Shown: positions 1 to 64,000 of the stretch, in pieces
Position numbering within the stretch: position 1 is the stretch's first letter
Layout: every line of letters begins with the position of its first letter
DNA from: an uncultured delta proteobacterium
Lineage (GTDB): Bacteria; Desulfobacterota; Binatia; JACPRU01
NCBI GenBank assembly: GCA_963745025.1
Contig: CAVUWD010000002.1
Location: 192,001 to 256,000 of the forward strand
Direction: 5' to 3'
DNA length: 64,000 nucleotides
Notes under the pieces: generated by a model
Told to the model about the DNA's origin: nothing
The model's database searches: none
The model's input: the letters and a program-made list of their open reading frames with translations, nothing else
Program-made: the position numbers and the translations under genes

Positions 1-1500
1 CTCAAGCCGGCGGAGGTTCGGGGAGTGCTGCGGGTGCTCGGGCGGCGGGGAGAGGGGCTCCATGTCCGTGATCTCGCGGCGCTCGTCGGTTTCGTCTTCC
101 AAGACTTCGAGGCGCAGCTCTTCTCGACGAGCGTCGAGGAAGAGATCCTCTTCGGTCTGGAACAGCTCGGCGTCGACCCCGGAGCGATGAGAAGCCGGAT
201 CACTGCCGCGCTCGCCGCGGTCGGTCTCGCGGGCTTCGAGCGCCGCGAGCCGACGACGCTGTCGGGTGGCGAGAAGCAGCGGCTCGCGATTGCGGCCGTG
301 CTCGCGCTCGAGCCGGAGCTCTGGCTTCTCGACGAGCCCTCGACGGATCTCGATCCGGCCGGCCGTCGCGAGCTCTTCTTGCTCCTCGGACGGTTGCGTG
401 GTGGCGGGAAGACCCTCGTGGTGGTCGAGCACGACGTCGAAGCGATGGCCGCAGCCGATCGATGGGTCGTGATGGAAGAGGGGAGGATCGCGCTCGAGGG
501 ACGGCCGGGGGAGCTTCTCGCACGGGCGGACGAACTGGCGACGCTCGGCGTCCGGCCGCCGGATCTGGCGATCGTCTGCCGCCGTCTGGGCTTGCCGGTC
601 TGGCCGCCCGACGTGGAGTCGGTCGCCGGGCGTGTGCGGGCGAGCGGCGTTCCGGCAGGGCAGCGCGCGCTCGCCTCGGCCTCGCGCTCTTCCGAGCCTT
701 CCGGGCCGGTGATCCTCGAGGCTCGCGACGTGCGGTTTCGTTACGAAGACCAAGCGGGCGCGGCGCTCGCCGGGGTCGACTTCACGCTCCGCGAAGGAGA
801 GTTCGTCGCGCTGATCGGGGCCAACGGATCGGGAAAGAGCACGCTTGCGAGGCTCGTCGGTGGCTTGCTCGAGGGGGCTTCGGGATGCATTGCCTGGCGC
901 GGGCGCCCACTCGCCGCGCTCGGCGCCGCCGAACGCGCCGCCACGGTCGGCTACGTCTTCCAGAACCCCGACGATCAGATCTTCGCCGCCACGGTCGAAG
1001 AGGAGATCGCCTTCGGCCCACGGCAGGTCGGCTGCGCGCCCGAAGAGGTCTTGTCGCGAGTGCGCGCCGTCGTCGAAGCCGTCGGGCTCGAGTCGCTGGA
1101 GCGGCGCGATCCGTTCCTGCTCGGCAAGGGCGAGCGGCAGAAGGTGGCGGTCGCGTCGATCCTCGCGCTCCGACCGACGGTGTTGATTCTCGACGAGCCG
1201 ACGACCGGTCTCGATTTTCGCGAGCAGCGGGCGCTGATGGACGTTCTCGAGCGCCTGCACCGCTCGGGGCAGACCGTGGTGATCATCACCCACGTGCCCT
1301 GGGTCGTGGGAACCTACGCAGAGCGCGCCGTGCTTCTGCAGGAGGGCCGGATTCTCTATGACGGCTCGGTCGGAGACCTCTTCGCCGACGAAGCGCTCTG
1401 CCGCCGCGCGGATTTCGTTCCACCCGAGATCTCGCGTCTCGGCAACCGGCTTGGCGTTTCAGCCCTCGACGTGGAGTCCTTTTTCCGCGCGCTCGCGTGA
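1..1500 (+). CDS. ECF transporter ATPase with two ABC domains (EcfA-EcfA' fusion), 5' end outside the window
   Basis: Frame is open from base 1. First domain has FVFQDFEAQLF, LSGGEKQR and LLDEP. Second has GANGSGKST, VFQNPDDQIF and ILDEPTTGLD. ecfT follows. Confidence 0.9.
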   Translation, partial: LKPAEVRGVLRVLGRRGEGLHVRDLAALVGFVFQDFEAQLFSTSVEEEILFGLEQLGVDPGAMRSRITAALAAVGLAGFERREPTTLSGGEKQRLAIAAVLALEPELWLLDEPSTDLDPAGRRELFLLLGRLRGGGKTLVVVEHDVEAMAAADRWVVMEEGRIALEGRPGELLARADELATLGVRPPDLAIVCRRLGLPVWPPDVESVAGRVRASGVPAGQRALASASRSSEPSGPVILEARDVRFRYEDQAGAALAGVDFTLREGEFVALIGANGSGKSTLARLVGGLLEGASGCIAWRGRPLAALGAAERAATVGYVFQNPDDQIFAATVEEEIAFGPRQVGCAPEEVLSRVRAVVEAVGLESLERRDPFLLGKGERQKVAVASILALRPTVLILDEPTTGLDFREQRALMDVLERLHRSGQTVVIITHVPWVVGTYAERAVLLQEGRILYDGSVGDLFADEALCRRADFVPPEISRLGNRLGVSALDVESFFRALA

Positions 1501-1511
1501 CTGGAGCTGAC

Positions 1512-2297
1512 ATGCACGTCACCCTCTACCTCGGTCGCGGAACCTTCCTCTACCGGCTCCATCCGCAGGTGAAGGTCGGTCTTCTGGCCGCCACGTTCGC
1601 CTCGATCTATGGGATCGATCGGCCGCTGGCCGTAGCTCCGGTGGCGACGGCCTTGGCGCTGCTGCTGATCTCGGCCGGGGCGATCGTCAACGTGCGGAGG
1701 TTCGCGGTGATGTTCATCGCCGTGCCGGTTGCGAGCTTCGTCATGTGGAGCTTCTTCTACGGTTACGGGCAAAGCGGCGCGGCCGCATTCGGCCCGCGGC
1801 CGCGCGGCGAGGCGATCGAGTTTGCCGCCGGTATGGCGCTGAAGCTCGAGAGCTTTCTCGCCGCGAGCGTGCTGTTCTTGTCGATCACCCGCGTCGAGGA
1901 GTTCACCGAGGCGCTGCGCGATTTCGGCATGCCCTACCGCATGAGCTTCACGATCGCTCTGGCATTCCGCCTCGTGCCGCTATTTCTCGCCTCGGCGCTC
2001 TCCGTCGTGGTCGCGCAGCGTGCTCGCGGGCTCGACTTCTCGCGTGGCAGCGTCTTCGCCCGGCTCGCGCGCTACGTGCCGGTGATCGTCCCCGTGTTCA
2101 TGGGAGCGCTCCGTCGTGCCGATGCCATGGCGATGGCTCTGGAATCACGCGGGTTCAGCCGCCAGGCGGCGCGTACGACGTTCTTGCGCTCACGCTTCGC
2201 GCCTCGCGACTTCGTCGCTGCGACGGTAATCGTCTTCGTCGTCGCCGTCTATATCTGGGCCTGGGCGCATGGCTACGGAAGGCTCCGCGCGCGATGA
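1512..2297 (+). CDS. ecfT: ECF transporter transmembrane component T
   Basis: Hydrophobic protein with LHPQVK and the two coupling motifs AQRARG and ALESRG. GGAG precedes the ATG at 1512. Confidence 0.88.
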   Translation: MHVTLYLGRGTFLYRLHPQVKVGLLAATFASIYGIDRPLAVAPVATALALLLISAGAIVNVRRFAVMFIAVPVASFVMWSFFYGYGQSGAAAFGPRPRGEAIEFAAGMALKLESFLAASVLFLSITRVEEFTEALRDFGMPYRMSFTIALAFRLVPLFLASALSVVVAQRARGLDFSRGSVFARLARYVPVIVPVFMGALRRADAMAMALESRGFSRQAARTTFLRSRFAPRDFVAATVIVFVVAVYIWAWAHGYGRLRAR

Positions 2298-3142
2298 GAA
2301 CGAGCCGCACCGCGGTCTTCGTCGTCGCGGCGGCCCTCGCACTGCCGGCGGCGCACGCGCTCGCTTGGGGTCTCGCGACCCATCGTGCGATCGAGGAACA
2401 AGCGATCGAGACGCTTCCCGATCCGCTGCGATCGTACTTTCGCTCCCATCGCGCAGAGATCTCGGAATGGTCCGTCGAGCCGGATACGGTCCTGCGTGAC
2501 CGCGACGGTGAGAAGGAATCCGTCAAGCACTTCATCGATCTCGATCTCTACGGCGCGCCGCCGTTCGCCAGCCTGCCGCGCTCGTATGACGCGGCGGTCG
2601 AGCGCTTCGGCGAGCACGTCGTGAAGGAGCGAGGCACGCTGCCGTGGACGATCGAGGAGGCGCATGCGCGGCTGGTGCACGAGATGCGCGCCCGCGATTG
2701 GCGCGCCGCGCTGCGCACGGCCGCGTACGGAGGTCACTACGTCGCGGACGCGACGATGCCGCTTCACGTGATCTCCGACTACGACGGCCGGAAGAGCGGC
2801 AGCCCGGGGATCCACAAGGTGGTCGAGCACGCGCTCGTCGACGCGCGGCTCCGCGAGTACATGCGCCGCGCGCGGGCGACGTTCGCGCCGGCAAGCGTCG
2901 CGGCTTACGGTCGGGAGCGCGTCTTCCAAACCCTCGTCGAGAGCTACCATGCCGCTGCGGAGCTACTCGCGGCCGATCACCAAGCGCGGCGTCTCGGCGA
3001 TCTCGGGTCCACGGCGTATCTCGACGTGCTCGACCGCGAGGCGGGCTCTCTGCTGGCCGCCCGGCTCTCTCGCGCCATCGAGGTCCTGGGCGCGTTCTGG
3101 CTCTCGGCGTGGCAGGAAGCGGACCGGCCCTCACCCTCGTAG
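2294..3142 (+). CDS. Secreted S1/P1 nuclease / zinc phospholipase C superfamily protein
   Basis: Signal peptide ends ALA, mature N-terminus WGLATH, then EPD, HFIDLD, HYVADATMPLH and HKVVE zinc-ligand motifs. ATGA overlap with the ecfT stop. Confidence 0.8.
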   Translation: MRTSRTAVFVVAAALALPAAHALAWGLATHRAIEEQAIETLPDPLRSYFRSHRAEISEWSVEPDTVLRDRDGEKESVKHFIDLDLYGAPPFASLPRSYDAAVERFGEHVVKERGTLPWTIEEAHARLVHEMRARDWRAALRTAAYGGHYVADATMPLHVISDYDGRKSGSPGIHKVVEHALVDARLREYMRRARATFAPASVAAYGRERVFQTLVESYHAAAELLAADHQARRLGDLGSTAYLDVLDREAGSLLAARLSRAIEVLGAFWLSAWQEADRPSPS

Positions 3143-3169
3143 CGCACCTCGTGGCCGCAACCGAAACGT

Positions 3170-3455
3170 CGTCGGCCTACGGATGCATCAGTCTTCGCCT
3201 CCGGCGCTCGAGATCCGGAAGCGCTGGACTTTCCGGTCGGCCCGGATTCGGGTCGACCGGAAAGTCCAGCCACCGCGCGCAAGCGCGGAAGACGATAGAC
3301 CAGTGTCGAGGGTGATTGTCTTCCGCGCTCCGCGCGGTTGCGGTCGGTTGTGATCGACCCGAGTACGGGCCGCGACCACAACCGACCGCGTCCGTCTCCT
3401 CGAGCGTGGTGCGAAAACTGATCGGGTGCGGGTCACGTCGGCCTACTGATGCATC
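3170..3455. repeat. Family-1 multi-hairpin intergenic element, copy 1, bracketed by 20-bp direct repeats
   Basis: Hairpins at 3223-3270, 3273-3288, 3289-3322, 3323-3337 and 3340-3389. Outer stem pairs 3187-3212 with 3399-3422. Direct repeats CGTCGGCCTAC(G/T)GATGCATC at 3170-3189 and 3436-3455. Confidence 0.85.
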
Positions 3456-3510
3456 GCATCGCATCTCATCTCATATCTTGGTCTGTAAGCGAGAATCGTA
3501 CCCCAGTAGC

Positions 3511-4563
3511 TCAATAGAGGATCAGCGGCTTTAGGATCCCGTCCTCCTTCGTCTCCATCATCCGAAACGCGCGCTCCACCTCTGTGAACCGGAAGCGGTG
3601 GGTGGTCATCGGTGTCGGGTCGAAGCGGCCAGTCTCGATGAGGCGTAGAAGCCGTGTCATCCGCTCGTGCCCTCCGGGGCAGAGGACGCCGCGGATCGTC
3701 TTGTCGGCCATGCCGAAGCCGAAGTCGGCGAGCGGGATGCGCAGCGAGTCACCGGATTCTCCGTGGTAGCCGACGTTCGAGATCACGCCGCCCGCCCGCG
3801 TGGCGCGGATGCAGCTCTCGAAGGTGACCGGCAGGCCGACGGCCTCGATCGCCGCGTCGACGCCGGCGCCGCCCGTGAGGCGAAGAATCTCGGCCACGGG
3901 GTCGCCGCTAGCCGGATCCACGACGACGTCGGCGCCGAAGCGCTTGGCGAGCCTCTGACGCTCGGGCTTCCCTTCCACCGCGATGACGAGACCCGCGCCG
4001 GAGAGCCGCGCCCCCGCGGTCGCGCAAAGCCCGACCGGGCCTTGCGCGAACACCGCCACCGTGCCGCCGAGCGGAATCTCCGCTTCCTCGGCGGCCGCGA
4101 AGCCGGTGCTCATCATGTCGGTCGTGTAGAGCGCCTGCTCGTCGGAGAGCCCCTGCGGAATCGGCGCGAGGTTGTAGTCGGCGTCGTTGACGAGAAAGTA
4201 TTCGGCGAGATTGCCTTCGCGCTGCGCGGTGAACTTGTAGCCGCCGAGCGTGCCGCCGCACTGCGCGCCGTGGCCACGCTGGCAAAAGCTGCACTTGCCG
4301 CAGGGGGTCACGGCGCAGACCGCCACTCTGTCGCCCTCGCGAACGGCCGTCACGTGAGAGCCCGCGCGGTGGACGACGCCGACACTCTCGTGACCGAGGA
4401 CGCGCCCCTCGGGTATGGGCAGAACGCCGTGAACCGTGTGCACGTCCGAGGTGCAGACGAGAGAGGCGGTGGTGCGCACCACCGCCTCGTTCGGTCCGGG
4501 CTCAGGGTTGGGCTTATCGACGAGGCCGACTTTGTTCTTGCCGAGAAAGGCGAATGCCTTCAC
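3511..4563 (-). CDS. Zinc-dependent NAD(P) alcohol dehydrogenase (secondary alcohol dehydrogenase-like)
   Basis: CTSDVH, GHE, four-Cys loop CGKCSFC..C, DMMSTGF, GPVG. AAGGAGG precedes the GTG at 4563. Confidence 0.9.
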   Translation of the reverse strand: MKAFAFLGKNKVGLVDKPNPEPGPNEAVVRTTASLVCTSDVHTVHGVLPIPEGRVLGHESVGVVHRAGSHVTAVREGDRVAVCAVTPCGKCSFCQRGHGAQCGGTLGGYKFTAQREGNLAEYFLVNDADYNLAPIPQGLSDEQALYTTDMMSTGFAAAEEAEIPLGGTVAVFAQGPVGLCATAGARLSGAGLVIAVEGKPERQRLAKRFGADVVVDPASGDPVAEILRLTGGAGVDAAIEAVGLPVTFESCIRATRAGGVISNVGYHGESGDSLRIPLADFGFGMADKTIRGVLCPGGHERMTRLLRLIETGRFDPTPMTTHRFRFTEVERAFRMMETKEDGILKPLILY

Positions 4564-4655
4564 GATGTTTCCTCCTTGTTCTATGACGGCATGTAGCGAA
4601 CGGCAGAGCAAGGCAATCCTTCGATGGTGAAAGTCGCGGCGATCTTTTGACAACG

Positions 4656-4730
4656 GAGCTCGCTTGGCAGGACGCTCGAACGGAGATGGGATCGCGACCA
4701 GCGGGAGCGATCTACGGCGCAGCCTCCCAG
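4656..4730 (+). repeat. Family-2 REP-like unit, degenerate copy
   Basis: CTCGCTTGGCAGGA...ATCGCGACCAGCGGGAGCGATCTACGGCGCAG matches the units at 19822-20086, 38631-38774 and 47177-47317. Confidence 0.75.
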
Positions 4731-4741
4731 CCACGGCGGGG

Positions 4742-5671
4742 ATGCGACGCTTCGGGCTCGGCCTCCCGAACGCATTCCCGCTGGGCGAGCCGAATCTCGA
4801 CTTCTTGCGCTTCGCGGAGCGAGCCGAAGAGCTCGGCTACGACGCGCTGTGGGCAGGCGACCACGTGGTGTTTCACGTTCCCCGGCTCGAGATCTTCACG
4901 GTGCTCGCCGCAGTCGTGACGAAGACGCGTCGCGTGACCGTCGGGCCGGGCGTGCTGCTTCTCTGCCTGCGCAACCCCGTGCACGTCGCGCAGACCGTCG
5001 CGACGCTCGACCACCTCTCCGCGGGGCGCTTCGTGCTCGGGGTGGGTGTCGGGGGTGAGCACGTGAAGGAGTTCGAGGCTTCGGGCGTGCCGCGCCGCGA
5101 GCGCGGCGCGCGCACCGACGAGGGGCTCGCGATCGTGCGCAAGCTGCTCACCCAGCCTGAGGTCGACTACGAAGGTCGCTTCTGGCGGCTCCGCGGCATC
5201 TCGATGAAGCTCCGCCCGCCACACCTGCCCCCGGTCTGGGTCGGCGGGCGGGCCGAGGCCACGTTCCATCGCGTCGTCGCACATGGCGATGCCTGGTTTC
5301 CGGGCTTCGTCACCCCGGACGCGTACCGCGAGGGCTCGCGCAGGATCGACATCCTCTGCCGCGAGGCGGGCCGAGACCCGGCGACGATCGAGCGCGGGCT
5401 CTATCTGTTCGTGAGTGTCGACGCGGATTCCGCTCGCGCACGCCGGCAAGCCGAGGAGTTCTTGAGCCGCAACTACAACATGCCCTTTGCGCCGTTCGAG
5501 CGTTACCTGATCGCGGGCCGTCCGCAGCAGTGCATCGAAGCGGTGCGGCGTCATCTGGACGCGGGCGTGACGCACCTGACCGTCCGCTTCGCGACTGCCG
5601 AGCCGCTGCGGCAGCTCGAGCTCTGGAGCGCGGACGTCCTGCCGGCCCTGCGCGAAATTGCGGTACCCTGA
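4742..5671 (+). CDS. LLM-class (luciferase-like) flavin-dependent oxidoreductase
   Basis: AEELGYDALWAGDH, RNPVHVAQTVATLDHLSAGRFVLGVGVG, PPVWVGG. Confidence 0.9.
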   Translation: MRRFGLGLPNAFPLGEPNLDFLRFAERAEELGYDALWAGDHVVFHVPRLEIFTVLAAVVTKTRRVTVGPGVLLLCLRNPVHVAQTVATLDHLSAGRFVLGVGVGGEHVKEFEASGVPRRERGARTDEGLAIVRKLLTQPEVDYEGRFWRLRGISMKLRPPHLPPVWVGGRAEATFHRVVAHGDAWFPGFVTPDAYREGSRRIDILCREAGRDPATIERGLYLFVSVDADSARARRQAEEFLSRNYNMPFAPFERYLIAGRPQQCIEAVRRHLDAGVTHLTVRFATAEPLRQLELWSADVLPALREIAVP

Positions 5672-5686
5672 ACGAGGGAGGCGACC

Positions 5687-6251
5687 ATGAGACTCACCAA
5701 ACCGAGAATCGAGCCACTGCCCGAAGCCGAGTGGAACGACGAAGTGCGGGGGCTGCTGCAGCCGAGCCGCACGAATGCCGGTGACGGCAAGGTGCTGAAC
5801 GTTCAGGCGACGATCGCGCGTCACCCGAAGCTCCTCAAGCGCTGGCTCGTGTTCGGCAACCACGTGCTCGTCAAGTCGACGCTGCCGGCGCGCGAGCGCG
5901 AGATCGTGATCCTGCGCATCGGCTGGCTGTGCCGGTCGGGCTACGAGTGGGGCCAGCACGTGATGATCGGCCGGCGCGCCGGGCTCGGCGACGAGGAGAT
6001 CGAGCGCATCCGCAAGGGCCCCGACGCGCCCGGCTGGAGCCCGTTCGAGTCGGCGCTGCTGCGCGCCACCGACGAGCTGCACGACGACGCGTTCATCAGC
6101 GACGCGACCTGGCAGGCGCTCGCGGCTCGTTACGACACGCAGCAGCTCATGGACCTCGTGTTCACGGTCGGGCAGTACAACCTGGTGTCGATGGCGCTGA
6201 ACACGCTTCGGCGTGCAGCTCGACGAAGGCGTGCGCGGGTTTTCGACATGA
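5687..6251 (+). CDS. Carboxymuconolactone decarboxylase / AhpD-like protein, one frameshift near 6209
   Basis: REREIVILRIGWLCRSGYEWGQH. The C-terminus [13 protein letters not shown] lies in a shifted frame and ends in an ATGA overlap at 6248-6251. Confidence 0.82.
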
Positions 6252-7053
6252 CCGGGCGCCTCGCCGGCAAGGTCGCGATCGTCATCGGCGCCGGCCAGAC
6301 GCCCGGCGACACGATCGGCAACGGCCGCGCGACCGCGCTCCTCTTCGCGCGCGAGGGCGCGCGCGTCCTGGTCGTCGATCGCGACGAAGCTCCGCGCGCG
6401 AGACCGAGGAGAAGATTCGCTCCGCGGGAAGCGAGGCCGCGGCGTTTCGTGGCGACGTGACGTCACCGCGAGCCGACTGCCGGGCGATGACGCCGGACGT
6501 GCGTCGACCGCTACGGGCGGATCGACGTGCTGCACAACAACGTCGGCATCGGCGACGGCGACGCCGGTCCCGTGCATCTCACGGAGGAAGCCTGGGACCG
6601 CATCCTCACGGTCAATCTGAAGAGCGTGATCTTCACCGTGCAAGCACGTGCTGCCGGTGATGCGCGCGCAAGGCAGCGGCGTCGATCATCAACGTCTCGT
6701 CGATCGCCGCCGTCTGCGCGGTGGGCGATGCGTCGCCTACAAGACCTCGAAGGCCGGGGTCAACGCCTCACGCAGTCGCTCGCGATCGGCAACGCGAAGT
6801 ACGGCATCCGCGCCAACGTGATCATGCCCGGACTGATGAACACGCCGATGGCGATCGAGGGGATCTCTCGCGAGCGCGGCATCGCGAAGGAAGAGTTGAT
6901 CGCGCGCGCGACGCGCAGGTGCCGCTCGGCGGGAAGATGGGCACCGCGTGGGACGTGGCCTACGCGGCGTTGTTTCTCGCCTCCGACGAGGCGCGGTTCA
7001 TCACCGGCGTGCTGCTGCCGGTCGACGGCGGGCAGAGCGCACGGATTGGTTAG
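6248..7053 (+). CDS. SDR family oxidoreductase with several frameshifts
   Basis: Pieces across frames: [12 protein letters not shown]...GNGRA, LHNNVGI, Yxx[33 protein letters not shown]. Confidence 0.8.
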
Positions 7054-7070
7054 GCCCAATAGGAAGTACG

Positions 7071-7192
7071 AGCGCAACCGCGCGTAAGCGCGGAAAACGA
7101 TAGCCCACCGAATCGGCCTATTGCCTTCAGCGCTCCGCGCTGTTGCGCTTGGTTTTCGTCGATCCGAGTACGGATCGACAAAAACCAAGCGC
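7071..7192. repeat. Family-1 multi-hairpin intergenic element, copy 2
   Basis: Four-way junction closed by 7071-7077/7143-7149, with hairpins 7078-7093, 7094-7127 and 7128-7142, plus an AGTA-loop hairpin at 7145-7192. Colinear with 3271-3389. Confidence 0.85.
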
Positions 7193-7270
7193 GCCTTTCG
7201 CATCGCCGAGCATCCTACCGAGACTCAAGGCATTGCGGCGCCGCGAAGATCGCTTGTCCTTCCGTGGGCC

Positions 7271-8038
7271 TCACACGGCCGAGATGCCGCCGTCCACCAT
7301 GTAGACGCCGCCCGTGCAATAGCGGCTCTCGTCGCTGGCGAGGAAGAGCATGAGGTGCGCGACTTCCTCGGCCGTGCCGTAGCGTGCCATCGGGATGCCG
7401 GCGAGAATCTGCTGCTTGGCCTGCGCCGCTTGTCCGGGCGCGAAGCCGTCCTCGAGCGATCGCATCATCCGGGTTTCGATCGGCGCGGGATTCACGGTGT
7501 TGACGCGGATCTTCAGCGGGGCGCACTCGAGCGCGGCGGTGCGCATCATGCCGACGACGGCATGCTTGCTGGTCACGTAGGCCGAGACGCCGGCGAAGCC
7601 GTGGATGCCCGCGACCGACGAGGTGATGATGATCGAGCCGCCGCCCCGCTTGGCCATCTCGGGGATGACGGATCTCAGGCCGAGCCAGACGCCGCGGACG
7701 TTCACCTCGATCACCCGGTCGAAGACTTCGATGGGATACTCCGGGATCGGCTTCACCGCTCCCTCGAAGCCGGCATTGTTCAGCAACACGTCGATCCCGC
7801 CGTAGCGTTCCACGGCGGCGCGCACGTAGCGCTCGACGTCCTCGGGCCGCGTCACGTCGGCGCGCACGCAGCTCGCGTGCTCGGCGCCGAGTGTCGCAAC
7901 CGCCTGACGAAGCGGCCCTTCGTCGAGATCCACCAGGAGGACCTTCGACCCTTCGGCGACGAAGCGCGTCGCCGCGGCAAGACCGATGCCGCCCGCCCCT
8001 CCCGTGATCACCGTGATTCGACCGTCGAGCTTGCCCAT
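7271..8038 (-). CDS. SDR family oxidoreductase
   Basis: [14 protein letters not shown]...YVTSK, IRVN, VDGG. Confidence 0.93.
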
Positions 8039-8090
8039 AGAGCCTCCCCAGAAGCGTCAGGTATCGCAAAAGGCGGGGAATGTCCCGTGG

Positions 8091-8119
8091 TTGACTCGCA
8101 CGAAACGAGCCCTTAACAT
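8091..8119 (+). promoter_or_regulatory. Putative sigma70 promoter of fabF
   Basis: TTGACT-N17-TAACAT, ending 19 nt before the ATG at 8139. Confidence 0.6.
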
Positions 8120-8138
8120 CCCGCGCCAAGCCACGACC

Positions 8139-9404
8139 ATGGACAACGGCGACATGCAACGGCGCCGCGTCGCCGTCACTGGCCTCGGCCTGGTCACCCC
8201 GCTCGGCACGGGCGTCGAGAAGAACTGGGAAGCGCTCTCGCATGGCCGTTCGGGAATCAGCACGATCAGCCGCTTCGACGTCAAAGACTTCCCCACGCGC
8301 ATCGCGGGCGAGGTGCGGGACTTCCGCGCCGAGGATTTCATCGAGAAGAAAGAGATCAAGAAGATGGATCTCTTCACCCACTACTCGATGGCGGCGGCCG
8401 ACATGGCGCTCGCCTACTCGGGTCTGAAGATCGAGGAAAGCAATGCGGAGCGCGTGGGCGTGGTGCTCGGTGTGGGCCTCGGGGGGCTGCCGACGATCGA
8501 GGAATATCACAGCCTCTATCTCGAGAGCGGCCTCCGGCGCATCTCGCCCTTCATGATCCCGAAGCTGATCGCCAACCTCGCTCCGGGGCAGATCGCGATC
8601 AAACACGGGGCCAAGGGGATCAACTACACGCCGACGAGCGCGTGCTCCTCCGGGGGGCATGCGGTCGGCGAGGCGATGCGCATGATCCGCCACGGTTACC
8701 AGGACGCGATGATCTGCGGCGGAGCGGAGGCGGCGATCTCGCCGATGGGAGTCGGCGGCTTCATCGCCATGCGTGCGCTGTCGACCCGGAACGACGAACC
8801 GGCGCGGGCGAGCCGTCCGTTCGACAAGAACCGCGACGGCTTCGTGATCGGCGAGGGGGCGGGGGTGCTGATTCTCGAGGAGATGGAGTCCGCGCGCCGG
8901 CGCGGCGCGAAGATCCTCGCCGAAGTGATCGGCTACGGCGCCAACGACGACGCGTTCCACATCACGCAGCCGTCCCCGGAGGGAATCGGGGCCGCCTCGT
9001 GCATGCGGCTCTGTCTCGAGGACGCCGGCATCGACCCGGGCGCGGTCGGCTACATCAACGCACACGGCACCTCGACCCAGTTCAACGATTCCAACGAGAC
9101 CAAGGCGATCAAACGGGTATTCGGCGAGTACGCCGCGCGGCTGCCGGTCAGCTCGACGAAGTCGATGACCGGTCATCTTCTCGGCGGCGCGGGCGGCGTG
9201 GAGGCGGCCTTCACCGTGCTGGCTCTCTCCCGCGGGGTGATCCCGCCGACGATCAACTACGAGGAGCGTGACCCGGATTGCGACCTCGACTACGTCCCGA
9301 ACGTCGCCCGCAAGGCGCCGATCGAGATCGCGCTCTCCAACTCGTACGGTTTCGGCGGCACGAACGTGTCGCTGGCATTCCGCAAGGGAGAGGTGGTCGT
9401 CTGA
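8139..9404 (+). CDS. fabF: Beta-ketoacyl-ACP synthase II
   Basis: RRVAVTGLG, catalytic [30 protein letters not shown]. Start may be 8154. Confidence 0.95.
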
Positions 9405-9455
9405 GGCGCTCCGCCGGGGGGGCCGCCCCGGCGTTCGCCACGCGATCGCTGCGCG

Positions 9456-10430
9456 ATGCTAGCGAGGGTTCTCGGTGTCGGTGCCGCGGTGCCCGAGCGG
9501 CGCGTCGCGAACCGGGAGATCGAGCAGCGAGTCGACACCAACGACGAATGGATCCGGACCCGCACGGGTATCCGCGAGCGCCACGTGCTCGGCCCGAGCG
9601 AGCGTCTACTCGATGTGGTCGAAATCGCCGCCCGCCGTGCGCTCGAGTCGAGCCGTGTGGATGCGGCGGAGCTCGATGCGATCATCGTCGGCACGGTGAG
9701 CGGCGAGTACGCCTTCCCCGCAATGGCCTGCGAGCTGCAAGCCGCCCTCGGGATCGACGGCACCGCCGCGTTCGACGTCTCCGCGGCATGCAGCGGCTTT
9801 CTCTACGCGCTGTCGACGGCGAACGCCCATGTCAAGGCCGGCGACTTCGGTACCGTGCTCGTCGTTGGCGCCGATGCGCTCACGACCATGACGGACTGGA
9901 CCGACCGACGCACCTGCGTGCTCTTCGGGGATGGGGCGGGCGCGTTGGTGCTGCGCCGCGCGGAGGGAGAGAGAGGCGTGCTGGCGAGCGCCACGCACGC
10001 GAGCGGATCGATGCGTGAGCTCTTGTACGTGCGGGCCGGGCCGCGCGGTGGCTTCGACGCCACGAGCGCGCGGCCGCCGCAGGCGTGCATCCAGATGCGG
10101 GGGCCGGAGCTCTTCCGCTGGGCGGTTCGCCGCATGCGGGATGTCGCGCTCGAGGCGCTCGAACGGGCAGGGCTCGCTCCGGCGGATGTCGATCTCGTCG
10201 TTCCGCATCAGGCCAACCTGCGCATCATCAAGGCCGTCGCGGAGTCGCTGGATTTGCCGCTCGAGAAGATCTTCGTCAACGTCGAGACGTACGGTAACAC
10301 CTCGGCAGCGTCGGTGCCGATCGCGCTCGATGAGGCCGTTCGAACGGGGCGCCTGCGGGAAGGCGATGTCGCGTTGCTCGTCGCATGTGGAGGCGGCCTC
10401 ACGTGGGCCGGAGCGGCGGTTCGGTGGTGA
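9456..10430 (+). CDS. fabH: Beta-ketoacyl-ACP synthase III
   Basis: WIRTRTGI, AACSGF, FGDGAGA, PHQAN, YGNTSAAS. Confidence 0.93.
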   Translation: MLARVLGVGAAVPERRVANREIEQRVDTNDEWIRTRTGIRERHVLGPSERLLDVVEIAARRALESSRVDAAELDAIIVGTVSGEYAFPAMACELQAALGIDGTAAFDVSAACSGFLYALSTANAHVKAGDFGTVLVVGADALTTMTDWTDRRTCVLFGDGAGALVLRRAEGERGVLASATHASGSMRELLYVRAGPRGGFDATSARPPQACIQMRGPELFRWAVRRMRDVALEALERAGLAPADVDLVVPHQANLRIIKAVAESLDLPLEKIFVNVETYGNTSAASVPIALDEAVRTGRLREGDVALLVACGGGLTWAGAAVRW

Positions 10431-10440
10431 GAGAAAGAAG

Positions 10441-10515
10441 CGGCTACCGGCTTCCGGCTACCGGCAACGACATCGCTGAGTCCTTTGCGGTAGCCCGGTA
10501 GTCGGTAGCCGGTAG
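10441..10515. repeat. Family-3 inverted heptamer array
   Basis: (CGGCTAC)-like x3, core AACGACATCGCTGAGTCCTT, (CGGTAGC)-like x4. Confidence 0.8.
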
Positions 10516-10524
10516 GCGTTCTTC

Positions 10525-11491
10525 ATGACGTCTCTCTTCGACCGCAGTCTTCTCTTCATCGTCGGCAAGGGCGGGGTCGGCAAGTCCACGGTCGCGACCG
10601 CGCTCGCGCTCGCTGCCGTGCGCCGCAAGAAACGTGTCCTGCTCGTCGGGCTCGATTTCGACGACCGGGCGCGCTCGATCGCAGGCCTCCGTCAGGCGGA
10701 GGGTCGCGATCCCGTGGAAGCGCTGCCTGGCTTCTTCCGCCAGAACGTCGAAGGCAAGGCGGCGCTAGAGGAATACCTCCACTTGATCATCCCGGTTCGG
10801 CGGGTGCTGAAAGCCGTCTTCGACAGCAAGGTCTACCAGTACTTCGTCGCCGCAGCGCCCGGCCTGAAGGAGCTGATGACGATCGGTAAGATCTGGTACG
10901 AGGTCGACCGCGGCCGGTGGGATCTGGTGATCGTCGACAGTCCGGCGACCGGCCATGCGCTCCAGTATCTGCGCATGCCGAAGACCGCGTCCGAGGCGTT
11001 CACGACGGGCCTCGTACACCGTGAGGCGAAGCGGGTGTGGAGCTTGCTTTCGCGACCCGAAGGCGACTGCCGTGTCGGTCGTCACCGTGGCCGAGGAGCT
11101 GCCGGTCAACGAGACGATCACGATCTGCAATCAGGTCCGTGGCGAGCTCGGCTTGCCGGACGGAATTCTGTTCGTGAACCGCTTCCACGCGCCCGACTTC
11201 TCGCAGGCGGAGCTCGGGCGGGCGTCGGTCTCGTGGCGCAGGGGCGTCAGCGAGCCGTGTGATGCGCTCTGCAAGGCGGTGTTCGCCGCCGCCGAGGAAG
11301 AAGTGAGCTGGGGCACCTTGAACGAGCGTCATCGTCAGAAGCTCGTCGCCGAAACCGGTTGGCAGGTCGTCGTCCTGCCGTTTCTGTTTCGCGAAGAATT
11401 CGGCTTTGCGGACGTCGAGGCGTTGTCCGAGCGGCTCGACGACGCGGATCGGCGGCGCGCCAAGGCGCGACGCGCCGAGGGGCATCCGTGA
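10525..11491 (+). CDS. ArsA/Get3-like ATPase, subunit 1, frameshift near 11051
   Basis: GKGGVGKST, APGLKEL and DSPATGH. Continues in a shifted frame as DPKATAVSVVTVAEELPVNET. Confidence 0.85.
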
Positions 11492-12662
11492 CCACGAGCT
11501 TCCGAGCATCGTCGAGCGCCACGACGTGATCGTCTGCGCCGGCAGTGGCGGCGTCGGCAAGACGACGGCCGCGGCGGCGATCGCCCTCTGGGGAGCCAAG
11601 CACGGTCGGTGCGCCGCGGTGCTGACGATCGATCCGGCGCGCCGACTGGCCGACTCCCTCGGTCTGCCGCTGGCCGGCGGCACAGAGGTGGTCGTGCCTA
11701 CGGAACTCTTACGTGCGCAGGGCATCGACGCGGCAGGATCGCTCTCTGCGATGATGCTCGACCAGAAGGGAGCCTGGGACTCGCTCGTCGAACGGCACGC
11801 GCCATCGGCCGAGATCCGCGAACGGATCCTGAAGAATCGCTTCTACCAGCATCTCTCGCAGAGCTTTGCGGGCTCGCAGGAGTACATGGCCGTCGAGCAG
11901 CTCGCGCGGCTGCGCGACAGCGGCCGCTACGATCTGATCGTCGTCGATACGCCGCCGACGCGCCACGCCCTCGACTTCCTCGAAGCCCCGCGGCGGCTCA
12001 ACGACTTCCTCGATCGCAAGATCATCCGCTGGTTCGTCAAGCCGTACTTCTCCGCCGGCTGGTCGGCGATGCGGTTCGTCAACCGCACGGCGGGCTTCGT
12101 CCTGCGCACGCTGGAGGAGGCGACCGGCATCACGGCGCTGGCCGAGATTTCGGACTTCTTCGGCGGGATGCAGAGCCTCTTCGATGGCTTCAGCGAGCGC
12201 ATGGACCGTGTCTACCGTGAGCTGAAGAGTCCGAAGACGGCGTTCGTGGTGGTCTCGAGCCCCGAAGAAGAAGTGCTCGAGGAAGCAGAGTATCTGAGCG
12301 ACAAGATGGCCGCGCTCGGCATGCCGCTCCGCGCCGTCGTCTTAAACCGCGTGCACGACGAATTCACCGACCCGATCGACCGCGCTGATTTTCCGCGGGG
12401 CGAGATCCGTGGCGACGATCAGGAGCGCGTCGAGGCCTGCCTCACGCGGTCGGGTCTGTCGCCCGCGAGCCTCGTCAAGCGGCTCGCCCGAAACTTCGTC
12501 GCGTACCAGGACGTCGCGCGCGGCGACGGGCTCAGGCTCGAGATGTTCGCGCGAGGTTTGCCACGACAAGTGCCGATCGTGCGGGTGCCGAACTTCTCGA
12601 CCGATCTTCACCAGCTCGGCGCGCTCGCCCGTATGCATCCCTACCTCTTCGGCCATTCCTGA
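11488..12662 (+). CDS. ArsA/Get3-like ATPase, subunit 2; start uncertain, probable indel just after GTG 11488
   Basis: GSGGVGKTT, TIDPARRLADSLG, GSQEYMAVE, DTPPTRHALDFL. Confidence 0.85.
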
Positions 12663-13997
12663 GGCAGCGCGCTTCGGCTCACGATCCGCCCGGAGCGCGC
12701 CCCGGTCGGCTCGCCGGACACCTGGAGGCTATCCCACTCGCCACAGCCGACGCAGCGCGCCTCCCAGTCGGAGAGGCTGCGTCCACAGGCGCTACACAGG
12801 TACGGAACGCGAGCCATGCCCGCCGAGTCGTATGCGGCGCGGAACGCTTCCAGCGCAAGATCGGCGTTGCCGCGCACGCGCTCGATCTCGCCGCGCAGAA
12901 GCTGCGCCTCGGGCTTCTCCGCGATCCCCGGGCTCGCCGCCGCGAGCTCGGCGACGGCCTCTTCGGTTGCCCCCTCGGCGAGCAGGAAGCGGACCAGCCG
13001 GCAGAGGAGGAGCGGGGAATCGGATCGACGCCGCAGGCGGCGATAGAGCGCGACGATCTTCTTCGGGCGGCCGACCTCGCGATAGAGTGACTCGAGGCGC
13101 GCAAGCAGCACGGGGACGGGCCGGAGGCGCGCCGTGCGCAGCCAGACCCGCCCCGCCTCGCGCAGCCGTCCGAGAGGGTGAAGCGCGTCGCCGAGGGAGA
13201 CCGCCGCCGGCAGGAACGCGGGGTCGCTCCGGAAAAGGCCGTAGAGATCGTGGATACGATCGTCGGCCGACTCGTGATCGAGCGCCAGCTCGTAGCGGAG
13301 CCCGAGCATGCGCGCGCGCTCCGCGGCGACTTGATCCGGGCTCCGCAAGAGCGCGAAATAGCGATCCTCGGCACGCACCGCCTCCGCCCAGCGGCGTTCG
13401 CGCACGTAGGCGTCGCGCAGAGCCGCCGCCAGGCGGGGACTCTCGGGCTCGATCCCAGCCGCGCGCTCGAGCAGGTTCGTCGCCGTCCGCCATTCGTTTT
13501 CACGCGCGTAGACCGTTGCGAGCAGCGCGAGGAGTCGTGGGTGATCGGGATGGACGGCGAGCGCGTGCTTCGACGATCGGTCTGGCTTCGTCGGAACGAT
13601 CGGCGGCGAGCACGGTCTCGGCGAGCACGGCGAGCGACTCGGCGTCTTGGGGGCGCCCGGAAGCGCGGCGCAGCACACGCTTGGCGAGCTCGGAACGGCC
13701 GTGCCAGAGGAGATCGCGTCCGGTCGCGACGAGGGCCCGGGCCTTTGCGGCGGCCGCCTCGGAGCTACGGCGCCGGCGGTCGGCGAGCGTCCATTGCACC
13801 TCGCGCGTCAACGCCAGCACGAAGATCGCGCCCGCGCCCGCGAGGAAGCTCGCGAGCAACAAGAGCGGCAGCGGAAGCGACACGCTGCGCGTCGGCGTGA
13901 CGTGAAGCTCGACGACCGCCGGGTTCAGGTAGAAGAAGCCCCCAAGGGCGAGCAGCAGCGCCGCGAGAGCGAGAAAACGGAGGAACCGCTTGAGCAT
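12641..13997 (-). CDS. LapA-domain + TPR + C-terminal CxxC..CxxC protein (LapA-LapB-like fusion), frameshift near 13560
   Basis: N-terminal TM-FFYLNPAVVELH-LPLPLLLLASFLAG, TPR-like helices, C-terminal YLCSACG...RCVGCGEWDSL. Confidence 0.75.
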
Positions 13998-14021
13998 TGC
14001 GCGTTCCTCGCGTCCCGGCCC

Positions 14022-14423
14022 TCAGTACCCTTCCGTGCCGGTGACGAACGAGCGGGCTTGGGAGTAGTAGGGCTCGGGCAGACGCACGCGCGGCGCCCGC
14101 ATCCAAAGGCCCTCGAGATCGTAAAAGCCGCGGATCGGCTGATAGAAGATGTGGATCACGACGTCGCCGTAATCGATCAGCACCCATTGGCCGCGCTTGT
14201 AGCCCTCCATCGCCAACGGGCGGATGCCGCGGCCCGCGAGGCTCTCCTCGATGTGCTGCGCGATGGCGCGCACCTGCGTGTCGGAGCGACCCGTGCAGAT
14301 GAGGAAATAGTCCGCGACCGAGGTCAGCTTCGAGACCTCGAGAAGCTCCAGGTCGTAGGCCTTCTTATCGAGCGCGAAGCGAATGCAGAGGAGGGCTTTT
14401 TCGAAGACTTGCTTGTTCGTCAA
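14022..14423 (-). CDS. rsfS: Ribosome silencing factor
   Basis: DKKA..., DYFLICTG, WVLIDYGDVVIHIF, FYDLEGLW. Downstream of nadD. Confidence 0.95.
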   Translation of the reverse strand: MTNKQVFEKALLCIRFALDKKAYDLELLEVSKLTSVADYFLICTGRSDTQVRAIAQHIEESLAGRGIRPLAMEGYKRGQWVLIDYGDVVIHIFYQPIRGFYDLEGLWMRAPRVRLPEPYYSQARSFVTGTEGY

Positions 14424-14441
14424 CCGATCGACTCTCCGCGT

Positions 14442-15089
14442 CTATCTGTAGAGGCCATGCTGCTGAATGTAGCGCTCCACGTCCGCCGGGACGAGATAGC
14501 GGATCGATTGGCCACGGTGGACTCGTTCGCGAATGTCCGTCGCCGAGACATCGATTCCCGTGATCGAGAGGAAGGAGAGACGCGTGCCGCTGCGATGTCG
14601 ATAGCTCAGCGTGCTCGAATCATAACAAAACGCCTCCTGAGCGGCAACGGGCAAGTGCTGGATCGAGCGCTCGACGGCGTTCGGCGGGCGACTGGTGACG
14701 ACCACGCTGGCGGCCTCGAAGAGGCGGGCGACGTCCTTCCAGGTGTTCATTTCACGAAACGTGTCGATGCCGACGATGAAGAAGAGCAGAGCGCCCGGCT
14801 CGGTGGTCGCGAACGACTGGAGCGTGTCGATCGAGTACGAAGTGCCGCCACGCTCGAGCTCGACTGGGGAAGCGCGAAAGGCGGGATTCCCGGCGATGGC
14901 GATCTCCAGCATGGCGAGCCGCGCGCCGCCCTCGGCGAGCCGGCGCTCCGGCTTATGCGGCGGGCGATTCGCCGGCACGAAGTAGACGCGATCGAGTGAC
15001 AGCGCCTCGCGAACCTCCTCGGCGCTGCGCAGATGACCGAGGTGGATGGGGTCGAACGACCCACCGAGAATTCCGAGACGCTGCGGCAT
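14442..15089 (-). CDS. nadD: Nicotinate-nucleotide adenylyltransferase
   Basis: GGSFDPIHLGH, PPHK, SYSIDT, VSATDIR. Confidence 0.95.
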   Translation of the reverse strand: MPQRLGILGGSFDPIHLGHLRSAEEVREALSLDRVYFVPANRPPHKPERRLAEGGARLAMLEIAIAGNPAFRASPVELERGGTSYSIDTLQSFATTEPGALLFFIVGIDTFREMNTWKDVARLFEAASVVVTSRPPNAVERSIQHLPVAAQEAFCYDSSTLSYRHRSGTRLSFLSITGIDVSATDIRERVHRGQSIRYLVPADVERYIQQHGLYR

Positions 15090-15097
15090 CTCGATGC

Positions 15098-16360
15098 CTA
15101 CTCGCGGGTCTGTCCGGAGCCGTACACCAAATACTTGTAGGTGGTGAGCTCGCGGAGCCCCATCGGGCCGCGCGCGTGCAGGCGGTTGGTCGAGATCCCG
15201 ATCTCGGCGCCGAACCCGAACTCGAAGCCGTCGGTGAAGCGGGTCGACGCGTTGACGAAGACCACGGCCGAGTCGACCGCGGCGAGAAAGTGGCGCGCGG
15301 CGCTGTAGTCCTCGGTGACGATCGCGTCTGCGAGACCCGATCCGTAGCGCTCGACGAATTCGAGCGCCTCCTCGAGCGAGCCGACGACCTTGAGCGCGAG
15401 AATCTTGTCGAGGTACTCGGTCGCCCAATCGTCTTCGGCAGCCGGGGTCACGCTCGGAGCGATTTGCCGCGTTTCGGGGCAACCGCGCACTTCAACCCCC
15501 TCGGCCTCGAGCGCGCGAACGAGCCGCGGCAGGAGCTCCGCCGCGACCTGGCGATGGACGAGGAGGTTTTCGATTGCGTTGCAGACTCCGGGACGCTTCG
15601 CCTTGGCGTTGAGGCAGATGCGGGCGGCGCGTTCCAGGTCCGCGGCGCGGTCCACGTAGAGCTGGCAGACCCCCTCGAGGTGCTTGATCACGGGAATTTC
15701 CGACTCTTCCTCGAGCGCGCGGATGAGCTCCTTGCCTCCGCGGGGGACGATGACGTCTACGGTCTCCTTCTGGCGAAGCAGCGCCCGGGTCGCGGTGCGA
15801 TCGGCCGTGCGGATGAGCTGGACGGCGGCGAGCGGCAAGCCTGCCTCCTCGAGCCCTGCGAGGAACAGATCGGCGATCGCCGAGTTGGTTTGCAGCGCCT
15901 CGGACCCTCCCTTCAGAACCGAAGCGTTGCCAGACTTGAGACAGAGGGCCGCCGCGTCGGCCGTCACGTTCGGGCGTGACTCGTAGATGATGCCGATCAC
16001 GCCGATCGGGATTCGCACCTGCTGAATTTCGAGGCCGTTCGGCCGCCGCCAGGCGGCGATCGACTCGCCGACGGGATCGGGCAGCATCACGATCTCGTCG
16101 ACGCCGCGAGCCATCGCCTCGATGCGCTCCGGGGTCAGCGTCAGCCGGTCGCGCAGCGCCGCCGAGAGCGCTCCGGCGGCGGCAAGATCGCGGCCGTTCG
16201 CTTCGAGGAGACGTGGGGACTCGGAACGGAGCCGTCTCGAGACAACTCGAAGCGCGTCGTTCTTCGCCGCCGTGCCGACGAGCGCGAGCCGGCGTGCGGC
16301 ACGCCGCGCCGCCGCGCAGAGCTCCGCGACCTGATCCTTGATGTCTGCAGGCGCGCTCAC
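15098..16360 (-). CDS. proA: Gamma-glutamyl phosphate reductase
   Basis: IYESRPNVT, PGVCNAIE, NASTRFTDG, GAEIGIST. Confidence 0.96.
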   Translation of the reverse strand: MSAPADIKDQVAELCAAARRAARRLALVGTAAKNDALRVVSRRLRSESPRLLEANGRDLAAAGALSAALRDRLTLTPERIEAMARGVDEIVMLPDPVGESIAAWRRPNGLEIQQVRIPIGVIGIIYESRPNVTADAAALCLKSGNASVLKGGSEALQTNSAIADLFLAGLEEAGLPLAAVQLIRTADRTATRALLRQKETVDVIVPRGGKELIRALEEESEIPVIKHLEGVCQLYVDRAADLERAARICLNAKAKRPGVCNAIENLLVHRQVAAELLPRLVRALEAEGVEVRGCPETRQIAPSVTPAAEDDWATEYLDKILALKVVGSLEEALEFVERYGSGLADAIVTEDYSAARHFLAAVDSAVVFVNASTRFTDGFEFGFGAEIGISTNRLHARGPMGLRELTTYKYLVYGSGQTRE

Positions 16361-17493
16361 GCGATCACCATATCGTTGCGGTGGATCACCTCGTCGGAGA
16401 TCCTATAGCCGAGGATGCGATCGATGTCGCGCGTGTGCGCGCCTTGAATGCGGCGAAGCTCCGCCGAGCTGTAGTTGACGAGACCGCGTGCCACTTCGGC
16501 GCCATCGGGTGCGAGGCACCGCACGCAATCGCCCGCACCGAACGTCCCTTCGACGAGCTTCACTCCGGACGGCAGCAAGCTCCGCCCTTTCTCGCGGAGC
16601 GCTGCCGCGGCGCCCGCGTCCAGGTGGAGCACGCCCTGCGGGCTGAGTGTGAACGCAATCCAGTGCTTGCGGCTGGCCAGACGGTCTGCCGCAGGGACCA
16701 CGAAGGTTCCCGCGACCGTCGCCGGATCGAGGACGCGGCGCAGCGAGTGCTCCCCTCGGCCATCGGCGATGATCGTCGAGATGCCCGCCGCCGCCGCCTT
16801 TCGGGCGGCCTCGAGCTTGGTGGCCATGCCGCCGGTGCCGAGCCGACCGGTGCTCGTCGACGCATAGCGATTCGCCTGCGGGTCGTTGGCGGCGAGCACC
16901 GATACCGGCATCGCAGAGTCATCGCGGCGTGGATCGGCCGTGTACAGCCCATCGACGTCGGAGAGGATCACCAGCAGATCGGCCTCGACCAGCGCGGCGA
17001 CCGCAGCGGAGAGATTGTCGTTGTCGCCGAGCTTGATCTCTTCGACCGCCACCGTGTCGTTCTCGTTGACGATGGGCCGGACGCCCGCCTCGAGCAGCGC
17101 GGCGATTGCATGCCTCGCGTTCAAGTAGCGCCGGCGGTTCGACAGATCGTCGCGCGTGAGGAGAATCTGCGCGACGTGACGACCGCGCGCCTCGAAGCAT
17201 TCCTTGTACGCGGCCATCAAGTCGATCTGGCCGACGGCCGCGGCCGCCTGCTTTTGCGGAATCGTCTTCGGCCGCTCGCGAAGCCGCATCCGCGCCCGCC
17301 CGGCCGCGACGGCGCCGGAGGTGACTAGGATGAATTCGCGCTTGGCGTTGCCGAGTTCCTCGACTTCGCGGACGAGGGAGCGGATGCGGCGCGGATCGAG
17401 CCCGTCCGGCGTGGATAGCAAGCTCGAACCGATCTTCACCACGACACGCCGCACACGCTTCAAGAGAGCCTGCTTTCGCGCCAGGTGGTTCAC
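16357..17493 (-). CDS. proB: Glutamate 5-kinase with PUA domain
   Basis: VKIGSS, VTSGAVAAG, NENDTV, GDNDNLS, GTGGMATK. Confidence 0.96.
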   Translation of the reverse strand: MNHLARKQALLKRVRRVVVKIGSSLLSTPDGLDPRRIRSLVREVEELGNAKREFILVTSGAVAAGRARMRLRERPKTIPQKQAAAAVGQIDLMAAYKECFEARGRHVAQILLTRDDLSNRRRYLNARHAIAALLEAGVRPIVNENDTVAVEEIKLGDNDNLSAAVAALVEADLLVILSDVDGLYTADPRRDDSAMPVSVLAANDPQANRYASTSTGRLGTGGMATKLEAARKAAAAGISTIIADGRGEHSLRRVLDPATVAGTFVVPAADRLASRKHWIAFTLSPQGVLHLDAGAAAALREKGRSLLPSGVKLVEGTFGAGDCVRCLAPDGAEVARGLVNYSSAELRRIQGAHTRDIDRILGYRISDEVIHRNDMVIA

Positions 17494-18527
17494 GATCGGC
17501 CCTCGGCATTCGCGGGTCCGCCTGCGATCCCGCCGCGGAGCACCCGCTCGCAGAGGAGCGCGACCAGCTCGGCAACACCCGCACCCGTCGCCGCCGAGAT
17601 GGCGCGAAACTCCGCGCCGCGGCCGCGCAGCGCATCCTCGACCCGTGGCAGATTCGCCCGACTCTCGACGAGATCGATCTTGTTGCCGACGACGATTTGC
17701 GGACGCGCTGCGAGCGTCGCATCGAAAAGCGCGAGCTCGCGGTCGATCGATTCGAGCGCCGCGAGCGGATCCTCCCCGAGGCCGGAAAGATCGATCAGAT
17801 GGAGGAGCAGTCGCGTGCGAAGCAGATGCCGTAGAAAGCGGTCACCGAGTCCTTCCCCACGATGCGCCCCAGGGATCAATCCGGGTACGTCGGCGACGAC
17901 GAACGAGCGCCCTTCGCTGCAAGAAACCACGCCTAGGTGGGGGGTCAGGGTCGTGAAGGGATAGTCGGCGACTTTCGGACGTGCGGCCGAGATCGCGCGG
18001 ATGAGCGTCGACTTGCCGGCGTTCGGCGCGCCGACGATGCCGACGTCGGCGAGCAACCGAAGCTCGAGCCGCAGACGCCGCGTTTCGCCGGGGGTTTCCG
18101 GGATCGTCTTGCGCGGCGCCTGGTTCGTGGAGGTGGCGAAGCGGGCGTTGCCGCGCCCGCCGCGCCCGCCGTGCGCGACCGTCACTTTGTCATCGGCGCA
18201 AGCGAGGTCGGCGAGACGCTCGCCCGTGTCGGCGTCGAACACCACCGTGCCCGCGGGAACCCGCGCGATTGTGTCCGCGCCGCGGCGACCGTGCTGGCAT
18301 TTGCCGCGACCGTGCTCGCCACGCTCGGCCTCGATCCGATTCTGGAACTGGAAATCGAGCAGAGTGGTGATGCCGCCGTCGGCTCTGAGGATCACGCTGC
18401 CGCCGTTGCCACCATCGCCCCCGGCGGGACCTCCATAAGGCCGATACTTCTCGCGCAGAAATGTCACGCATGGACGGCCGCCGTCCCCGCCTTTGACCTC
18501 GATGTCGACTTCGTCGACGAATTTCAT
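17490..18527 (-). CDS. obgE: GTPase Obg/CgtA
   Basis: MKFVDE, Gly-rich Obg fold, GAPNAGKST, YPFTT, DVPG, NKID. Confidence 0.96.
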   Translation of the reverse strand: MKFVDEVDIEVKGGDGGRPCVTFLREKYRPYGGPAGGDGGNGGSVILRADGGITTLLDFQFQNRIEAERGEHGRGKCQHGRRGADTIARVPAGTVVFDADTGERLADLACADDKVTVAHGGRGGRGNARFATSTNQAPRKTIPETPGETRRLRLELRLLADVGIVGAPNAGKSTLIRAISAARPKVADYPFTTLTPHLGVVSCSEGRSFVVADVPGLIPGAHRGEGLGDRFLRHLLRTRLLLHLIDLSGLGEDPLAALESIDRELALFDATLAARPQIVVGNKIDLVESRANLPRVEDALRGRGAEFRAISAATGAGVAELVALLCERVLRGGIAGGPANAEGRS

Positions 18528-18533
18528 ATGCTT

Positions 18534-18609
18534 CGGCTACAGGCTACGGACTACAGGCTACGGGAAAAGACGCCATGAGTCCTTCCCTGTACCCCGAAGC
18601 CCGTAGCCT
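18534..18609. repeat. Family-3 inverted heptamer array
   Basis: CGGCTAC-AGGCTAC-GGACTAC-AGGCTAC, core AAAGACGCCATGAGTCCTT, degenerate (CCGTAGC) right arm. Confidence 0.75.
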
Positions 18610-18627
18610 CCTTCCTTGCGTCTAGGC

Positions 18628-18662
18628 AAAAAAAAGCCCCCGGCGTCGAGCGCGGGGGCTTC
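18628..18662 (-). terminator. Intrinsic terminator after rpmA
   Basis: On the minus strand GCCCCCG...CGGGGGC stem followed by T8. Confidence 0.85.
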
Positions 18663-18697
18663 ACGACTTCTGCCGCGAGAACGCCGGGCGCGAGTGG

Positions 18698-18961
18698 TCA
18701 CGCCGCCGGCGGCGGCTGGATGTTCACCCGGCGTCGGTCCTTTCCGAACCGCTCGTACTGGACGATGCCATCCACCAACGCGAACAGCGTGAAGTCACGA
18801 CCCATGCCCACGTTTCGCCCCGGATGGACGCGGGTGCCTACTTGGCGGACGAGTATGTTGCCGGCGCGGACCTGCTCGCCGCCGAAGATCTTTACGCCGC
18901 GACGCTGTCCCTGACTATCGCGGCCGTTGCGGCTGCTGCCCTGTCCTTTCTTGTGAGCCAT
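18698..18961 (-). CDS. rpmA: 50S ribosomal protein L27
   Basis: [26 protein letters not shown]. Confidence 0.98.
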
Positions 18962-18967
18962 GGATCC

Positions 18968-19282
18968 CTACCCCCGGATATCGAGAACGCGCAGCGTCGT
19001 AGTGCGCTGACGGTGACCGCGCTTACGCCGTTGGTTCTTGCGCCGCTTCATCTTGAAGACGAGGATCTTCTTGGCCTTGCCGTGCTCGACGACCGTTGCG
19101 GTGACTTTGGCTCCGTCGACGAGCGGCGTGCCGATGCGCACTGCCCCGCCCGCAGCGGTGAGCAGCACCTCGCCTAGCTCGACGGTTGAACCGGGTTCAC
19201 CGACGAGCGACTCGACGCGGATCAGATCTCCCGGGGACACACGATACTGCTTTCCTCCGGTGCGAACGACTGCGTAGTCCAT
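18968..19282 (-). CDS. rplU: 50S ribosomal protein L21
   Basis: YAVVRTGGKQYRV, KRRKNQRRKRGHRQ. Confidence 0.98.
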   Translation of the reverse strand: MDYAVVRTGGKQYRVSPGDLIRVESLVGEPGSTVELGEVLLTAAGGAVRIGTPLVDGAKVTATVVEHGKAKKILVFKMKRRKNQRRKRGHRQRTTTLRVLDIRG

Positions 19283-19328
19283 GGCGCTTGTCAGTACCTC
19301 TTCGCTTGAATCATTCGCGAATCGCCAT

Positions 19329-19357
19329 GATTTACAGGAGCATAGCTGGCGTGTCAA
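19329..19357 (-). promoter_or_regulatory. Putative sigma70 promoter of rplU-rpmA
   Basis: Perfect TTGACA, N17, weak -10 TAAATC. Confidence 0.45.
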
Positions 19358-19511
19358 ACGGCCGGCGCCGGTCTGGCGCCGGTCCTTGACCGCCTCGGCG
19401 CTGGTGAGGAAGGAGTATACTCGGTGCTGGAGGCCCGACGTCGACAGTCGGCGTCGACGCGACGAGGGAGATTGGCCGCATGGTCGCGGCGATCTCGGAA
19501 CGGAGGAACGC

Positions 19512-19850
19512 GTGAGCGAGAAACGGCCGATCGTCGTGCTCGTGACGACAGGTTCGGCGGACAACGCCGCGGAGATCGCGCGGGCTCTCGTCGAGGAGCG
19601 GCTCGCGGCCTGCGCCAGCATCGTGCCCGGCGTTCGCTCGATCTACCGCTGGGCGGGGCGAATCGCCGACGACGCAGAGTGGCTGCTCGTCATCAAGACC
19701 GAGCGCACGCGCTTCGCGGCACTCGAAGCACGGGTGCGGACCTTGCACGCCTACACGGTTCCCGAGGTGATCGCGGTCGAGATCGTCGAGGGCTCGGAGC
19801 CCTATCTCGACTGGCTGCTCGGCGCTAGCTCGGTAGACGGCGGCGGCTGA
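19512..19850 (+). CDS. cutA: Divalent-cation tolerance protein CutA
   Basis: LVEERLAAC, SIYRWAG, HAYTVPE, YLDWL. GGAGG precedes the GTG. Confidence 0.93.
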   Translation: MSEKRPIVVLVTTGSADNAAEIARALVEERLAACASIVPGVRSIYRWAGRIADDAEWLLVIKTERTRFAALEARVRTLHAYTVPEVIAVEIVEGSEPYLDWLLGASSVDGGG

Positions 19851-20086
19851 AGGAGGATCGCGACCAACGGGAGCGAACGAGGTAGCGCTTACGGCAGAGC
19901 TCTCGCGACCAACGGGAGCGACATATGAGGCGATCTGGGACGCCTGCTCCTAACGCTTGTCTTATTTCGCTCCCGTTGGTCGCGAGGTCGGCTCCGACCC
20001 CATAGCGTGACGAGCTAGCTCGGTAGGATGTTGCATCCCCTTTGATCGCGCCCGTCGGGCGCGATCCGTGACGCACCCTCCTAGCG
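19822..20086. repeat. Family-2 REP-like cluster (four units, one inverted)
   Basis: TCGCGACCAACGGGAGCGA near 19859 and 19903, its reverse complement near 19967, and a full unit at 20012-20086 with hairpin GATCGCGCCC-GTC-GGGCGCGATC. Confidence 0.88.
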
Positions 20087-21298
20087 CTTGAGCTTGACCG
20101 GCGTCGAGCCAACCTTTTGCAACCCCCCGGTCGCGGCTAGAGGGGGAGCGGGAGCGGCTGGCTTTCGGGTCTCCGGGCCGCGGTGACCCTGGATTCGAAA
20201 CGACGGCAACTCCTTCGGTTCCTGGCCGTTGGCGAGTTCCTCGTTGCGCAGGCGAAGGCGGAGATTGTTGGCGCTGTCGGCGTGGATGAGCGCCTGCTCG
20301 ATGTCGATCCGATCCTCACGCGCCAGGCGGAAGAGCGATTCGTCGAACGTTTGGCAGCCCTCGTTCGTGCCTTGCTCGAGCGCCTCCTTCAGCGTGTCGA
20401 TCTCGGCCTTCTTGATCAGGTCCTTGACGCGCGGGGTGTCGAGCAGAATCTCCAGCGCTACGACGCGCCGCCCGTTGGTTCCAGGGATCAGCCGTTGCGA
20501 GATGATTCCGCGAAGGTTCAGCGAGAGCTCCAGGTAGATCTGGTTATGGCGCGCGGGCGGGAAGAAGTTGATGATCCGCTCGATCGTCTGATTCGCGTTG
20601 TTCGAGTGGAGCGTGGCGAGGCAGAGATGGCCGGTTTCCGCGAAGGCGATCGCGGCCTCCATGGTGACCTCGTCTCGCACCTCGCCGATCAGGATCACGT
20701 CGGGCGCCTGGCGAAGCGTGTTGCGCAGCGCTTCGTGGAAGGAGAGCGTATCGAAGCCGACCTCGCGCTGGGTGACGATCGACTTCTTGTGCCGATGCAT
20801 GAACTCGATCGGATCCTCGATCGTGATGATGTGTCCCGGGGTGGTCGTGTTTCGGTGGTCGATCATCGCTGCCAGAGTCGTCGACTTTCCCGAGCCGGTC
20901 GCACCCGTGACCAGAACGAGGCCTCGCTTGGTGAGCGAGATGTCCTTCAGCACGTCCGCTAGGCCGAGGTCGTCGATGCTCGGCACGTTGAGCTTGATCT
21001 GGCGGATCACCAGTCCCACGGAATTCCGCTGCTGGAAGATGTTGCAGCGGAATCGGGCGCGGCCCGGGATCGATAGGGCGAGGTTCATCTCCTTGGTGCG
21101 GCCGAACTCCTCGCGCTGGCGAGGATCGGTCATCGCCGCCTCCGCCAGCGCGACCGTGTCTTCCGCGGACAGGGCGGGCTCGTCGACAGGCGTGGCCACG
21201 CCTTCGACCCGGAAGACCGGCGGGCTGTCGACCGTCAGATAGAGGTCCGAGGCGTCGATCTCGAGGATGCGCTCGAGAAGGCGATTGATGTCCAGCAT
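20081..21298 (-). CDS. pilU: Type IV pilus retraction ATPase PilU
   Basis: ASDLYLTV, GATGSGKST, TIEDPIE, LRQAPDVILIGEVRD, TLHSNNANQ. No AIRNLIRE motif. Confidence 0.92.
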   Translation of the reverse strand: MLDINRLLERILEIDASDLYLTVDSPPVFRVEGVATPVDEPALSAEDTVALAEAAMTDPRQREEFGRTKEMNLALSIPGRARFRCNIFQQRNSVGLVIRQIKLNVPSIDDLGLADVLKDISLTKRGLVLVTGATGSGKSTTLAAMIDHRNTTTPGHIITIEDPIEFMHRHKKSIVTQREVGFDTLSFHEALRNTLRQAPDVILIGEVRDEVTMEAAIAFAETGHLCLATLHSNNANQTIERIINFFPPARHNQIYLELSLNLRGIISQRLIPGTNGRRVVALEILLDTPRVKDLIKKAEIDTLKEALEQGTNEGCQTFDESLFRLAREDRIDIEQALIHADSANNLRLRLRNEELANGQEPKELPSFRIQGHRGPETRKPAAPAPPLAATGGLQKVGSTPVKLKR

Positions 21299-21307
21299 CG
21301 CGCGGCC

Positions 21308-22393
21308 TCAGGCAGCCGCGAGCTTGGCGCCGGCCAAGGCCGTGCCGGTGGGCGCTGCGCCGAACAGCGCCGAATTCGAGCTCTTCATCGCGGCTTCTTC
21401 CTTGGTGATCATACCCCGGACGACGAGATCCTGAAGCGCCATGTCGAGCGTCTGCATGCCGAGCCTCTGGCCGGTCTGCATGGACGAGGGGATCTGATGA
21501 ATCTTGGCCTCGCGAATGAGATTGCGGACCGCCGGCACGCCGACGAGGATCTCGCATGCTGCCATCCGCCCGCCCCCCTTTTTCTTGCAGAGTGTCTGGG
21601 TGACGATCGCCTCGAGTGACTCCGAGAACATGGCGCGGACTTGGTTCTGTTGGCCGGCCGGGAAGGCGTCGATGATGCGGTCGACGGTCTTCGGTGCGCT
21701 CGAGGTGTGCAGAGTCCCGAACACCAGATGGCCGGTCTCGGCCGCAGTGAGCGCGAGCGAGATGGTTTCCAGGTCACGCATTTCGCCGACCAGGATCACG
21801 TCCGGATCCTCACGCAGCGCGCTCCGCAGCGCCGCGGCGAACGACTGCGTGTGCGGTCCCACTTCGCGTTGGTTGATCAGCGACTTCTTGGGCGTGTGCA
21901 CGAACTCGATCGGGTCCTCGACGGTGAGGATGTGGCACTCCCAGTTCTCGTTGATGTAGTCGACCATGGCGGCGAGTGTGGTCGATTTGCCCGAGCCGGT
22001 CGGGCCGGTGCAGAGCACCAGGCCGCGCTCCTTCTTGCAGACCTCCTTGAGGATCGGCGGCATCCCGAGCTCGTCCAGCGTCACGATCTTGGTCGGGATC
22101 GTGCGGAACACCGCGCCTTCGCCCTTCCGCTGCATGAAGACGTTGACACGGAAGCGCGCGATGTCTCCGAGCTCGAAGGAGAAGTCGATGTCGAGCTTCT
22201 CTTGGAAGATCCGGCGGTGCATGTCGCTCATCACGTCGAACGCCATGTTGTGCACCTCGTCCCGGATGAGCGGGGCGTAGTCGAGTCGCTTGACGTCGCC
22301 GTGGATGCGTAGCATCGGCGGCTCGCCGCTCGAGAGATGTACGTCGGATGCGCCTTCTTTGACTGCAAACGTCAGTAGCTCTGTGATGTCCAT
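21308..22393 (-). CDS. pilT: Type IV pilus retraction ATPase PilT (copy B)
   Basis: GPTGSGKST, LREDPDVILVGEMRD, TLHT, AVRNLIRE, GMQT. Confidence 0.95.
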   Translation of the reverse strand: MDITELLTFAVKEGASDVHLSSGEPPMLRIHGDVKRLDYAPLIRDEVHNMAFDVMSDMHRRIFQEKLDIDFSFELGDIARFRVNVFMQRKGEGAVFRTIPTKIVTLDELGMPPILKEVCKKERGLVLCTGPTGSGKSTTLAAMVDYINENWECHILTVEDPIEFVHTPKKSLINQREVGPHTQSFAAALRSALREDPDVILVGEMRDLETISLALTAAETGHLVFGTLHTSSAPKTVDRIIDAFPAGQQNQVRAMFSESLEAIVTQTLCKKKGGGRMAACEILVGVPAVRNLIREAKIHQIPSSMQTGQRLGMQTLDMALQDLVVRGMITKEEAAMKSSNSALFGAAPTGTALAGAKLAAA

Positions 22394-22416
22394 TCGTTCC
22401 CCCTGCCTGCAGCCTC

Positions 22417-22433
22417 AGCGAAAGCCGTGCCAA
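22417..22433 (-). promoter_or_regulatory. Sigma54 (-24/-12) promoter of pilT(B)-pilU
   Basis: TTGGCACGGCTTTCGCT with exact GG-N10-GC spacing, about 24 nt upstream of the ATG. Confidence 0.8.
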
Positions 22434-22506
22434 CGAAGAAAGGGAAGAAAACATCGAAGAATCGCGAGCGAGCGTAGGGAAAATCAGAAAGCTCGCCGCC
22501 TCTCTC

Positions 22507-22539
22507 GCCAAGTTTGTGACGAGGAGAGCAAAATTTTGC
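22507..22539. promoter_or_regulatory. Candidate enhancer (UAS) pair for the sigma54 promoter
   Basis: Perfect palindrome GCAAAATTTTGC at 22528-22539 and a degenerate site GCCAAGTTTGTGAC at 22507-22520, 20 bp centre to centre, 75-105 bp upstream of the -24 box. Confidence 0.5.
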
Positions 22540-22553
22540 GCTGGTAAAAGCGG

Positions 22554-23639
22554 CTAGGAGCGAGTGCCGACCGCGCCGGCGAGGCTCGTGCCGACGGCCG
22601 GCGCGCCGAAGAGCTGCGGGTTGGCAGCTTTCGACTGCGCCTCTTCCTTGGTGATCATCCCTTTTGCCACCAAGTCGTGGAGCGCCATGTCGAGGGTCTG
22701 CATTCCTTGCCGCTGACCGGTCTGCATCACCGACGGTAGCTGGTGGATCTTTCCCTCACGGATCAGATTGCGGACCGCCGGGACGCCGACGAGAATTTCG
22801 AGCGCCGCGACCCGGCCCCCTGTCTTACGCTTGCAAAGCGTCTGTGTGATCACCGCCAGCAGTGATTCCGAGAGCATCGTCCGCACCTGGTTCTGCTGCT
22901 CGGAGGGGAAGGCATCGATGACACGGTCGACGGTCTTCGGCGCGCTCGACGTGTGCAGCGTGGCGAATACCAGCTGTCCGGTCTCGGCGGCGGTCAGGGC
23001 CAAGGCGATGGTCTCGAGGTCGCGCATCTCACCGACCAGGATCACGTCCGGGTCCTCGCGCAGCGCCCCGCGGAGGGCATTGGCGAATGAATGTGTATGC
23101 ATGCCGACCTCGCGCTGGTTGACCAGCGCCCTCTTCGACGGGTGCACGAACTCGATCGGATCCTCGATCGTGATGATCGTCACCTCTTCGGTCGCGTTGA
23201 TGTGGTCGACCATCGCCGCGAGCGTGGTCGACTTGCCGCAACCGGTCGGGCCGGTGACGAGGACGAGCCCGCGCTCGCGCTTGCAGAGCTCCTTCAGCAC
23301 AGGCGGCATGCCGAGCTCGTCGAGGGTCACGAGCTGGCTGGGGATGACCCGGAAGACCGCCGCCTCGCCGCGCCGCGTGAGAAAGACGTTGACCCGGAAG
23401 CGCGCCACCTCGCCGAGCTCGAAAGAGAAGTCGATGTCGAGTTTTTCCTGGAATATCCTGCGCTGGGCGTCGTTCATCACGTCGAAGGCCATGGTGTGGA
23501 CTTCGTCACGGGAGAGCGGCGGGTGCTCGATGCGCTTGACGTCGCCGTGGATGCGCAGCATCGGCGGCTCGCCGCTCGAGAGGTGGCAGTCGGAGGCGCC
23601 CTCTTTGACTGCGAAGGTGAGCAGTTCGGTGATGTCCAT
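22554..23639 (-). CDS. pilT: Type IV pilus retraction ATPase PilT (copy A)
   Basis: GPTGCGKST, LREDPDVILVGEMRD, AVRNLIRE. Same N-terminus MDITELLTFAVKEGASD as copy B. Confidence 0.95.
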   Translation of the reverse strand: MDITELLTFAVKEGASDCHLSSGEPPMLRIHGDVKRIEHPPLSRDEVHTMAFDVMNDAQRRIFQEKLDIDFSFELGEVARFRVNVFLTRRGEAAVFRVIPSQLVTLDELGMPPVLKELCKRERGLVLVTGPTGCGKSTTLAAMVDHINATEEVTIITIEDPIEFVHPSKRALVNQREVGMHTHSFANALRGALREDPDVILVGEMRDLETIALALTAAETGQLVFATLHTSSAPKTVDRVIDAFPSEQQNQVRTMLSESLLAVITQTLCKRKTGGRVAALEILVGVPAVRNLIREGKIHQLPSVMQTGQRQGMQTLDMALHDLVAKGMITKEEAQSKAANPQLFGAPAVGTSLAGAVGTRS

Positions 23640-23685
23640 GGGCCGTCGTCCCGGCACTCAGCGTGCCTCGACCACCCTGCCGCTT

Positions 23686-24342
23686 TCAACGAAAACTTGC
23701 CACCAAAACCCTGTACCAGAGGTTGGCGACGGCGTGGTAGACGGCGGGAGCCAGCACCGAGTCACTGCGCTCACGGAGCCACCCCGCGAGCAAGGCGAAA
23801 AAAAATACTCGCAGTTGCGACCAGTCGCCGGTGACGAGGTGACAAACGGCGAAGAGCATCGCCTGTAGGAGAAGGCCCGCGCCGACGGGCGCTCCGAAGA
23901 CCCTCCAGGGTCTGCCCAAGACCCGGTTCCAACGTGTCTGAAGATAGCCACGGAAGAATACCTCCTCGGGGAAGCCGACGGTCAGGAACTCGCGAACGAG
24001 ATCAACGAGCGGATGGCGCGGCGCTCGGGGCGCGAAGCTCTGATGAAGGAAGGCGTGTGCAACCGAGGCATGGAGAGCAGCGTAGAGCGCGAGCAGTGAA
24101 GTTCCGAGTGTGAGGTGGACGGCGAACGACGGCGGTCGAAAGCGCAGGTCGAGGCCGTGCTCCGAGAGCGGACGACCGAAGGGAACGAGGAGCCCGAGCG
24201 GGAGAAGTAGCCAGACGAGCGACGATGCGAAATGAAGAGAGAGCAGCAGGGCCGCGGAAGTGGCCAGCAGGGTTTCGACGGCAGTCCAGCGGAAGCTCGC
24301 CGGGCGCGTCTCGATTACCCGCCCGGTCGAGTCGTACGCCAT
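23686..24342 (-). CDS. CPBP/Rce1-family glutamic intramembrane protease (MrtC-like)
   Basis: PEEVFFRGYLQ, LFAVCH, GWLRERSDS, YHAVAN motifs in a multi-TM protein. Confidence 0.85.
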   Translation of the reverse strand: MAYDSTGRVIETRPASFRWTAVETLLATSAALLLSLHFASSLVWLLLPLGLLVPFGRPLSEHGLDLRFRPPSFAVHLTLGTSLLALYAALHASVAHAFLHQSFAPRAPRHPLVDLVREFLTVGFPEEVFFRGYLQTRWNRVLGRPWRVFGAPVGAGLLLQAMLFAVCHLVTGDWSQLRVFFFALLAGWLRERSDSVLAPAVYHAVANLWYRVLVASFR

Positions 24343-24377
24343 CGTGACGCTGGAACGGCTGTGCTAAGCGTGTTCAT

Positions 24378-25178
24378 GTGCTGATCGAAGAAAGTCTTCG
24401 CGTGGTGACGGCTCCGAATCCCGGCTTCATGACGGTGGATGGGACCAATCAATACTTGTTCGGTGAAACGCGTCTGACGCTGATCGATGCGGCACTCGGG
24501 GTAGGCCCGAATCTGGATCGGCTGCGCGCCGAGCTCGACGCGGCCGGCGCCTCGATCGTCCAGATTCTGCTCACGCACATCCATCCGGATCATCTGGGCG
24601 GTGCGATGGAGCTTCGTGCCGAGTTCGGCGCACGGCTCGGCATGCACTCGAGCCGGCAGGGCTACGCGGGGGTCGAGCCCGACTGGACATATGACGACGG
24701 AGACGAGATCGGATTTGAAGGGGGGGTGCTTCGGGTCGTCCACACGCCCGGCCACGAGTCCGGCCATTGTTGCTTCTACGAGCCGTCCCACCGATGGCTC
24801 TTCACCGGCGACCACGTCGTCGGGCAGGGGACGGTCGTGATCGCGCCGCCCGACGGCGACATGAGCGCCTACGTCGCATCGCTCGAGCGCCTGCTCGCGC
24901 TGCCCGCGACGCTGCTCTTGGGAGGGCACGGGCCGGTCGTCCACGATCCGCGCGCGAAGATCCAGGAATACATCGCCCACCGCCGCATGCGCGAAGAACA
25001 AGTGCTCGAATGCGTGCGCGCCGGCAGGCACACCATTGCGGAGATCGTCGCCGTCCTCTATCGCGACGTTCATCCCGCGCTGCACCTCGTCGCCGAAAAG
25101 TCGGTGCACGCCCATTTGTTGAAGCTCCTGCAGGAGGGCAGAGCGCGGAGGTCGGCGCAGGAGTATTTCGCGCCATAG
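24378..25178 (+). CDS. MBL-fold hydrolase, LACTB2-like, with C-terminal winged helix
   Basis: APNPGFMTVDGTN, THIHPDH, TPGH, FTGDH, GHG, AHLLKL. Confidence 0.88.
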   Translation: MLIEESLRVVTAPNPGFMTVDGTNQYLFGETRLTLIDAALGVGPNLDRLRAELDAAGASIVQILLTHIHPDHLGGAMELRAEFGARLGMHSSRQGYAGVEPDWTYDDGDEIGFEGGVLRVVHTPGHESGHCCFYEPSHRWLFTGDHVVGQGTVVIAPPDGDMSAYVASLERLLALPATLLLGGHGPVVHDPRAKIQEYIAHRRMREEQVLECVRAGRHTIAEIVAVLYRDVHPALHLVAEKSVHAHLLKLLQEGRARRSAQEYFAP

Positions 25179-25182
25179 GCGG

Positions 25183-26604
25183 CTAGCAGCGGATCGGCTC
25201 GAGACACCCGCGGGCGATTCCGGCCGCCGCGAGGCGAAGCGCGCCGCCGTGCGAATCGATTCGCGCGAGATCGAGATCCAGGTGGATCTCTTCGGGAGCG
25301 AACGTGGTCTTCGCCCACACCTCCTCGACGCGCTTGCTCACGTCTTTGGCGGGGACGCCAAGCGCGAGAAGGATCTTGTCGCCGCGTCTCTCGAGCCAGT
25401 ACGGAGCCGTGCCCTCGGCCGTCAGACGATCCCGATCCGCCTTGCGCGGCGAGTCGGGAAACGTTCGCGCCAAGATCTCGCTCTCCGCTAAAAAGAATTC
25501 CTTTGCGGCCGCTTCGCCATCCCAGATGGAGATCCAATAGAGGTGCAGCTCTCCGTCGTGCCCGAAGGCGGCGAAGCGATCGCCGTCCCATCCTTGCGCC
25601 ACGTGATTGGCGCGGCCCGAATCGAAAAAACTCTCGACGAGGATGCGGATGGTGAGCGCGCCGAGCGTGTTCTCCTCCACGGTCGTCCATTTCTTGGCCG
25701 AAGCATAGTCGTCGAGGCCGCCGAGCCGCACCGTCGTCGGACTGTCGGGATGGACGAAGAACTTCTCCGGCCAGAGAATCTGCTTCGTCGACTTCGGCGG
25801 GTAGGCGAGCAACGCGTCGACTGCCTTCCAGCCCCCGCGAAGATACGCGAGAGCGACGAACTTCGTGCCCGCCGAGTACTGAAACACAAGCGAGTCACGC
25901 AGCACGAGCGGCGTGTCGGGAAGCGCCGCCGCGACTTCCGCGGGGATTGCCTCGAGCCGGTCCACCAGATCGAGCAACGAAGCCTCGGGGAGCTCGCCGA
26001 ACACGTAGGCGAAGCCGGCCAGCGTGGCGTCGCCCTCGATCACCGCGTGCAGCGCGAGCGAACGGTCGTCGTTGGATGGATCGTCGGCTGCGGAAAGCGC
26101 GCCGAAGTGCTGGTCCTGCAGGGCGTGCGTGAGCTCGTGGGCGAGCAGCATCTCGTTGACGAGATCCCGCTGCAACAGGAACTGCAGCGTATTCATCATC
26201 CACCCCACGGGAGGCACTCCCGAGGGGACCAAGAAGAGCGTGCCCACCTCGGGGTCGTAGAAGCCGGCGATCTGCGTGTTGTAGAGCTTGAGCAGCGCTT
26301 CGCCGAGATCGAGGGTCGCAGGCCAGAGGCCGAGCCGCTCGTATACCTGCTGAAGACCGCGGATCTGCTCGGCGGAGTACTGCCGGTCGAGCGCTCTGCG
26401 GAGGTAGGTCTGCAGCTCTTCGGGAGTCTTCACCTCCATCGGCACGGGCGACAGGAACTTGAGGCCGCGTTGCTGCTCGAGCCCGCGTTCGATCTTCGCG
26501 GCCGCTGGTTGGTTGATCTCTCCCTTGCGAACGATCGAATAACTGCACGCCGGCAACAGAAGCAGCGGCAGCAGCAGCCACCGCCGCCGCAGGGAATCGA
26601 TCAT
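25183..26604 (-). CDS. Lipoprotein with zincin-like HExxH motif
   Basis: Lipobox [38 protein letters not shown]. Confidence 0.8.
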
Positions 26605-27281
26605 CGGCGAACTTCTTCGACGACCATGGCGCGGAAGCCGCGGCCAGCGAGTGCCCGGGCGCGCACGACGGCATCGTCGCGGCGCTCGAAGGGTCCGACC
26701 CGCACTCTGTAGTAGCGCGCATCGGAGGTCTCGAGCTGGCTCAGGTATACGTCGGCGAATCGGCGGGCGAGATCGGCGCGCAGTGCCGTTGCCTTGGCAC
26801 TGTTCTGGAACGCGCCGGCTTGAACGGCGTAGGCGACGACGCCCGGAGGGCCACTGCCGTCATCGATCGATTCCACGCGCACCTCGGCGGTGCCGGGACC
26901 GATGAGATCGAGCTCGCGCGCCGCGGCGCGCGACAAGTCGATGACGCGGCTCTTGGCAAACGGGCCGCGATCGTTCACGCGAACCTCCACGGAACGGCCG
27001 TTCTCCAGATTCGTGACCATGACGTGGGTGCCGAGCGGTAGGGTGGGGTGCGCCGCCGTCATGTCGCCGAGGTTGTACACCTCGCCGCTCGAAGTGCGGT
27101 TTCCCGTGAATCCCGGCCCATACCAAGAAGCCGTGCCGGTCTCCACGTAGTGTCCACCCGGCCGCGATGGAGGGTGCCAGCCGGACAGTGGTGGTAGCGA
27201 GCAGCCCGCCACCAACGATAGAGCGCCCGAGAAGAGGATCGCCGAACTCCGCCCCGCGCGATCAAACTCTCTCGGCTGCAT
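26601..27281 (-). CDS. rlpA: Septal ring lytic transglycosylase RlpA with SPOR domain
   Basis: Lipobox [45 protein letters not shown]. Confidence 0.93.
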
Positions 27282-27442
27282 GGTCACGGCGGGGTTACCA
27301 GAGAAGGGCCCGGAGGTCCAGGAGCCGCGGCGCCGAGCGGGTTCGCGACCGCTTCTTGACAGGATGCGTCACGAGCCGCTATCTGACCGCGCTGCCCGCT
27401 TCGTATTCGCGCTGCCGTGAACAGCCAAGGAGTCCGCTCTTC

Positions 27443-28778
27443 ATGACCTCCACGACGAGACAGGTCCGTACAGTCGCCGTGCTCGGCGCCAATGGTGCGA
27501 TGGGATCGGGAGGCGGCGAACTTTTCGCCGCCGACGGCATCGAAACCGTCTTTCTCGCCCGCGATCACGAGAAGGCGCGAGAGGGGCTCGAGCGCGCGCA
27601 GACGATGGCGAAGTCGGAAAAGCTCGCTGACTTCGTCCGTCTTGGAACGTACGAGCACGATCTTCCCAAGGCGGTCGCCGAGGCCGATTTGATCTTCGAA
27701 GCGCTCGCCGAGGACCTGGAGTTGAAGCAAGACGTTCTTCGCGTGGTCGATCGTCATCGGCGGCCCGACTCGATCGTCGCCACGGTCTCGTCGGGACTGT
27801 CGATCGCGGCGATGTGCGAAGGGACGGAGCGAGGGCTTTCAGCGGAACTTTCTCGGCATCCACTTCTTCAACCCGCCGAACGTGATCGTCGGCAGCGAGC
27901 TGATCCCGCACGCCGGGACCGACCCGGCGGTCGTCGACTTCGTCATCGGACTACTCGAGAGACGGCTCGGCCGCGAGGTCGTCGTGACCGCCGACCTCCC
28001 GGCCTTCGCCGGCAACCGCGTCGGCTTCAAGGTGCTGAACGAGGTCGCGCAGCTCGCCGCAGGAGCACGGCGTTGCGTTCATGGACTACCTCGATCGGCC
28101 CGTACACCGGCCGCGCCATGCCGCCGCTCGCCACCGTCGACCTCGTCGGCTGGGACGTCCACCGCGCGATCGTCGACAACCTCTACGCGAACACGCAGCG
28201 ACGAGGCCCACGCCGCTTTCGAGCTGCCCGCGTACATGGCGAAGCTCATCGGCGCGGGCCACCTCGGCAACAAGACGCCGAAGCAAGGCGGCTTCTACCG
28301 CCGCGTCAGCGACGGCAAGACGACCGAGACCTCGTGCTCGATCCGAAGAGCGGCGACTACCGAGCGCCGCACGACCCGATCGTCGATGCCGCCCGCCTTC
28401 GTCGACGGAGATGAAGCGTCTGCAACCACGTCGGCCGCTACCGCGAGGCGATCGAGCGTGATGCTCGACGCCGACGGCGCCGAGGCCGATCTCGCGCGCA
28501 AGGTCATTCTCGGTTACGTCAGCTACGGCCTCGAATCGCGTCGGCGAGGTCGTGAAGCGAAGCACGCGACGTCGATCGCATCATGGGCTTCGGCTTCAAC
28601 TGGGCGCCGCCACGCGTGCTCGTCGACGCTGGTCGGCGCGCGACAGCGACGATTCGGCCTGCTCGAGCGAGGCGAAGCTCGCCGGTGCCGCGAGCGTGCT
28701 CGCGCGCCGATCGACTCGGCGCCCGCCTCTTCAGACGAGCCGCGCACGTCGACATCGGGCGCTTCTTCGTCGGGCTGA
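27443..28778 (+). CDS. 3-hydroxyacyl-CoA dehydrogenase family protein with many frameshifts
   Basis: LGANGAMG, FEALAEDLELK, TVSSGLSI, GIHFFNPP, FAGNRVGF, MPPLATVDLVGWD and HLGNK spread over three frames. Confidence 0.8.
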
Positions 28779-28790
28779 CGACAGGAGAGG

Positions 28791-30043
28791 ATGACGATGG
28801 CGAATTCGCAGGTCTACGTCCTCGGCGGCTACCAGACCGACTTCGCCCGCAACTGGACGAAGGAGAACAAGCACATCTCGCGCGCTGATGCGCGAGGCGC
28901 GTGCTCGGCGGCCTCGAGGCGACCGGCATCGCGCCGAAGGAGATCGAGGTCGGCCACGTCGGCAACTTCGCCGCCGAGCTCTACTGCATGCAGGGCCACC
29001 TCGGCGCGTTCCTCGTCGAGGTCGACCCGGCGCTTCTCGGCCTGCCGACCGCGCGCCACGAGGCGGCGTGCGCGTCGGGCTCGATCGCGCTGCTCGCCGC
29101 GTCGGCCGAGATCGAGGCCGGTCGCTACGACCTGCGCGCTCGTCGTCGGCATCGAGCAGATGAAGACCGTCGACCCCAAGCGCGGCGGCGACTATCCTCG
29201 GCACCGCCGCCTGGTACGAGCACGAGGCGAAGGGCGTCGAGTTCCCGTTCCCGAAGCTGTTCGGCAAGCTCGGCGACGAGTACGACAAGCGCTACGGCCT
29301 GAAGGACGAGCACCTCGCCGACATCTCCGCGATCAACTACGCGCAACGCGAAGCGGAACCCGAACGCGCAGACGCGCACCTGGTACATGAACGAGGACCA
29401 CGCGCTGCGCGACCGACAAGTTCAACACCGCGATCGGCGGGCGCATCAAGATCTCGCGACTGCTCGCAGGTCACCGACGGCGCCGTCGCGCTCTTCCTCG
29501 CCTCGGCGACGTTCGCGGCGCAGTACGCCAAGCGGCGCGGCATCAAGCTCTCGACGATTCCGCGCATCCACGGCTGGGGCCACCACACCGCGCCGCTCGA
29601 GTTCGCGGACAAGGTCGCCGAGAGCCGCAACGATCGCATACGTGCTGCCGCACACGCGCCAGGCGATCCTCGACGCGCTGCGGCGCGCGGGCATCGACGG
29701 ACGTGCTGGGACGTGCGACGGCGATCGAGACGCACGACTGCTTCACGACCTCCGAGTACATGGCGATCGATCACTTCGGCCTCACCGCGCCCGGCGAGTC
29801 CTGGAAGGCGGTCGAGGAGGGCGTGATCGAGATCGGCGGCAAGCTGCCGATCAATCCGAGCGGCGGCCTGATCGGCGCCGGCCACCCGGTCGGCGCCACC
29901 GGCGCGCGCCAGCTGCTCGACGCCTGCGAAGCAGGTCACCGGCACGCGCCGGCGACTACCAGGTCGAGGACGCCGAGCGGTTCGCGACGCTGAACATCGG
30001 CGGCAGCGGCACGACCAGCTGCGTCTTCATCGTCGGGAACTGA
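28791..30043 (+). CDS. SCP2-type thiolase (acetyl-CoA acetyltransferase family) with many frameshifts
   Basis: [51 protein letters not shown]. Confidence 0.82.
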
Positions 30044-30081
30044 CGGAGATCCTCCTTCGGGACGCAGGCAGGGGAAGCGGA

Positions 30082-31449
30082 GTGGATCAGTCCTCTGCGA
30101 AGGTGCCCCCGCACAGCCTCGAGGCCGAGGCGGCGGTGCTCGGCGGCATCCTTCTCGACAACACGGCGCTTGACCGCGTCGCCGAGCACGTTTCAGCGGA
30201 GGACTTCTACCGCGAAGCGCACCGCAAGATTTTCCGAGCGGCGTCCGAGCTCTCGCAACGCTCCGAGCCGATCGATCTGCTGACGCTCACCGAGGCGCTC
30301 AAGACGCGCGGCGAGCTGGCCGAGGTCGGAGGCGCCGCATACGTCAGCGAGCTGGCCGATCGCGCCCTCTCGGCCGCCAACATTCAGTACCACGCGCGGA
30401 TCATCCGCGAGAAGGCGATTCTGCGCGGGCTGATCGCCACGGCCTCCGAAATCGTCTCCCGCGGCTACGAGGCGCGCGAGGAAGTCGCCCGCTTCGTCGA
30501 CGAGGCGGAGCAGGCGATCTACCAGATCGCCGAGAAGAAGACGCGCGGCGCGTTCACGCGCGTAGGCGACATGATCACCGAGACCTTCCGCCACATCGAG
30601 CAGCTGTACGAGCGGAAGGAGATGGTGACCGGCGTGGCCACTGGATTCACCGATCTCGATCGCATGACCGCCGGCCTCCAGCCCTCCGACTTGATCATCG
30701 TCGCCGGTCGCCCGAGCATGGGCAAGACGAGCTTCTGTCTGAACATCGCCGAGCACGTGGCGATCGAAAACGGGACCGGCGTCGCGGTGTTCTCGCTCGA
30801 GATGTCGAAGGAGCAGCTCGTGTTGCGCATGCTCTGCTCGCAGGCGCGCGTCGACCTCTCCAAGGTACGCACCGGGTTCCTGGCGCAGAAGGATTTTCCG
30901 CGCCTGGCGGAGGCGGCGGGGCGGATCCACGACGCGCCGATCTACGTCGACGACACGCCGGCGCTGTCGGCCCTGGAGCTGCGGGCCAAAGCGCGTCGGT
31001 TGAAGCGAGACAAGGACGCGAAGCTCGGGCTCATCATCGTCGATTATCTGCAGCTCATGCGGGGGTCCGGCGCGCGCGACGACAGCCGGGAGCAAGAGAT
31101 CTCGCAGATCTCAGGGTCGCTGAAGGCGCTGGCCAAGGAGCTTCGCCTCCCCGTCATCGCCCTGTCGCAGCTGAACCGCCAGGTCGAGGGGCGCAATCCG
31201 CCGAAGCCGCGCATGGCGGACCTACGCGAATCGGGCGCCATCGAACAGGACGCCGACGTGATCGCGTTCATCTACCGTGACGAGCTCTACAATCCGCAAA
31301 GCCGCGACCAAGGTGTGGCCGAGATCATCATCGCCAAGCAGCGGAATGGTCCCGTAGGCGACGTTCGTCTTGCCTTCCGCAGCGAGTACACCCGCTTCGA
31401 GAACTTCGAGGAAGCGCTTCCCGACTTGTCCGCCGACGGCCAGGCCTGA
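30082..31449 (+). CDS. dnaB: Replicative DNA helicase
   Basis: PPHSLEAE, GRPSMGKT, FSLEM, IVDYLQLM, LSQLNR, DLRESGAIEQDAD, KQRNGP. Confidence 0.97.
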   Translation: MDQSSAKVPPHSLEAEAAVLGGILLDNTALDRVAEHVSAEDFYREAHRKIFRAASELSQRSEPIDLLTLTEALKTRGELAEVGGAAYVSELADRALSAANIQYHARIIREKAILRGLIATASEIVSRGYEAREEVARFVDEAEQAIYQIAEKKTRGAFTRVGDMITETFRHIEQLYERKEMVTGVATGFTDLDRMTAGLQPSDLIIVAGRPSMGKTSFCLNIAEHVAIENGTGVAVFSLEMSKEQLVLRMLCSQARVDLSKVRTGFLAQKDFPRLAEAAGRIHDAPIYVDDTPALSALELRAKARRLKRDKDAKLGLIIVDYLQLMRGSGARDDSREQEISQISGSLKALAKELRLPVIALSQLNRQVEGRNPPKPRMADLRESGAIEQDADVIAFIYRDELYNPQSRDQGVAEIIIAKQRNGPVGDVRLAFRSEYTRFENFEEALPDLSADGQA

Positions 31450-31500
31450 GGCCTCGGAGAGTGGCCGTGGCGGCCCCGCGGACTCCAGGACACGCGACGC

Positions 31501-31701
31501 GAGAGTCGATCGAGAGAGCCACCCCAGCCGCCTGGATGGAGCTCCCGCACGGCCGCAGTCGGAAATCGCTCGTGCGTCAGCGACACTTCCGTCCCCGGGT
31601 CACGGCTGCGAGACTCCAACGTGCCCCGCGTCTCGCCGACGTCCTCGCCGTGCTCCCATCGCCAGGTGGAAACCGGACGCTCCGGAGGCCGGACCTCGGG
31701 A
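31501..31701 (-). pseudogene. C-terminal remnant of an SRPBCC/AHSA1-domain gene
   Basis: Frame with no convincing start reads EVRPPERPVSTWRWE..ETRGTLE..GTEVSLTHERF..H.GGWGGSLDRL. Confidence 0.65.
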
Positions 31702-32349
31702 TCAGCCCTGAAACATCGCGCGTTCTTCGGAGATGAGCGGGCGGAACGAAGGACGCTCGTGGACGGCTGCCAGATAGGCCGCGAGCTTCGGCCAGCGCTT
31801 GGTGTCGACGCCGAAACCGCAGTGGAACAGGTTCACGAACTGCGACGCCACGCCGATGTCGCCCACCGTGAACTGCTTACCGACGAGCGTGCTCGCTCCC
31901 GGCGCGAGCTGACTCTCGAGATAGTCGAACATCGGTGGGAGCTCCTCCTCGACCGCCTTCTTGACCACGGCCTCGTCGGTCTTCTGATTGAAGAAGCGCG
32001 GCCCGACGACTTTCTGGAAGAAGATCTTCGGACCGATGATCGTGACGAGGCCCCCGTCGGCATACTCCTCGAACCATAGCGCCCGGGCATACTCGTATGG
32101 ATCCGAGGGGTAGAGGGGTGGATTCGGGTGAATGCGCTCCAGGTATGCGATGATGACGGAGGAGTCGGCGAGGGTGGTGTCGCCGTCGCGGAATGCCGGT
32201 ACCTTTCCGAGCGGGCTGATCTTGCGGAACTCCGGCGAGACGTTGACGGGGATCACCGGATCGAGGTCGTAGGGGATTCCCTTTTCCGCAAACGCGACTC
32301 GAACCTTGCGCACGAAGGGCGAGAGCGAAATTCCATAGACGGTCGGCAT
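31702..32349 (-). CDS. Glutathione S-transferase family protein
   Basis: SPFVRKV, SPLGKVP, LADSSVIIAYL, FTVGDI. Confidence 0.93.
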   Translation of the reverse strand: MPTVYGISLSPFVRKVRVAFAEKGIPYDLDPVIPVNVSPEFRKISPLGKVPAFRDGDTTLADSSVIIAYLERIHPNPPLYPSDPYEYARALWFEEYADGGLVTIIGPKIFFQKVVGPRFFNQKTDEAVVKKAVEEELPPMFDYLESQLAPGASTLVGKQFTVGDIGVASQFVNLFHCGFGVDTKRWPKLAAYLAAVHERPSFRPLISEERAMFQG

Positions 32350-32398
32350 ATCGATCTCCTTTTCGCGAAGTCGGTGGCTCGGCGAGCCGTGGCAATGG

Positions 32399-32440
32399 TT
32401 AACCCATGGGTTAAGTACGTGGCGGGGCAGCTCGAGTCAA
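32399..32440 (-). promoter_or_regulatory. GST promoter with perfect 16-bp operator palindrome
   Basis: TTAACCCATGGGTTAA at 32399-32414 overlaps the -10 position of TTGACT-N17-TACTTA on the minus strand. Confidence 0.65.
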
Positions 32441-33062
32441 GGGAAGTCGAGGAGCCTTCGCAAGGTCGTCACACTCGCGGTCACGTCCGCGACGTCGCGG
32501 AGCGCCGAGATCATTGCCACGGCATCCGCGCCGGCGTCGAGGGCGCTCCGCGCATTCGTTCGATCGATGCCGCCGATCGCTACGATCGGCACGGCAACGG
32601 CGCTACGGACCTCGCGCAAGCCGTCGATGCCGCGCGCACGATAACCGGTTGCCTTGGTCGCGGTCGGGAACAGAGGACCGAAGCCGATGTAGTCGGCGCC
32701 TGCCGCTTCGGCCGCACGCGCCTGCGCGAGGTCGTGGGTCGAAACGCCGATCCAGCGCTCGTCGCCGAGCAGGCGACGCGCGGCCGCGAGCGGAAGATCC
32801 TCCTGACCGACATGGACACCGTCGGCCGCGCAGGCGAGCGCGACGTCGACTCGGTCGTTGACGAAGAAGAGGGCTCCGTGCGCGGCGGCGAGCCGGCGGC
32901 ACGTCATGGCGGCCGCGAGCAGCGGGCCCGTCGGCGCGCGCTTCCAGCGAAGCTGCACGATGGCGGTCCCGCCGGCGAGAAGCTCCTGGGTCAGCTCGAC
33001 GGGATCACGGTCTCCCTCGCCGGGATCGGCGATCGCGTAGAGTCGCGACGGTAAGCGCAGCC

Positions 33063-33066
<4 letters not shown>
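32437..33066 (-). CDS. thiE: Thiamine-phosphate synthase
   Basis: VQLRWK, VNDRVDVA, GVHVGQED, GVSTH, FPTATK, AIGGI. ATGA overlap with the ntrC stop. Confidence 0.93.
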
Positions 33067-34492
<1,426 letters not shown>

Positions 34493-34496
<4 letters not shown>

Positions 34497-35653
34497 GTGC
34501 GGCTCGTGTCCCGGGTGGCCTCGTCCCACGCGGGCAGGAAGATGCGGAAGAGCGTTCGGCCGGGCTCGCTTTCGAACCGAATCGTGCCGCCGTGATCACT
34601 GACGATTCGCTGGCAGATCGCCAAACCGAGGCCGGTTCCCTTCGCCTTCGTGGTGACGAAGGGCGAAAACAGGTTCGGCTGGACCTCGGGCGGAACTCCG
34701 GGGCCGCTATCTTCCACGTCCACGCGGAGCAGACGCACCCGCCCTTGCTCGCGTAAGGGTTGCGGCGCGAAATGATAGTCGGTCTCCATGCGGGTGGTGA
34801 GGCGGATGTCGCGCGGTCTTCCGGCCGGCGATTCCGCGACGGCCTGCAGCGCATTCTGAACCAGGTTCAGGACGAGCTGCGTCAGCGCATCGGGGTCGCC
34901 GCGGACCTCGGGAAGACTCGGATCGAAGAAGCGAAGGATGCGTGTCTCGGCCCGCCGCGCGGCGTCCTCGACGAGCGCGATCACGTGATCGATCACGCGG
35001 TGGATGTTCACGGGCTGCGGCGTGAATGCCCCACGCGGGCGGAGCTCGAGAAGCTGTCCGAGCAGCTTCGAGAGCCGGTCCACCTCCCGCAGTACCAGGT
35101 CGATGTACTCCTTGGCCGTCGGGTGCGGGCCGATCTCCCCGGCTAGGAGCTGAACGGCGCCGCGGATACCGCCGAGCGGGTTGCGAATCTCGTGTGCGAG
35201 TCCCGCGACCAGGACGCCGAGCTGCGCCAGGCTTTGCGCCCTCCGGACATCGGTCTCGAGGTTCCGTTGCAGCGTGAGGTCCCGGAGGATGAGTGCCGCG
35301 CCGGAACGATGCGCTTCGGTGTCGAAGATCGCCGAGGCGGTGGCGCGAACCGGGATCGGCTTCTGCCACAGGCCGAGGATCGCGCCTTCGGCCGAGACGC
35401 TGCCCGGCTTACCCCGAGCTACGGCTTCGACGAGCGCGCTCACCCAGCGGGCGTCTTTGAAGACCTCCGAGTGATGGCGCCCGCGCGTCGCGCCGAGCGA
35501 GCAAGCGGTCAGCTGCTCGGCCGCCTGGTTCATCGACAGGATGCGGCCGGCGTCGTCGATGCCGATCACCCCTTCCTCGAGGCTCTCGATGATCTGGCTC
35601 CAGCGGTCGTCCGGGGGATCGGCGTCGGCAGGTGCGCCCTTTTCCTTCGCCAT
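34493..35653 (-). CDS. ntrB: PAS sensor histidine kinase, NtrB-like
   Basis: AHEIRNPLGGIRGAVQLL (NtrB-type H box), FDPSLP, NLVQNA, DSGPG, GTGLGL. Start could be 35716. Confidence 0.82.
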
Positions 35654-35712
35654 CGGGTGGAGGACGGATAACACGGCCCGACGCGCAGGGATAGGACGGT
35701 CCCCGTTGGACC

Positions 35713-36096
35713 TCAATCGTCGGAGGGCTCGTCGCCGCCCTCGGCGGTCTCGAGGTCGCCGCCGCCCTCGTCCGGCATTTTGCCGGCCTCCATCTCGTCG
35801 ACCATCTCGTCGAATTCGCCGCCGCCGAACTCGTCGCCCATCTCTTTGCCCATCTTGCGCATCCAGCGGGCCATGCTACGGGGATCGCTCTCGTCGAGCC
35901 CGGAGAGGTTCGATGGGTCGGCGAGCGAGTCGAGCCGGGATTCCTCCGAGCGGGTCATCGCGAATCGCGAGAGCAGACGCGTGAGGCGGGTCGAGCCGCA
36001 GTGCTCGCAGCGCTCGTCAACCTTCTCGCTGACACGTAGCGTGAGGATCGACACCTTCTTGCGACAGTGGTTGCAGCGGTATTCGTAGATCGGCAT
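35713..36096 (-). CDS. FmdB-family zinc-ribbon protein
   Basis: MPIYEYRCNHC...CEHCGS followed by an acidic tail. Confidence 0.88.
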   Translation of the reverse strand: MPIYEYRCNHCRKKVSILTLRVSEKVDERCEHCGSTRLTRLLSRFAMTRSEESRLDSLADPSNLSGLDESDPRSMARWMRKMGKEMGDEFGGGEFDEMVDEMEAGKMPDEGGGDLETAEGGDEPSDD

Positions 36097-36103
36097 CGTG
36101 CGA

Positions 36104-36109
36104 ATTATA
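36104..36109 (-). promoter_or_regulatory. Consensus -10 box 7 nt before ATG (probable leaderless transcript)
   Basis: TATAAT-TCGCACG-ATG with no Shine-Dalgarno sequence. Confidence 0.6.
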
Positions 36110-36204
36110 GCCCCGACGTGAGCAGAGTGGGAGGGGAGGCTCGCGTGGGCAGCGGGTCACCGAAGGTGACACCCTCTCTCCGCTCGGGTACTATTGCGCG
36201 CCCT

Positions 36205-36526
36205 ATGCGCGGTGTGCGTCACTGGCTGCTGGCAGCATCGCTCTGCGTCGCGCCTGCCATGGCGGCGGTGACCGACACAGATCTCGAGGGTTTGTGCGCC
36301 TACGTCGCGGGGCGTTCTGACGAGGCGGCCGTCGGTCTCAAACAGTCGATTCGCGAACGGTCCCAGAGCGGGGGCGAGACGCAAGCAGGCAAAACCGTTC
36401 CAAAGGTGTCCGCCGAGTGGGCCCGAGGCAGCTCGACAAGCGGAACATGAGACGTTGGGCATCCGCCGCGAGGTCGCGAGTCCCGTGATCAAGGGCTGGA
36501 TGGAAGAGGAAATGCCTCTCAAATGA
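36205..36526 (+). CDS. Small secreted hypothetical protein, probably frameshifted near 36425
   Basis: Signal peptide MRGVRHWLLAASLCVAPAMA. A shifted frame ends ...WMEEEMPLK* with an ATGA overlap on the next gene. Confidence 0.5.
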
Positions 36527-37110
36527 AGCGCGAAACGCGGCAAACCGTAGTGGATTTCCTCGAGCGCGAGATAGGGCGGCGAACGCTGCTTCGTGGCACC
36601 GCTTCGGGGTTGCTGCTAGTCGCCGTGGCGGCGTTCCTGCCGAGCGGGTGCCGCGGGTATCCCGAACCAGCGGTTCCGCTCCGTTTCTTCTCCAACGAAG
36701 AATACGCGATCTTCCAGGCCGTTGCCCGGGCGATTCTCGGCCTCGAGGACGAGTCGACGGACGTTGCGGCCGAAGTCGATCATCTGATCTCAGGGATGAG
36801 CTCCGGCGTGAAGCGCGACATTCACTGGATGCTGCGGATCTTCGAGCACGGCACACACCTCTTCGATCTCAAGGGCAGGCGCTTCACGCGCCTGGCGCGC
36901 TCCGATCAGGAGCAGTATCTGCGCGGCTGGATGCAGAGCTCGCTCGGCGCGCGCCGGATCGTCTTTCGGGCTCTCAAGCTGCTCGCCTCCCTCGGCTACT
37001 ACGGGTTGCCGAACACCTGGAACGCGATCGGCTACGATGGGCCGTGGCTAGGGCGGCGACCCGAGGAACACCGCTTCACCTACGAGAAGGCGACGCCGTT
37101 CGTCTCGTGA
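36523..37110 (+). CDS. Gluconate 2-dehydrogenase subunit-3-like protein, putative Tat lipoprotein
   Basis: GRRTLL twin-Arg motif, lipobox PSGC, RFTRL...YL.GW, GYY...WNAIGYDGP. Confidence 0.75.
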   Translation: MKRETRQTVVDFLEREIGRRTLLRGTASGLLLVAVAAFLPSGCRGYPEPAVPLRFFSNEEYAIFQAVARAILGLEDESTDVAAEVDHLISGMSSGVKRDIHWMLRIFEHGTHLFDLKGRRFTRLARSDQEQYLRGWMQSSLGARRIVFRALKLLASLGYYGLPNTWNAIGYDGPWLGRRPEEHRFTYEKATPFVS

Positions 37111-37117
37111 TGCGGCA

Positions 37118-38632
37118 ATGATTTTCGAGACCTCGACGGTGCATGGCGACGTGACGCTTTCTGGCGACGTCTGTGTCGTCGGATCCGGCGCCGGCGGGTC
37201 GGTGGTGGCCGCCGAGCTCGCCGCGGGAGGCAAGTCGGTCATTCTCCTCGAAGAAGGGCACTACTGGACGAGCGACGATTTCACGCAGCGCGAGGAGGAA
37301 ATGTACCCCCGGCTGTACCGCGAGCGGGGCACCAAGCCGACGGCGGACTATACGGTGCTGGTGTCGCAGGGCCGAGCGCTCGGCGGCTCGACGCTCGCCA
37401 GCTTCTGCCTGTGCTTCCGCGCGCCGCATCAGATTCTCGCTCACTGGGCGGAGCGCTTCGGGCTCGCCGAGCTCTCGCACGAGGCGATGTTCCCCTACTT
37501 CGAGCGCGTCGAGCAGCGGATCGGCGTCAAGGACATGGGGCCGGAGCACGCCAACGCGAACAACCGCGTGCTGATGCGCGGTGCCGAGCGGCTCGGCTTC
37601 CGTGGCCGGTTCATGAAACACAACCGCACGGATTGCCTCGGATGCGGCTACTGCGCGATCGGCTGCGCCTACGATCGTAAGGGTGATGCGCTCACCACCT
37701 ATCTAGCCATGGCCTCGAAGGCGGGGGCGCGGATCGTTCCGGACGTACACGTTGACACGGTGCGGCACGAACACGGCGCCGTCGCGGGTGTGACAGGGCA
37801 GTTCCTCCGTTCGAAGAGCCGCAAACGATTCGCGCTCCGCGTCGACGCGCGGACGGTGGTGCTCGCCGCCGGGGCGCTGGAATCACCGATGCTCTGGTTC
37901 CGCTCCCGCCTTCCCGATCCGAATCGACTCGCGGGGCGGAATCTGCATCTCCATCCCCACGTCGTCGTGGCCGGAGTCTTCGACGAGACGATCGCATTCT
38001 GGCAAGGGATCCCGCAGAGCTACGTCGTCGACGAGTTCCTGAATCTCGACAAGTCCATCGACGGCGGCTACCTGACGGTCGCAGCCGCCGCCCAACCCGT
38101 CGGCGCCGCCGCCTTGCTTCCCGGGCTCGGCCGCGATCACCGCCGCTTGATGGACAGCTACGCTCGAACGGCGGGTATCGCGTGCTTCTTGCACGATCGC
38201 AGCTCCGGACAGGTCACGTCGGATCCGCGGGGTCAGGCGGTGATCGAGTACCGCCTGAACGACGAAGACAAACACGACGTCATGAACGCCATGCGCCGGT
38301 CGTGCGAGATCCTGTTCGCGGCAGGGGCGACGTCCGTGGTCCTGCCGTACAACGATCTCGTCGAGATTCACCGGCGGCCGGCCATCAAAGTGATCGAGGA
38401 GCGAGGGATCCTCGCCAACGATCCGCTGTTTCTATCCTTTCATCCGCAAGGCACGCTTCCGATGGGACGCGACGCCCGGGCGTCCGTGGTGGATTCCTTC
38501 GGAGCGGCGCATGGAATCAAAGGCCTCTACGTCGCCGATGCGAGCGTGTTTCCGACCTCGGTCGCGGTGCCGCCGCAGATCACCGTGATGGCGCTGGCGA
38601 CCCGAACGGCCGAGCGAATCCTCCGAGCCTGA
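37118..38632 (+). CDS. GMC family flavoprotein oxidoreductase
   Basis: VGSGAGG, GRALGGST, CLGCGYCAIGC, NLHLHP, FHPQGT, VADASVFPT. Confidence 0.9.
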   Translation: MIFETSTVHGDVTLSGDVCVVGSGAGGSVVAAELAAGGKSVILLEEGHYWTSDDFTQREEEMYPRLYRERGTKPTADYTVLVSQGRALGGSTLASFCLCFRAPHQILAHWAERFGLAELSHEAMFPYFERVEQRIGVKDMGPEHANANNRVLMRGAERLGFRGRFMKHNRTDCLGCGYCAIGCAYDRKGDALTTYLAMASKAGARIVPDVHVDTVRHEHGAVAGVTGQFLRSKSRKRFALRVDARTVVLAAGALESPMLWFRSRLPDPNRLAGRNLHLHPHVVVAGVFDETIAFWQGIPQSYVVDEFLNLDKSIDGGYLTVAAAAQPVGAAALLPGLGRDHRRLMDSYARTAGIACFLHDRSSGQVTSDPRGQAVIEYRLNDEDKHDVMNAMRRSCEILFAAGATSVVLPYNDLVEIHRRPAIKVIEERGILANDPLFLSFHPQGTLPMGRDARASVVDSFGAAHGIKGLYVADASVFPTSVAVPPQITVMALATRTAERILRA

Positions 38633-38774
38633 GCGCTGGGAGCGTGCGCCACGGATCGCTCCCGTTGGGCGCGATCAAAGGGAATGCAACATCCTGCCGA
38701 GCTAGGAGACTGCGCCACAGATCGCTCCCGTTGGTCGCGAACCGGCTCCGGCCAGGCAACCTACCGAGGCTAGC
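38631..38774 (-). repeat. Family-2 REP-like tandem (two units)
   Basis: Reverse complement reads CTAGC(C)TCGGYAG...TCGCGMCCAACGGGAGCGATCYGTGGCGCA twice. Confidence 0.88.
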
Positions 38775-38990
38775 CCGACGCGGCTGAGGCGCGCGCGAGA
38801 GGTGGTGCCGAAAGAGGCGTCTCAAGCCGCTCGCGCCGCGCGGGCGGCCGGTATCTCGGCATCGGCAGGTTCGTCGAGCGGATTGGCGCCGCCACGGATG
38901 GACAAAGGTCGACCTTGCCGATTTCTTCCTGGATCTCGAGCGGGTCTTCGGGCACGTTCAGCGCTGGCGGGGCAGGGGCATCGCGGGCTT

Positions 38991-39060
38991 CGGCTACCGG
39001 CTTCAGGCTGCCGACAAAACGTCGCGGGGGCTCTTGCGGTGCCGGTAGTCGGTCGCCGGT
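38991..39060. repeat. Family-3 inverted heptamer array, degenerate
   Basis: CGGCTACCGGCTTCAGGCTGCC...GGTGCCGGTAGTCGGTCGCCG abutting the spoVR stop. Confidence 0.7.
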
Positions 39061-40513
39061 CAGCTCTTGAGAGATTTGGTGGACATCCCCCGATCGTTGA
39101 ACGCGAGCAGCATCCGCTTGCCGCCGATCACGGTTTCGACCGCTACCTCGCGACCCCAGAGACGGTACAGGTAGGCGAGCGTCCGTTCCGCGTACTCGAG
39201 CTGGAGGTCGCGGCCGTCGTGGTCGTGCTTCAGATAGAGCGTCGCGGTTGTCGCCGTAGTCGGCGTCTTCGATCTGGATGACCGGCACGCCTCCCATGCC
39301 GACGTTCTTGATCAGCGTCTCCTTGACTTCTTGCCAGCCCTCCTCGTCGGAGACCTCGCGACACGACTAGGTCGTCGCCCTTTGGCTCGTATTGGAAGAG
39401 ATCGAGCTCGCGCATCAGCTCCTCGGTGAGGAAGCGGCGCAGGAAGGACGCGTCGCGGTCGGCCTCGCGGACTTCGAAGAGCTGCTTCGTCCGCTCGCCC
39501 TTCGAGCGATGGAGCTCCCGCGCTCCTCGGGGCTCGGGTCGTCGTAGCGCCGCGTCGATGTCCTCCCAGATCTTGAGGCCGAGGTGGTAGGGATTCAGCC
39601 CGCCGGGATGCGGCCGCACGACCTGGTTGTGGCGCACGAGGAACTCGAGGTGCAGCTCCTGCGGCAGCTCGAGGCGTTCGAGGATCTCGCTTGTGCCAGT
39701 AGCGAGGCCCAGCCCTCGTTCATGATCTTGGTCTCGATCTGCGGGATGAAGTACTGCGCCTCCTCGTGCACGATCGTGAGCAGATCCCGCTCCCATTCGG
39801 CGAGGAACGGGTTGTGGTCGCGGATGAAGAGCAGGAGGTCCTCCTCGGGCGAGGGCGGGACCTTCTGGAGATCGGGCTCCTCGATACTCGCGTCGGCGGT
39901 GGATGCGCTGGAACGGGTCGTCGGCGCGGTCGCGCGGCGTCGAGCAGGCGCTCGCGCTCCTCCTCGCGGTCGAGCTTCTTGATCGCGAGGTTGCGGCGGC
40001 ACTGCAGCGACAGGGCGTGCGCGGCGTCGAGGATCGACTCTCGACCTTGTCGATGCCGATCGACGGATCCTCGACGTAGCGTGCGCACGCGGTCGGCATG
40101 CGCCTTGAACGTCGCCGATCGTGAACTCGGCGCGCGTGCGCTCGAAAGGTGAAGTTGTTCTTGAAGAAGTCGTTGTGCCCGTAGACGTGCGCGATGGTCA
40201 GGATCTGCAGGCAGCAGCGAGTTGTCGCGCATCAGGTAGGCGAGCGCGGGGTTCGAGTTGATCACCATCTCGTACGGGCAGGCCCGAGACGCCGTAGTCG
40301 TAGAGCGTCTTCAGCTTCTCGTAGGACTTGCCGTACGACCAGTGCGGGTAGTGCGACGGCATGCCCGAGTACGCCATGTAGCCGAGCATCTGCGTCGTGG
40401 TCGCAGATCTCGAACTCCTGCGGGTAGCAGTCGAGCCCGAACTCGCTCGACCTTCTCGCGGATCGCGCGCGTCCCAGTACTCGAGGTCCTTCGAGGCGTC
40501 GTAGGTCGGCCAT
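39060..40513 (-). CDS. spoVR: SpoVR/YcgB family protein with many frameshifts
   Basis: [62 protein letters not shown]. Confidence 0.85.
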
Positions 40514-40518
40514 CGGCG

Positions 40519-41737
40519 TCAGCCGTCCTGCTGCCCGCGGTCCTTGGCGAGGAACGCCTTGAAGCTCGGCCAGATGTCTTCCTTGCGCTCGATCAGGACC
40601 GTCTGGAAGTTGTCGGCCTCGAGGCGGCGGAAGATGTTGAGCATCGAGCTCTCGTAGTAGCGCGAGCCGAGCGGCTTGATCTCGCCGTAGCCGAAGAGGT
40701 TGCAGACGTCGGCGAGCTCCTTGCGCGGCGCGCAGCGCCGCCGGGTTGTCGGAGTCGAAGTTGTCGCCGTCGGAGCAGTGGAACGCGTAGATGTTCCAGA
40801 GCGACGGATGGTAGCGCTCCTGGATGATCTCGAGCGCCTTGTTGTAGCCCGACGAGATGAACGTGCCGCCGGATTCGCCCTTGTGGAAGAACTCCTCCTC
40901 GGTGACCTCGTTGGCCTCGGTGTGGTGGGCGATGAAGACGATCTCGACGTTGCGGTACTTGGTGCAGATGAACTGGTAGAGCAGGAAGAAGAAGCTGCGC
41001 GCCAGGTACTTCTTCATCGTGTCCATCGAGCCCGAGGTGTCCATGATGCAGATGACGACGGCGTTCGACTCGCTGCTGCACGTCGGTCGATCGACGTGAC
41101 GGTAGATGAGGTCGTCGTCGTGGAAGGGGAAGCGCTCGGTCGTCGATCGGGCTCGACGTCCGGCGGCGCGCGACTGCGCGCCGCGTCGCCGGCTGGCGCT
41201 TGCGCGCTCGCGCACGGTGCGGCGCTTGTCGAGGCGGACGCGGATGCCGACCGGGCGGTAGCCCTTGCGCTTGGCGAGGCGGTCGCCTCGATCTGGCGCG
41301 AGCGCCTTCCGCTCCAGGTCGGGCAGCTCGAGGTCCTCGAACATGATGTCGATGAGCTCCTCGAGCGTGACGTCGGTCTCGTAGTAGTCGCTGCCCGGCC
41401 TGGTCGCCGGCCTTGTCCTCGCCGCCCTCGCCCTCGCTGCTTGCGCCTTGCCGACCACCTGGCCGGGCTGCGAGTTGCCGTCGCCCTGGCCGACGCCCGG
41501 GCGCGTTGTCGCCGTAGACGAAGCGGTACTCCTGATGCCGCGGATCGGGACCTTGATGACCCGGTCGCGGTCCTTGCCCGATGATCGACTCCTCGGCGAT
41601 GATGTCGGCGATGTTCTCGCGGATCGACTCGCGCACCTTCTGCGCGATGACGCAGCGCGGTCGCCGGCGGAGCGGTCGCTGCGCTCGGCGTCCGACGGCG
41701 CGATACGGGCGGAAGATCGACTCGACGTGCGGCTCAC
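40519..41737 (-). CDS. YeaH/YhbH (DUF444, vWA-like) protein with frameshifts
   Basis: SNAVVICIMDTSGSM, FIAHHTEA, GESGGT, WNIYAFHCSDGDN. Confidence 0.85.
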
Positions 41738-41773
41738 GGGCGGGCGGCTGCAGCGGCCGGCCGCCGCGGCCGG

Positions 41774-43717
41774 TCAGTCCTTCCAGAGGTTGTTGGCGGC
41801 GTACTTGAGGACGACGTCGACGCAGCTCTCGCAGTAGCCGTTCTCGAGCAGGTTCTTCACCATCGCGTTGTACTTCTCGCGTCTGCTCCTCGTCGCGCGT
41901 GCGCGCCTTGGTGATGATGCGGCTGATGTCGCGCACCGAGGTCATGAGCTTCTTCTCGATCGCTTCCTTCAGCGGCTCGTAGGATCGGTAGGAGATCGCG
42001 CTCGCCGCGGCGGCTCGCCGCCCAGAGGTAGGCGATGACCTCCTGGCGGAAGCCCTCGGCGGCCGAGCCGATGATCGCGATCTGCTCCTCGATCGACTTG
42101 AGGAACCCCTCGTCGGGCTGCAGCTCTTCCTTGGTGTTGCGGTCCTTGACCTTGGTCTTGTTGACGAAGGCCTCGGCGTGGTCGAGGTAGTTCTGGAAGA
42201 GCGACTCGGCCTGCTCCTGGTAGGAGTAGACGAAGGCCTTGGTGATCTCCTTCTCGAGCAGCTCGAGGTACTCCTTGTGGAGCGATGTCCTGCAGGAACT
42301 CGAGGTACTGCTTGCGCGTGTCGTCGGCGAGGTCGGCTTCCTTCACCATGTTGATCAGCGCCTCGCGGACGTTGATCGGGTTGATGCAGTTGCCCTCGAC
42401 GTTGTCGGAGAGCGCGTTGTCGAGCGCCTTCATGATGAAGCGCGTCGAGATGCCGCTCATGCCCTCGCGCTTGGCGTCGTCGCGGAGCTCCTGCACGTCG
42501 ATCTTCTTGGTGCTTGCCCTTCTCGACGACCTCTTCGCCGTTGTAGAGCTTGAGCTTGGTCATCAGGTCGCACTTGGCGGTCGGCTCGAGGCGCGAGAGG
42601 ATCGCGAACATCGAGGCGATCTCGAGCGTGTGCGGCGCGACGTGGGCGCGGAAGTCCGAGTTGCGGATGATCTTCTGGTAGATCTTCACCTCCTCGGACA
42701 GGCGCAGGTTGTACGGCACCTTGACGACGACGATGCGGTCGAGGATCGCCTCGTTGGTGTGGTCGGCCTTGAACTTCTGCCACTCGGCCTCGTTCGAGTG
42801 CGCGACGATGACGGTGTCGACGTAGACCATGCCGTGGCGGCCCGGCGCCGGGATGACCTTCTCCTGCGTCGCGGTGATCATGGCGTGCAGGTACTCGGTC
42901 TCGTTCTTGAAGACCTCGATGAACTCGACCATGCCGCGGTTGCCGACGTTGAGCGCGCCGTTCAGGTCGAGCACGCGCGGATCGCCCTCGGAGTAGAGGT
43001 CGAGCTTCGAGATGTCCTCGCTGCCGATCAGCACCGAGGTGTCCTGGTTGTTCGGGTCGACCGGCGGCACGACGCCGATGCCGACGCGGTTGCGCTTCGA
43101 GAAGTAGCGCGTGACGACCGGCACCTCCTCGTAGCGGCCGCCGAACTCCTCCTTCAGCCGGAAGCGGCACACCGGGCAGAGGTCGCCCTCGATGTGCACG
43201 CCGAGCATCTTCTCGAACTCCTGCCGCAGGTGGCGCGGAATGAGGTGCAGCGGCTCCTCGAACATCGGGCAGCCCTCGATCGCGTAGAACGGGTCGGCTG
43301 CCTCGAGGCCGCGCTGCAGCCTCTCGACCAGCGAGCTCTTGCCGGAGCCGACCGGGCCCATCAGGTAGAGCACCTGGCGGCTCTCCTCGCCCTTCAGCGA
43401 CGCCGAGTGGAAGTAGCGGACGATCTGCGCGATCGTCTTCTCGATGCCGAAGAACTCGTCGCGCGAAGAAGTTGTAGACCTTGAGCGACTCGTCCTTGTA
43501 GAGCCGCTTGGCCGCGCGGGTCGTCGGTGTCGTGGATGTCGGCAGTGCCCGCGCGGATGATCATGTCGTAGAGGCGGGCGTGGGCGAGCTTGGGGATGGT
43601 GGGGTCTTCGCGGACGAGGTCGAGGTACTCGAGGAAGGTGCCGCGCCAGATTTTGCTCTCGCGAGCGACGCGGTCTTCCTTGATGATGCGCTCGAAGGTG
43701 CGGGTCGGCTGATCCAT
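41774..43717 (-). CDS. prkA: PrkA/YeaG AAA+ serine kinase with frameshifts
   Basis: LMGPVGSGKSS, CPMFEEPL, GNRGMVEFIE, NEAILDR, EGMSGISTRF. Confidence 0.88.
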
Positions 43718-43964
43718 CAGCGTCCTCCCTCGGAACCAGCGCTAGCTAGTCGACGTGCCAGCTCCCCTGCACAGCATGTTCGACGCTGCGTCATCACTGT
43801 CGATTCATTGTCTCGCCCAAAGTATATAGCCCGCCGGAAACAGTAACAAGCCGAACACTTGCCTGGACGCCTCGACGTGCGCGCGGGGAGCCCGTTACGT
43901 AAAGTTGCGGCGCGACACTGTTGGGGGACCGCTCTCGAGCACCGCTGGCTCTTCACCGCATCGC

Positions 43965-44963
43965 TCACTGGCTGTCGCGCAGAAACTGGTAGAGGTCGGA
44001 TTCGATGCCGTCGTTGGCGACGAGCCCGTAGGTGCTCGGGGGCCCCTCGCCGTCGAAGTAGGTGAAAATGTAGATCCGATCCAGGCGGTCGATCTCGTCG
44101 TCGAGCTCGGGGAAGACGTCTTGAGCGTGGCCGAGCTGATTCGTCGAGCCCCGCTCGCCGCTCTCGGTGCACCAAACACGCTTGCCGGTGCTGTTCAGGA
44201 AGTCCGCGATGCCGCCGAAGCTGAGCTTCTCGAGCTGCTCGCCGTACCAGTGAAAGTTGTAGACGTCGACGAAGCCGAGCAGGCCGGCACCGACCATGTC
44301 CTTGTTGTAGTCGAGATGACGCGGGAAGCTCTGATTGATGCTCGTCGTGGCCGCGCCGACCACCGGCGCACCGCTCCGCTTGCGGATCTCCGGAGCGGCT
44401 CGGCTGACGAGGTCCACGTAGTCTCCCGGGGAGCAATCGAGCACGCCCGGCGGGACACCCCGACCGTTACAGAACGCGTCGGGCTCGTTCCAGATCTCCC
44501 ATCCGGCGATCCTGCCGTCGCTACCGTACCGGTCGAGCACGGGAATGACATAGCGAGCGACGAATACCTCTTTCCAATCGGGGCGGTTGGCGAGCCACCG
44601 CGGGGCATACGCGAGGATCGGCAACAGATCCGTGTCGGGCGGAATCGAAGCGAGGATGGTGTCGAACCGGGAGAAATCGGGAGCTGCGTTCTCGCCCGGT
44701 AGAAACCCTTCGTCGAAGAAGAAGCTCGCGCGAATGTGCCGCAGCCCCAACGTGGAACGGATGTCGTTGCCCTGGGCAGCCGGATTGCCTTTCGGGTTGC
44801 CGACGAACTCGTTCTGTACACCGAGCTTCTCTCGCGGGATCGAGCCGCCGCTACCGAAGAGCAAGTCACCGACATCCTCGGCATCGCCGTGCACGCCGCC
44901 GCAGGCGGCCGAGGTCAGAAGAACGAGAACCAGGGTGTGGACGTAGATCCGCGCAATTGGCAC
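43965..44963 (-). CDS. Clan GH-A glycoside hydrolase lipoprotein (GH5/GH39-like)
   Basis: Lipobox SAAC, WEIWNEPD acid/base motif, NFHWY, WCTESG nucleophile motif. GAGGAGG precedes the GTG at 44963. Confidence 0.75.
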   Translation of the reverse strand: MPIARIYVHTLVLVLLTSAACGGVHGDAEDVGDLLFGSGGSIPREKLGVQNEFVGNPKGNPAAQGNDIRSTLGLRHIRASFFFDEGFLPGENAAPDFSRFDTILASIPPDTDLLPILAYAPRWLANRPDWKEVFVARYVIPVLDRYGSDGRIAGWEIWNEPDAFCNGRGVPPGVLDCSPGDYVDLVSRAAPEIRKRSGAPVVGAATTSINQSFPRHLDYNKDMVGAGLLGFVDVYNFHWYGEQLEKLSFGGIADFLNSTGKRVWCTESGERGSTNQLGHAQDVFPELDDEIDRLDRIYIFTYFDGEGPPSTYGLVANDGIESDLYQFLRDSQ

Positions 44964-45116
44964 GTAAACCTCCTCACCGCATCGTAGCCGGCGCACTTTG
45001 CAAACACGCAGCATCACTCGATGTCGTGATGTTTGAAGTTGAAAGGTTTCTCAAGGCCTTGGGACCGGAAGTCTCCAGCTGACAGCGGAAGACCGCCGAC
45101 AGACCCGTTCGCTCCG

Positions 45117-45167
45117 TTGACTCGGCTCGCGCAGATAGATAATAGAGATAATCGAGTAAGTTATCTA
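45117..45167 (+). promoter_or_regulatory. Rrf2 gene promoter and candidate autoregulatory operator
   Basis: TTGACT at 45117, then an AT-rich inverted repeat AGATAA-N9-TTATCT (45146-45166) directly before the ATG. Confidence 0.55.
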
Positions 45168-45622
45168 TGCGCATTTCCCACCGCTGCGAATACGCTTTAC
45201 GGGCCCTTCTGGAATTGGCCAAGAACAGCAAGGAGGGTCCCATACGCATCGAAGAGATCGCTCGGCGGCAGACGATCCCCAAGCAGTTCCTCGCCAACCT
45301 GCTGGTACAGCTCAAGCGAGGGCGGTTCGTGCAGAGCAAGAAGGGTCCTGAAGGGGGGTATTACCTCGCGCGATCCGCACGGCAGATCAATGTCGGCGAG
45401 GTCGTTCGATTCATCGATGGGCCGATCGCGCCCATCCAGTGCGTAAGCCGCACCCTCGGCGAGAAATGTGAGATCGGCGGGCGGTGCGGATTTTTCCCCC
45501 TGTGGAAACGGGTGCGCGATGCGGTAGCGGAGATCGTCGATCACACCACCGTTGCCGATGTGGTCGAGGAGCAGGAGCGCGAAGCGGCAGCCGGCGCCAA
45601 GGTGTTCATGTATCAAATTTGA
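45167..45622 (+). CDS. Rrf2 family regulator with three Cys (IscR/CymR-like)
   Basis: EYALRALLELA, SKKGPEGGYYL, CVSRTLGEKCEIGGRC. Confidence 0.9.
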   Translation: MRISHRCEYALRALLELAKNSKEGPIRIEEIARRQTIPKQFLANLLVQLKRGRFVQSKKGPEGGYYLARSARQINVGEVVRFIDGPIAPIQCVSRTLGEKCEIGGRCGFFPLWKRVRDAVAEIVDHTTVADVVEEQEREAAAGAKVFMYQI

Positions 45623-45626
45623 ACCC

Positions 45627-46479
45627 ATGGCGGCTTCTCTCGAGATCTCTGCGCTCTCGAAGTCGTTTGCGCCGCGCAACGGCGGCGGCCCGAGCGCCGC
45701 TTTGCGCGACGTCGATCTCGCGATCGCCGAAGGCGAGTTCGTCTGTCTCGTTGGCCCGTCGGGTTGCGGCAAGTCGACGCTGCTGAACCTCGTCGCCGGC
45801 CTCGAGCCGCCGTCGAGCGGCAGCATCCGGGTGGGCGGGCGAGACATCGCGGGTGCCGGCGCGGACCGTGGCATGGTCTTCCAGGAGGCCGCCCTCTTTC
45901 CATGGCTCAACGTCGTTCAGAACATCGAGTTTCCGCTGAAGAGCATGGGCGTGGCTCGTGCGGAGCGGCGCAGCCGCGCGCTTCACTTCCTGCGCATGGT
46001 ACACCTCGCGCGGTTCGCAAATGCTTACGTGCACGAGCTCTCCGGAGGCATGCGCCAACGCGTGGCGATCGCTCGCGCGCTGGCGATGGACCCGAAGATC
46101 TTGCTGATGGACGAGCCGTTCGCGGCGCTTGATGCGCAGACGCGCGACATCTTGCACGAGGAGCTGCAGGCAGATCTGGCAGGAGACTCGCAAGACGATT
46201 CTATTCGTCACCCACAACGTACGCGAAGCGGCGTACCTCGCAGATCGCGTCGCGATCTTCTCGGCCCACCCGGGAACCATCAAGCGCGTCCTCGCCATCA
46301 ACTATCCGCACCCGCGCGACAAGGAGAACATGCGGATCGCCCGCGCGGCCAACGTGATCCTCGAGGAACTGAGGGATGAAGTCGAAAAAGCCATCCGTGG
46401 GCAGCTGGGCGAGGAGTGGCAGCGGCCGGCGGATCGTGTTTCTCCTTCTGCTCGTCTCGATCTGGGACGCGGTATTTAG
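45627..46479 (+). CDS. SsuB/TauB/NrtD-type ABC ATPase, frameshift near 46170
   Basis: GPSGCGKST, LSGGMRQR, LMDEPF. FVTHNVREA lies in a shifted frame. Confidence 0.88.
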
Positions 46480-47176
46480 GCTCGGCCTCTACCAGGGCTA
46501 TCTGCTGCCCTCCCCCGAGGATGTGGCCGCGACCTTCGTTCGCGGCGCGCGCGATGGCTCGTTCCTGCTCGGTGTGGCGGTCAGTCTTCGCCGGATTCTC
46601 GTCGGCTACGGCATCTCGCTCGTGCTCGGCATCGGCATCGGCCTCGTGATCGGGCGCTTCAAGCTGCTGGAAGACACGGTCGGGTCGCTCATCTTCGGCC
46701 TGCAGACGATCCCGAGCATCTGCTGGCTGCCGTTCGCCATTCTTTGGTTCGGACTCTCCGAAAGCGCGATCCTCTTCGTGGTGGTGATGGGGGCTCTACT
46801 GTCGATCGTGATCGCCACCGACGATGGCGTGAAGAACACGCCCCCGCTGCTGATCCGCGCCGGGCGGACCATGGGAATGCGCGGCGTGGCACTCTACACG
46901 CGCGTGGTCTTGCCGTCGGCGCTGCCGGCGATCGTGTCCGGCATGAAGCTCGGCTGGTCGTTCGCCTGGCGCTCGCTGATGGCAGGAGAGCTTCTCTTCG
47001 TGAGCGCCGGGCTCGGTCATTTGTTGACCGTCGGACGGGACCTGAACGACATGAGCCTGGTGATCGCGGTGATGATCCTCATCGTGCTGGTAGGGCTCGT
47101 CGTCGATCGACTGGTGTTCGGCGCCGCCGAGCGCGCGATCCGCAGACGCTGGGGCCTCGTCGGCTCACAAGCATGA
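46376..47176 (+). CDS. SsuC/TauC-type ABC permease
   Basis: LLPSP, QTIPSICWLP, LPSALPAIVSG, WRSLMAGEL, GLG. Confidence 0.9.
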   Translation: MKSKKPSVGSWARSGSGRRIVFLLLLVSIWDAVFRLGLYQGYLLPSPEDVAATFVRGARDGSFLLGVAVSLRRILVGYGISLVLGIGIGLVIGRFKLLEDTVGSLIFGLQTIPSICWLPFAILWFGLSESAILFVVVMGALLSIVIATDDGVKNTPPLLIRAGRTMGMRGVALYTRVVLPSALPAIVSGMKLGWSFAWRSLMAGELLFVSAGLGHLLTVGRDLNDMSLVIAVMILIVLVGLVVDRLVFGAAERAIRRRWGLVGSQA

Positions 47177-47317
47177 GCGCTAGCTCGGCAGGATGTTGCA
47201 TCCCCTTTGATCGCGCCCAACGGGCGCGATCCGTGGCGCACGCTCCTCGCCCGGCACGCCGCTTCGGCCGGAGATGGTTCGCGACCAACGGGAGCGATCT
47301 GTGACGCAGGTTTCCAG
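47177..47317 (+). repeat. Family-2 REP-like tandem (two units) inside the ABC operon
   Basis: CTAGCTCGGCAGGATGTTGCATCCCCTTTGATCGCGCCCAACGGGCGCGATCCGTGGCGCAC, then TCGCGACCAACGGGAGCGATCTGTGACGCAG. Confidence 0.88.
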
Positions 47318-48296
47318 GACAACGCGGAACGTGTGGATGCTCGCCGGTCTGTTGGCCCTCCTCTGGAGCGGGCCGGTCGGTGCCCGCGAGCGGGTGCGCA
47401 TCGGGTATTTCCCGAATGTCACGCACGCGGTCGCGATGGTCGGCCTCGAACAGGGCTTCTTCGCCAAGGCGTTGGGACCCGACGCGGCCATCGAGGCCAA
47501 GGTCTTCAACGCCGGTCCCGCCGAGATCGAGGCGCTCTTCGCGGGCGAGATCGATCTCGGGTACGTCGGTCCCGGTCCCGCGATCACCGGGTTCGTGCGC
47601 TCGAAGGGTCGGGCGCTGCGGATCGTCGCGGGCTCCGCGATGGGCGGGGCTTCGCTGATCGTGCGCGCAGACGCCGGAATCCAGAGCGCGAAGGACCTCT
47701 CCGGAAAGAAGCTCGCCTCTCCGCAAATCGGCAACACGCAGGACGTGGCGCTCAGGACATTTCTGCGCGAGGCGGGTCTGAAGACCGCGGACCGCGGGGG
47801 CACCGTGACGGTCCTGCCCGTCGCCAATCCGGACGCGCTCAGCCTCTTCGCGAGGAAAGAGCTCGACGGGGCCTGGGTGCCCGAGCCTTGGGCGTCGGTT
47901 CTCCGGCTCCAGGCCGGGGGAAAAGAGCTCGTCGACGAGCGCAGCTTGTGGCCCAAGTGGAAGTTTCCGACGACGGTCGTCGTAGTCTCGTCGCGGTTTC
48001 TCGCCGACCATCGAAGCCTGGTCTCGCGGTGGCTCGACGGCCAGCACGAAGCCGTTCGTTGGCTAAACGAGCATCCTTCGGAAGCTCAGGCCGTCGTCAA
48101 TCGCGCGATCCGAACGTTCACCACGCGCGAGATGCCGGCGCAGGTTCTGAGCGAATCGTGGCGACGGCTGTCGTTCTCGGACGAGCTCTTGCAGGATGCG
48201 TTTGGGAAGCTTGCGAAGGACGCCGAAGCGCTCGGCTACCTGCCGACGAGCGACATCTCCGGAATCTTCGAGCCCGGCCTCTCCGGGTCTCAGTGA
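47301..48296 (+). CDS. SsuA-type ABC substrate-binding protein
   Basis: Signal peptide, IGYFPNVTHA, FNAGP, YVGPGPA, PQIGNTQD, WVPEPW. Start could be slightly downstream. Confidence 0.88.
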   Translation: MTQVSRTTRNVWMLAGLLALLWSGPVGARERVRIGYFPNVTHAVAMVGLEQGFFAKALGPDAAIEAKVFNAGPAEIEALFAGEIDLGYVGPGPAITGFVRSKGRALRIVAGSAMGGASLIVRADAGIQSAKDLSGKKLASPQIGNTQDVALRTFLREAGLKTADRGGTVTVLPVANPDALSLFARKELDGAWVPEPWASVLRLQAGGKELVDERSLWPKWKFPTTVVVVSSRFLADHRSLVSRWLDGQHEAVRWLNEHPSEAQAVVNRAIRTFTTREMPAQVLSESWRRLSFSDELLQDAFGKLAKDAEALGYLPTSDISGIFEPGLSGSQ

Positions 48297-48451
48297 CCGT
48301 CGACGACTTTCCGGACCGAGGCGCGCTCGGCTTCGAGCGTGGCGATGTCGGCCTTGCGGCGCTCGATGTCCGCCTTCACTTCGCCGCGGTTCTCCGCGAA
48401 GAGCGGATCGCGATGCGCGAGGATGATGACGCGAGTGAGCTCGGCTCGCAT
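48290..48451 (-). CDS. Small hypothetical coiled-coil ORF or gene remnant
   Basis: MRAELTRVIILAHRDPLFAENRGEVKADIERRKADIATLEAER; codon pattern looks coding but I recognise no family. Confidence 0.3.
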   Translation of the reverse strand: MRAELTRVIILAHRDPLFAENRGEVKADIERRKADIATLEAERASVRKVVDGH

Positions 48452-48624
48452 GGGCGAACGTCGTCGCTTCGGGGCAGGTTCACGTCGCCGCGTAACTTGT
48501 GGCAGAAGCGTTCCGTCGCGGATTCGTGGCTTCGTTGACCGCTTCTGGCGCGTTCCTGTAGGAGACAAGCGAGAAGGCATGCCCGTCATCCGCGGCTGCG
48601 GCGGATGAGCCGGCCGAGGCGTGA

Positions 48625-49386
48625 ATGCTACTGGCGATCGACGTGGGCAACACCAATACGGTGCTTGGGGTCTACCGCGCCGAGACGCTCATGCGTCACT
48701 GGCGCATCCAGACCGAAGCCGAACGCACCGTCGACGAATACGGCGTGCTCCTGCGGGGGCTGTTCGGTGCCTCGGCGATCGATCCCGCAATCGACGGTGC
48801 GATCATCTCCTGTGTCGTACCGCCGATGCAGAAGACCGTGGAGGCCGTCTCGCGGGAATACTTACGGGTCGAACCGATGACGGTCGGACCCGGGACCAAG
48901 ACGGGCATGCCGATTCTCTACGACAACCCGAAAGAAGTTGGGGCAGACCGCATCGTCAACGCGGTGGCCGCATACGAGCGCACGCACGATACTACGATCG
49001 TGGTCGATTTCGGCACGGCGACGACCTTCGACTACATCTCATCCAAGGGCGAGTACGTCGGCGGGGTGATCACGCCGGGGCCCGGCATCTCGCTCGAGGC
49101 GCTCTACCAGCGAGCCGCGAAGCTCTATCGCGTCGAGATGGCAAAGCCTCCGAGGGTCGTCGGCCGCAACACGGTCCACGCCATCCAGTCGGGCATCATC
49201 TACGGTTACGTGGCGATGGTGGACGGCCTCGTTCGCCGGATTCAGAAGGAGAATGGCGTCACGGCGCGGGTCTTCGCCACCGGTGGATTTGCGGAGCTGT
49301 TGGCACCGGAGTCGGAGACGATCGAGAAGGTCGATGAGTTTCTCACGCTGGACGGGCTGCGTATTCTGTATGAACGAAATCGATGA
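48625..49386 (+). CDS. coaX: Type III pantothenate kinase
   Basis: IDVGNTN, GADRIVN, DFGTATT, ATGG. Confidence 0.95.
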
Positions 49387-49387
49387 T

Positions 49388-49447
49388 CGGCTACCGACTA
49401 CCGGAAGGGCAACGTGAACTCCTTGCCGGTAGCCGGTAGCCGGTAGC
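49388..49447. repeat. Family-3 inverted heptamer array
   Basis: CGGCTACCGACTACCGG, core AAGGGCAACGTGAACTCCTT, (GCCGGTA)x3. Confidence 0.8.
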
Positions 49448-49462
49448 GGGGGAGAAGACCGG

Positions 49463-51535
49463 ATGCCGATTGAAGACGTATCGAAGATCCGCAACGTCGC
49501 CATGCTCGGACAGGGCGGGGTGGGCAAGACCTCGCTCGCCGACGCACTGCTGTTCGCCGCCGGCAAAGTGAACCGGCTCGGACGGGTGGACGACGGCTCC
49601 TCGTTCTTCGATTTCGAGCCCGAGGAGATCCGTCACAAGGTGAGCATCTCCGCGTCGCTTCACCATCTGCAGTGGAAGAAGCATGAAGTCACCATCGTCG
49701 ACACGCCGGGATATGCCAACTTCCTCAGCGAGAGTCGGCAGGCGATGCGTGCCGTCGATGGAGCCGTGGTGGTGCTTTCCCCGAGCGGCCAGGTCAAGGT
49801 CGAGCTACAGCGGCTCTGGGCCTGGGCGCAGGAAGAGGGGCTCGGCTGCGTCGGCTTCGTCACCCATCTGGATCGCGAGGCGGTCGATCTCGAGAATGCG
49901 TTGGAGCAGACGAGCAAGGCGCTGCAGATTCCGGTCGTGGCGCTGTCGCTACCCATTGTTGGAGAAGAGGCCGAGCTGCGAGGCCACGTCGATTTGCTCC
50001 GCGAGCGTGCGGTGCTGTTCACCGGCGAGACTGGGCAATCGAGGGAGGAAGCGATTCCGGCGGTGCTCGCGGAACGCGCGAAGCAACTGCGCGACCGGCT
50101 CGTCGAAACCGTCGCGGAGGCGAGTGACGAGCTCCTCGAGAAGTATCTCGAAAACGGCTCGCTCGCGCCCGAAGAGATCCAGACCGGGCTTCGAGCGGGC
50201 GTCATTGCGCGCCGGTTCCTGCCGGTGCTCTGCGGCTCTTCGACGCGGATGATCGGCGTCCACGGGCTTCTCGACGCGATTGTCGATTGCCTCGGGTCTC
50301 CGCTCGACGCCGGCGCGGCGCGAGGCGCGAACCCGAAAACCGGCGACGAGCTCGAGCGCCCGCCCGACGCCGGCGCGCCGATGTCGGCGTTCGTGTTCAA
50401 GACCGTGATCGATCCCTTTGCGGGCAAGCTCTCGATCTTTCGCGTCGAGTCCGGCCGCCTCAAGGCCGATTCAACCGCTCTCAACGCCATACGCGACACA
50501 AAGGAGCGGATCGGTCATCTGCTGAAGATCGAAGGCAAGAAGCAGGAGCCGGTCACGGAAGTGGTCGCGGGCGAAATCGCGGCGGCGACGAAGCTCAGGG
50601 ATACGCTGTCCGGCGACACGCTCTGCGACGAGCGCGATCCGATCGCGTACCCGGCGCTTCCCGACGCGTCGCCGTCGATCTCGTTCGCGATCGAGCCGAA
50701 GACCAAGGCCGACGAGGAGAAGGCCAACCAGGGGTTGCACCGCCTTCTCGAGGAAGATCTGGCGTTGCGCGTGCATCGCGATGCGCAGACCCGCGAGATC
50801 ATCTTGTCGGGAGCCGGCCAGCAGCACGTCGAGATCGTGGTCGAGCGACTCAAGCGCAAGTTCGGTGTCGAGGTCGAGCTGAAGGCGCCGAAGGTTCCCT
50901 ACCGCGAGACCATCAAGGGCAAAGCCAACTCCCAGGGCAAGTACAAGAAGCAGTCCGGCGGGCGCGGACAGTACGGCGACTGCTGGCTGGACGTAGAGCC
51001 GCTTCCGCGCGGCAAAGGTTTCGAGTTCGTCGACAAGATCGTCGGCGGAGCGATCCCGCGAAACTACATTCCGGCTGTCGAGAAAGGGGTGCGCGAGGCG
51101 ATGCAGGAGGGGCACGTCGCCGGTTATCCGATGCAGGACGTGCGGGTCACGCTCTACGACGGTTCGTTCCACACCGTCGACTCGTCGGAGATGGCGTTCA
51201 AGATCGCCGGCTCCCTGGGATTCAAGGCCGCCGTGGAAAAGGCCAAGCCCATCCTGCTCGAGCCGATGATGAAGCTCGAGATCACGACGCCGGACGAGAC
51301 CATGGGCGACGTGATCGGCGACCTGAACAGCCGGCGGGGAAAGGTCTCGCAGGTCGAGGCGAGATCCGGCGAGGAGGTGATCCACGCCGTGGTGCCGATG
51401 ACAGAAGTGCTGCGTTACGCTTCGGATCTACGCAGCATGACGAGCGGTCGCGGCGCGTTCGCGATGGAATTCTCCCATTACGAGGAAGTGCCCGCGCACC
51501 TCGCCCAGAAGATCGTCGACGCCGCCAAGGGCTGA
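49463..51535 (+). CDS. fusA: Elongation factor G paralog (EF-G2 type)
   Basis: Full EF-G domain order. GQGGVGKTS, DTPGY, THLD, KKQSGGRGQYG, DGSFHTVDSSEMAF. Confidence 0.9.
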   Translation: MPIEDVSKIRNVAMLGQGGVGKTSLADALLFAAGKVNRLGRVDDGSSFFDFEPEEIRHKVSISASLHHLQWKKHEVTIVDTPGYANFLSESRQAMRAVDGAVVVLSPSGQVKVELQRLWAWAQEEGLGCVGFVTHLDREAVDLENALEQTSKALQIPVVALSLPIVGEEAELRGHVDLLRERAVLFTGETGQSREEAIPAVLAERAKQLRDRLVETVAEASDELLEKYLENGSLAPEEIQTGLRAGVIARRFLPVLCGSSTRMIGVHGLLDAIVDCLGSPLDAGAARGANPKTGDELERPPDAGAPMSAFVFKTVIDPFAGKLSIFRVESGRLKADSTALNAIRDTKERIGHLLKIEGKKQEPVTEVVAGEIAAATKLRDTLSGDTLCDERDPIAYPALPDASPSISFAIEPKTKADEEKANQGLHRLLEEDLALRVHRDAQTREIILSGAGQQHVEIVVERLKRKFGVEVELKAPKVPYRETIKGKANSQGKYKKQSGGRGQYGDCWLDVEPLPRGKGFEFVDKIVGGAIPRNYIPAVEKGVREAMQEGHVAGYPMQDVRVTLYDGSFHTVDSSEMAFKIAGSLGFKAAVEKAKPILLEPMMKLEITTPDETMGDVIGDLNSRRGKVSQVEARSGEEVIHAVVPMTEVLRYASDLRSMTSGRGAFAMEFSHYEEVPAHLAQKIVDAAKG

Positions 51536-51573
51536 GCGAATCACCGGACCGCCAAGACCCGGTCAAACGTTCG

Positions 51574-52110
51574 ATGCCGGATCCCAAGAGTCCCGACGAC
51601 GGGGCGGAAGCGATCGCGGTGGCCGAACAGGTCGTTGCCGGCACCGACTCGATTTCGGTCCCCAGAGATCTCGTCGACGAGCCGCCCGCGCCCGTCCCCG
51701 AAAAGGCGTTGTGGGCGAGGATCCGGACGATGACCGTTGCGGAGAAGGTGAAGCTCGCGCTCAAGGGAAACAAAGACGCGCGGGCCATTCTGCTTCGCGA
51801 CACGAACAAGATCATTCCCCGCCTCGTGCTGCAGAACCCGCGCATCTCCGAAGATGAGATCCTCATGCTCTCCAAGGATCGCAACACCGACGACGAGGTC
51901 CTCCGGATGATCGCCGACAGCCGGGAATGGACGAAGATTTACGCCGTGCGCGCCGCGCTGGTGGAGAACGCGCGAACTCCGGTGGGCAAAGCGCTGAAGC
52001 TCCTCGTGACGCTCGCCGAGCGCGAGATCTCCCGCCTCGCAAGGAGCAAGAACGTGCCGAACGTCATCGCCATACAGGCGCGCCGGATCTTGTTTCGCGC
52101 GCGGCAGTGA
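51574..52110 (+). CDS. Conserved hypothetical helical-repeat protein
   Basis: MTVAEKVKLALKGNKDARAILLRD.NK...VLQNPRI, REW...Y, NARTP; nested in-frame in ORF 50287..52110. Confidence 0.75.
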   Translation: MPDPKSPDDGAEAIAVAEQVVAGTDSISVPRDLVDEPPAPVPEKALWARIRTMTVAEKVKLALKGNKDARAILLRDTNKIIPRLVLQNPRISEDEILMLSKDRNTDDEVLRMIADSREWTKIYAVRAALVENARTPVGKALKLLVTLAEREISRLARSKNVPNVIAIQARRILFRARQ

Positions 52111-52169
52111 TAGCGCTCATCTCACGAGCGCGCGTGTAGTCGGTGGCAGCCCGGGAGACTCGAAATCGC

Positions 52170-52415
52170 TCATTTCCGCAGCCCGTAACACGGATCCTTC
52201 GCCAGAGCGTGGTGCGGCCGACGCCGAGAAATCTTCGCCACCGTGCCCAGGTCGGCCTTCGTCTCGAGCAGCCGCTGGATCTGGTGGCGCTCGAGGTCCG
52301 CGAGCGAGATCTCACCGAGGTCGCCGGAGGCACCGTTGCCGCGCGGCGTCGAGCGGAGAAACACGGGCAAGTCCGCCTCTAGAACGGCGTCGCCGTCCCT
52401 GACTTCCGAAGCTAC
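52170..52415 (-). pseudogene. Remnant of a sigma54 activator C-terminus (Fis-type HTH)
   Basis: DLPVFL...ISLADLERHQIQRLLE...VAKI then, after a 1-nt shift, LGVGRTTLWRRI. No AAA domain. Confidence 0.6.
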
Positions 52416-52591
52416 GCCAGTGTCGCGTGCGACGGGGCTTCCCTCCGCTGCGCGTATATGAGAGGCGGCCTCCCGCCGGCGCCAGCGAAGCGGGCTCTTG
52501 TCTTTCCTGCCGGGTTCGGCGGCGGGTAGTTGCGGCTCGCGGTGCGGAACGCTACAAACGCGCGTTGCTCTAGCTGAGAGGAGAATCGCGC

Positions 52592-53833
<1,242 letters not shown>

Positions 53834-53836
53834 AGA

Positions 53837-54861
<1,025 letters not shown>

Positions 54862-54915
54862 CGGCTTGCGGCATCACGCAGCCTGGTCTTCGCGGTAGCC
54901 GGTAGTCGGTAGCCG
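54862..54915. repeat. Family-3 heptamer array, right arm only
   Basis: GCGGTAGCCGGTAGTCGGTAGCCG with a degenerate left part. Confidence 0.7.
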
Positions 54916-54935
54916 CTGACCGGAGAGAGCGCGAC

Positions 54936-56102
<1,167 letters not shown>

Positions 56103-56106
<4 letters not shown>

Positions 56107-56978
56107 GCATCCTGGTCGACAAGCATACGAGAGTTCTCACCCAGGGCATCACCGGCTCGACCGGGCAATTCCACACCCGGGCGTGCAAGGAGTACGGCAC
56201 GCAGATGGTGGCGGGCGTCACGCCGGGCAAGGGCGGCAGCGACTTCGAGGGAATCCCGATCTTCGACACCGTCGCCGAGGCCGTGAAGAAGACCGGCGCC
56301 AACGCTTCGGTCATCTACGTGCCGCCGCCCTTCGCTGCCGACGCGATCCTCGAGGCGGTCGACGCGGGGGTGGATCTCGTCGTCTGCATCACCGAGGGCA
56401 TTCCGGTCGCCGACATGGTACGCGTGAAGCGGGTGATGGGAGAAACCAAGGTGCGCCTCATCGGTCCGAACTGCCCGGGCGTGATCACGCCGGGCGAGTG
56501 CAAGATCGGCATCATGCCGGGCTACATCCACAAAACGGGATCGATCGGCGTGGTGTCGCGGAGCGGGACGCTCACCTACGAGGCCGTTCATCAGCTCACC
56601 GAGCTCGGCCTCGGACAATCGACCTGCGTCGGCATCGGCGGCGACCCGGTCAAGGGGATGGAATTCGTCGACGTGCTGCGCCTCTTCCAGGACGATCCAG
56701 AGACCGAGGGCATCATCCTGATCGGCGAGATCGGCGGCAGCGCCGAGGAGCAGGCGGCCCAGTTCGTCAAGCAGCACGTAAAGAAGCCGGTGGCCGGATT
56801 CATCGGTGGGCAGACCGCACCCAAGGGCAAGCGCATGGGCCACGCCGGCGCGATCATCTCGGGCGGCCAGGGGACGGCGGCCGACAAGATCAAAGCCTTC
56901 GAGGCGGCGGGAATTCGCGTCGCCAAGAGCCCGGCCGAGCTCGGCACGACGATGAAGGCCGCATTAAAGGGCGCCTGA
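56103..56978 (+). CDS. sucD: Succinyl-CoA synthetase alpha subunit
   Basis: [42 protein letters not shown] overlap with sucC. Confidence 0.96.
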
Positions 56979-56981
56979 ACC

Positions 56982-57404
56982 ATGGAACGGACTCTCTCGA
57001 TCATCAAGCCCGACGCGGTGGCCAAGAACCAGATCGGCGCGATCGTGACGATGCTGGAACGCGCCGGACTGCGTGTCGCGGCGGCTCGATTTCTCCGCCT
57101 CTCGAAGCGCGACGCCGAGCGCTTCTACGCCGTTCATCACGAGCGCCCGTTCTTCCAGAGCCTGACGACGTTCATGTCCGAAGGACCGATCTTGGTCATG
57201 GCGCTCGAAGGTGCGAGCGCGATCACCAAGAACCGCGAGGTAATGGGCGCGACGGATCCGGCGAAGGCGACACCGGGAACCATCCGCAAGGCCTTCGGCA
57301 CGAACGTCGAGCGCAACGCCGTTCACGGCTCCGACGGGGCGGAGACGGCACGGCAAGAGATCGCGTTCTTCTTCGGCGACCTCGAGATTCCCGTTCGCGA
57401 CTGA
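56982..57404 (+). CDS. ndk: Nucleoside diphosphate kinase
   Basis: [25 protein letters not shown]. Confidence 0.97.
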
Positions 57405-57512
57405 CGGCGACGCGCGGGACGGCTGAAACGTCGCGTTTCGCCGTCGACGCCCTTCCGTCTTGTGGTACTGCGTACGCGAAGCCTATCGTCGAACGATCGA
57501 AAGGAGGCGGGG

Positions 57513-57770
57513 ATGTCCGAGGACGAAATACGTAAGGAGCTCGAACGGCTGCAGGCCGAGAACGAGCGTCTCAAGGAGCAGCGAACGAAGGCTGGGGGGG
57601 TCTCGTTTCGCGTGTCCGAGAAGGGAGCGGTTTCCGTCTACGGTCTCGGGCGCTTTCCGGTGACGCTTTACCAGGAGCAGTGGGACAAGCTTCTCGGCCA
57701 CGTCGAGGAGCTTCGGCAGTTTATCGAGGAGAATCGAGCGAGACTGAAGAAGAAAGAGACGGCGTCGTGA
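57513..57770 (+). CDS. Small conserved hypothetical protein (coiled coil + SEKGAVSVYGLGRFPVTLY domain)
   Basis: Strong SD AAGGAGG and a coding-like sequence; 85 aa. Confidence 0.8.
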   Translation: MSEDEIRKELERLQAENERLKEQRTKAGGVSFRVSEKGAVSVYGLGRFPVTLYQEQWDKLLGHVEELRQFIEENRARLKKKETAS

Positions 57771-57813
57771 CGCCGGCCAAGGACGGTGATCTTCCGCTTA
57801 CAAGCGTCCACCC

Positions 57814-58095
57814 ATGTACGAGCGTGTCCTTCGTCGCATGCGCCAGAGCGTGGGTGCGCTGACATATCTCGTGACCACCCACGCGCAGGAGGAGATGGAG
57901 GACGACGGTCTTACCATCTTGGACGTCGAGCACGTCGTCCTCACGGGCAGAATCGTCGAACGCCAGCGTGATCGGCGTACCGCTCAGTTCAAGTACGTAG
58001 TCTCGGGCCAGACCGAGGCAAAAGAGAACGTCGAGGTCATCGGGCGATTGAGCCTCCTCGGGAAGTTGATTATCCTGACGGTCTACCGTGCGTAA
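57814..58095 (+). CDS. DUF4258-family protein (putative toxin)
   Basis: TTHAQEEMEDDGLTILDVEHVVLTG..., KYVVSG, IILTVY. Confidence 0.75.
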   Translation: MYERVLRRMRQSVGALTYLVTTHAQEEMEDDGLTILDVEHVVLTGRIVERQRDRRTAQFKYVVSGQTEAKENVEVIGRLSLLGKLIILTVYRA

Positions 58096-58336
58096 AGAAC
58101 GACCATCGGTGTGTGACGTCTGCGGTCGGAAGGCGGCCCGAATCCAGCGGGTTACTCGCAGCTACGGCCAGGGCCGAGATCTCCTTGTCGTCGAAGGTGT
58201 CCCCGTAGTGCGCTGTTCCGCGTGCGGCGAAAGTTACTTCACGGCGGCAACGCTCCATGCGCTCCACCGCATCAAGGCCCGGCGTCAGGCCGCGTCAAAG
58301 CGCGCGGTGCCCGTTGCGCGGTTCGCGGCCGCGTAG
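58088..58336 (+). CDS. YgiT/MqsA-type zinc-finger protein without HTH
   Basis: CDVCG...LLVVEGVPVVRCSACGESYF; 8-nt overlap with the upstream gene. Confidence 0.8.
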   Translation: MRKERPSVCDVCGRKAARIQRVTRSYGQGRDLLVVEGVPVVRCSACGESYFTAATLHALHRIKARRQAASKRAVPVARFAAA

Positions 58337-58630
58337 CTAACAGAGAAACTCCCGTCGCGCGGACGGTCAAGGCCGTTCTGCAAGAAGTTCATCGGCCTCC
58401 GCGAGGACAGAGTCGAGATCGTAGCCCTTGAGGCTAATCGTGAAAACTGCCCACGCAATCACGACACGCGATTGAGCCCGATTCATCGAATCTCGGTGAG
58501 GTGGTGGAAGAGACACACTAGGCCTCCGAGCCGGGCTGATAAAGCACGCAAAGAAGCCCAAAGACAACGATGGAAACTAACGCCGTAAGGCCGACAAACC
58601 CTACGGTGAAGAGGAGCGCGCCGCGGCCGA

Positions 58631-59500
58631 TCACGGCAAAGATGCGAACGGCGCGGCGTTGACCATCTCGCCTGCCGTTTCCCATGCCGGAGCGAGCCGT
58701 CCGCAGGCGATTTGGTGGTCATGGTCGAAGGAGACCCACCAACCCTCCCGCGCTGCGTGCTCGAGGAGGTATTTCTTGATCGTCATGGTTTCGAGTGGAT
58801 CGAGATCGTAGGCCTGATTCCACGCCGGCTTCAGGTGCGCGCGACTCGGGGCGATGTCGCCGAGATGCACGAACGTCGCGCCGCCGGAGGCGAAGATCGG
58901 GCATTGATGGCTCGGCGTGTGCCCGCCGGTCACGACGACCCGTAGCCGCGGGGTGAGCGAGCTCGGACCGTCGAGCACCTCGAGAAGCTTTTCCTCCTTG
59001 AGCGGATCCAGGCACTGCGGCGCGTGGTGGTACGCGGCTTTCGAGCGCTCGTCCGTCGGCCGCTCCGCCGTCTCGAGCTCGATCCGCTGGACGAAGTGTC
59101 GCGCACGCGGGAAGGCAGGCCGAAGGCGCCCCGAGTCGTCGCGCGTGACCACGCCACCGAGATGGTCGAAATGCAGGTGCGTGAGAATGACGTGAGTGAC
59201 ATCTTCGGGGGCGAGCCCGATCTCGCGCAGGCGGGCGATCAGTCCGCCGCGGCGATCGACCTTGTAGATCGCCTGCTCGCGCTCCGAGAGCCGCTCGCCG
59301 AGACCCGTGTCGACGAGAATCGCGTCTCGGCCGTCCACCGCAAGCGGGCAATGGAGGCTCATCGGAATGCGGTTTTCCGGGTCGGCGGGAACGAGCCTCG
59401 ACCACAGCCGCTTCGGAACGACGCCGAACATCGTTCCGCCGTCCATGGCGAAGAAGCCGTCGTTCAGCAGGTGCACGCGAATCGATCCGACCTCGATCAT
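58631..59500 (-). CDS. MBL-fold hydrolase, YtnP-like
   Basis: DGGTMFGVVPK, THLHFDH, GGHTPSHQ, AYDLDP, FDHD. Confidence 0.9.
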   Translation of the reverse strand: MIEVGSIRVHLLNDGFFAMDGGTMFGVVPKRLWSRLVPADPENRIPMSLHCPLAVDGRDAILVDTGLGERLSEREQAIYKVDRRGGLIARLREIGLAPEDVTHVILTHLHFDHLGGVVTRDDSGRLRPAFPRARHFVQRIELETAERPTDERSKAAYHHAPQCLDPLKEEKLLEVLDGPSSLTPRLRVVVTGGHTPSHQCPIFASGGATFVHLGDIAPSRAHLKPAWNQAYDLDPLETMTIKKYLLEHAAREGWWVSFDHDHQIACGRLAPAWETAGEMVNAAPFASLP

Positions 59501-59928
59501 GGCGAGCGCTCTCCGTAGACTTGGTAGAGCATCCAGTAGACGAGCACGCCGGTCACCGAGACGTACATCCAGATCGGAAAGGTGATCTCGGCGATGCGCC
59601 GGTGCCCTGCAAAGTCGGCGCGCCAGGCGCGATAGAGCGTCACGAGCGCGAGCGGTAAAACGGCGATCGCCAGCAAGACGTGAGACGCGAGCAGCGAGAA
59701 GTACACGGGCCGAATCCAACCCTGTCCGGAGAACGGCGTCGAGCCGTGCTCGGCGTGATAGACGACGTACGACACCAGAAACGCCGTCGACACGCCGAAC
59801 GCGGCCACCATGCACGCGCGATGGCGCTCGATCTGCCGCCTGCGGATGAAGCCGAAGCCCGTCGCGAGCAGGATCGCCGACAGACCGTTCAGCGACGCGT
59901 TCAACGCAGGCAGGTCGGCGACCGTCAC
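59497..59928 (-). CDS. DUF420 membrane protein
   Basis: LPALNASLN, HRACM, FLVSYV.YH, SHV.LA, HRRIA, WMYVSVTGV. Confidence 0.9.
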   Translation of the reverse strand: MTVADLPALNASLNGLSAILLATGFGFIRRRQIERHRACMVAAFGVSTAFLVSYVVYHAEHGSTPFSGQGWIRPVYFSLLASHVLLAIAVLPLALVTLYRAWRADFAGHRRIAEITFPIWMYVSVTGVLVYWMLYQVYGERSP

Positions 59929-60050
59929 GAAGCCGCCTCGACCACGGAGACGCCGAGCGATGCGAGGTTGCCGAGGACGCATTCGATCCACTCGGTCGAA
60001 GAATGGTCGTTCAAAGAAGCATCGTGCAAAGAAGATTTCGCGCTGTTCAT
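59925..60050 (-). CDS. 41-aa small ORF overlapping both neighbours by 4 nt
   Basis: ATGA overlap at 60047-60050 and GTGA overlap at 59925-59928. Confidence 0.35.
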   Translation of the reverse strand: MNSAKSSLHDASLNDHSSTEWIECVLGNLASLGVSVVEAAS

Positions 60051-60664
60051 CGCAGGCCGAGATACACGAACGGGAAGATCACCGCCCAGACCGCACTCAC
60101 GTAATACCAGTAGATCGCTCCCAGCTCGACGGGGAGGTGGCGCTCGACCGTGAAGCGCCCCTGACGGGCACCGACCAGCAAAATGACGAGCCAGACGACC
60201 GCGCCCAAAACGTGCAGCGCGTGGCAGCCGATCAGCGCGAAGAAGGTCGCACCGTAGGGACCGCTGGAGGCGCGGAGTCCGGCGCCGACGAGCCGTACCC
60301 ACTCGGAGCCTTGGATGGCGAGGAAGCCGATGCCGAGGAGCGTCGCCAGGGCGAGAGAGCGAGCGAAGCTCGCGGCATCGCCGCCGCGCACGGCCCGCAA
60401 CGACTGCGCGATCGGCATCGTGCTCGAGAAGAGAAGCAGCGTGTTCGCCGCCGTCACGGCGACTGGCAAGCGCGGCAGCCCGAGCGGCGGCCATCGGTCG
60501 GCACGCCAGCGGAACACGGCGAGTGCGCCGAGAAGCCCCATGAACAACATCGATTCGCTCCCCAGAAAGAGCAAAAGGCCGAACCGCGCGATGGCTCGGT
60601 TCGACGCGGACGCGGAGAGGCCGGGCGCCCTCGATTGCGCCAGGATCGATGGCGTGCCCTTCAA
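60047..60664 (-). CDS. Heme-copper oxidase subunit III-like protein
   Basis: FLGSESMLF, NTLLLFSS, FLAIQGSEW, GCHALHV, YWYYV. Confidence 0.85.
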   Translation of the reverse strand: MKGTPSILAQSRAPGLSASASNRAIARFGLLLFLGSESMLFMGLLGALAVFRWRADRWPPLGLPRLPVAVTAANTLLLFSSTMPIAQSLRAVRGGDAASFARSLALATLLGIGFLAIQGSEWVRLVGAGLRASSGPYGATFFALIGCHALHVLGAVVWLVILLVGARQGRFTVERHLPVELGAIYWYYVSAVWAVIFPFVYLGLR

Positions 60665-60671
60665 CCCTTGC

Positions 60672-61574
60672 CTACAGCTTGTCCGCGGCCATGATCGCCA
60701 ACAGCGTCGGCAGGTAGACGAGTGAGGCGAACAGCAGCCGTCGGGCGTCGCCGAGCGCTTGGGTGCGCGCGAGCTGAACGGAGAAGCCGAGCAGCATCAG
60801 GCCGAGGGCCAGCGCGGAGCAAAAGTAGAGCCCACCGCTCAATCCGACGAGCGTCGGCAGCAACGCGACGCTCAGCAGTGCCGCGCTGTTCACCACGGTC
60901 TGTCGACCGGTCGCGCCGCCATCCGGGTCGATCACCGGCAACAGACGAATCCCGGCGCGCGCATAGTCGTCGCGGTACATGTGTGCGATCGCTAGCGAAT
61001 GCGGCAGCTGCCAGAGGAACAGAATCGCGAAGAGGACCCACGCACCGACGTCGAGCTGTCCCGTCGCGGCGGCCCAGCCGGCAACCGGCGGGAGTGCCCC
61101 GGGCACGGCGCCGATGGGGCTGCAGAAGGGCGTCCAGCGCTTCATCGGCGTATACAAGAAGAGATACGAGGCGGTCGTGGCCGAGGTCACCAGCGCGGCG
61201 AGCGATCCCACGGTGCAGGCTTGGTAGACGATTCCGAACCCCGCCACCAGGCTTCCGAACAGCAGCGCCTCATTCGGCTCGAGCTTGCCCGCGGGAAGCG
61301 GCCGCGAGCGGGTGCGGAGCATGATCGCGTCGAGGTCGCGCTCGAGGTACTGGTTCAAGGCCAGCGTGCCCGCCGCGGCGAGCGCGGTGCTCGCCAGGGT
61401 ATGGAACAGGAGCCACGCGTCCGTCGGCCCGCGCGAGCCGAGATAGAACCCGACGAGCGTCGTCACGACGATCATCCCGACCACGCGAGGCTTGGAGAGG
61501 TCGACGTAGGCGAGCATGCGGCGTGCCCCGGCGACGCGGACCGCAACGAACGGTGCCTCCCGCGCGGGGATCAT
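60672..61574 (-). CDS. ctaB: Protoheme IX farnesyltransferase (heme O synthase)
   Basis: LSKPR, NQYLERDLD, RTRSRPLP, YTPMKR, GALPP, WQLPH. Confidence 0.94.
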   Translation of the reverse strand: MIPAREAPFVAVRVAGARRMLAYVDLSKPRVVGMIVVTTLVGFYLGSRGPTDAWLLFHTLASTALAAAGTLALNQYLERDLDAIMLRTRSRPLPAGKLEPNEALLFGSLVAGFGIVYQACTVGSLAALVTSATTASYLFLYTPMKRWTPFCSPIGAVPGALPPVAGWAAATGQLDVGAWVLFAILFLWQLPHSLAIAHMYRDDYARAGIRLLPVIDPDGGATGRQTVVNSAALLSVALLPTLVGLSGGLYFCSALALGLMLLGFSVQLARTQALGDARRLLFASLVYLPTLLAIMAADKL

Positions 61575-62581
61575 CCCGAAGCTCGTTGCGGCAGAGACCT
61601 CGCGGCCCACTCCGGCGAGGCTTGCCGGACGCGACGGCTGCGCAGCCCGAGCACGAGGCTCACGGCCAGAATCGCTGCTCCGACGGCCACGTGAGCGGTC
61701 GTCGGCAGTGCCGCCTTGCGGGTCCAGATGATCGATGCACCGAGCGAGAGCTGGATCACCACCAGGACGAGCAGCAGTATGGCCGGGCGCACTCGTCGCG
61801 GATCGCGGCGATGCGCTTGAAAGACGCGCGCCGCGGTGGCGAGCGCGAGCCCCGAAACGATCACCGCGCCGACACGGTGGGCGAAGTGAATGGCGACGCC
61901 GAATGAGGCCAACTCGGGCACGAGCCTGCCGTAGGCGAGGGGAAAATCCGGGATCGCGAGGCCGGATCCCGTGTGCCGCACCACCGCGCCGAGGAGGAGC
62001 TGGCAGTAGACGGCGGCCGTGGTGCCGATGCTCAGCCAACCGAGCCAAGGGTCTATGTCGTGCTCGGCTGGGGTCGAGAGCCAGTCCTTACCGGTGATCA
62101 ACGCGAGTGCCACGACGAGGCAGAAAAACGCCTGGGCGAGAGCCGCGTGCGAGACCGAAACGGCGGTCGGCAGACGGAGCAGCACGGTGACGCCTCCGAG
62201 CAGCGCCTGAAGCAGGATCACCGAGAGCGCCGCCACCCCGAGACGGCGCACCGAGCGACGAGGTTCTTCCCGCAAGGTCCAGATCGCCAGCGCGGCCGTG
62301 AGGGCCGCCACGGTGGCCGCGACCATCCGGTGTCCGTGTTCGTAGCGAACCCCGCCGACCATGGGCGGGAAGAACTGCCCGTACGACAGCGGCCAATCGG
62401 GCACCGAGAGGCTCGATCCCGTGCTGGTGACGAGCCCGCCGACGAAGATCAGCACGAAGGTCGCGGCGGCGGTGAATTGCGCGAAGCGATGCCGCCAGCG
62501 AAAGAAGCCAGGAGGGGAGTTGAATTCGAAGGGATTCCCGAACGGAGAAGAATTTTCGGGAAGCCGACTGGTCACGACCAT
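61571..62581 (-). CDS. ctaA: Heme A synthase (COX15/CtaA family)
   Basis: GGLVTSTGS, PDWP, EHGHR, QALLGGVTV, HFAHR. Confidence 0.88.
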   Translation of the reverse strand: MVVTSRLPENSSPFGNPFEFNSPPGFFRWRHRFAQFTAAATFVLIFVGGLVTSTGSSLSVPDWPLSYGQFFPPMVGGVRYEHGHRMVAATVAALTAALAIWTLREEPRRSVRRLGVAALSVILLQALLGGVTVLLRLPTAVSVSHAALAQAFFCLVVALALITGKDWLSTPAEHDIDPWLGWLSIGTTAAVYCQLLLGAVVRHTGSGLAIPDFPLAYGRLVPELASFGVAIHFAHRVGAVIVSGLALATAARVFQAHRRDPRRVRPAILLLVLVVIQLSLGASIIWTRKAALPTTAHVAVGAAILAVSLVLGLRSRRVRQASPEWAARSLPQRASG

Positions 62582-62665
62582 CGATCTCGAAGTTTCCCGA
62601 AGTCCGGAGACTGCGGCGAAAGCTCGATTGAGTTACCATCCGCGGCGGGTGTTTTCAACGCTTCG

Positions 62666-62694
62666 TTGACACGGCTTCGAGCCGTTGTTACCAA
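62666..62694 (+). promoter_or_regulatory. Putative sigma70 promoter of the iscA-like gene
   Basis: TTGACA-N17-TACCAA with a TG extension. The spacer holds an inverted repeat ACGGC-TTCGA-GCCGT. Confidence 0.45.
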
Positions 62695-62710
62695 TGAACA
62701 GAGGAAACCA

Positions 62711-63094
62711 ATGTCCGAGACTCACGTCCATGCCGAGCCCGCGCGCGGTGCGGCCTCCGAAGGGGGCTTGATCGCTCTCACCGACCTTGCTGTCGAGCGC
62801 TTCCGCAGCGTGATGGCGCAGGAGAAACTCGGCGCCGACTACGGTGTCCGGATCGCGGTGGCGAGCGGCGGCTGCTCGGGGATGTCGTACTCGATGAGCT
62901 TCGAGAACCAGGCGCGCCCCGATGACACGATCGTCCAGCGAGGCGGTCTGAAGCTTTTCATCGACGGCCAGAGCTCCCCGTACCTGCAAGGCGTGACCAT
63001 CGACTACGTGGTCGGGCTGCACAAGGAAGGCTTCAAGTTCTTGAACCCGAAGGCGACCCGAACGTGCGGTTGCGGGGAGTCGTTCGGGGTCTGA
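62711..63094 (+). CDS. iscA: IscA/HesB Fe-S carrier
   Basis: GGCSGMSY, IDYV, NPKA..TCGCGESF. Confidence 0.92.
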   Translation: MSETHVHAEPARGAASEGGLIALTDLAVERFRSVMAQEKLGADYGVRIAVASGGCSGMSYSMSFENQARPDDTIVQRGGLKLFIDGQSSPYLQGVTIDYVVGLHKEGFKFLNPKATRTCGCGESFGV

Positions 63095-63113
63095 ACCGGC
63101 CGGCGCCGGCGTA

Positions 63114-64000
63114 ATGCCGTCGATCGCCGTCTACGTGTCGAGCCACGGTTTCGGCCATGCCGTGCGCGTCGCGGAGGTGGTCGCCCGACTCCTCTCGCTT
63201 GACGCGGGGCTGCGAGTACATGTCCGCTCGGTCGCGCCGCAGTGGCTTTTCCCGCGCGCCGATGGCCGAGTGCTCATTCATCGAGCGGCAAGCGACGTCG
63301 GCATGGTGCAGCCCCATGGTCTGACGATCGACTTCGAGGCGACGCTTGCGAGCCTCGCGGAGCTCGAGCGGAGCTGGGAGCGGCGAGTTTCCGAAGAAGC
63401 GGCGTGGCTCGACGAAACCGGAGTCGCGCTCGTGATCGGCGACATTCCGCCGCTCGCGTTCGCCGCCGCCGACCGCGCCGGTTTGCCGAGCATCGCGCTC
63501 GGCAACTTCGACTGGGAGTGGGTGTACCGGAGCTACGCGGAGCGTGACGGACGATTTGCCACGCACGCGCGGCGTGCCGCGGCGTGCTACGGCAAGGCAC
63601 GCTATGCACTCCGTCTGCCGTTCCACGCCGACATGGACGCGTTCCGCTCGGTCGTCGATCTCCCGCTCGTCGCGCGGCGCTCGGGCTGCACGCGAGCAGA
63701 GGCGCGCGACCGGCTCGGTCTTCCGGCCGAGCGGCCCCTCGTGCTGCTCAGCTTCGGTGGCCTCGGCTTCACGGGGATCCGTGTCGAGCGCTTCGCGGAG
63801 ATGCCGGAGATTCTCTTCCTCGCAACCGAGACATTTCGCGATCCACCGGCGAACCTCCTCTCTCTCGATCGGCCCGACATCGACTACACGCTGCTGCTGC
63901 GTGCCTGCGACGTGGTCGTCACCAAGCCCGGATACGGCATCGTGGCCGCGAGCCTGGTCAACGCGGTTCGCGTTCTCTATACGGCGCGCGGCGAGTTTCC
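63114..64000 (+). CDS. GT-B fold glycosyltransferase-like protein (L-arabinokinase N-domain-like), runs off the window
   Basis: YVSSHGFGHA.R, DVGMVQ, GDIPPLA, GNFDW, LSFGG, KPGYG. Absent from the ORF track because there is no stop in the window. Confidence 0.8.
   Translation, partial: MPSIAVYVSSHGFGHAVRVAEVVARLLSLDAGLRVHVRSVAPQWLFPRADGRVLIHRAASDVGMVQPHGLTIDFEATLASLAELERSWERRVSEEAAWLDETGVALVIGDIPPLAFAAADRAGLPSIALGNFDWEWVYRSYAERDGRFATHARRAAACYGKARYALRLPFHADMDAFRSVVDLPLVARRSGCTRAEARDRLGLPAERPLVLLSFGGLGFTGIRVERFAEMPEILFLATETFRDPPANLLSLDRPDIDYTLLLRACDVVVTKPGYGIVAASLVNAVRVLYTARGEF

Follow-up and report, generated by a model that had tools for sequence, protein, structure and literature searches.

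A family of hairpin-rich intergenic repeats in an uncultured delta proteobacterium, read as an IS66-type MITE with covarying stems

Introduction

Near the beginning of the window (the whole stretch of 64,000 nucleotides that was analysed) lies an intergenic sequence dominated by strong hairpins, of which a second, incomplete copy is found further downstream. An earlier note on this DNA compared the two copies, observed that their stems remain paired through compensatory changes, and suggested that selection acts on structure, as in a non-coding RNA or in a non-autonomous element mobilised by an HUH/RAYT transposase. The locus raises two separate questions: what kind of element this is, and why its stems covary.

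Architecture of the two copies

The four stems described in the earlier note are all present in the sequence, and copy 1 is far more stable than its shuffled counterparts. Folded as RNA it reaches -165.5 kcal/mol against -98.7 +/- 5.2 kcal/mol for the shuffles (z = -12.75), none of 200 of which equalled it, and as single-stranded DNA its two strands give -101.8 and -102.1 kcal/mol. The parts of the two copies are listed here, with terminal inverted repeats abbreviated as TIRs.

3172-3179, left 8-bp target-site duplication TCGGCCTA, inside a longer 19-nt direct repeat (3171-3189)
3180-3437, plus strand, copy 1 of the putative MITE, 258 bp
3180-3199, plus strand, left TIR; sister copies read GTGATGCCTCAGTCTTCGCC, compared with the IS end GTAAGGCCTCAGTCTCCGT
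3224-3269, plus strand, hairpin H1, stem of about 21 bp, loop GATT here and TACT in most copies
3273-3288, plus strand, hairpin H2, CCGCGC-loop-GCGCGG
3289-3322, plus strand, central variable hairpin H3, with a G-T pair here (GACGAT/ATTGTC)
3323-3337, plus strand, hairpin H4, CCGCGC-TCC-GCGCGG
3340-3389, plus strand, hairpin H5, stem of about 20 bp, loop AGTA, its apex the reverse complement of the H1 apex
3408-3437, plus strand, right TIR in a long, subfamily-specific form that terminates GGGTCAC(G/A)
3438-3445, right target-site duplication TCGGCCTA, followed by CTGATGCATC and then by a (GCATC)3 repeat
7069-7236, minus strand, copy 2 of the putative MITE, 3'-truncated, of the C20:81142 subfamily
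7218-7236, minus-strand reading, left TIR of copy 2
7145-7192, minus-strand reading, H1 of copy 2
7128-7142, minus-strand reading, H2 of copy 2
7094-7127, minus-strand reading, H3 of copy 2
7078-7093, minus-strand reading, H4 of copy 2

The interior is a palindrome of palindromes, arranged H1-H2-H3-H4-H5, whose outer hairpins, H1 and H5, are inverted versions of each other, as are H2 and H4. Because of this quasi-palindromic build, nhmmer matches both strands of most copies, and an alignment of the plus strand of copy 1 with the plus strand of copy 2 was workable. That alignment, on which the previous comparison had been based, paired H2 and H5 of copy 1 with the reverse complements of copy 2's H4 and H1, respectively. 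Copy 2 is on the minus strand, and the GNRA loops that had been assigned to the plus strand in both copies are not homologous to each other. Copy 2 retains the first 11 nt of H5 and is without the remainder of that hairpin and the right TIR; it has 90% identity to C20:81176-81308.

The outer closing stem that had been thought to bound an element of about 235 nt is real, but it consists of the TIRs, and the element is longer than that, running from 3180 to 3437. To go by the list of open reading frames, those that cross this interval (82-223 aa, in a 66% G+C genome) are frame artefacts only. Downstream of the right duplication, CTGATGCATC resembles the left end of the element.

The direct repeat around the window copy is not a clean 8 nt but 19 nt, GTCGGCCTAC(G/T)GATGCATC, located at 3171-3189 and at 3437-3455. 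The final 9-10 nt of this repeat resemble the element's own left end, and the whole 19 nt is present once in an empty allele. The target may by chance have carried an end-like sequence, or the left end may have been converted later.

A dispersed family with inverted-repeat ends and target duplications

The element had been described from two copies, and collection of its relatives with BLASTN and nhmmer greatly enlarges that number. An nhmmer search of its own assembly (5.65 Mb, 20 contigs, 65.9% G+C) with copy 1 as query gave 146 hits in 86 loci, and a profile built from 29 full-length copies gave 216 hits in 102 clusters, which resolve into about 93 elements that occupy 18,710 bp on 16 of the 20 contigs. 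The copies are 103-280 bp in size. The subfamily of copy 1 comprises eight copies that are 95-97% alike over 235 nt, together with two related copies that have an insertion in H3; beyond the eight close copies there are about 25 that are 82-90% alike, and the others are diverged, internally deleted or truncated.

Copies start and finish with inverted repeats of consensus GTAAYGCCTCAGTCTTSGCC, starting GTAA or GTGA. The end sequences are GTAATGCC, GTAACGCC and GTGATGCC, and the subfamily of the window has GTGATGCC... with a longer right end. Target duplications were counted in the 25 of the 93 elements in which both TIR cores have at most one mismatch, whereas in the other 68 one or both cores have diverged, have been truncated or belong to the long right-end form. 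At the exact predicted ends the flanking 8-mers matched at 8/8 letters in five of the 25, at 7/8 in three and at 6/8 in three, and when shifts of up to 2 nt were allowed 12 of the 25 matched at 7/8 or better, compared with one of 75 control 8-mers taken 15-35 nt further out. In about half of the testable copies, then, the duplication is imperfect or displaced by 1-2 nt. Inverted repeats at the ends, coupled with 8-bp target duplications, point to cut-and-integrate transposition of the DDE type.

Two 186-nt forms that lack H5 (C12:40621-40806 and C16:413575-413760) have near-perfect duplications of their own, at 6/8 and 7/8 letters, which implies that movement is possible without every hairpin. 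Four further loci match the H1-H4 part of the profile only.

For the one locus of copy 1, public sediment metagenome contigs were compared with positions 2700-3900. In a 1971-nt contig from run X3, 2700-3184 and 3461-3900 are contiguous and 276 nt are skipped, as expected of an empty site: the element together with a single flanking repeat accounts for 266 nt, and the presence of (GCATC)1 in place of (GCATC)3 just downstream for the other 10. The filled allele is represented by a contig from run X1, which spans 3407-3900 and breaks off within the element. Related populations therefore differ in the presence of the window copy. In G001, the other genome of the genus, DNA-level counterparts are lacking for the sequences that flank the two window copies, and the element alone matches.

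A candidate parent insertion sequence

The same genome contains a 1882-bp single-ORF IS in three copies that are 99.9-100% identical, one at C19:80230-82111 and two in tandem on C6. Its 468-aa transposase has zf-IS66 and DDE_Tnp_IS66 domains (PF03050, 133 bits, three full copies) and scores 218.5 bits against a cut-off of 180 for NF033517, 'IS66 family transposase'. An ORF of 105 aa upstream in the IS scores 27.0 against a cut-off of 27.2 for DUF6788, and TnpB_IS66 was not found in the genome (completeness 92.65%). The IS ends, GTAAGGCCTCAGTCTCCGT, start GTAA, and on either side of the C19 copy is an 8-bp duplication, AACGATCG. Comparison of the IS end with the consensus end of the putative MITE gives a match at 16 of the first 20 nt, rising to 14/15 in some subfamilies, and ..CCTCAGTCTCCGTA is identical in the IS end and in some subfamilies. 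Beyond the ends the two have nothing in common, and the apex motifs of the hairpins are absent from the IS.

The IS66 family is described as having inverted repeats that start GTAAGCG and an 8-bp direct repeat (PMC11946415), and the captured members ISPpa5a and ISPpa7 are reported with direct repeats of 8 (PMC3281130). ISDge4 of Deinococcus geothermalis, which belongs to the ISBst12 group, is described with a single ORF, the TIRs GTGACTACTCAGCA / GTAACTGCTCAGCA and an 8-bp direct repeat (PMC12898284). The two features by which derivation from IS66 was judged here, inverted repeats starting GTAA and an 8-bp direct repeat at the insertion site, were both found. Read as a MITE, the element is a non-coding form of 130-270 bp, derived by deletion or otherwise from a DDE-transposon family, and retains the transposon ends alone. 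By this account the 468-aa IS66-family transposase encoded by the co-resident 1882-bp single-ORF (ISBst12-type) IS would act on the copies in trans, and would make the 8-bp staggered cuts in the target; such mobilisation is suggested by the similarity of the ends alone.

Other candidates for the parent were rejected. The IS66-family IS that this query found in G001 (a genome that is 82% complete) has ends, GTAACCGTTCAC, that do not match, and its transposase is 32% identical. C13:220311-222971 holds an outer-membrane efflux protein and an HlyD-type gene and no IS, and C16:85420-87875 consists of two copies of the putative MITE around panB-panC. The mobiliser of the G001 copies would be expected to bear GTAA(T/G)GCCTCAGTCT ends.

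The genome also encodes two proteins with a Y1_Tnp domain (42.4 and 39.8 bits, with the cut-off at 23). Coupled with the G+C-rich palindromic modules of the element and their conserved apices, this could be taken to indicate a REP/BIME-like unit, or a non-autonomous element of the IS200/IS605 type that a Y1 (HUH/RAYT) transposase moves in single-stranded form. We give almost no credence to this reading, against which stand the TIRs and 8-bp target duplications of the copies and the match of their ends to an IS66-family DDE element. To our knowledge, Y1 transposition makes no target duplications. Nor do the copies cluster near the Y1_Tnp genes, as would be expected of a REP/RAYT system: the check for a flanking RAYT gene that the earlier note had proposed found no copy within 5 kb of either gene and none within 8 kb of one of them. 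The suggestion of a non-autonomous mobile element was correct, and its attribution to HUH/RAYT was not.

Covariation of the stems and symmetry of the strands

Compensatory change was analysed in an alignment (413 columns) of the window copy with 55 other loci among the 93 elements, making 56 copies, each 200 nt or longer. The conservation of pairing that had been proposed from two copies holds in this larger sample. The RNAalifold consensus has 52 pairs, 31 of which show compensatory double changes (17.4 +/- 2.0 in shuffles), and there are 76 further pair types against 53 +/- 3, with a covariation score of 0.294 against 0.098. Paired cells amount to 97.3% of 2897 (86.8 +/- 0.3 in shuffles) and double-change cells to 241 (48 +/- 6), although the shuffles ignore the kinship of the copies and the structure was derived from the same alignment, so that these cell counts exaggerate how many events were independent, and more trust can be placed in the two pair-count measures. 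None of 500 shuffles attained any of the covariation measures, and sliding the partner by 1-3 columns reduced pairing to 28-39%. Double changes are found in 15 of the 20 pairs of H1 (helix 2 of the consensus) and in 11 of the 16 pairs of H5 (helix 5). H2 corresponds to helix 3 and H4 to helix 4, and H3 falls outside the RNAalifold consensus because it is poorly aligned. Copies in the sister genome have the same architecture and contribute additional stem variants.

The kinds of mismatch that occur in the stems are informative about the level at which they are constrained. An RNA selected on one strand should accept G:U and shun A:C. On the element strand, outside two pairs in which a wobble is dominant, G:T occurs in 42 cells and A:C in 41, and when 32 copies in co-directional contexts are re-oriented by the transcript of the flanking genes there are 21 G:U and 27 A:C. 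The expected asymmetry is not seen. A mismatch is retained in most copies as G:T in H1 and as its mirror image, A:C, in H5, and pair 78-98 is GU in 28 copies, AU in 13 and GC in 8. Since the constraint looks alike on both strands and independent of the direction of transcription, the hairpins are in our view a feature of the transposon's DNA, where they would form hairpins or cruciforms, and not the mark of an RNA gene.

Genomic setting and possible roles in RNA

Genes were called by a crude codon-usage method that gave 5248 genes and 84.6% coding, and which replaced a GC3-threshold caller that was too strict (2916 genes, 58%). By this measure 86 of the 93 elements are intergenic and seven overlap a called gene by more than half, although the caller is rough and these seven genes may be false. 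The gaps that hold an element lie between co-directional genes in 50 cases, convergent genes in 18 and divergent genes in 18, in line with background gaps of 2651, 774 and 777, respectively (chi-square p = 0.64). The position of both window copies between convergent genes, which had attracted attention earlier, is real, but is no trait of the family. Relative to co-directional genes 28 elements have the same and 23 the opposite orientation (p = 0.58). In co-directional contexts, the copies with scores of 140 bits or more give 19 and 7, respectively, a skew that an RNA-level role could explain and that we treat as a weak hint.

That the element might be a free-standing structured RNA gene family, repeated by chance, is suggested by its strong structure and covariation and by the lack of a matching Rfam family. 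Indeed, a cmscan of 2900-7500 on both strands, with E up to 10, gave chance-level matches only, the best on the element being sbcD RNA, whose 19.5 bits (E = 1.2) fall short of the gathering score, 40, and so the earlier view that no known family is involved stands. The RNA gene reading itself can hardly be credited. The TIRs, target duplications and empty site are foreign to it, as is the existence of about 93 copies, many of them truncated or deleted. Strand preference of any kind is lacking, since there is no G:U excess, both strands fold alike and orientation is random. A consensus scan of 3050-3600 found neither a sigma-70-like promoter nor a T-tract terminator. An RNA-library contig from run X18 extends over 2902-3152, with no cover of the element, which speaks neither for nor against transcription.

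It is the combination of TIRs, target duplications, matching IS66 ends and strand symmetry that leads us to judge both the structured-RNA and the RAYT readings wrong. The features that mark a MITE were all found by the tests applied, in that the element is short and non-coding, has TIRs and a duplication of fixed length, occurs as dispersed copies, has an empty site and is accompanied by an autonomous element with matching ends. With a high degree of confidence, which extends to the identity of the element and not to the cause of its covariation, we conclude that 3180-3437 is an IS66-type MITE, and neither an RNA gene nor a RAYT element. It represents a new family within a well-known class of element, and one whose internal hairpins are unusually well kept.

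A role of the hairpins in RNA, of use to the host, would be compatible with this identity. Copies situated downstream of genes could act as bidirectional terminators or stabilisers of mRNA 3' ends, in the manner of REP/BIME and bcr1, in which case the covariation would reflect host selection on transcripts. The intergenic location of 86 of the 93 elements in a genome that is about 85% coding, the high stability of the stems on either strand, the orientation skew of the high-scoring copies and the precedent of bcr1, which is reported to be transcribed and to show compensatory changes (PMC3184786), are all in keeping with this idea. We nevertheless consider it improbable: the contexts match the background and divergent promoter regions are occupied as frequently as 3' ends, G:U is not in excess on the transcribed strand, terminator-like and promoter-like sites were not found in the interval scanned, and orientation overall is random.

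The cause of the covariation

The pairing of the stems may have been retained because lineages of the element were selected for it, or because templated correction copies one arm of the quasi-palindromes onto the other. Stem columns are less variable than unpaired columns (heterozygosity 0.175 versus 0.361), which implies constraint or correction. We put the chance that selection, acting on lineages of the element or through the host, is responsible at about even.

A purely mutational origin, by which template switching within a strand during replication would copy one arm from the other and structure would be under no selection, seems to us possible rather than probable. Templated mutagenesis of quasi-palindromes is an established process. 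In its favour, the intermediate mismatches are symmetric between G:T and A:C, the stems are near-perfect on both strands, and the near-identical subfamily of copy 1 multiplied to eight copies while carrying 2-3 stem mismatches, with A:C mismatches shared between the copies, so perfect pairing was not required for spread. However, stem columns that are half as variable as unpaired ones suggest purifying constraint and not correction alone, and efficient arm-to-arm correction should have erased the lasting G:T mismatch of H1 and its A:C counterpart in H5.

A more specific proposal is that the internal palindromes are required in cis for movement by single-ORF IS66 (ISBst12-type) transposases, for example because extrusion of hairpins or cruciforms could draw the ends of a 250-bp element together for synapsis. 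If so, the covariation would be a record of selection for transposability. This is unlikely, being weakened both by the 186-nt derivatives that moved without H5 and by the spread of the near-identical subfamily with its mismatched stems.

Implications and distribution

Recognition of the element as a probable MITE means that the lead towards a new structured RNA was a false one, and documents a MITE family, together with its likely parent IS, in an uncultured soil/sediment lineage whose mobile elements are undescribed. For annotation, about 93 intergenic sites of this genome should be masked as repeats ahead of searches for non-coding RNAs or terminators. As the transposase and its presumed substrate are both available, the dependence of ISBst12-type transposition on interior structure is directly testable. 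The family also provides a data set for weighing selection against templated repair in palindromic DNA, with at least 56 copies, two 20-bp stems and many double changes.

The element has a narrow distribution. Of 41 relatives searched by BLAST, own genome included, three carry it, namely the own genome, G001 (26 matches) and a member of one other genus of the family (four partial matches); the 33 genomes sampled from beyond the family gave no match. A wider sample of the phylum, in which two candidates were scored per genome, found it in none of 400 other genomes. A strict 45-nt pattern, run against 185,579 species genomes from which records of the own genome were possibly left out, was matched at four loci of one MAG labelled 'uncultured delta proteobacterium'. 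Among the titles and abstracts listed in literature searches on IS66, MITEs and compensatory change, none describes an IS66-derived MITE.

Relation to known elements

The closest known relatives are the IS66 elements of the ISBst12 group, exemplified by ISDge4 (PMC12898284), with which the MITE has in common ends that start GTAA or GTGA, followed by a ..CTCAG.. motif, and an 8-bp target duplication. The 1882-bp IS resembles this group in having one transposase ORF that passes NF033517 and in that TnpB_IS66 was not found. The MITE differs from this IS in the absence of a transposase; only about 20 nt at each end are common to both, and its five nested palindromes have no counterpart in the IS.

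Correia, ERIC and RUP elements are likewise TIR-bounded, non-coding and intergenic, and can be folded as RNA or DNA. They have other parent IS families and other duplication lengths, and their fold is mostly that of one TIR against the other, whereas the MITE described here has five separate internal hairpins and its consensus stems covary. REPs have neither TIRs nor target duplications and are associated with RAYT genes, in contrast to the MITE, which has both TIRs and duplications and no RAYT gene nearby. The likeness to the REP/BIME sequences of enterobacteria and pseudomonads lies elsewhere, in a G+C-rich mosaic of extragenic palindromes that is almost always intergenic and forms stable hairpins over hundreds of bases (PMC3184786). 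REP units are given as 21-65 bp, and the REPs of Pseudomonas are said to favour convergent gene pairs (PMC3184786), a bias that the MITE does not share.

Among the repeats described in the same source, bcr1 of the Bacillus cereus group is comparable in being a short, dispersed, non-autonomous repeat with short direct repeats, in which compensatory changes retain a cruciform-like fold (PMC3184786). It is about 155 bp in length, has 5-bp direct repeats and is reported to be transcribed, whereas the MITE is about 250 bp, is flanked by 8-bp duplications and has ends of the IS66 type (PMC3184786 for bcr1).

Variation within the MITE hairpins

Most copies of the hairpin-rich MITE retain a single mismatch amid the otherwise perfect stems of the internal hairpins H1 and H5 (columns 78-98 of A2, the alignment of 56 copies), which takes the form of G:T in H1 and of its mirror, A:C, in H5. 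Pair 78-98 is GU in 28 of the 56 copies, AU in 13, GC in eight and GG in six. The retained mismatch may be the mark of a protein contact.

In a variant of the subfamily found in the window, a further small hairpin is made by an extra insertion within the internal hairpin H3, holding CTGTCCTAAGGACAGCACC. The variant is also present, at window 3303-3314, in contigs of the public sediment metagenomes X1, X2 and X3. Its copies in the window's own assembly (G000) are:

G000:C16:85416-85688, MITE with the H3 insertion
G000:C5:173241-173511, MITE with the H3 insertion

Insertion sites and neighbouring repeats

At three sites an insertion lies exactly 8 bp away from another end or end-like sequence:

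G000:C6:484414-488185, tandem pair of the 1882-bp IS66-family element, with CTTCTGGA between the copies and again after the second copy
G000:C11:414169-414527, MITE next to MITE, the right duplication of one adjoining the left end of the other
window 3438-3455, end-like CTGATGCATC after the right duplication of MITE copy 1

From this spacing, the element may have a target preference for its own ends.

Several short repeats were also observed. A pentanucleotide repeat, (GCATC)3, occupies window 3451-3465 and is reduced to one unit, 10 nt shorter, in the contigs of runs X1 and X3. The heptamer CCGGTAG/GGCTACC forms recurring short tandem arrays in intergenic DNA (repeat families D5 and D8), and one array of this type, at C8:227765, carries an inserted MITE. 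A second repeat family, unrelated to the MITE, is a REP-like palindrome of 19 nt, TCGCGACCAACGGGAGCGA, whose units often sit inside repeats of 40-70 nt. With up to three mismatches allowed it has 137 matches in the genome, none of which lies within 1.5 kb of either of two genes for the HUH/RAYT-type transposase domain Y1_Tnp. The heptamer arrays and the REP-like units both recur in the window:

window 10441, 18534, 38991, 53836, 53865, 54876 and others, heptamer arrays
window 4692, 19858, 19903, 19967, 20046, 38656, 38722, 47211 and 47279, REP-like units

Genes beside MITE copies

Immediately upstream of MITE copy 2 is a short-chain dehydrogenase gene whose Pfam match is divided between two reading frames. 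The gene could be frameshifted or a pseudogene, or the assembly could be wrong here:

window 6527-7087 and 6721-7053, + strand, divided short-chain dehydrogenase match

Elsewhere in the genome, panB-panC is flanked by two inverted MITE copies (locus L002, G000:C16:85416-87891), an arrangement that resembles a composite transposon.
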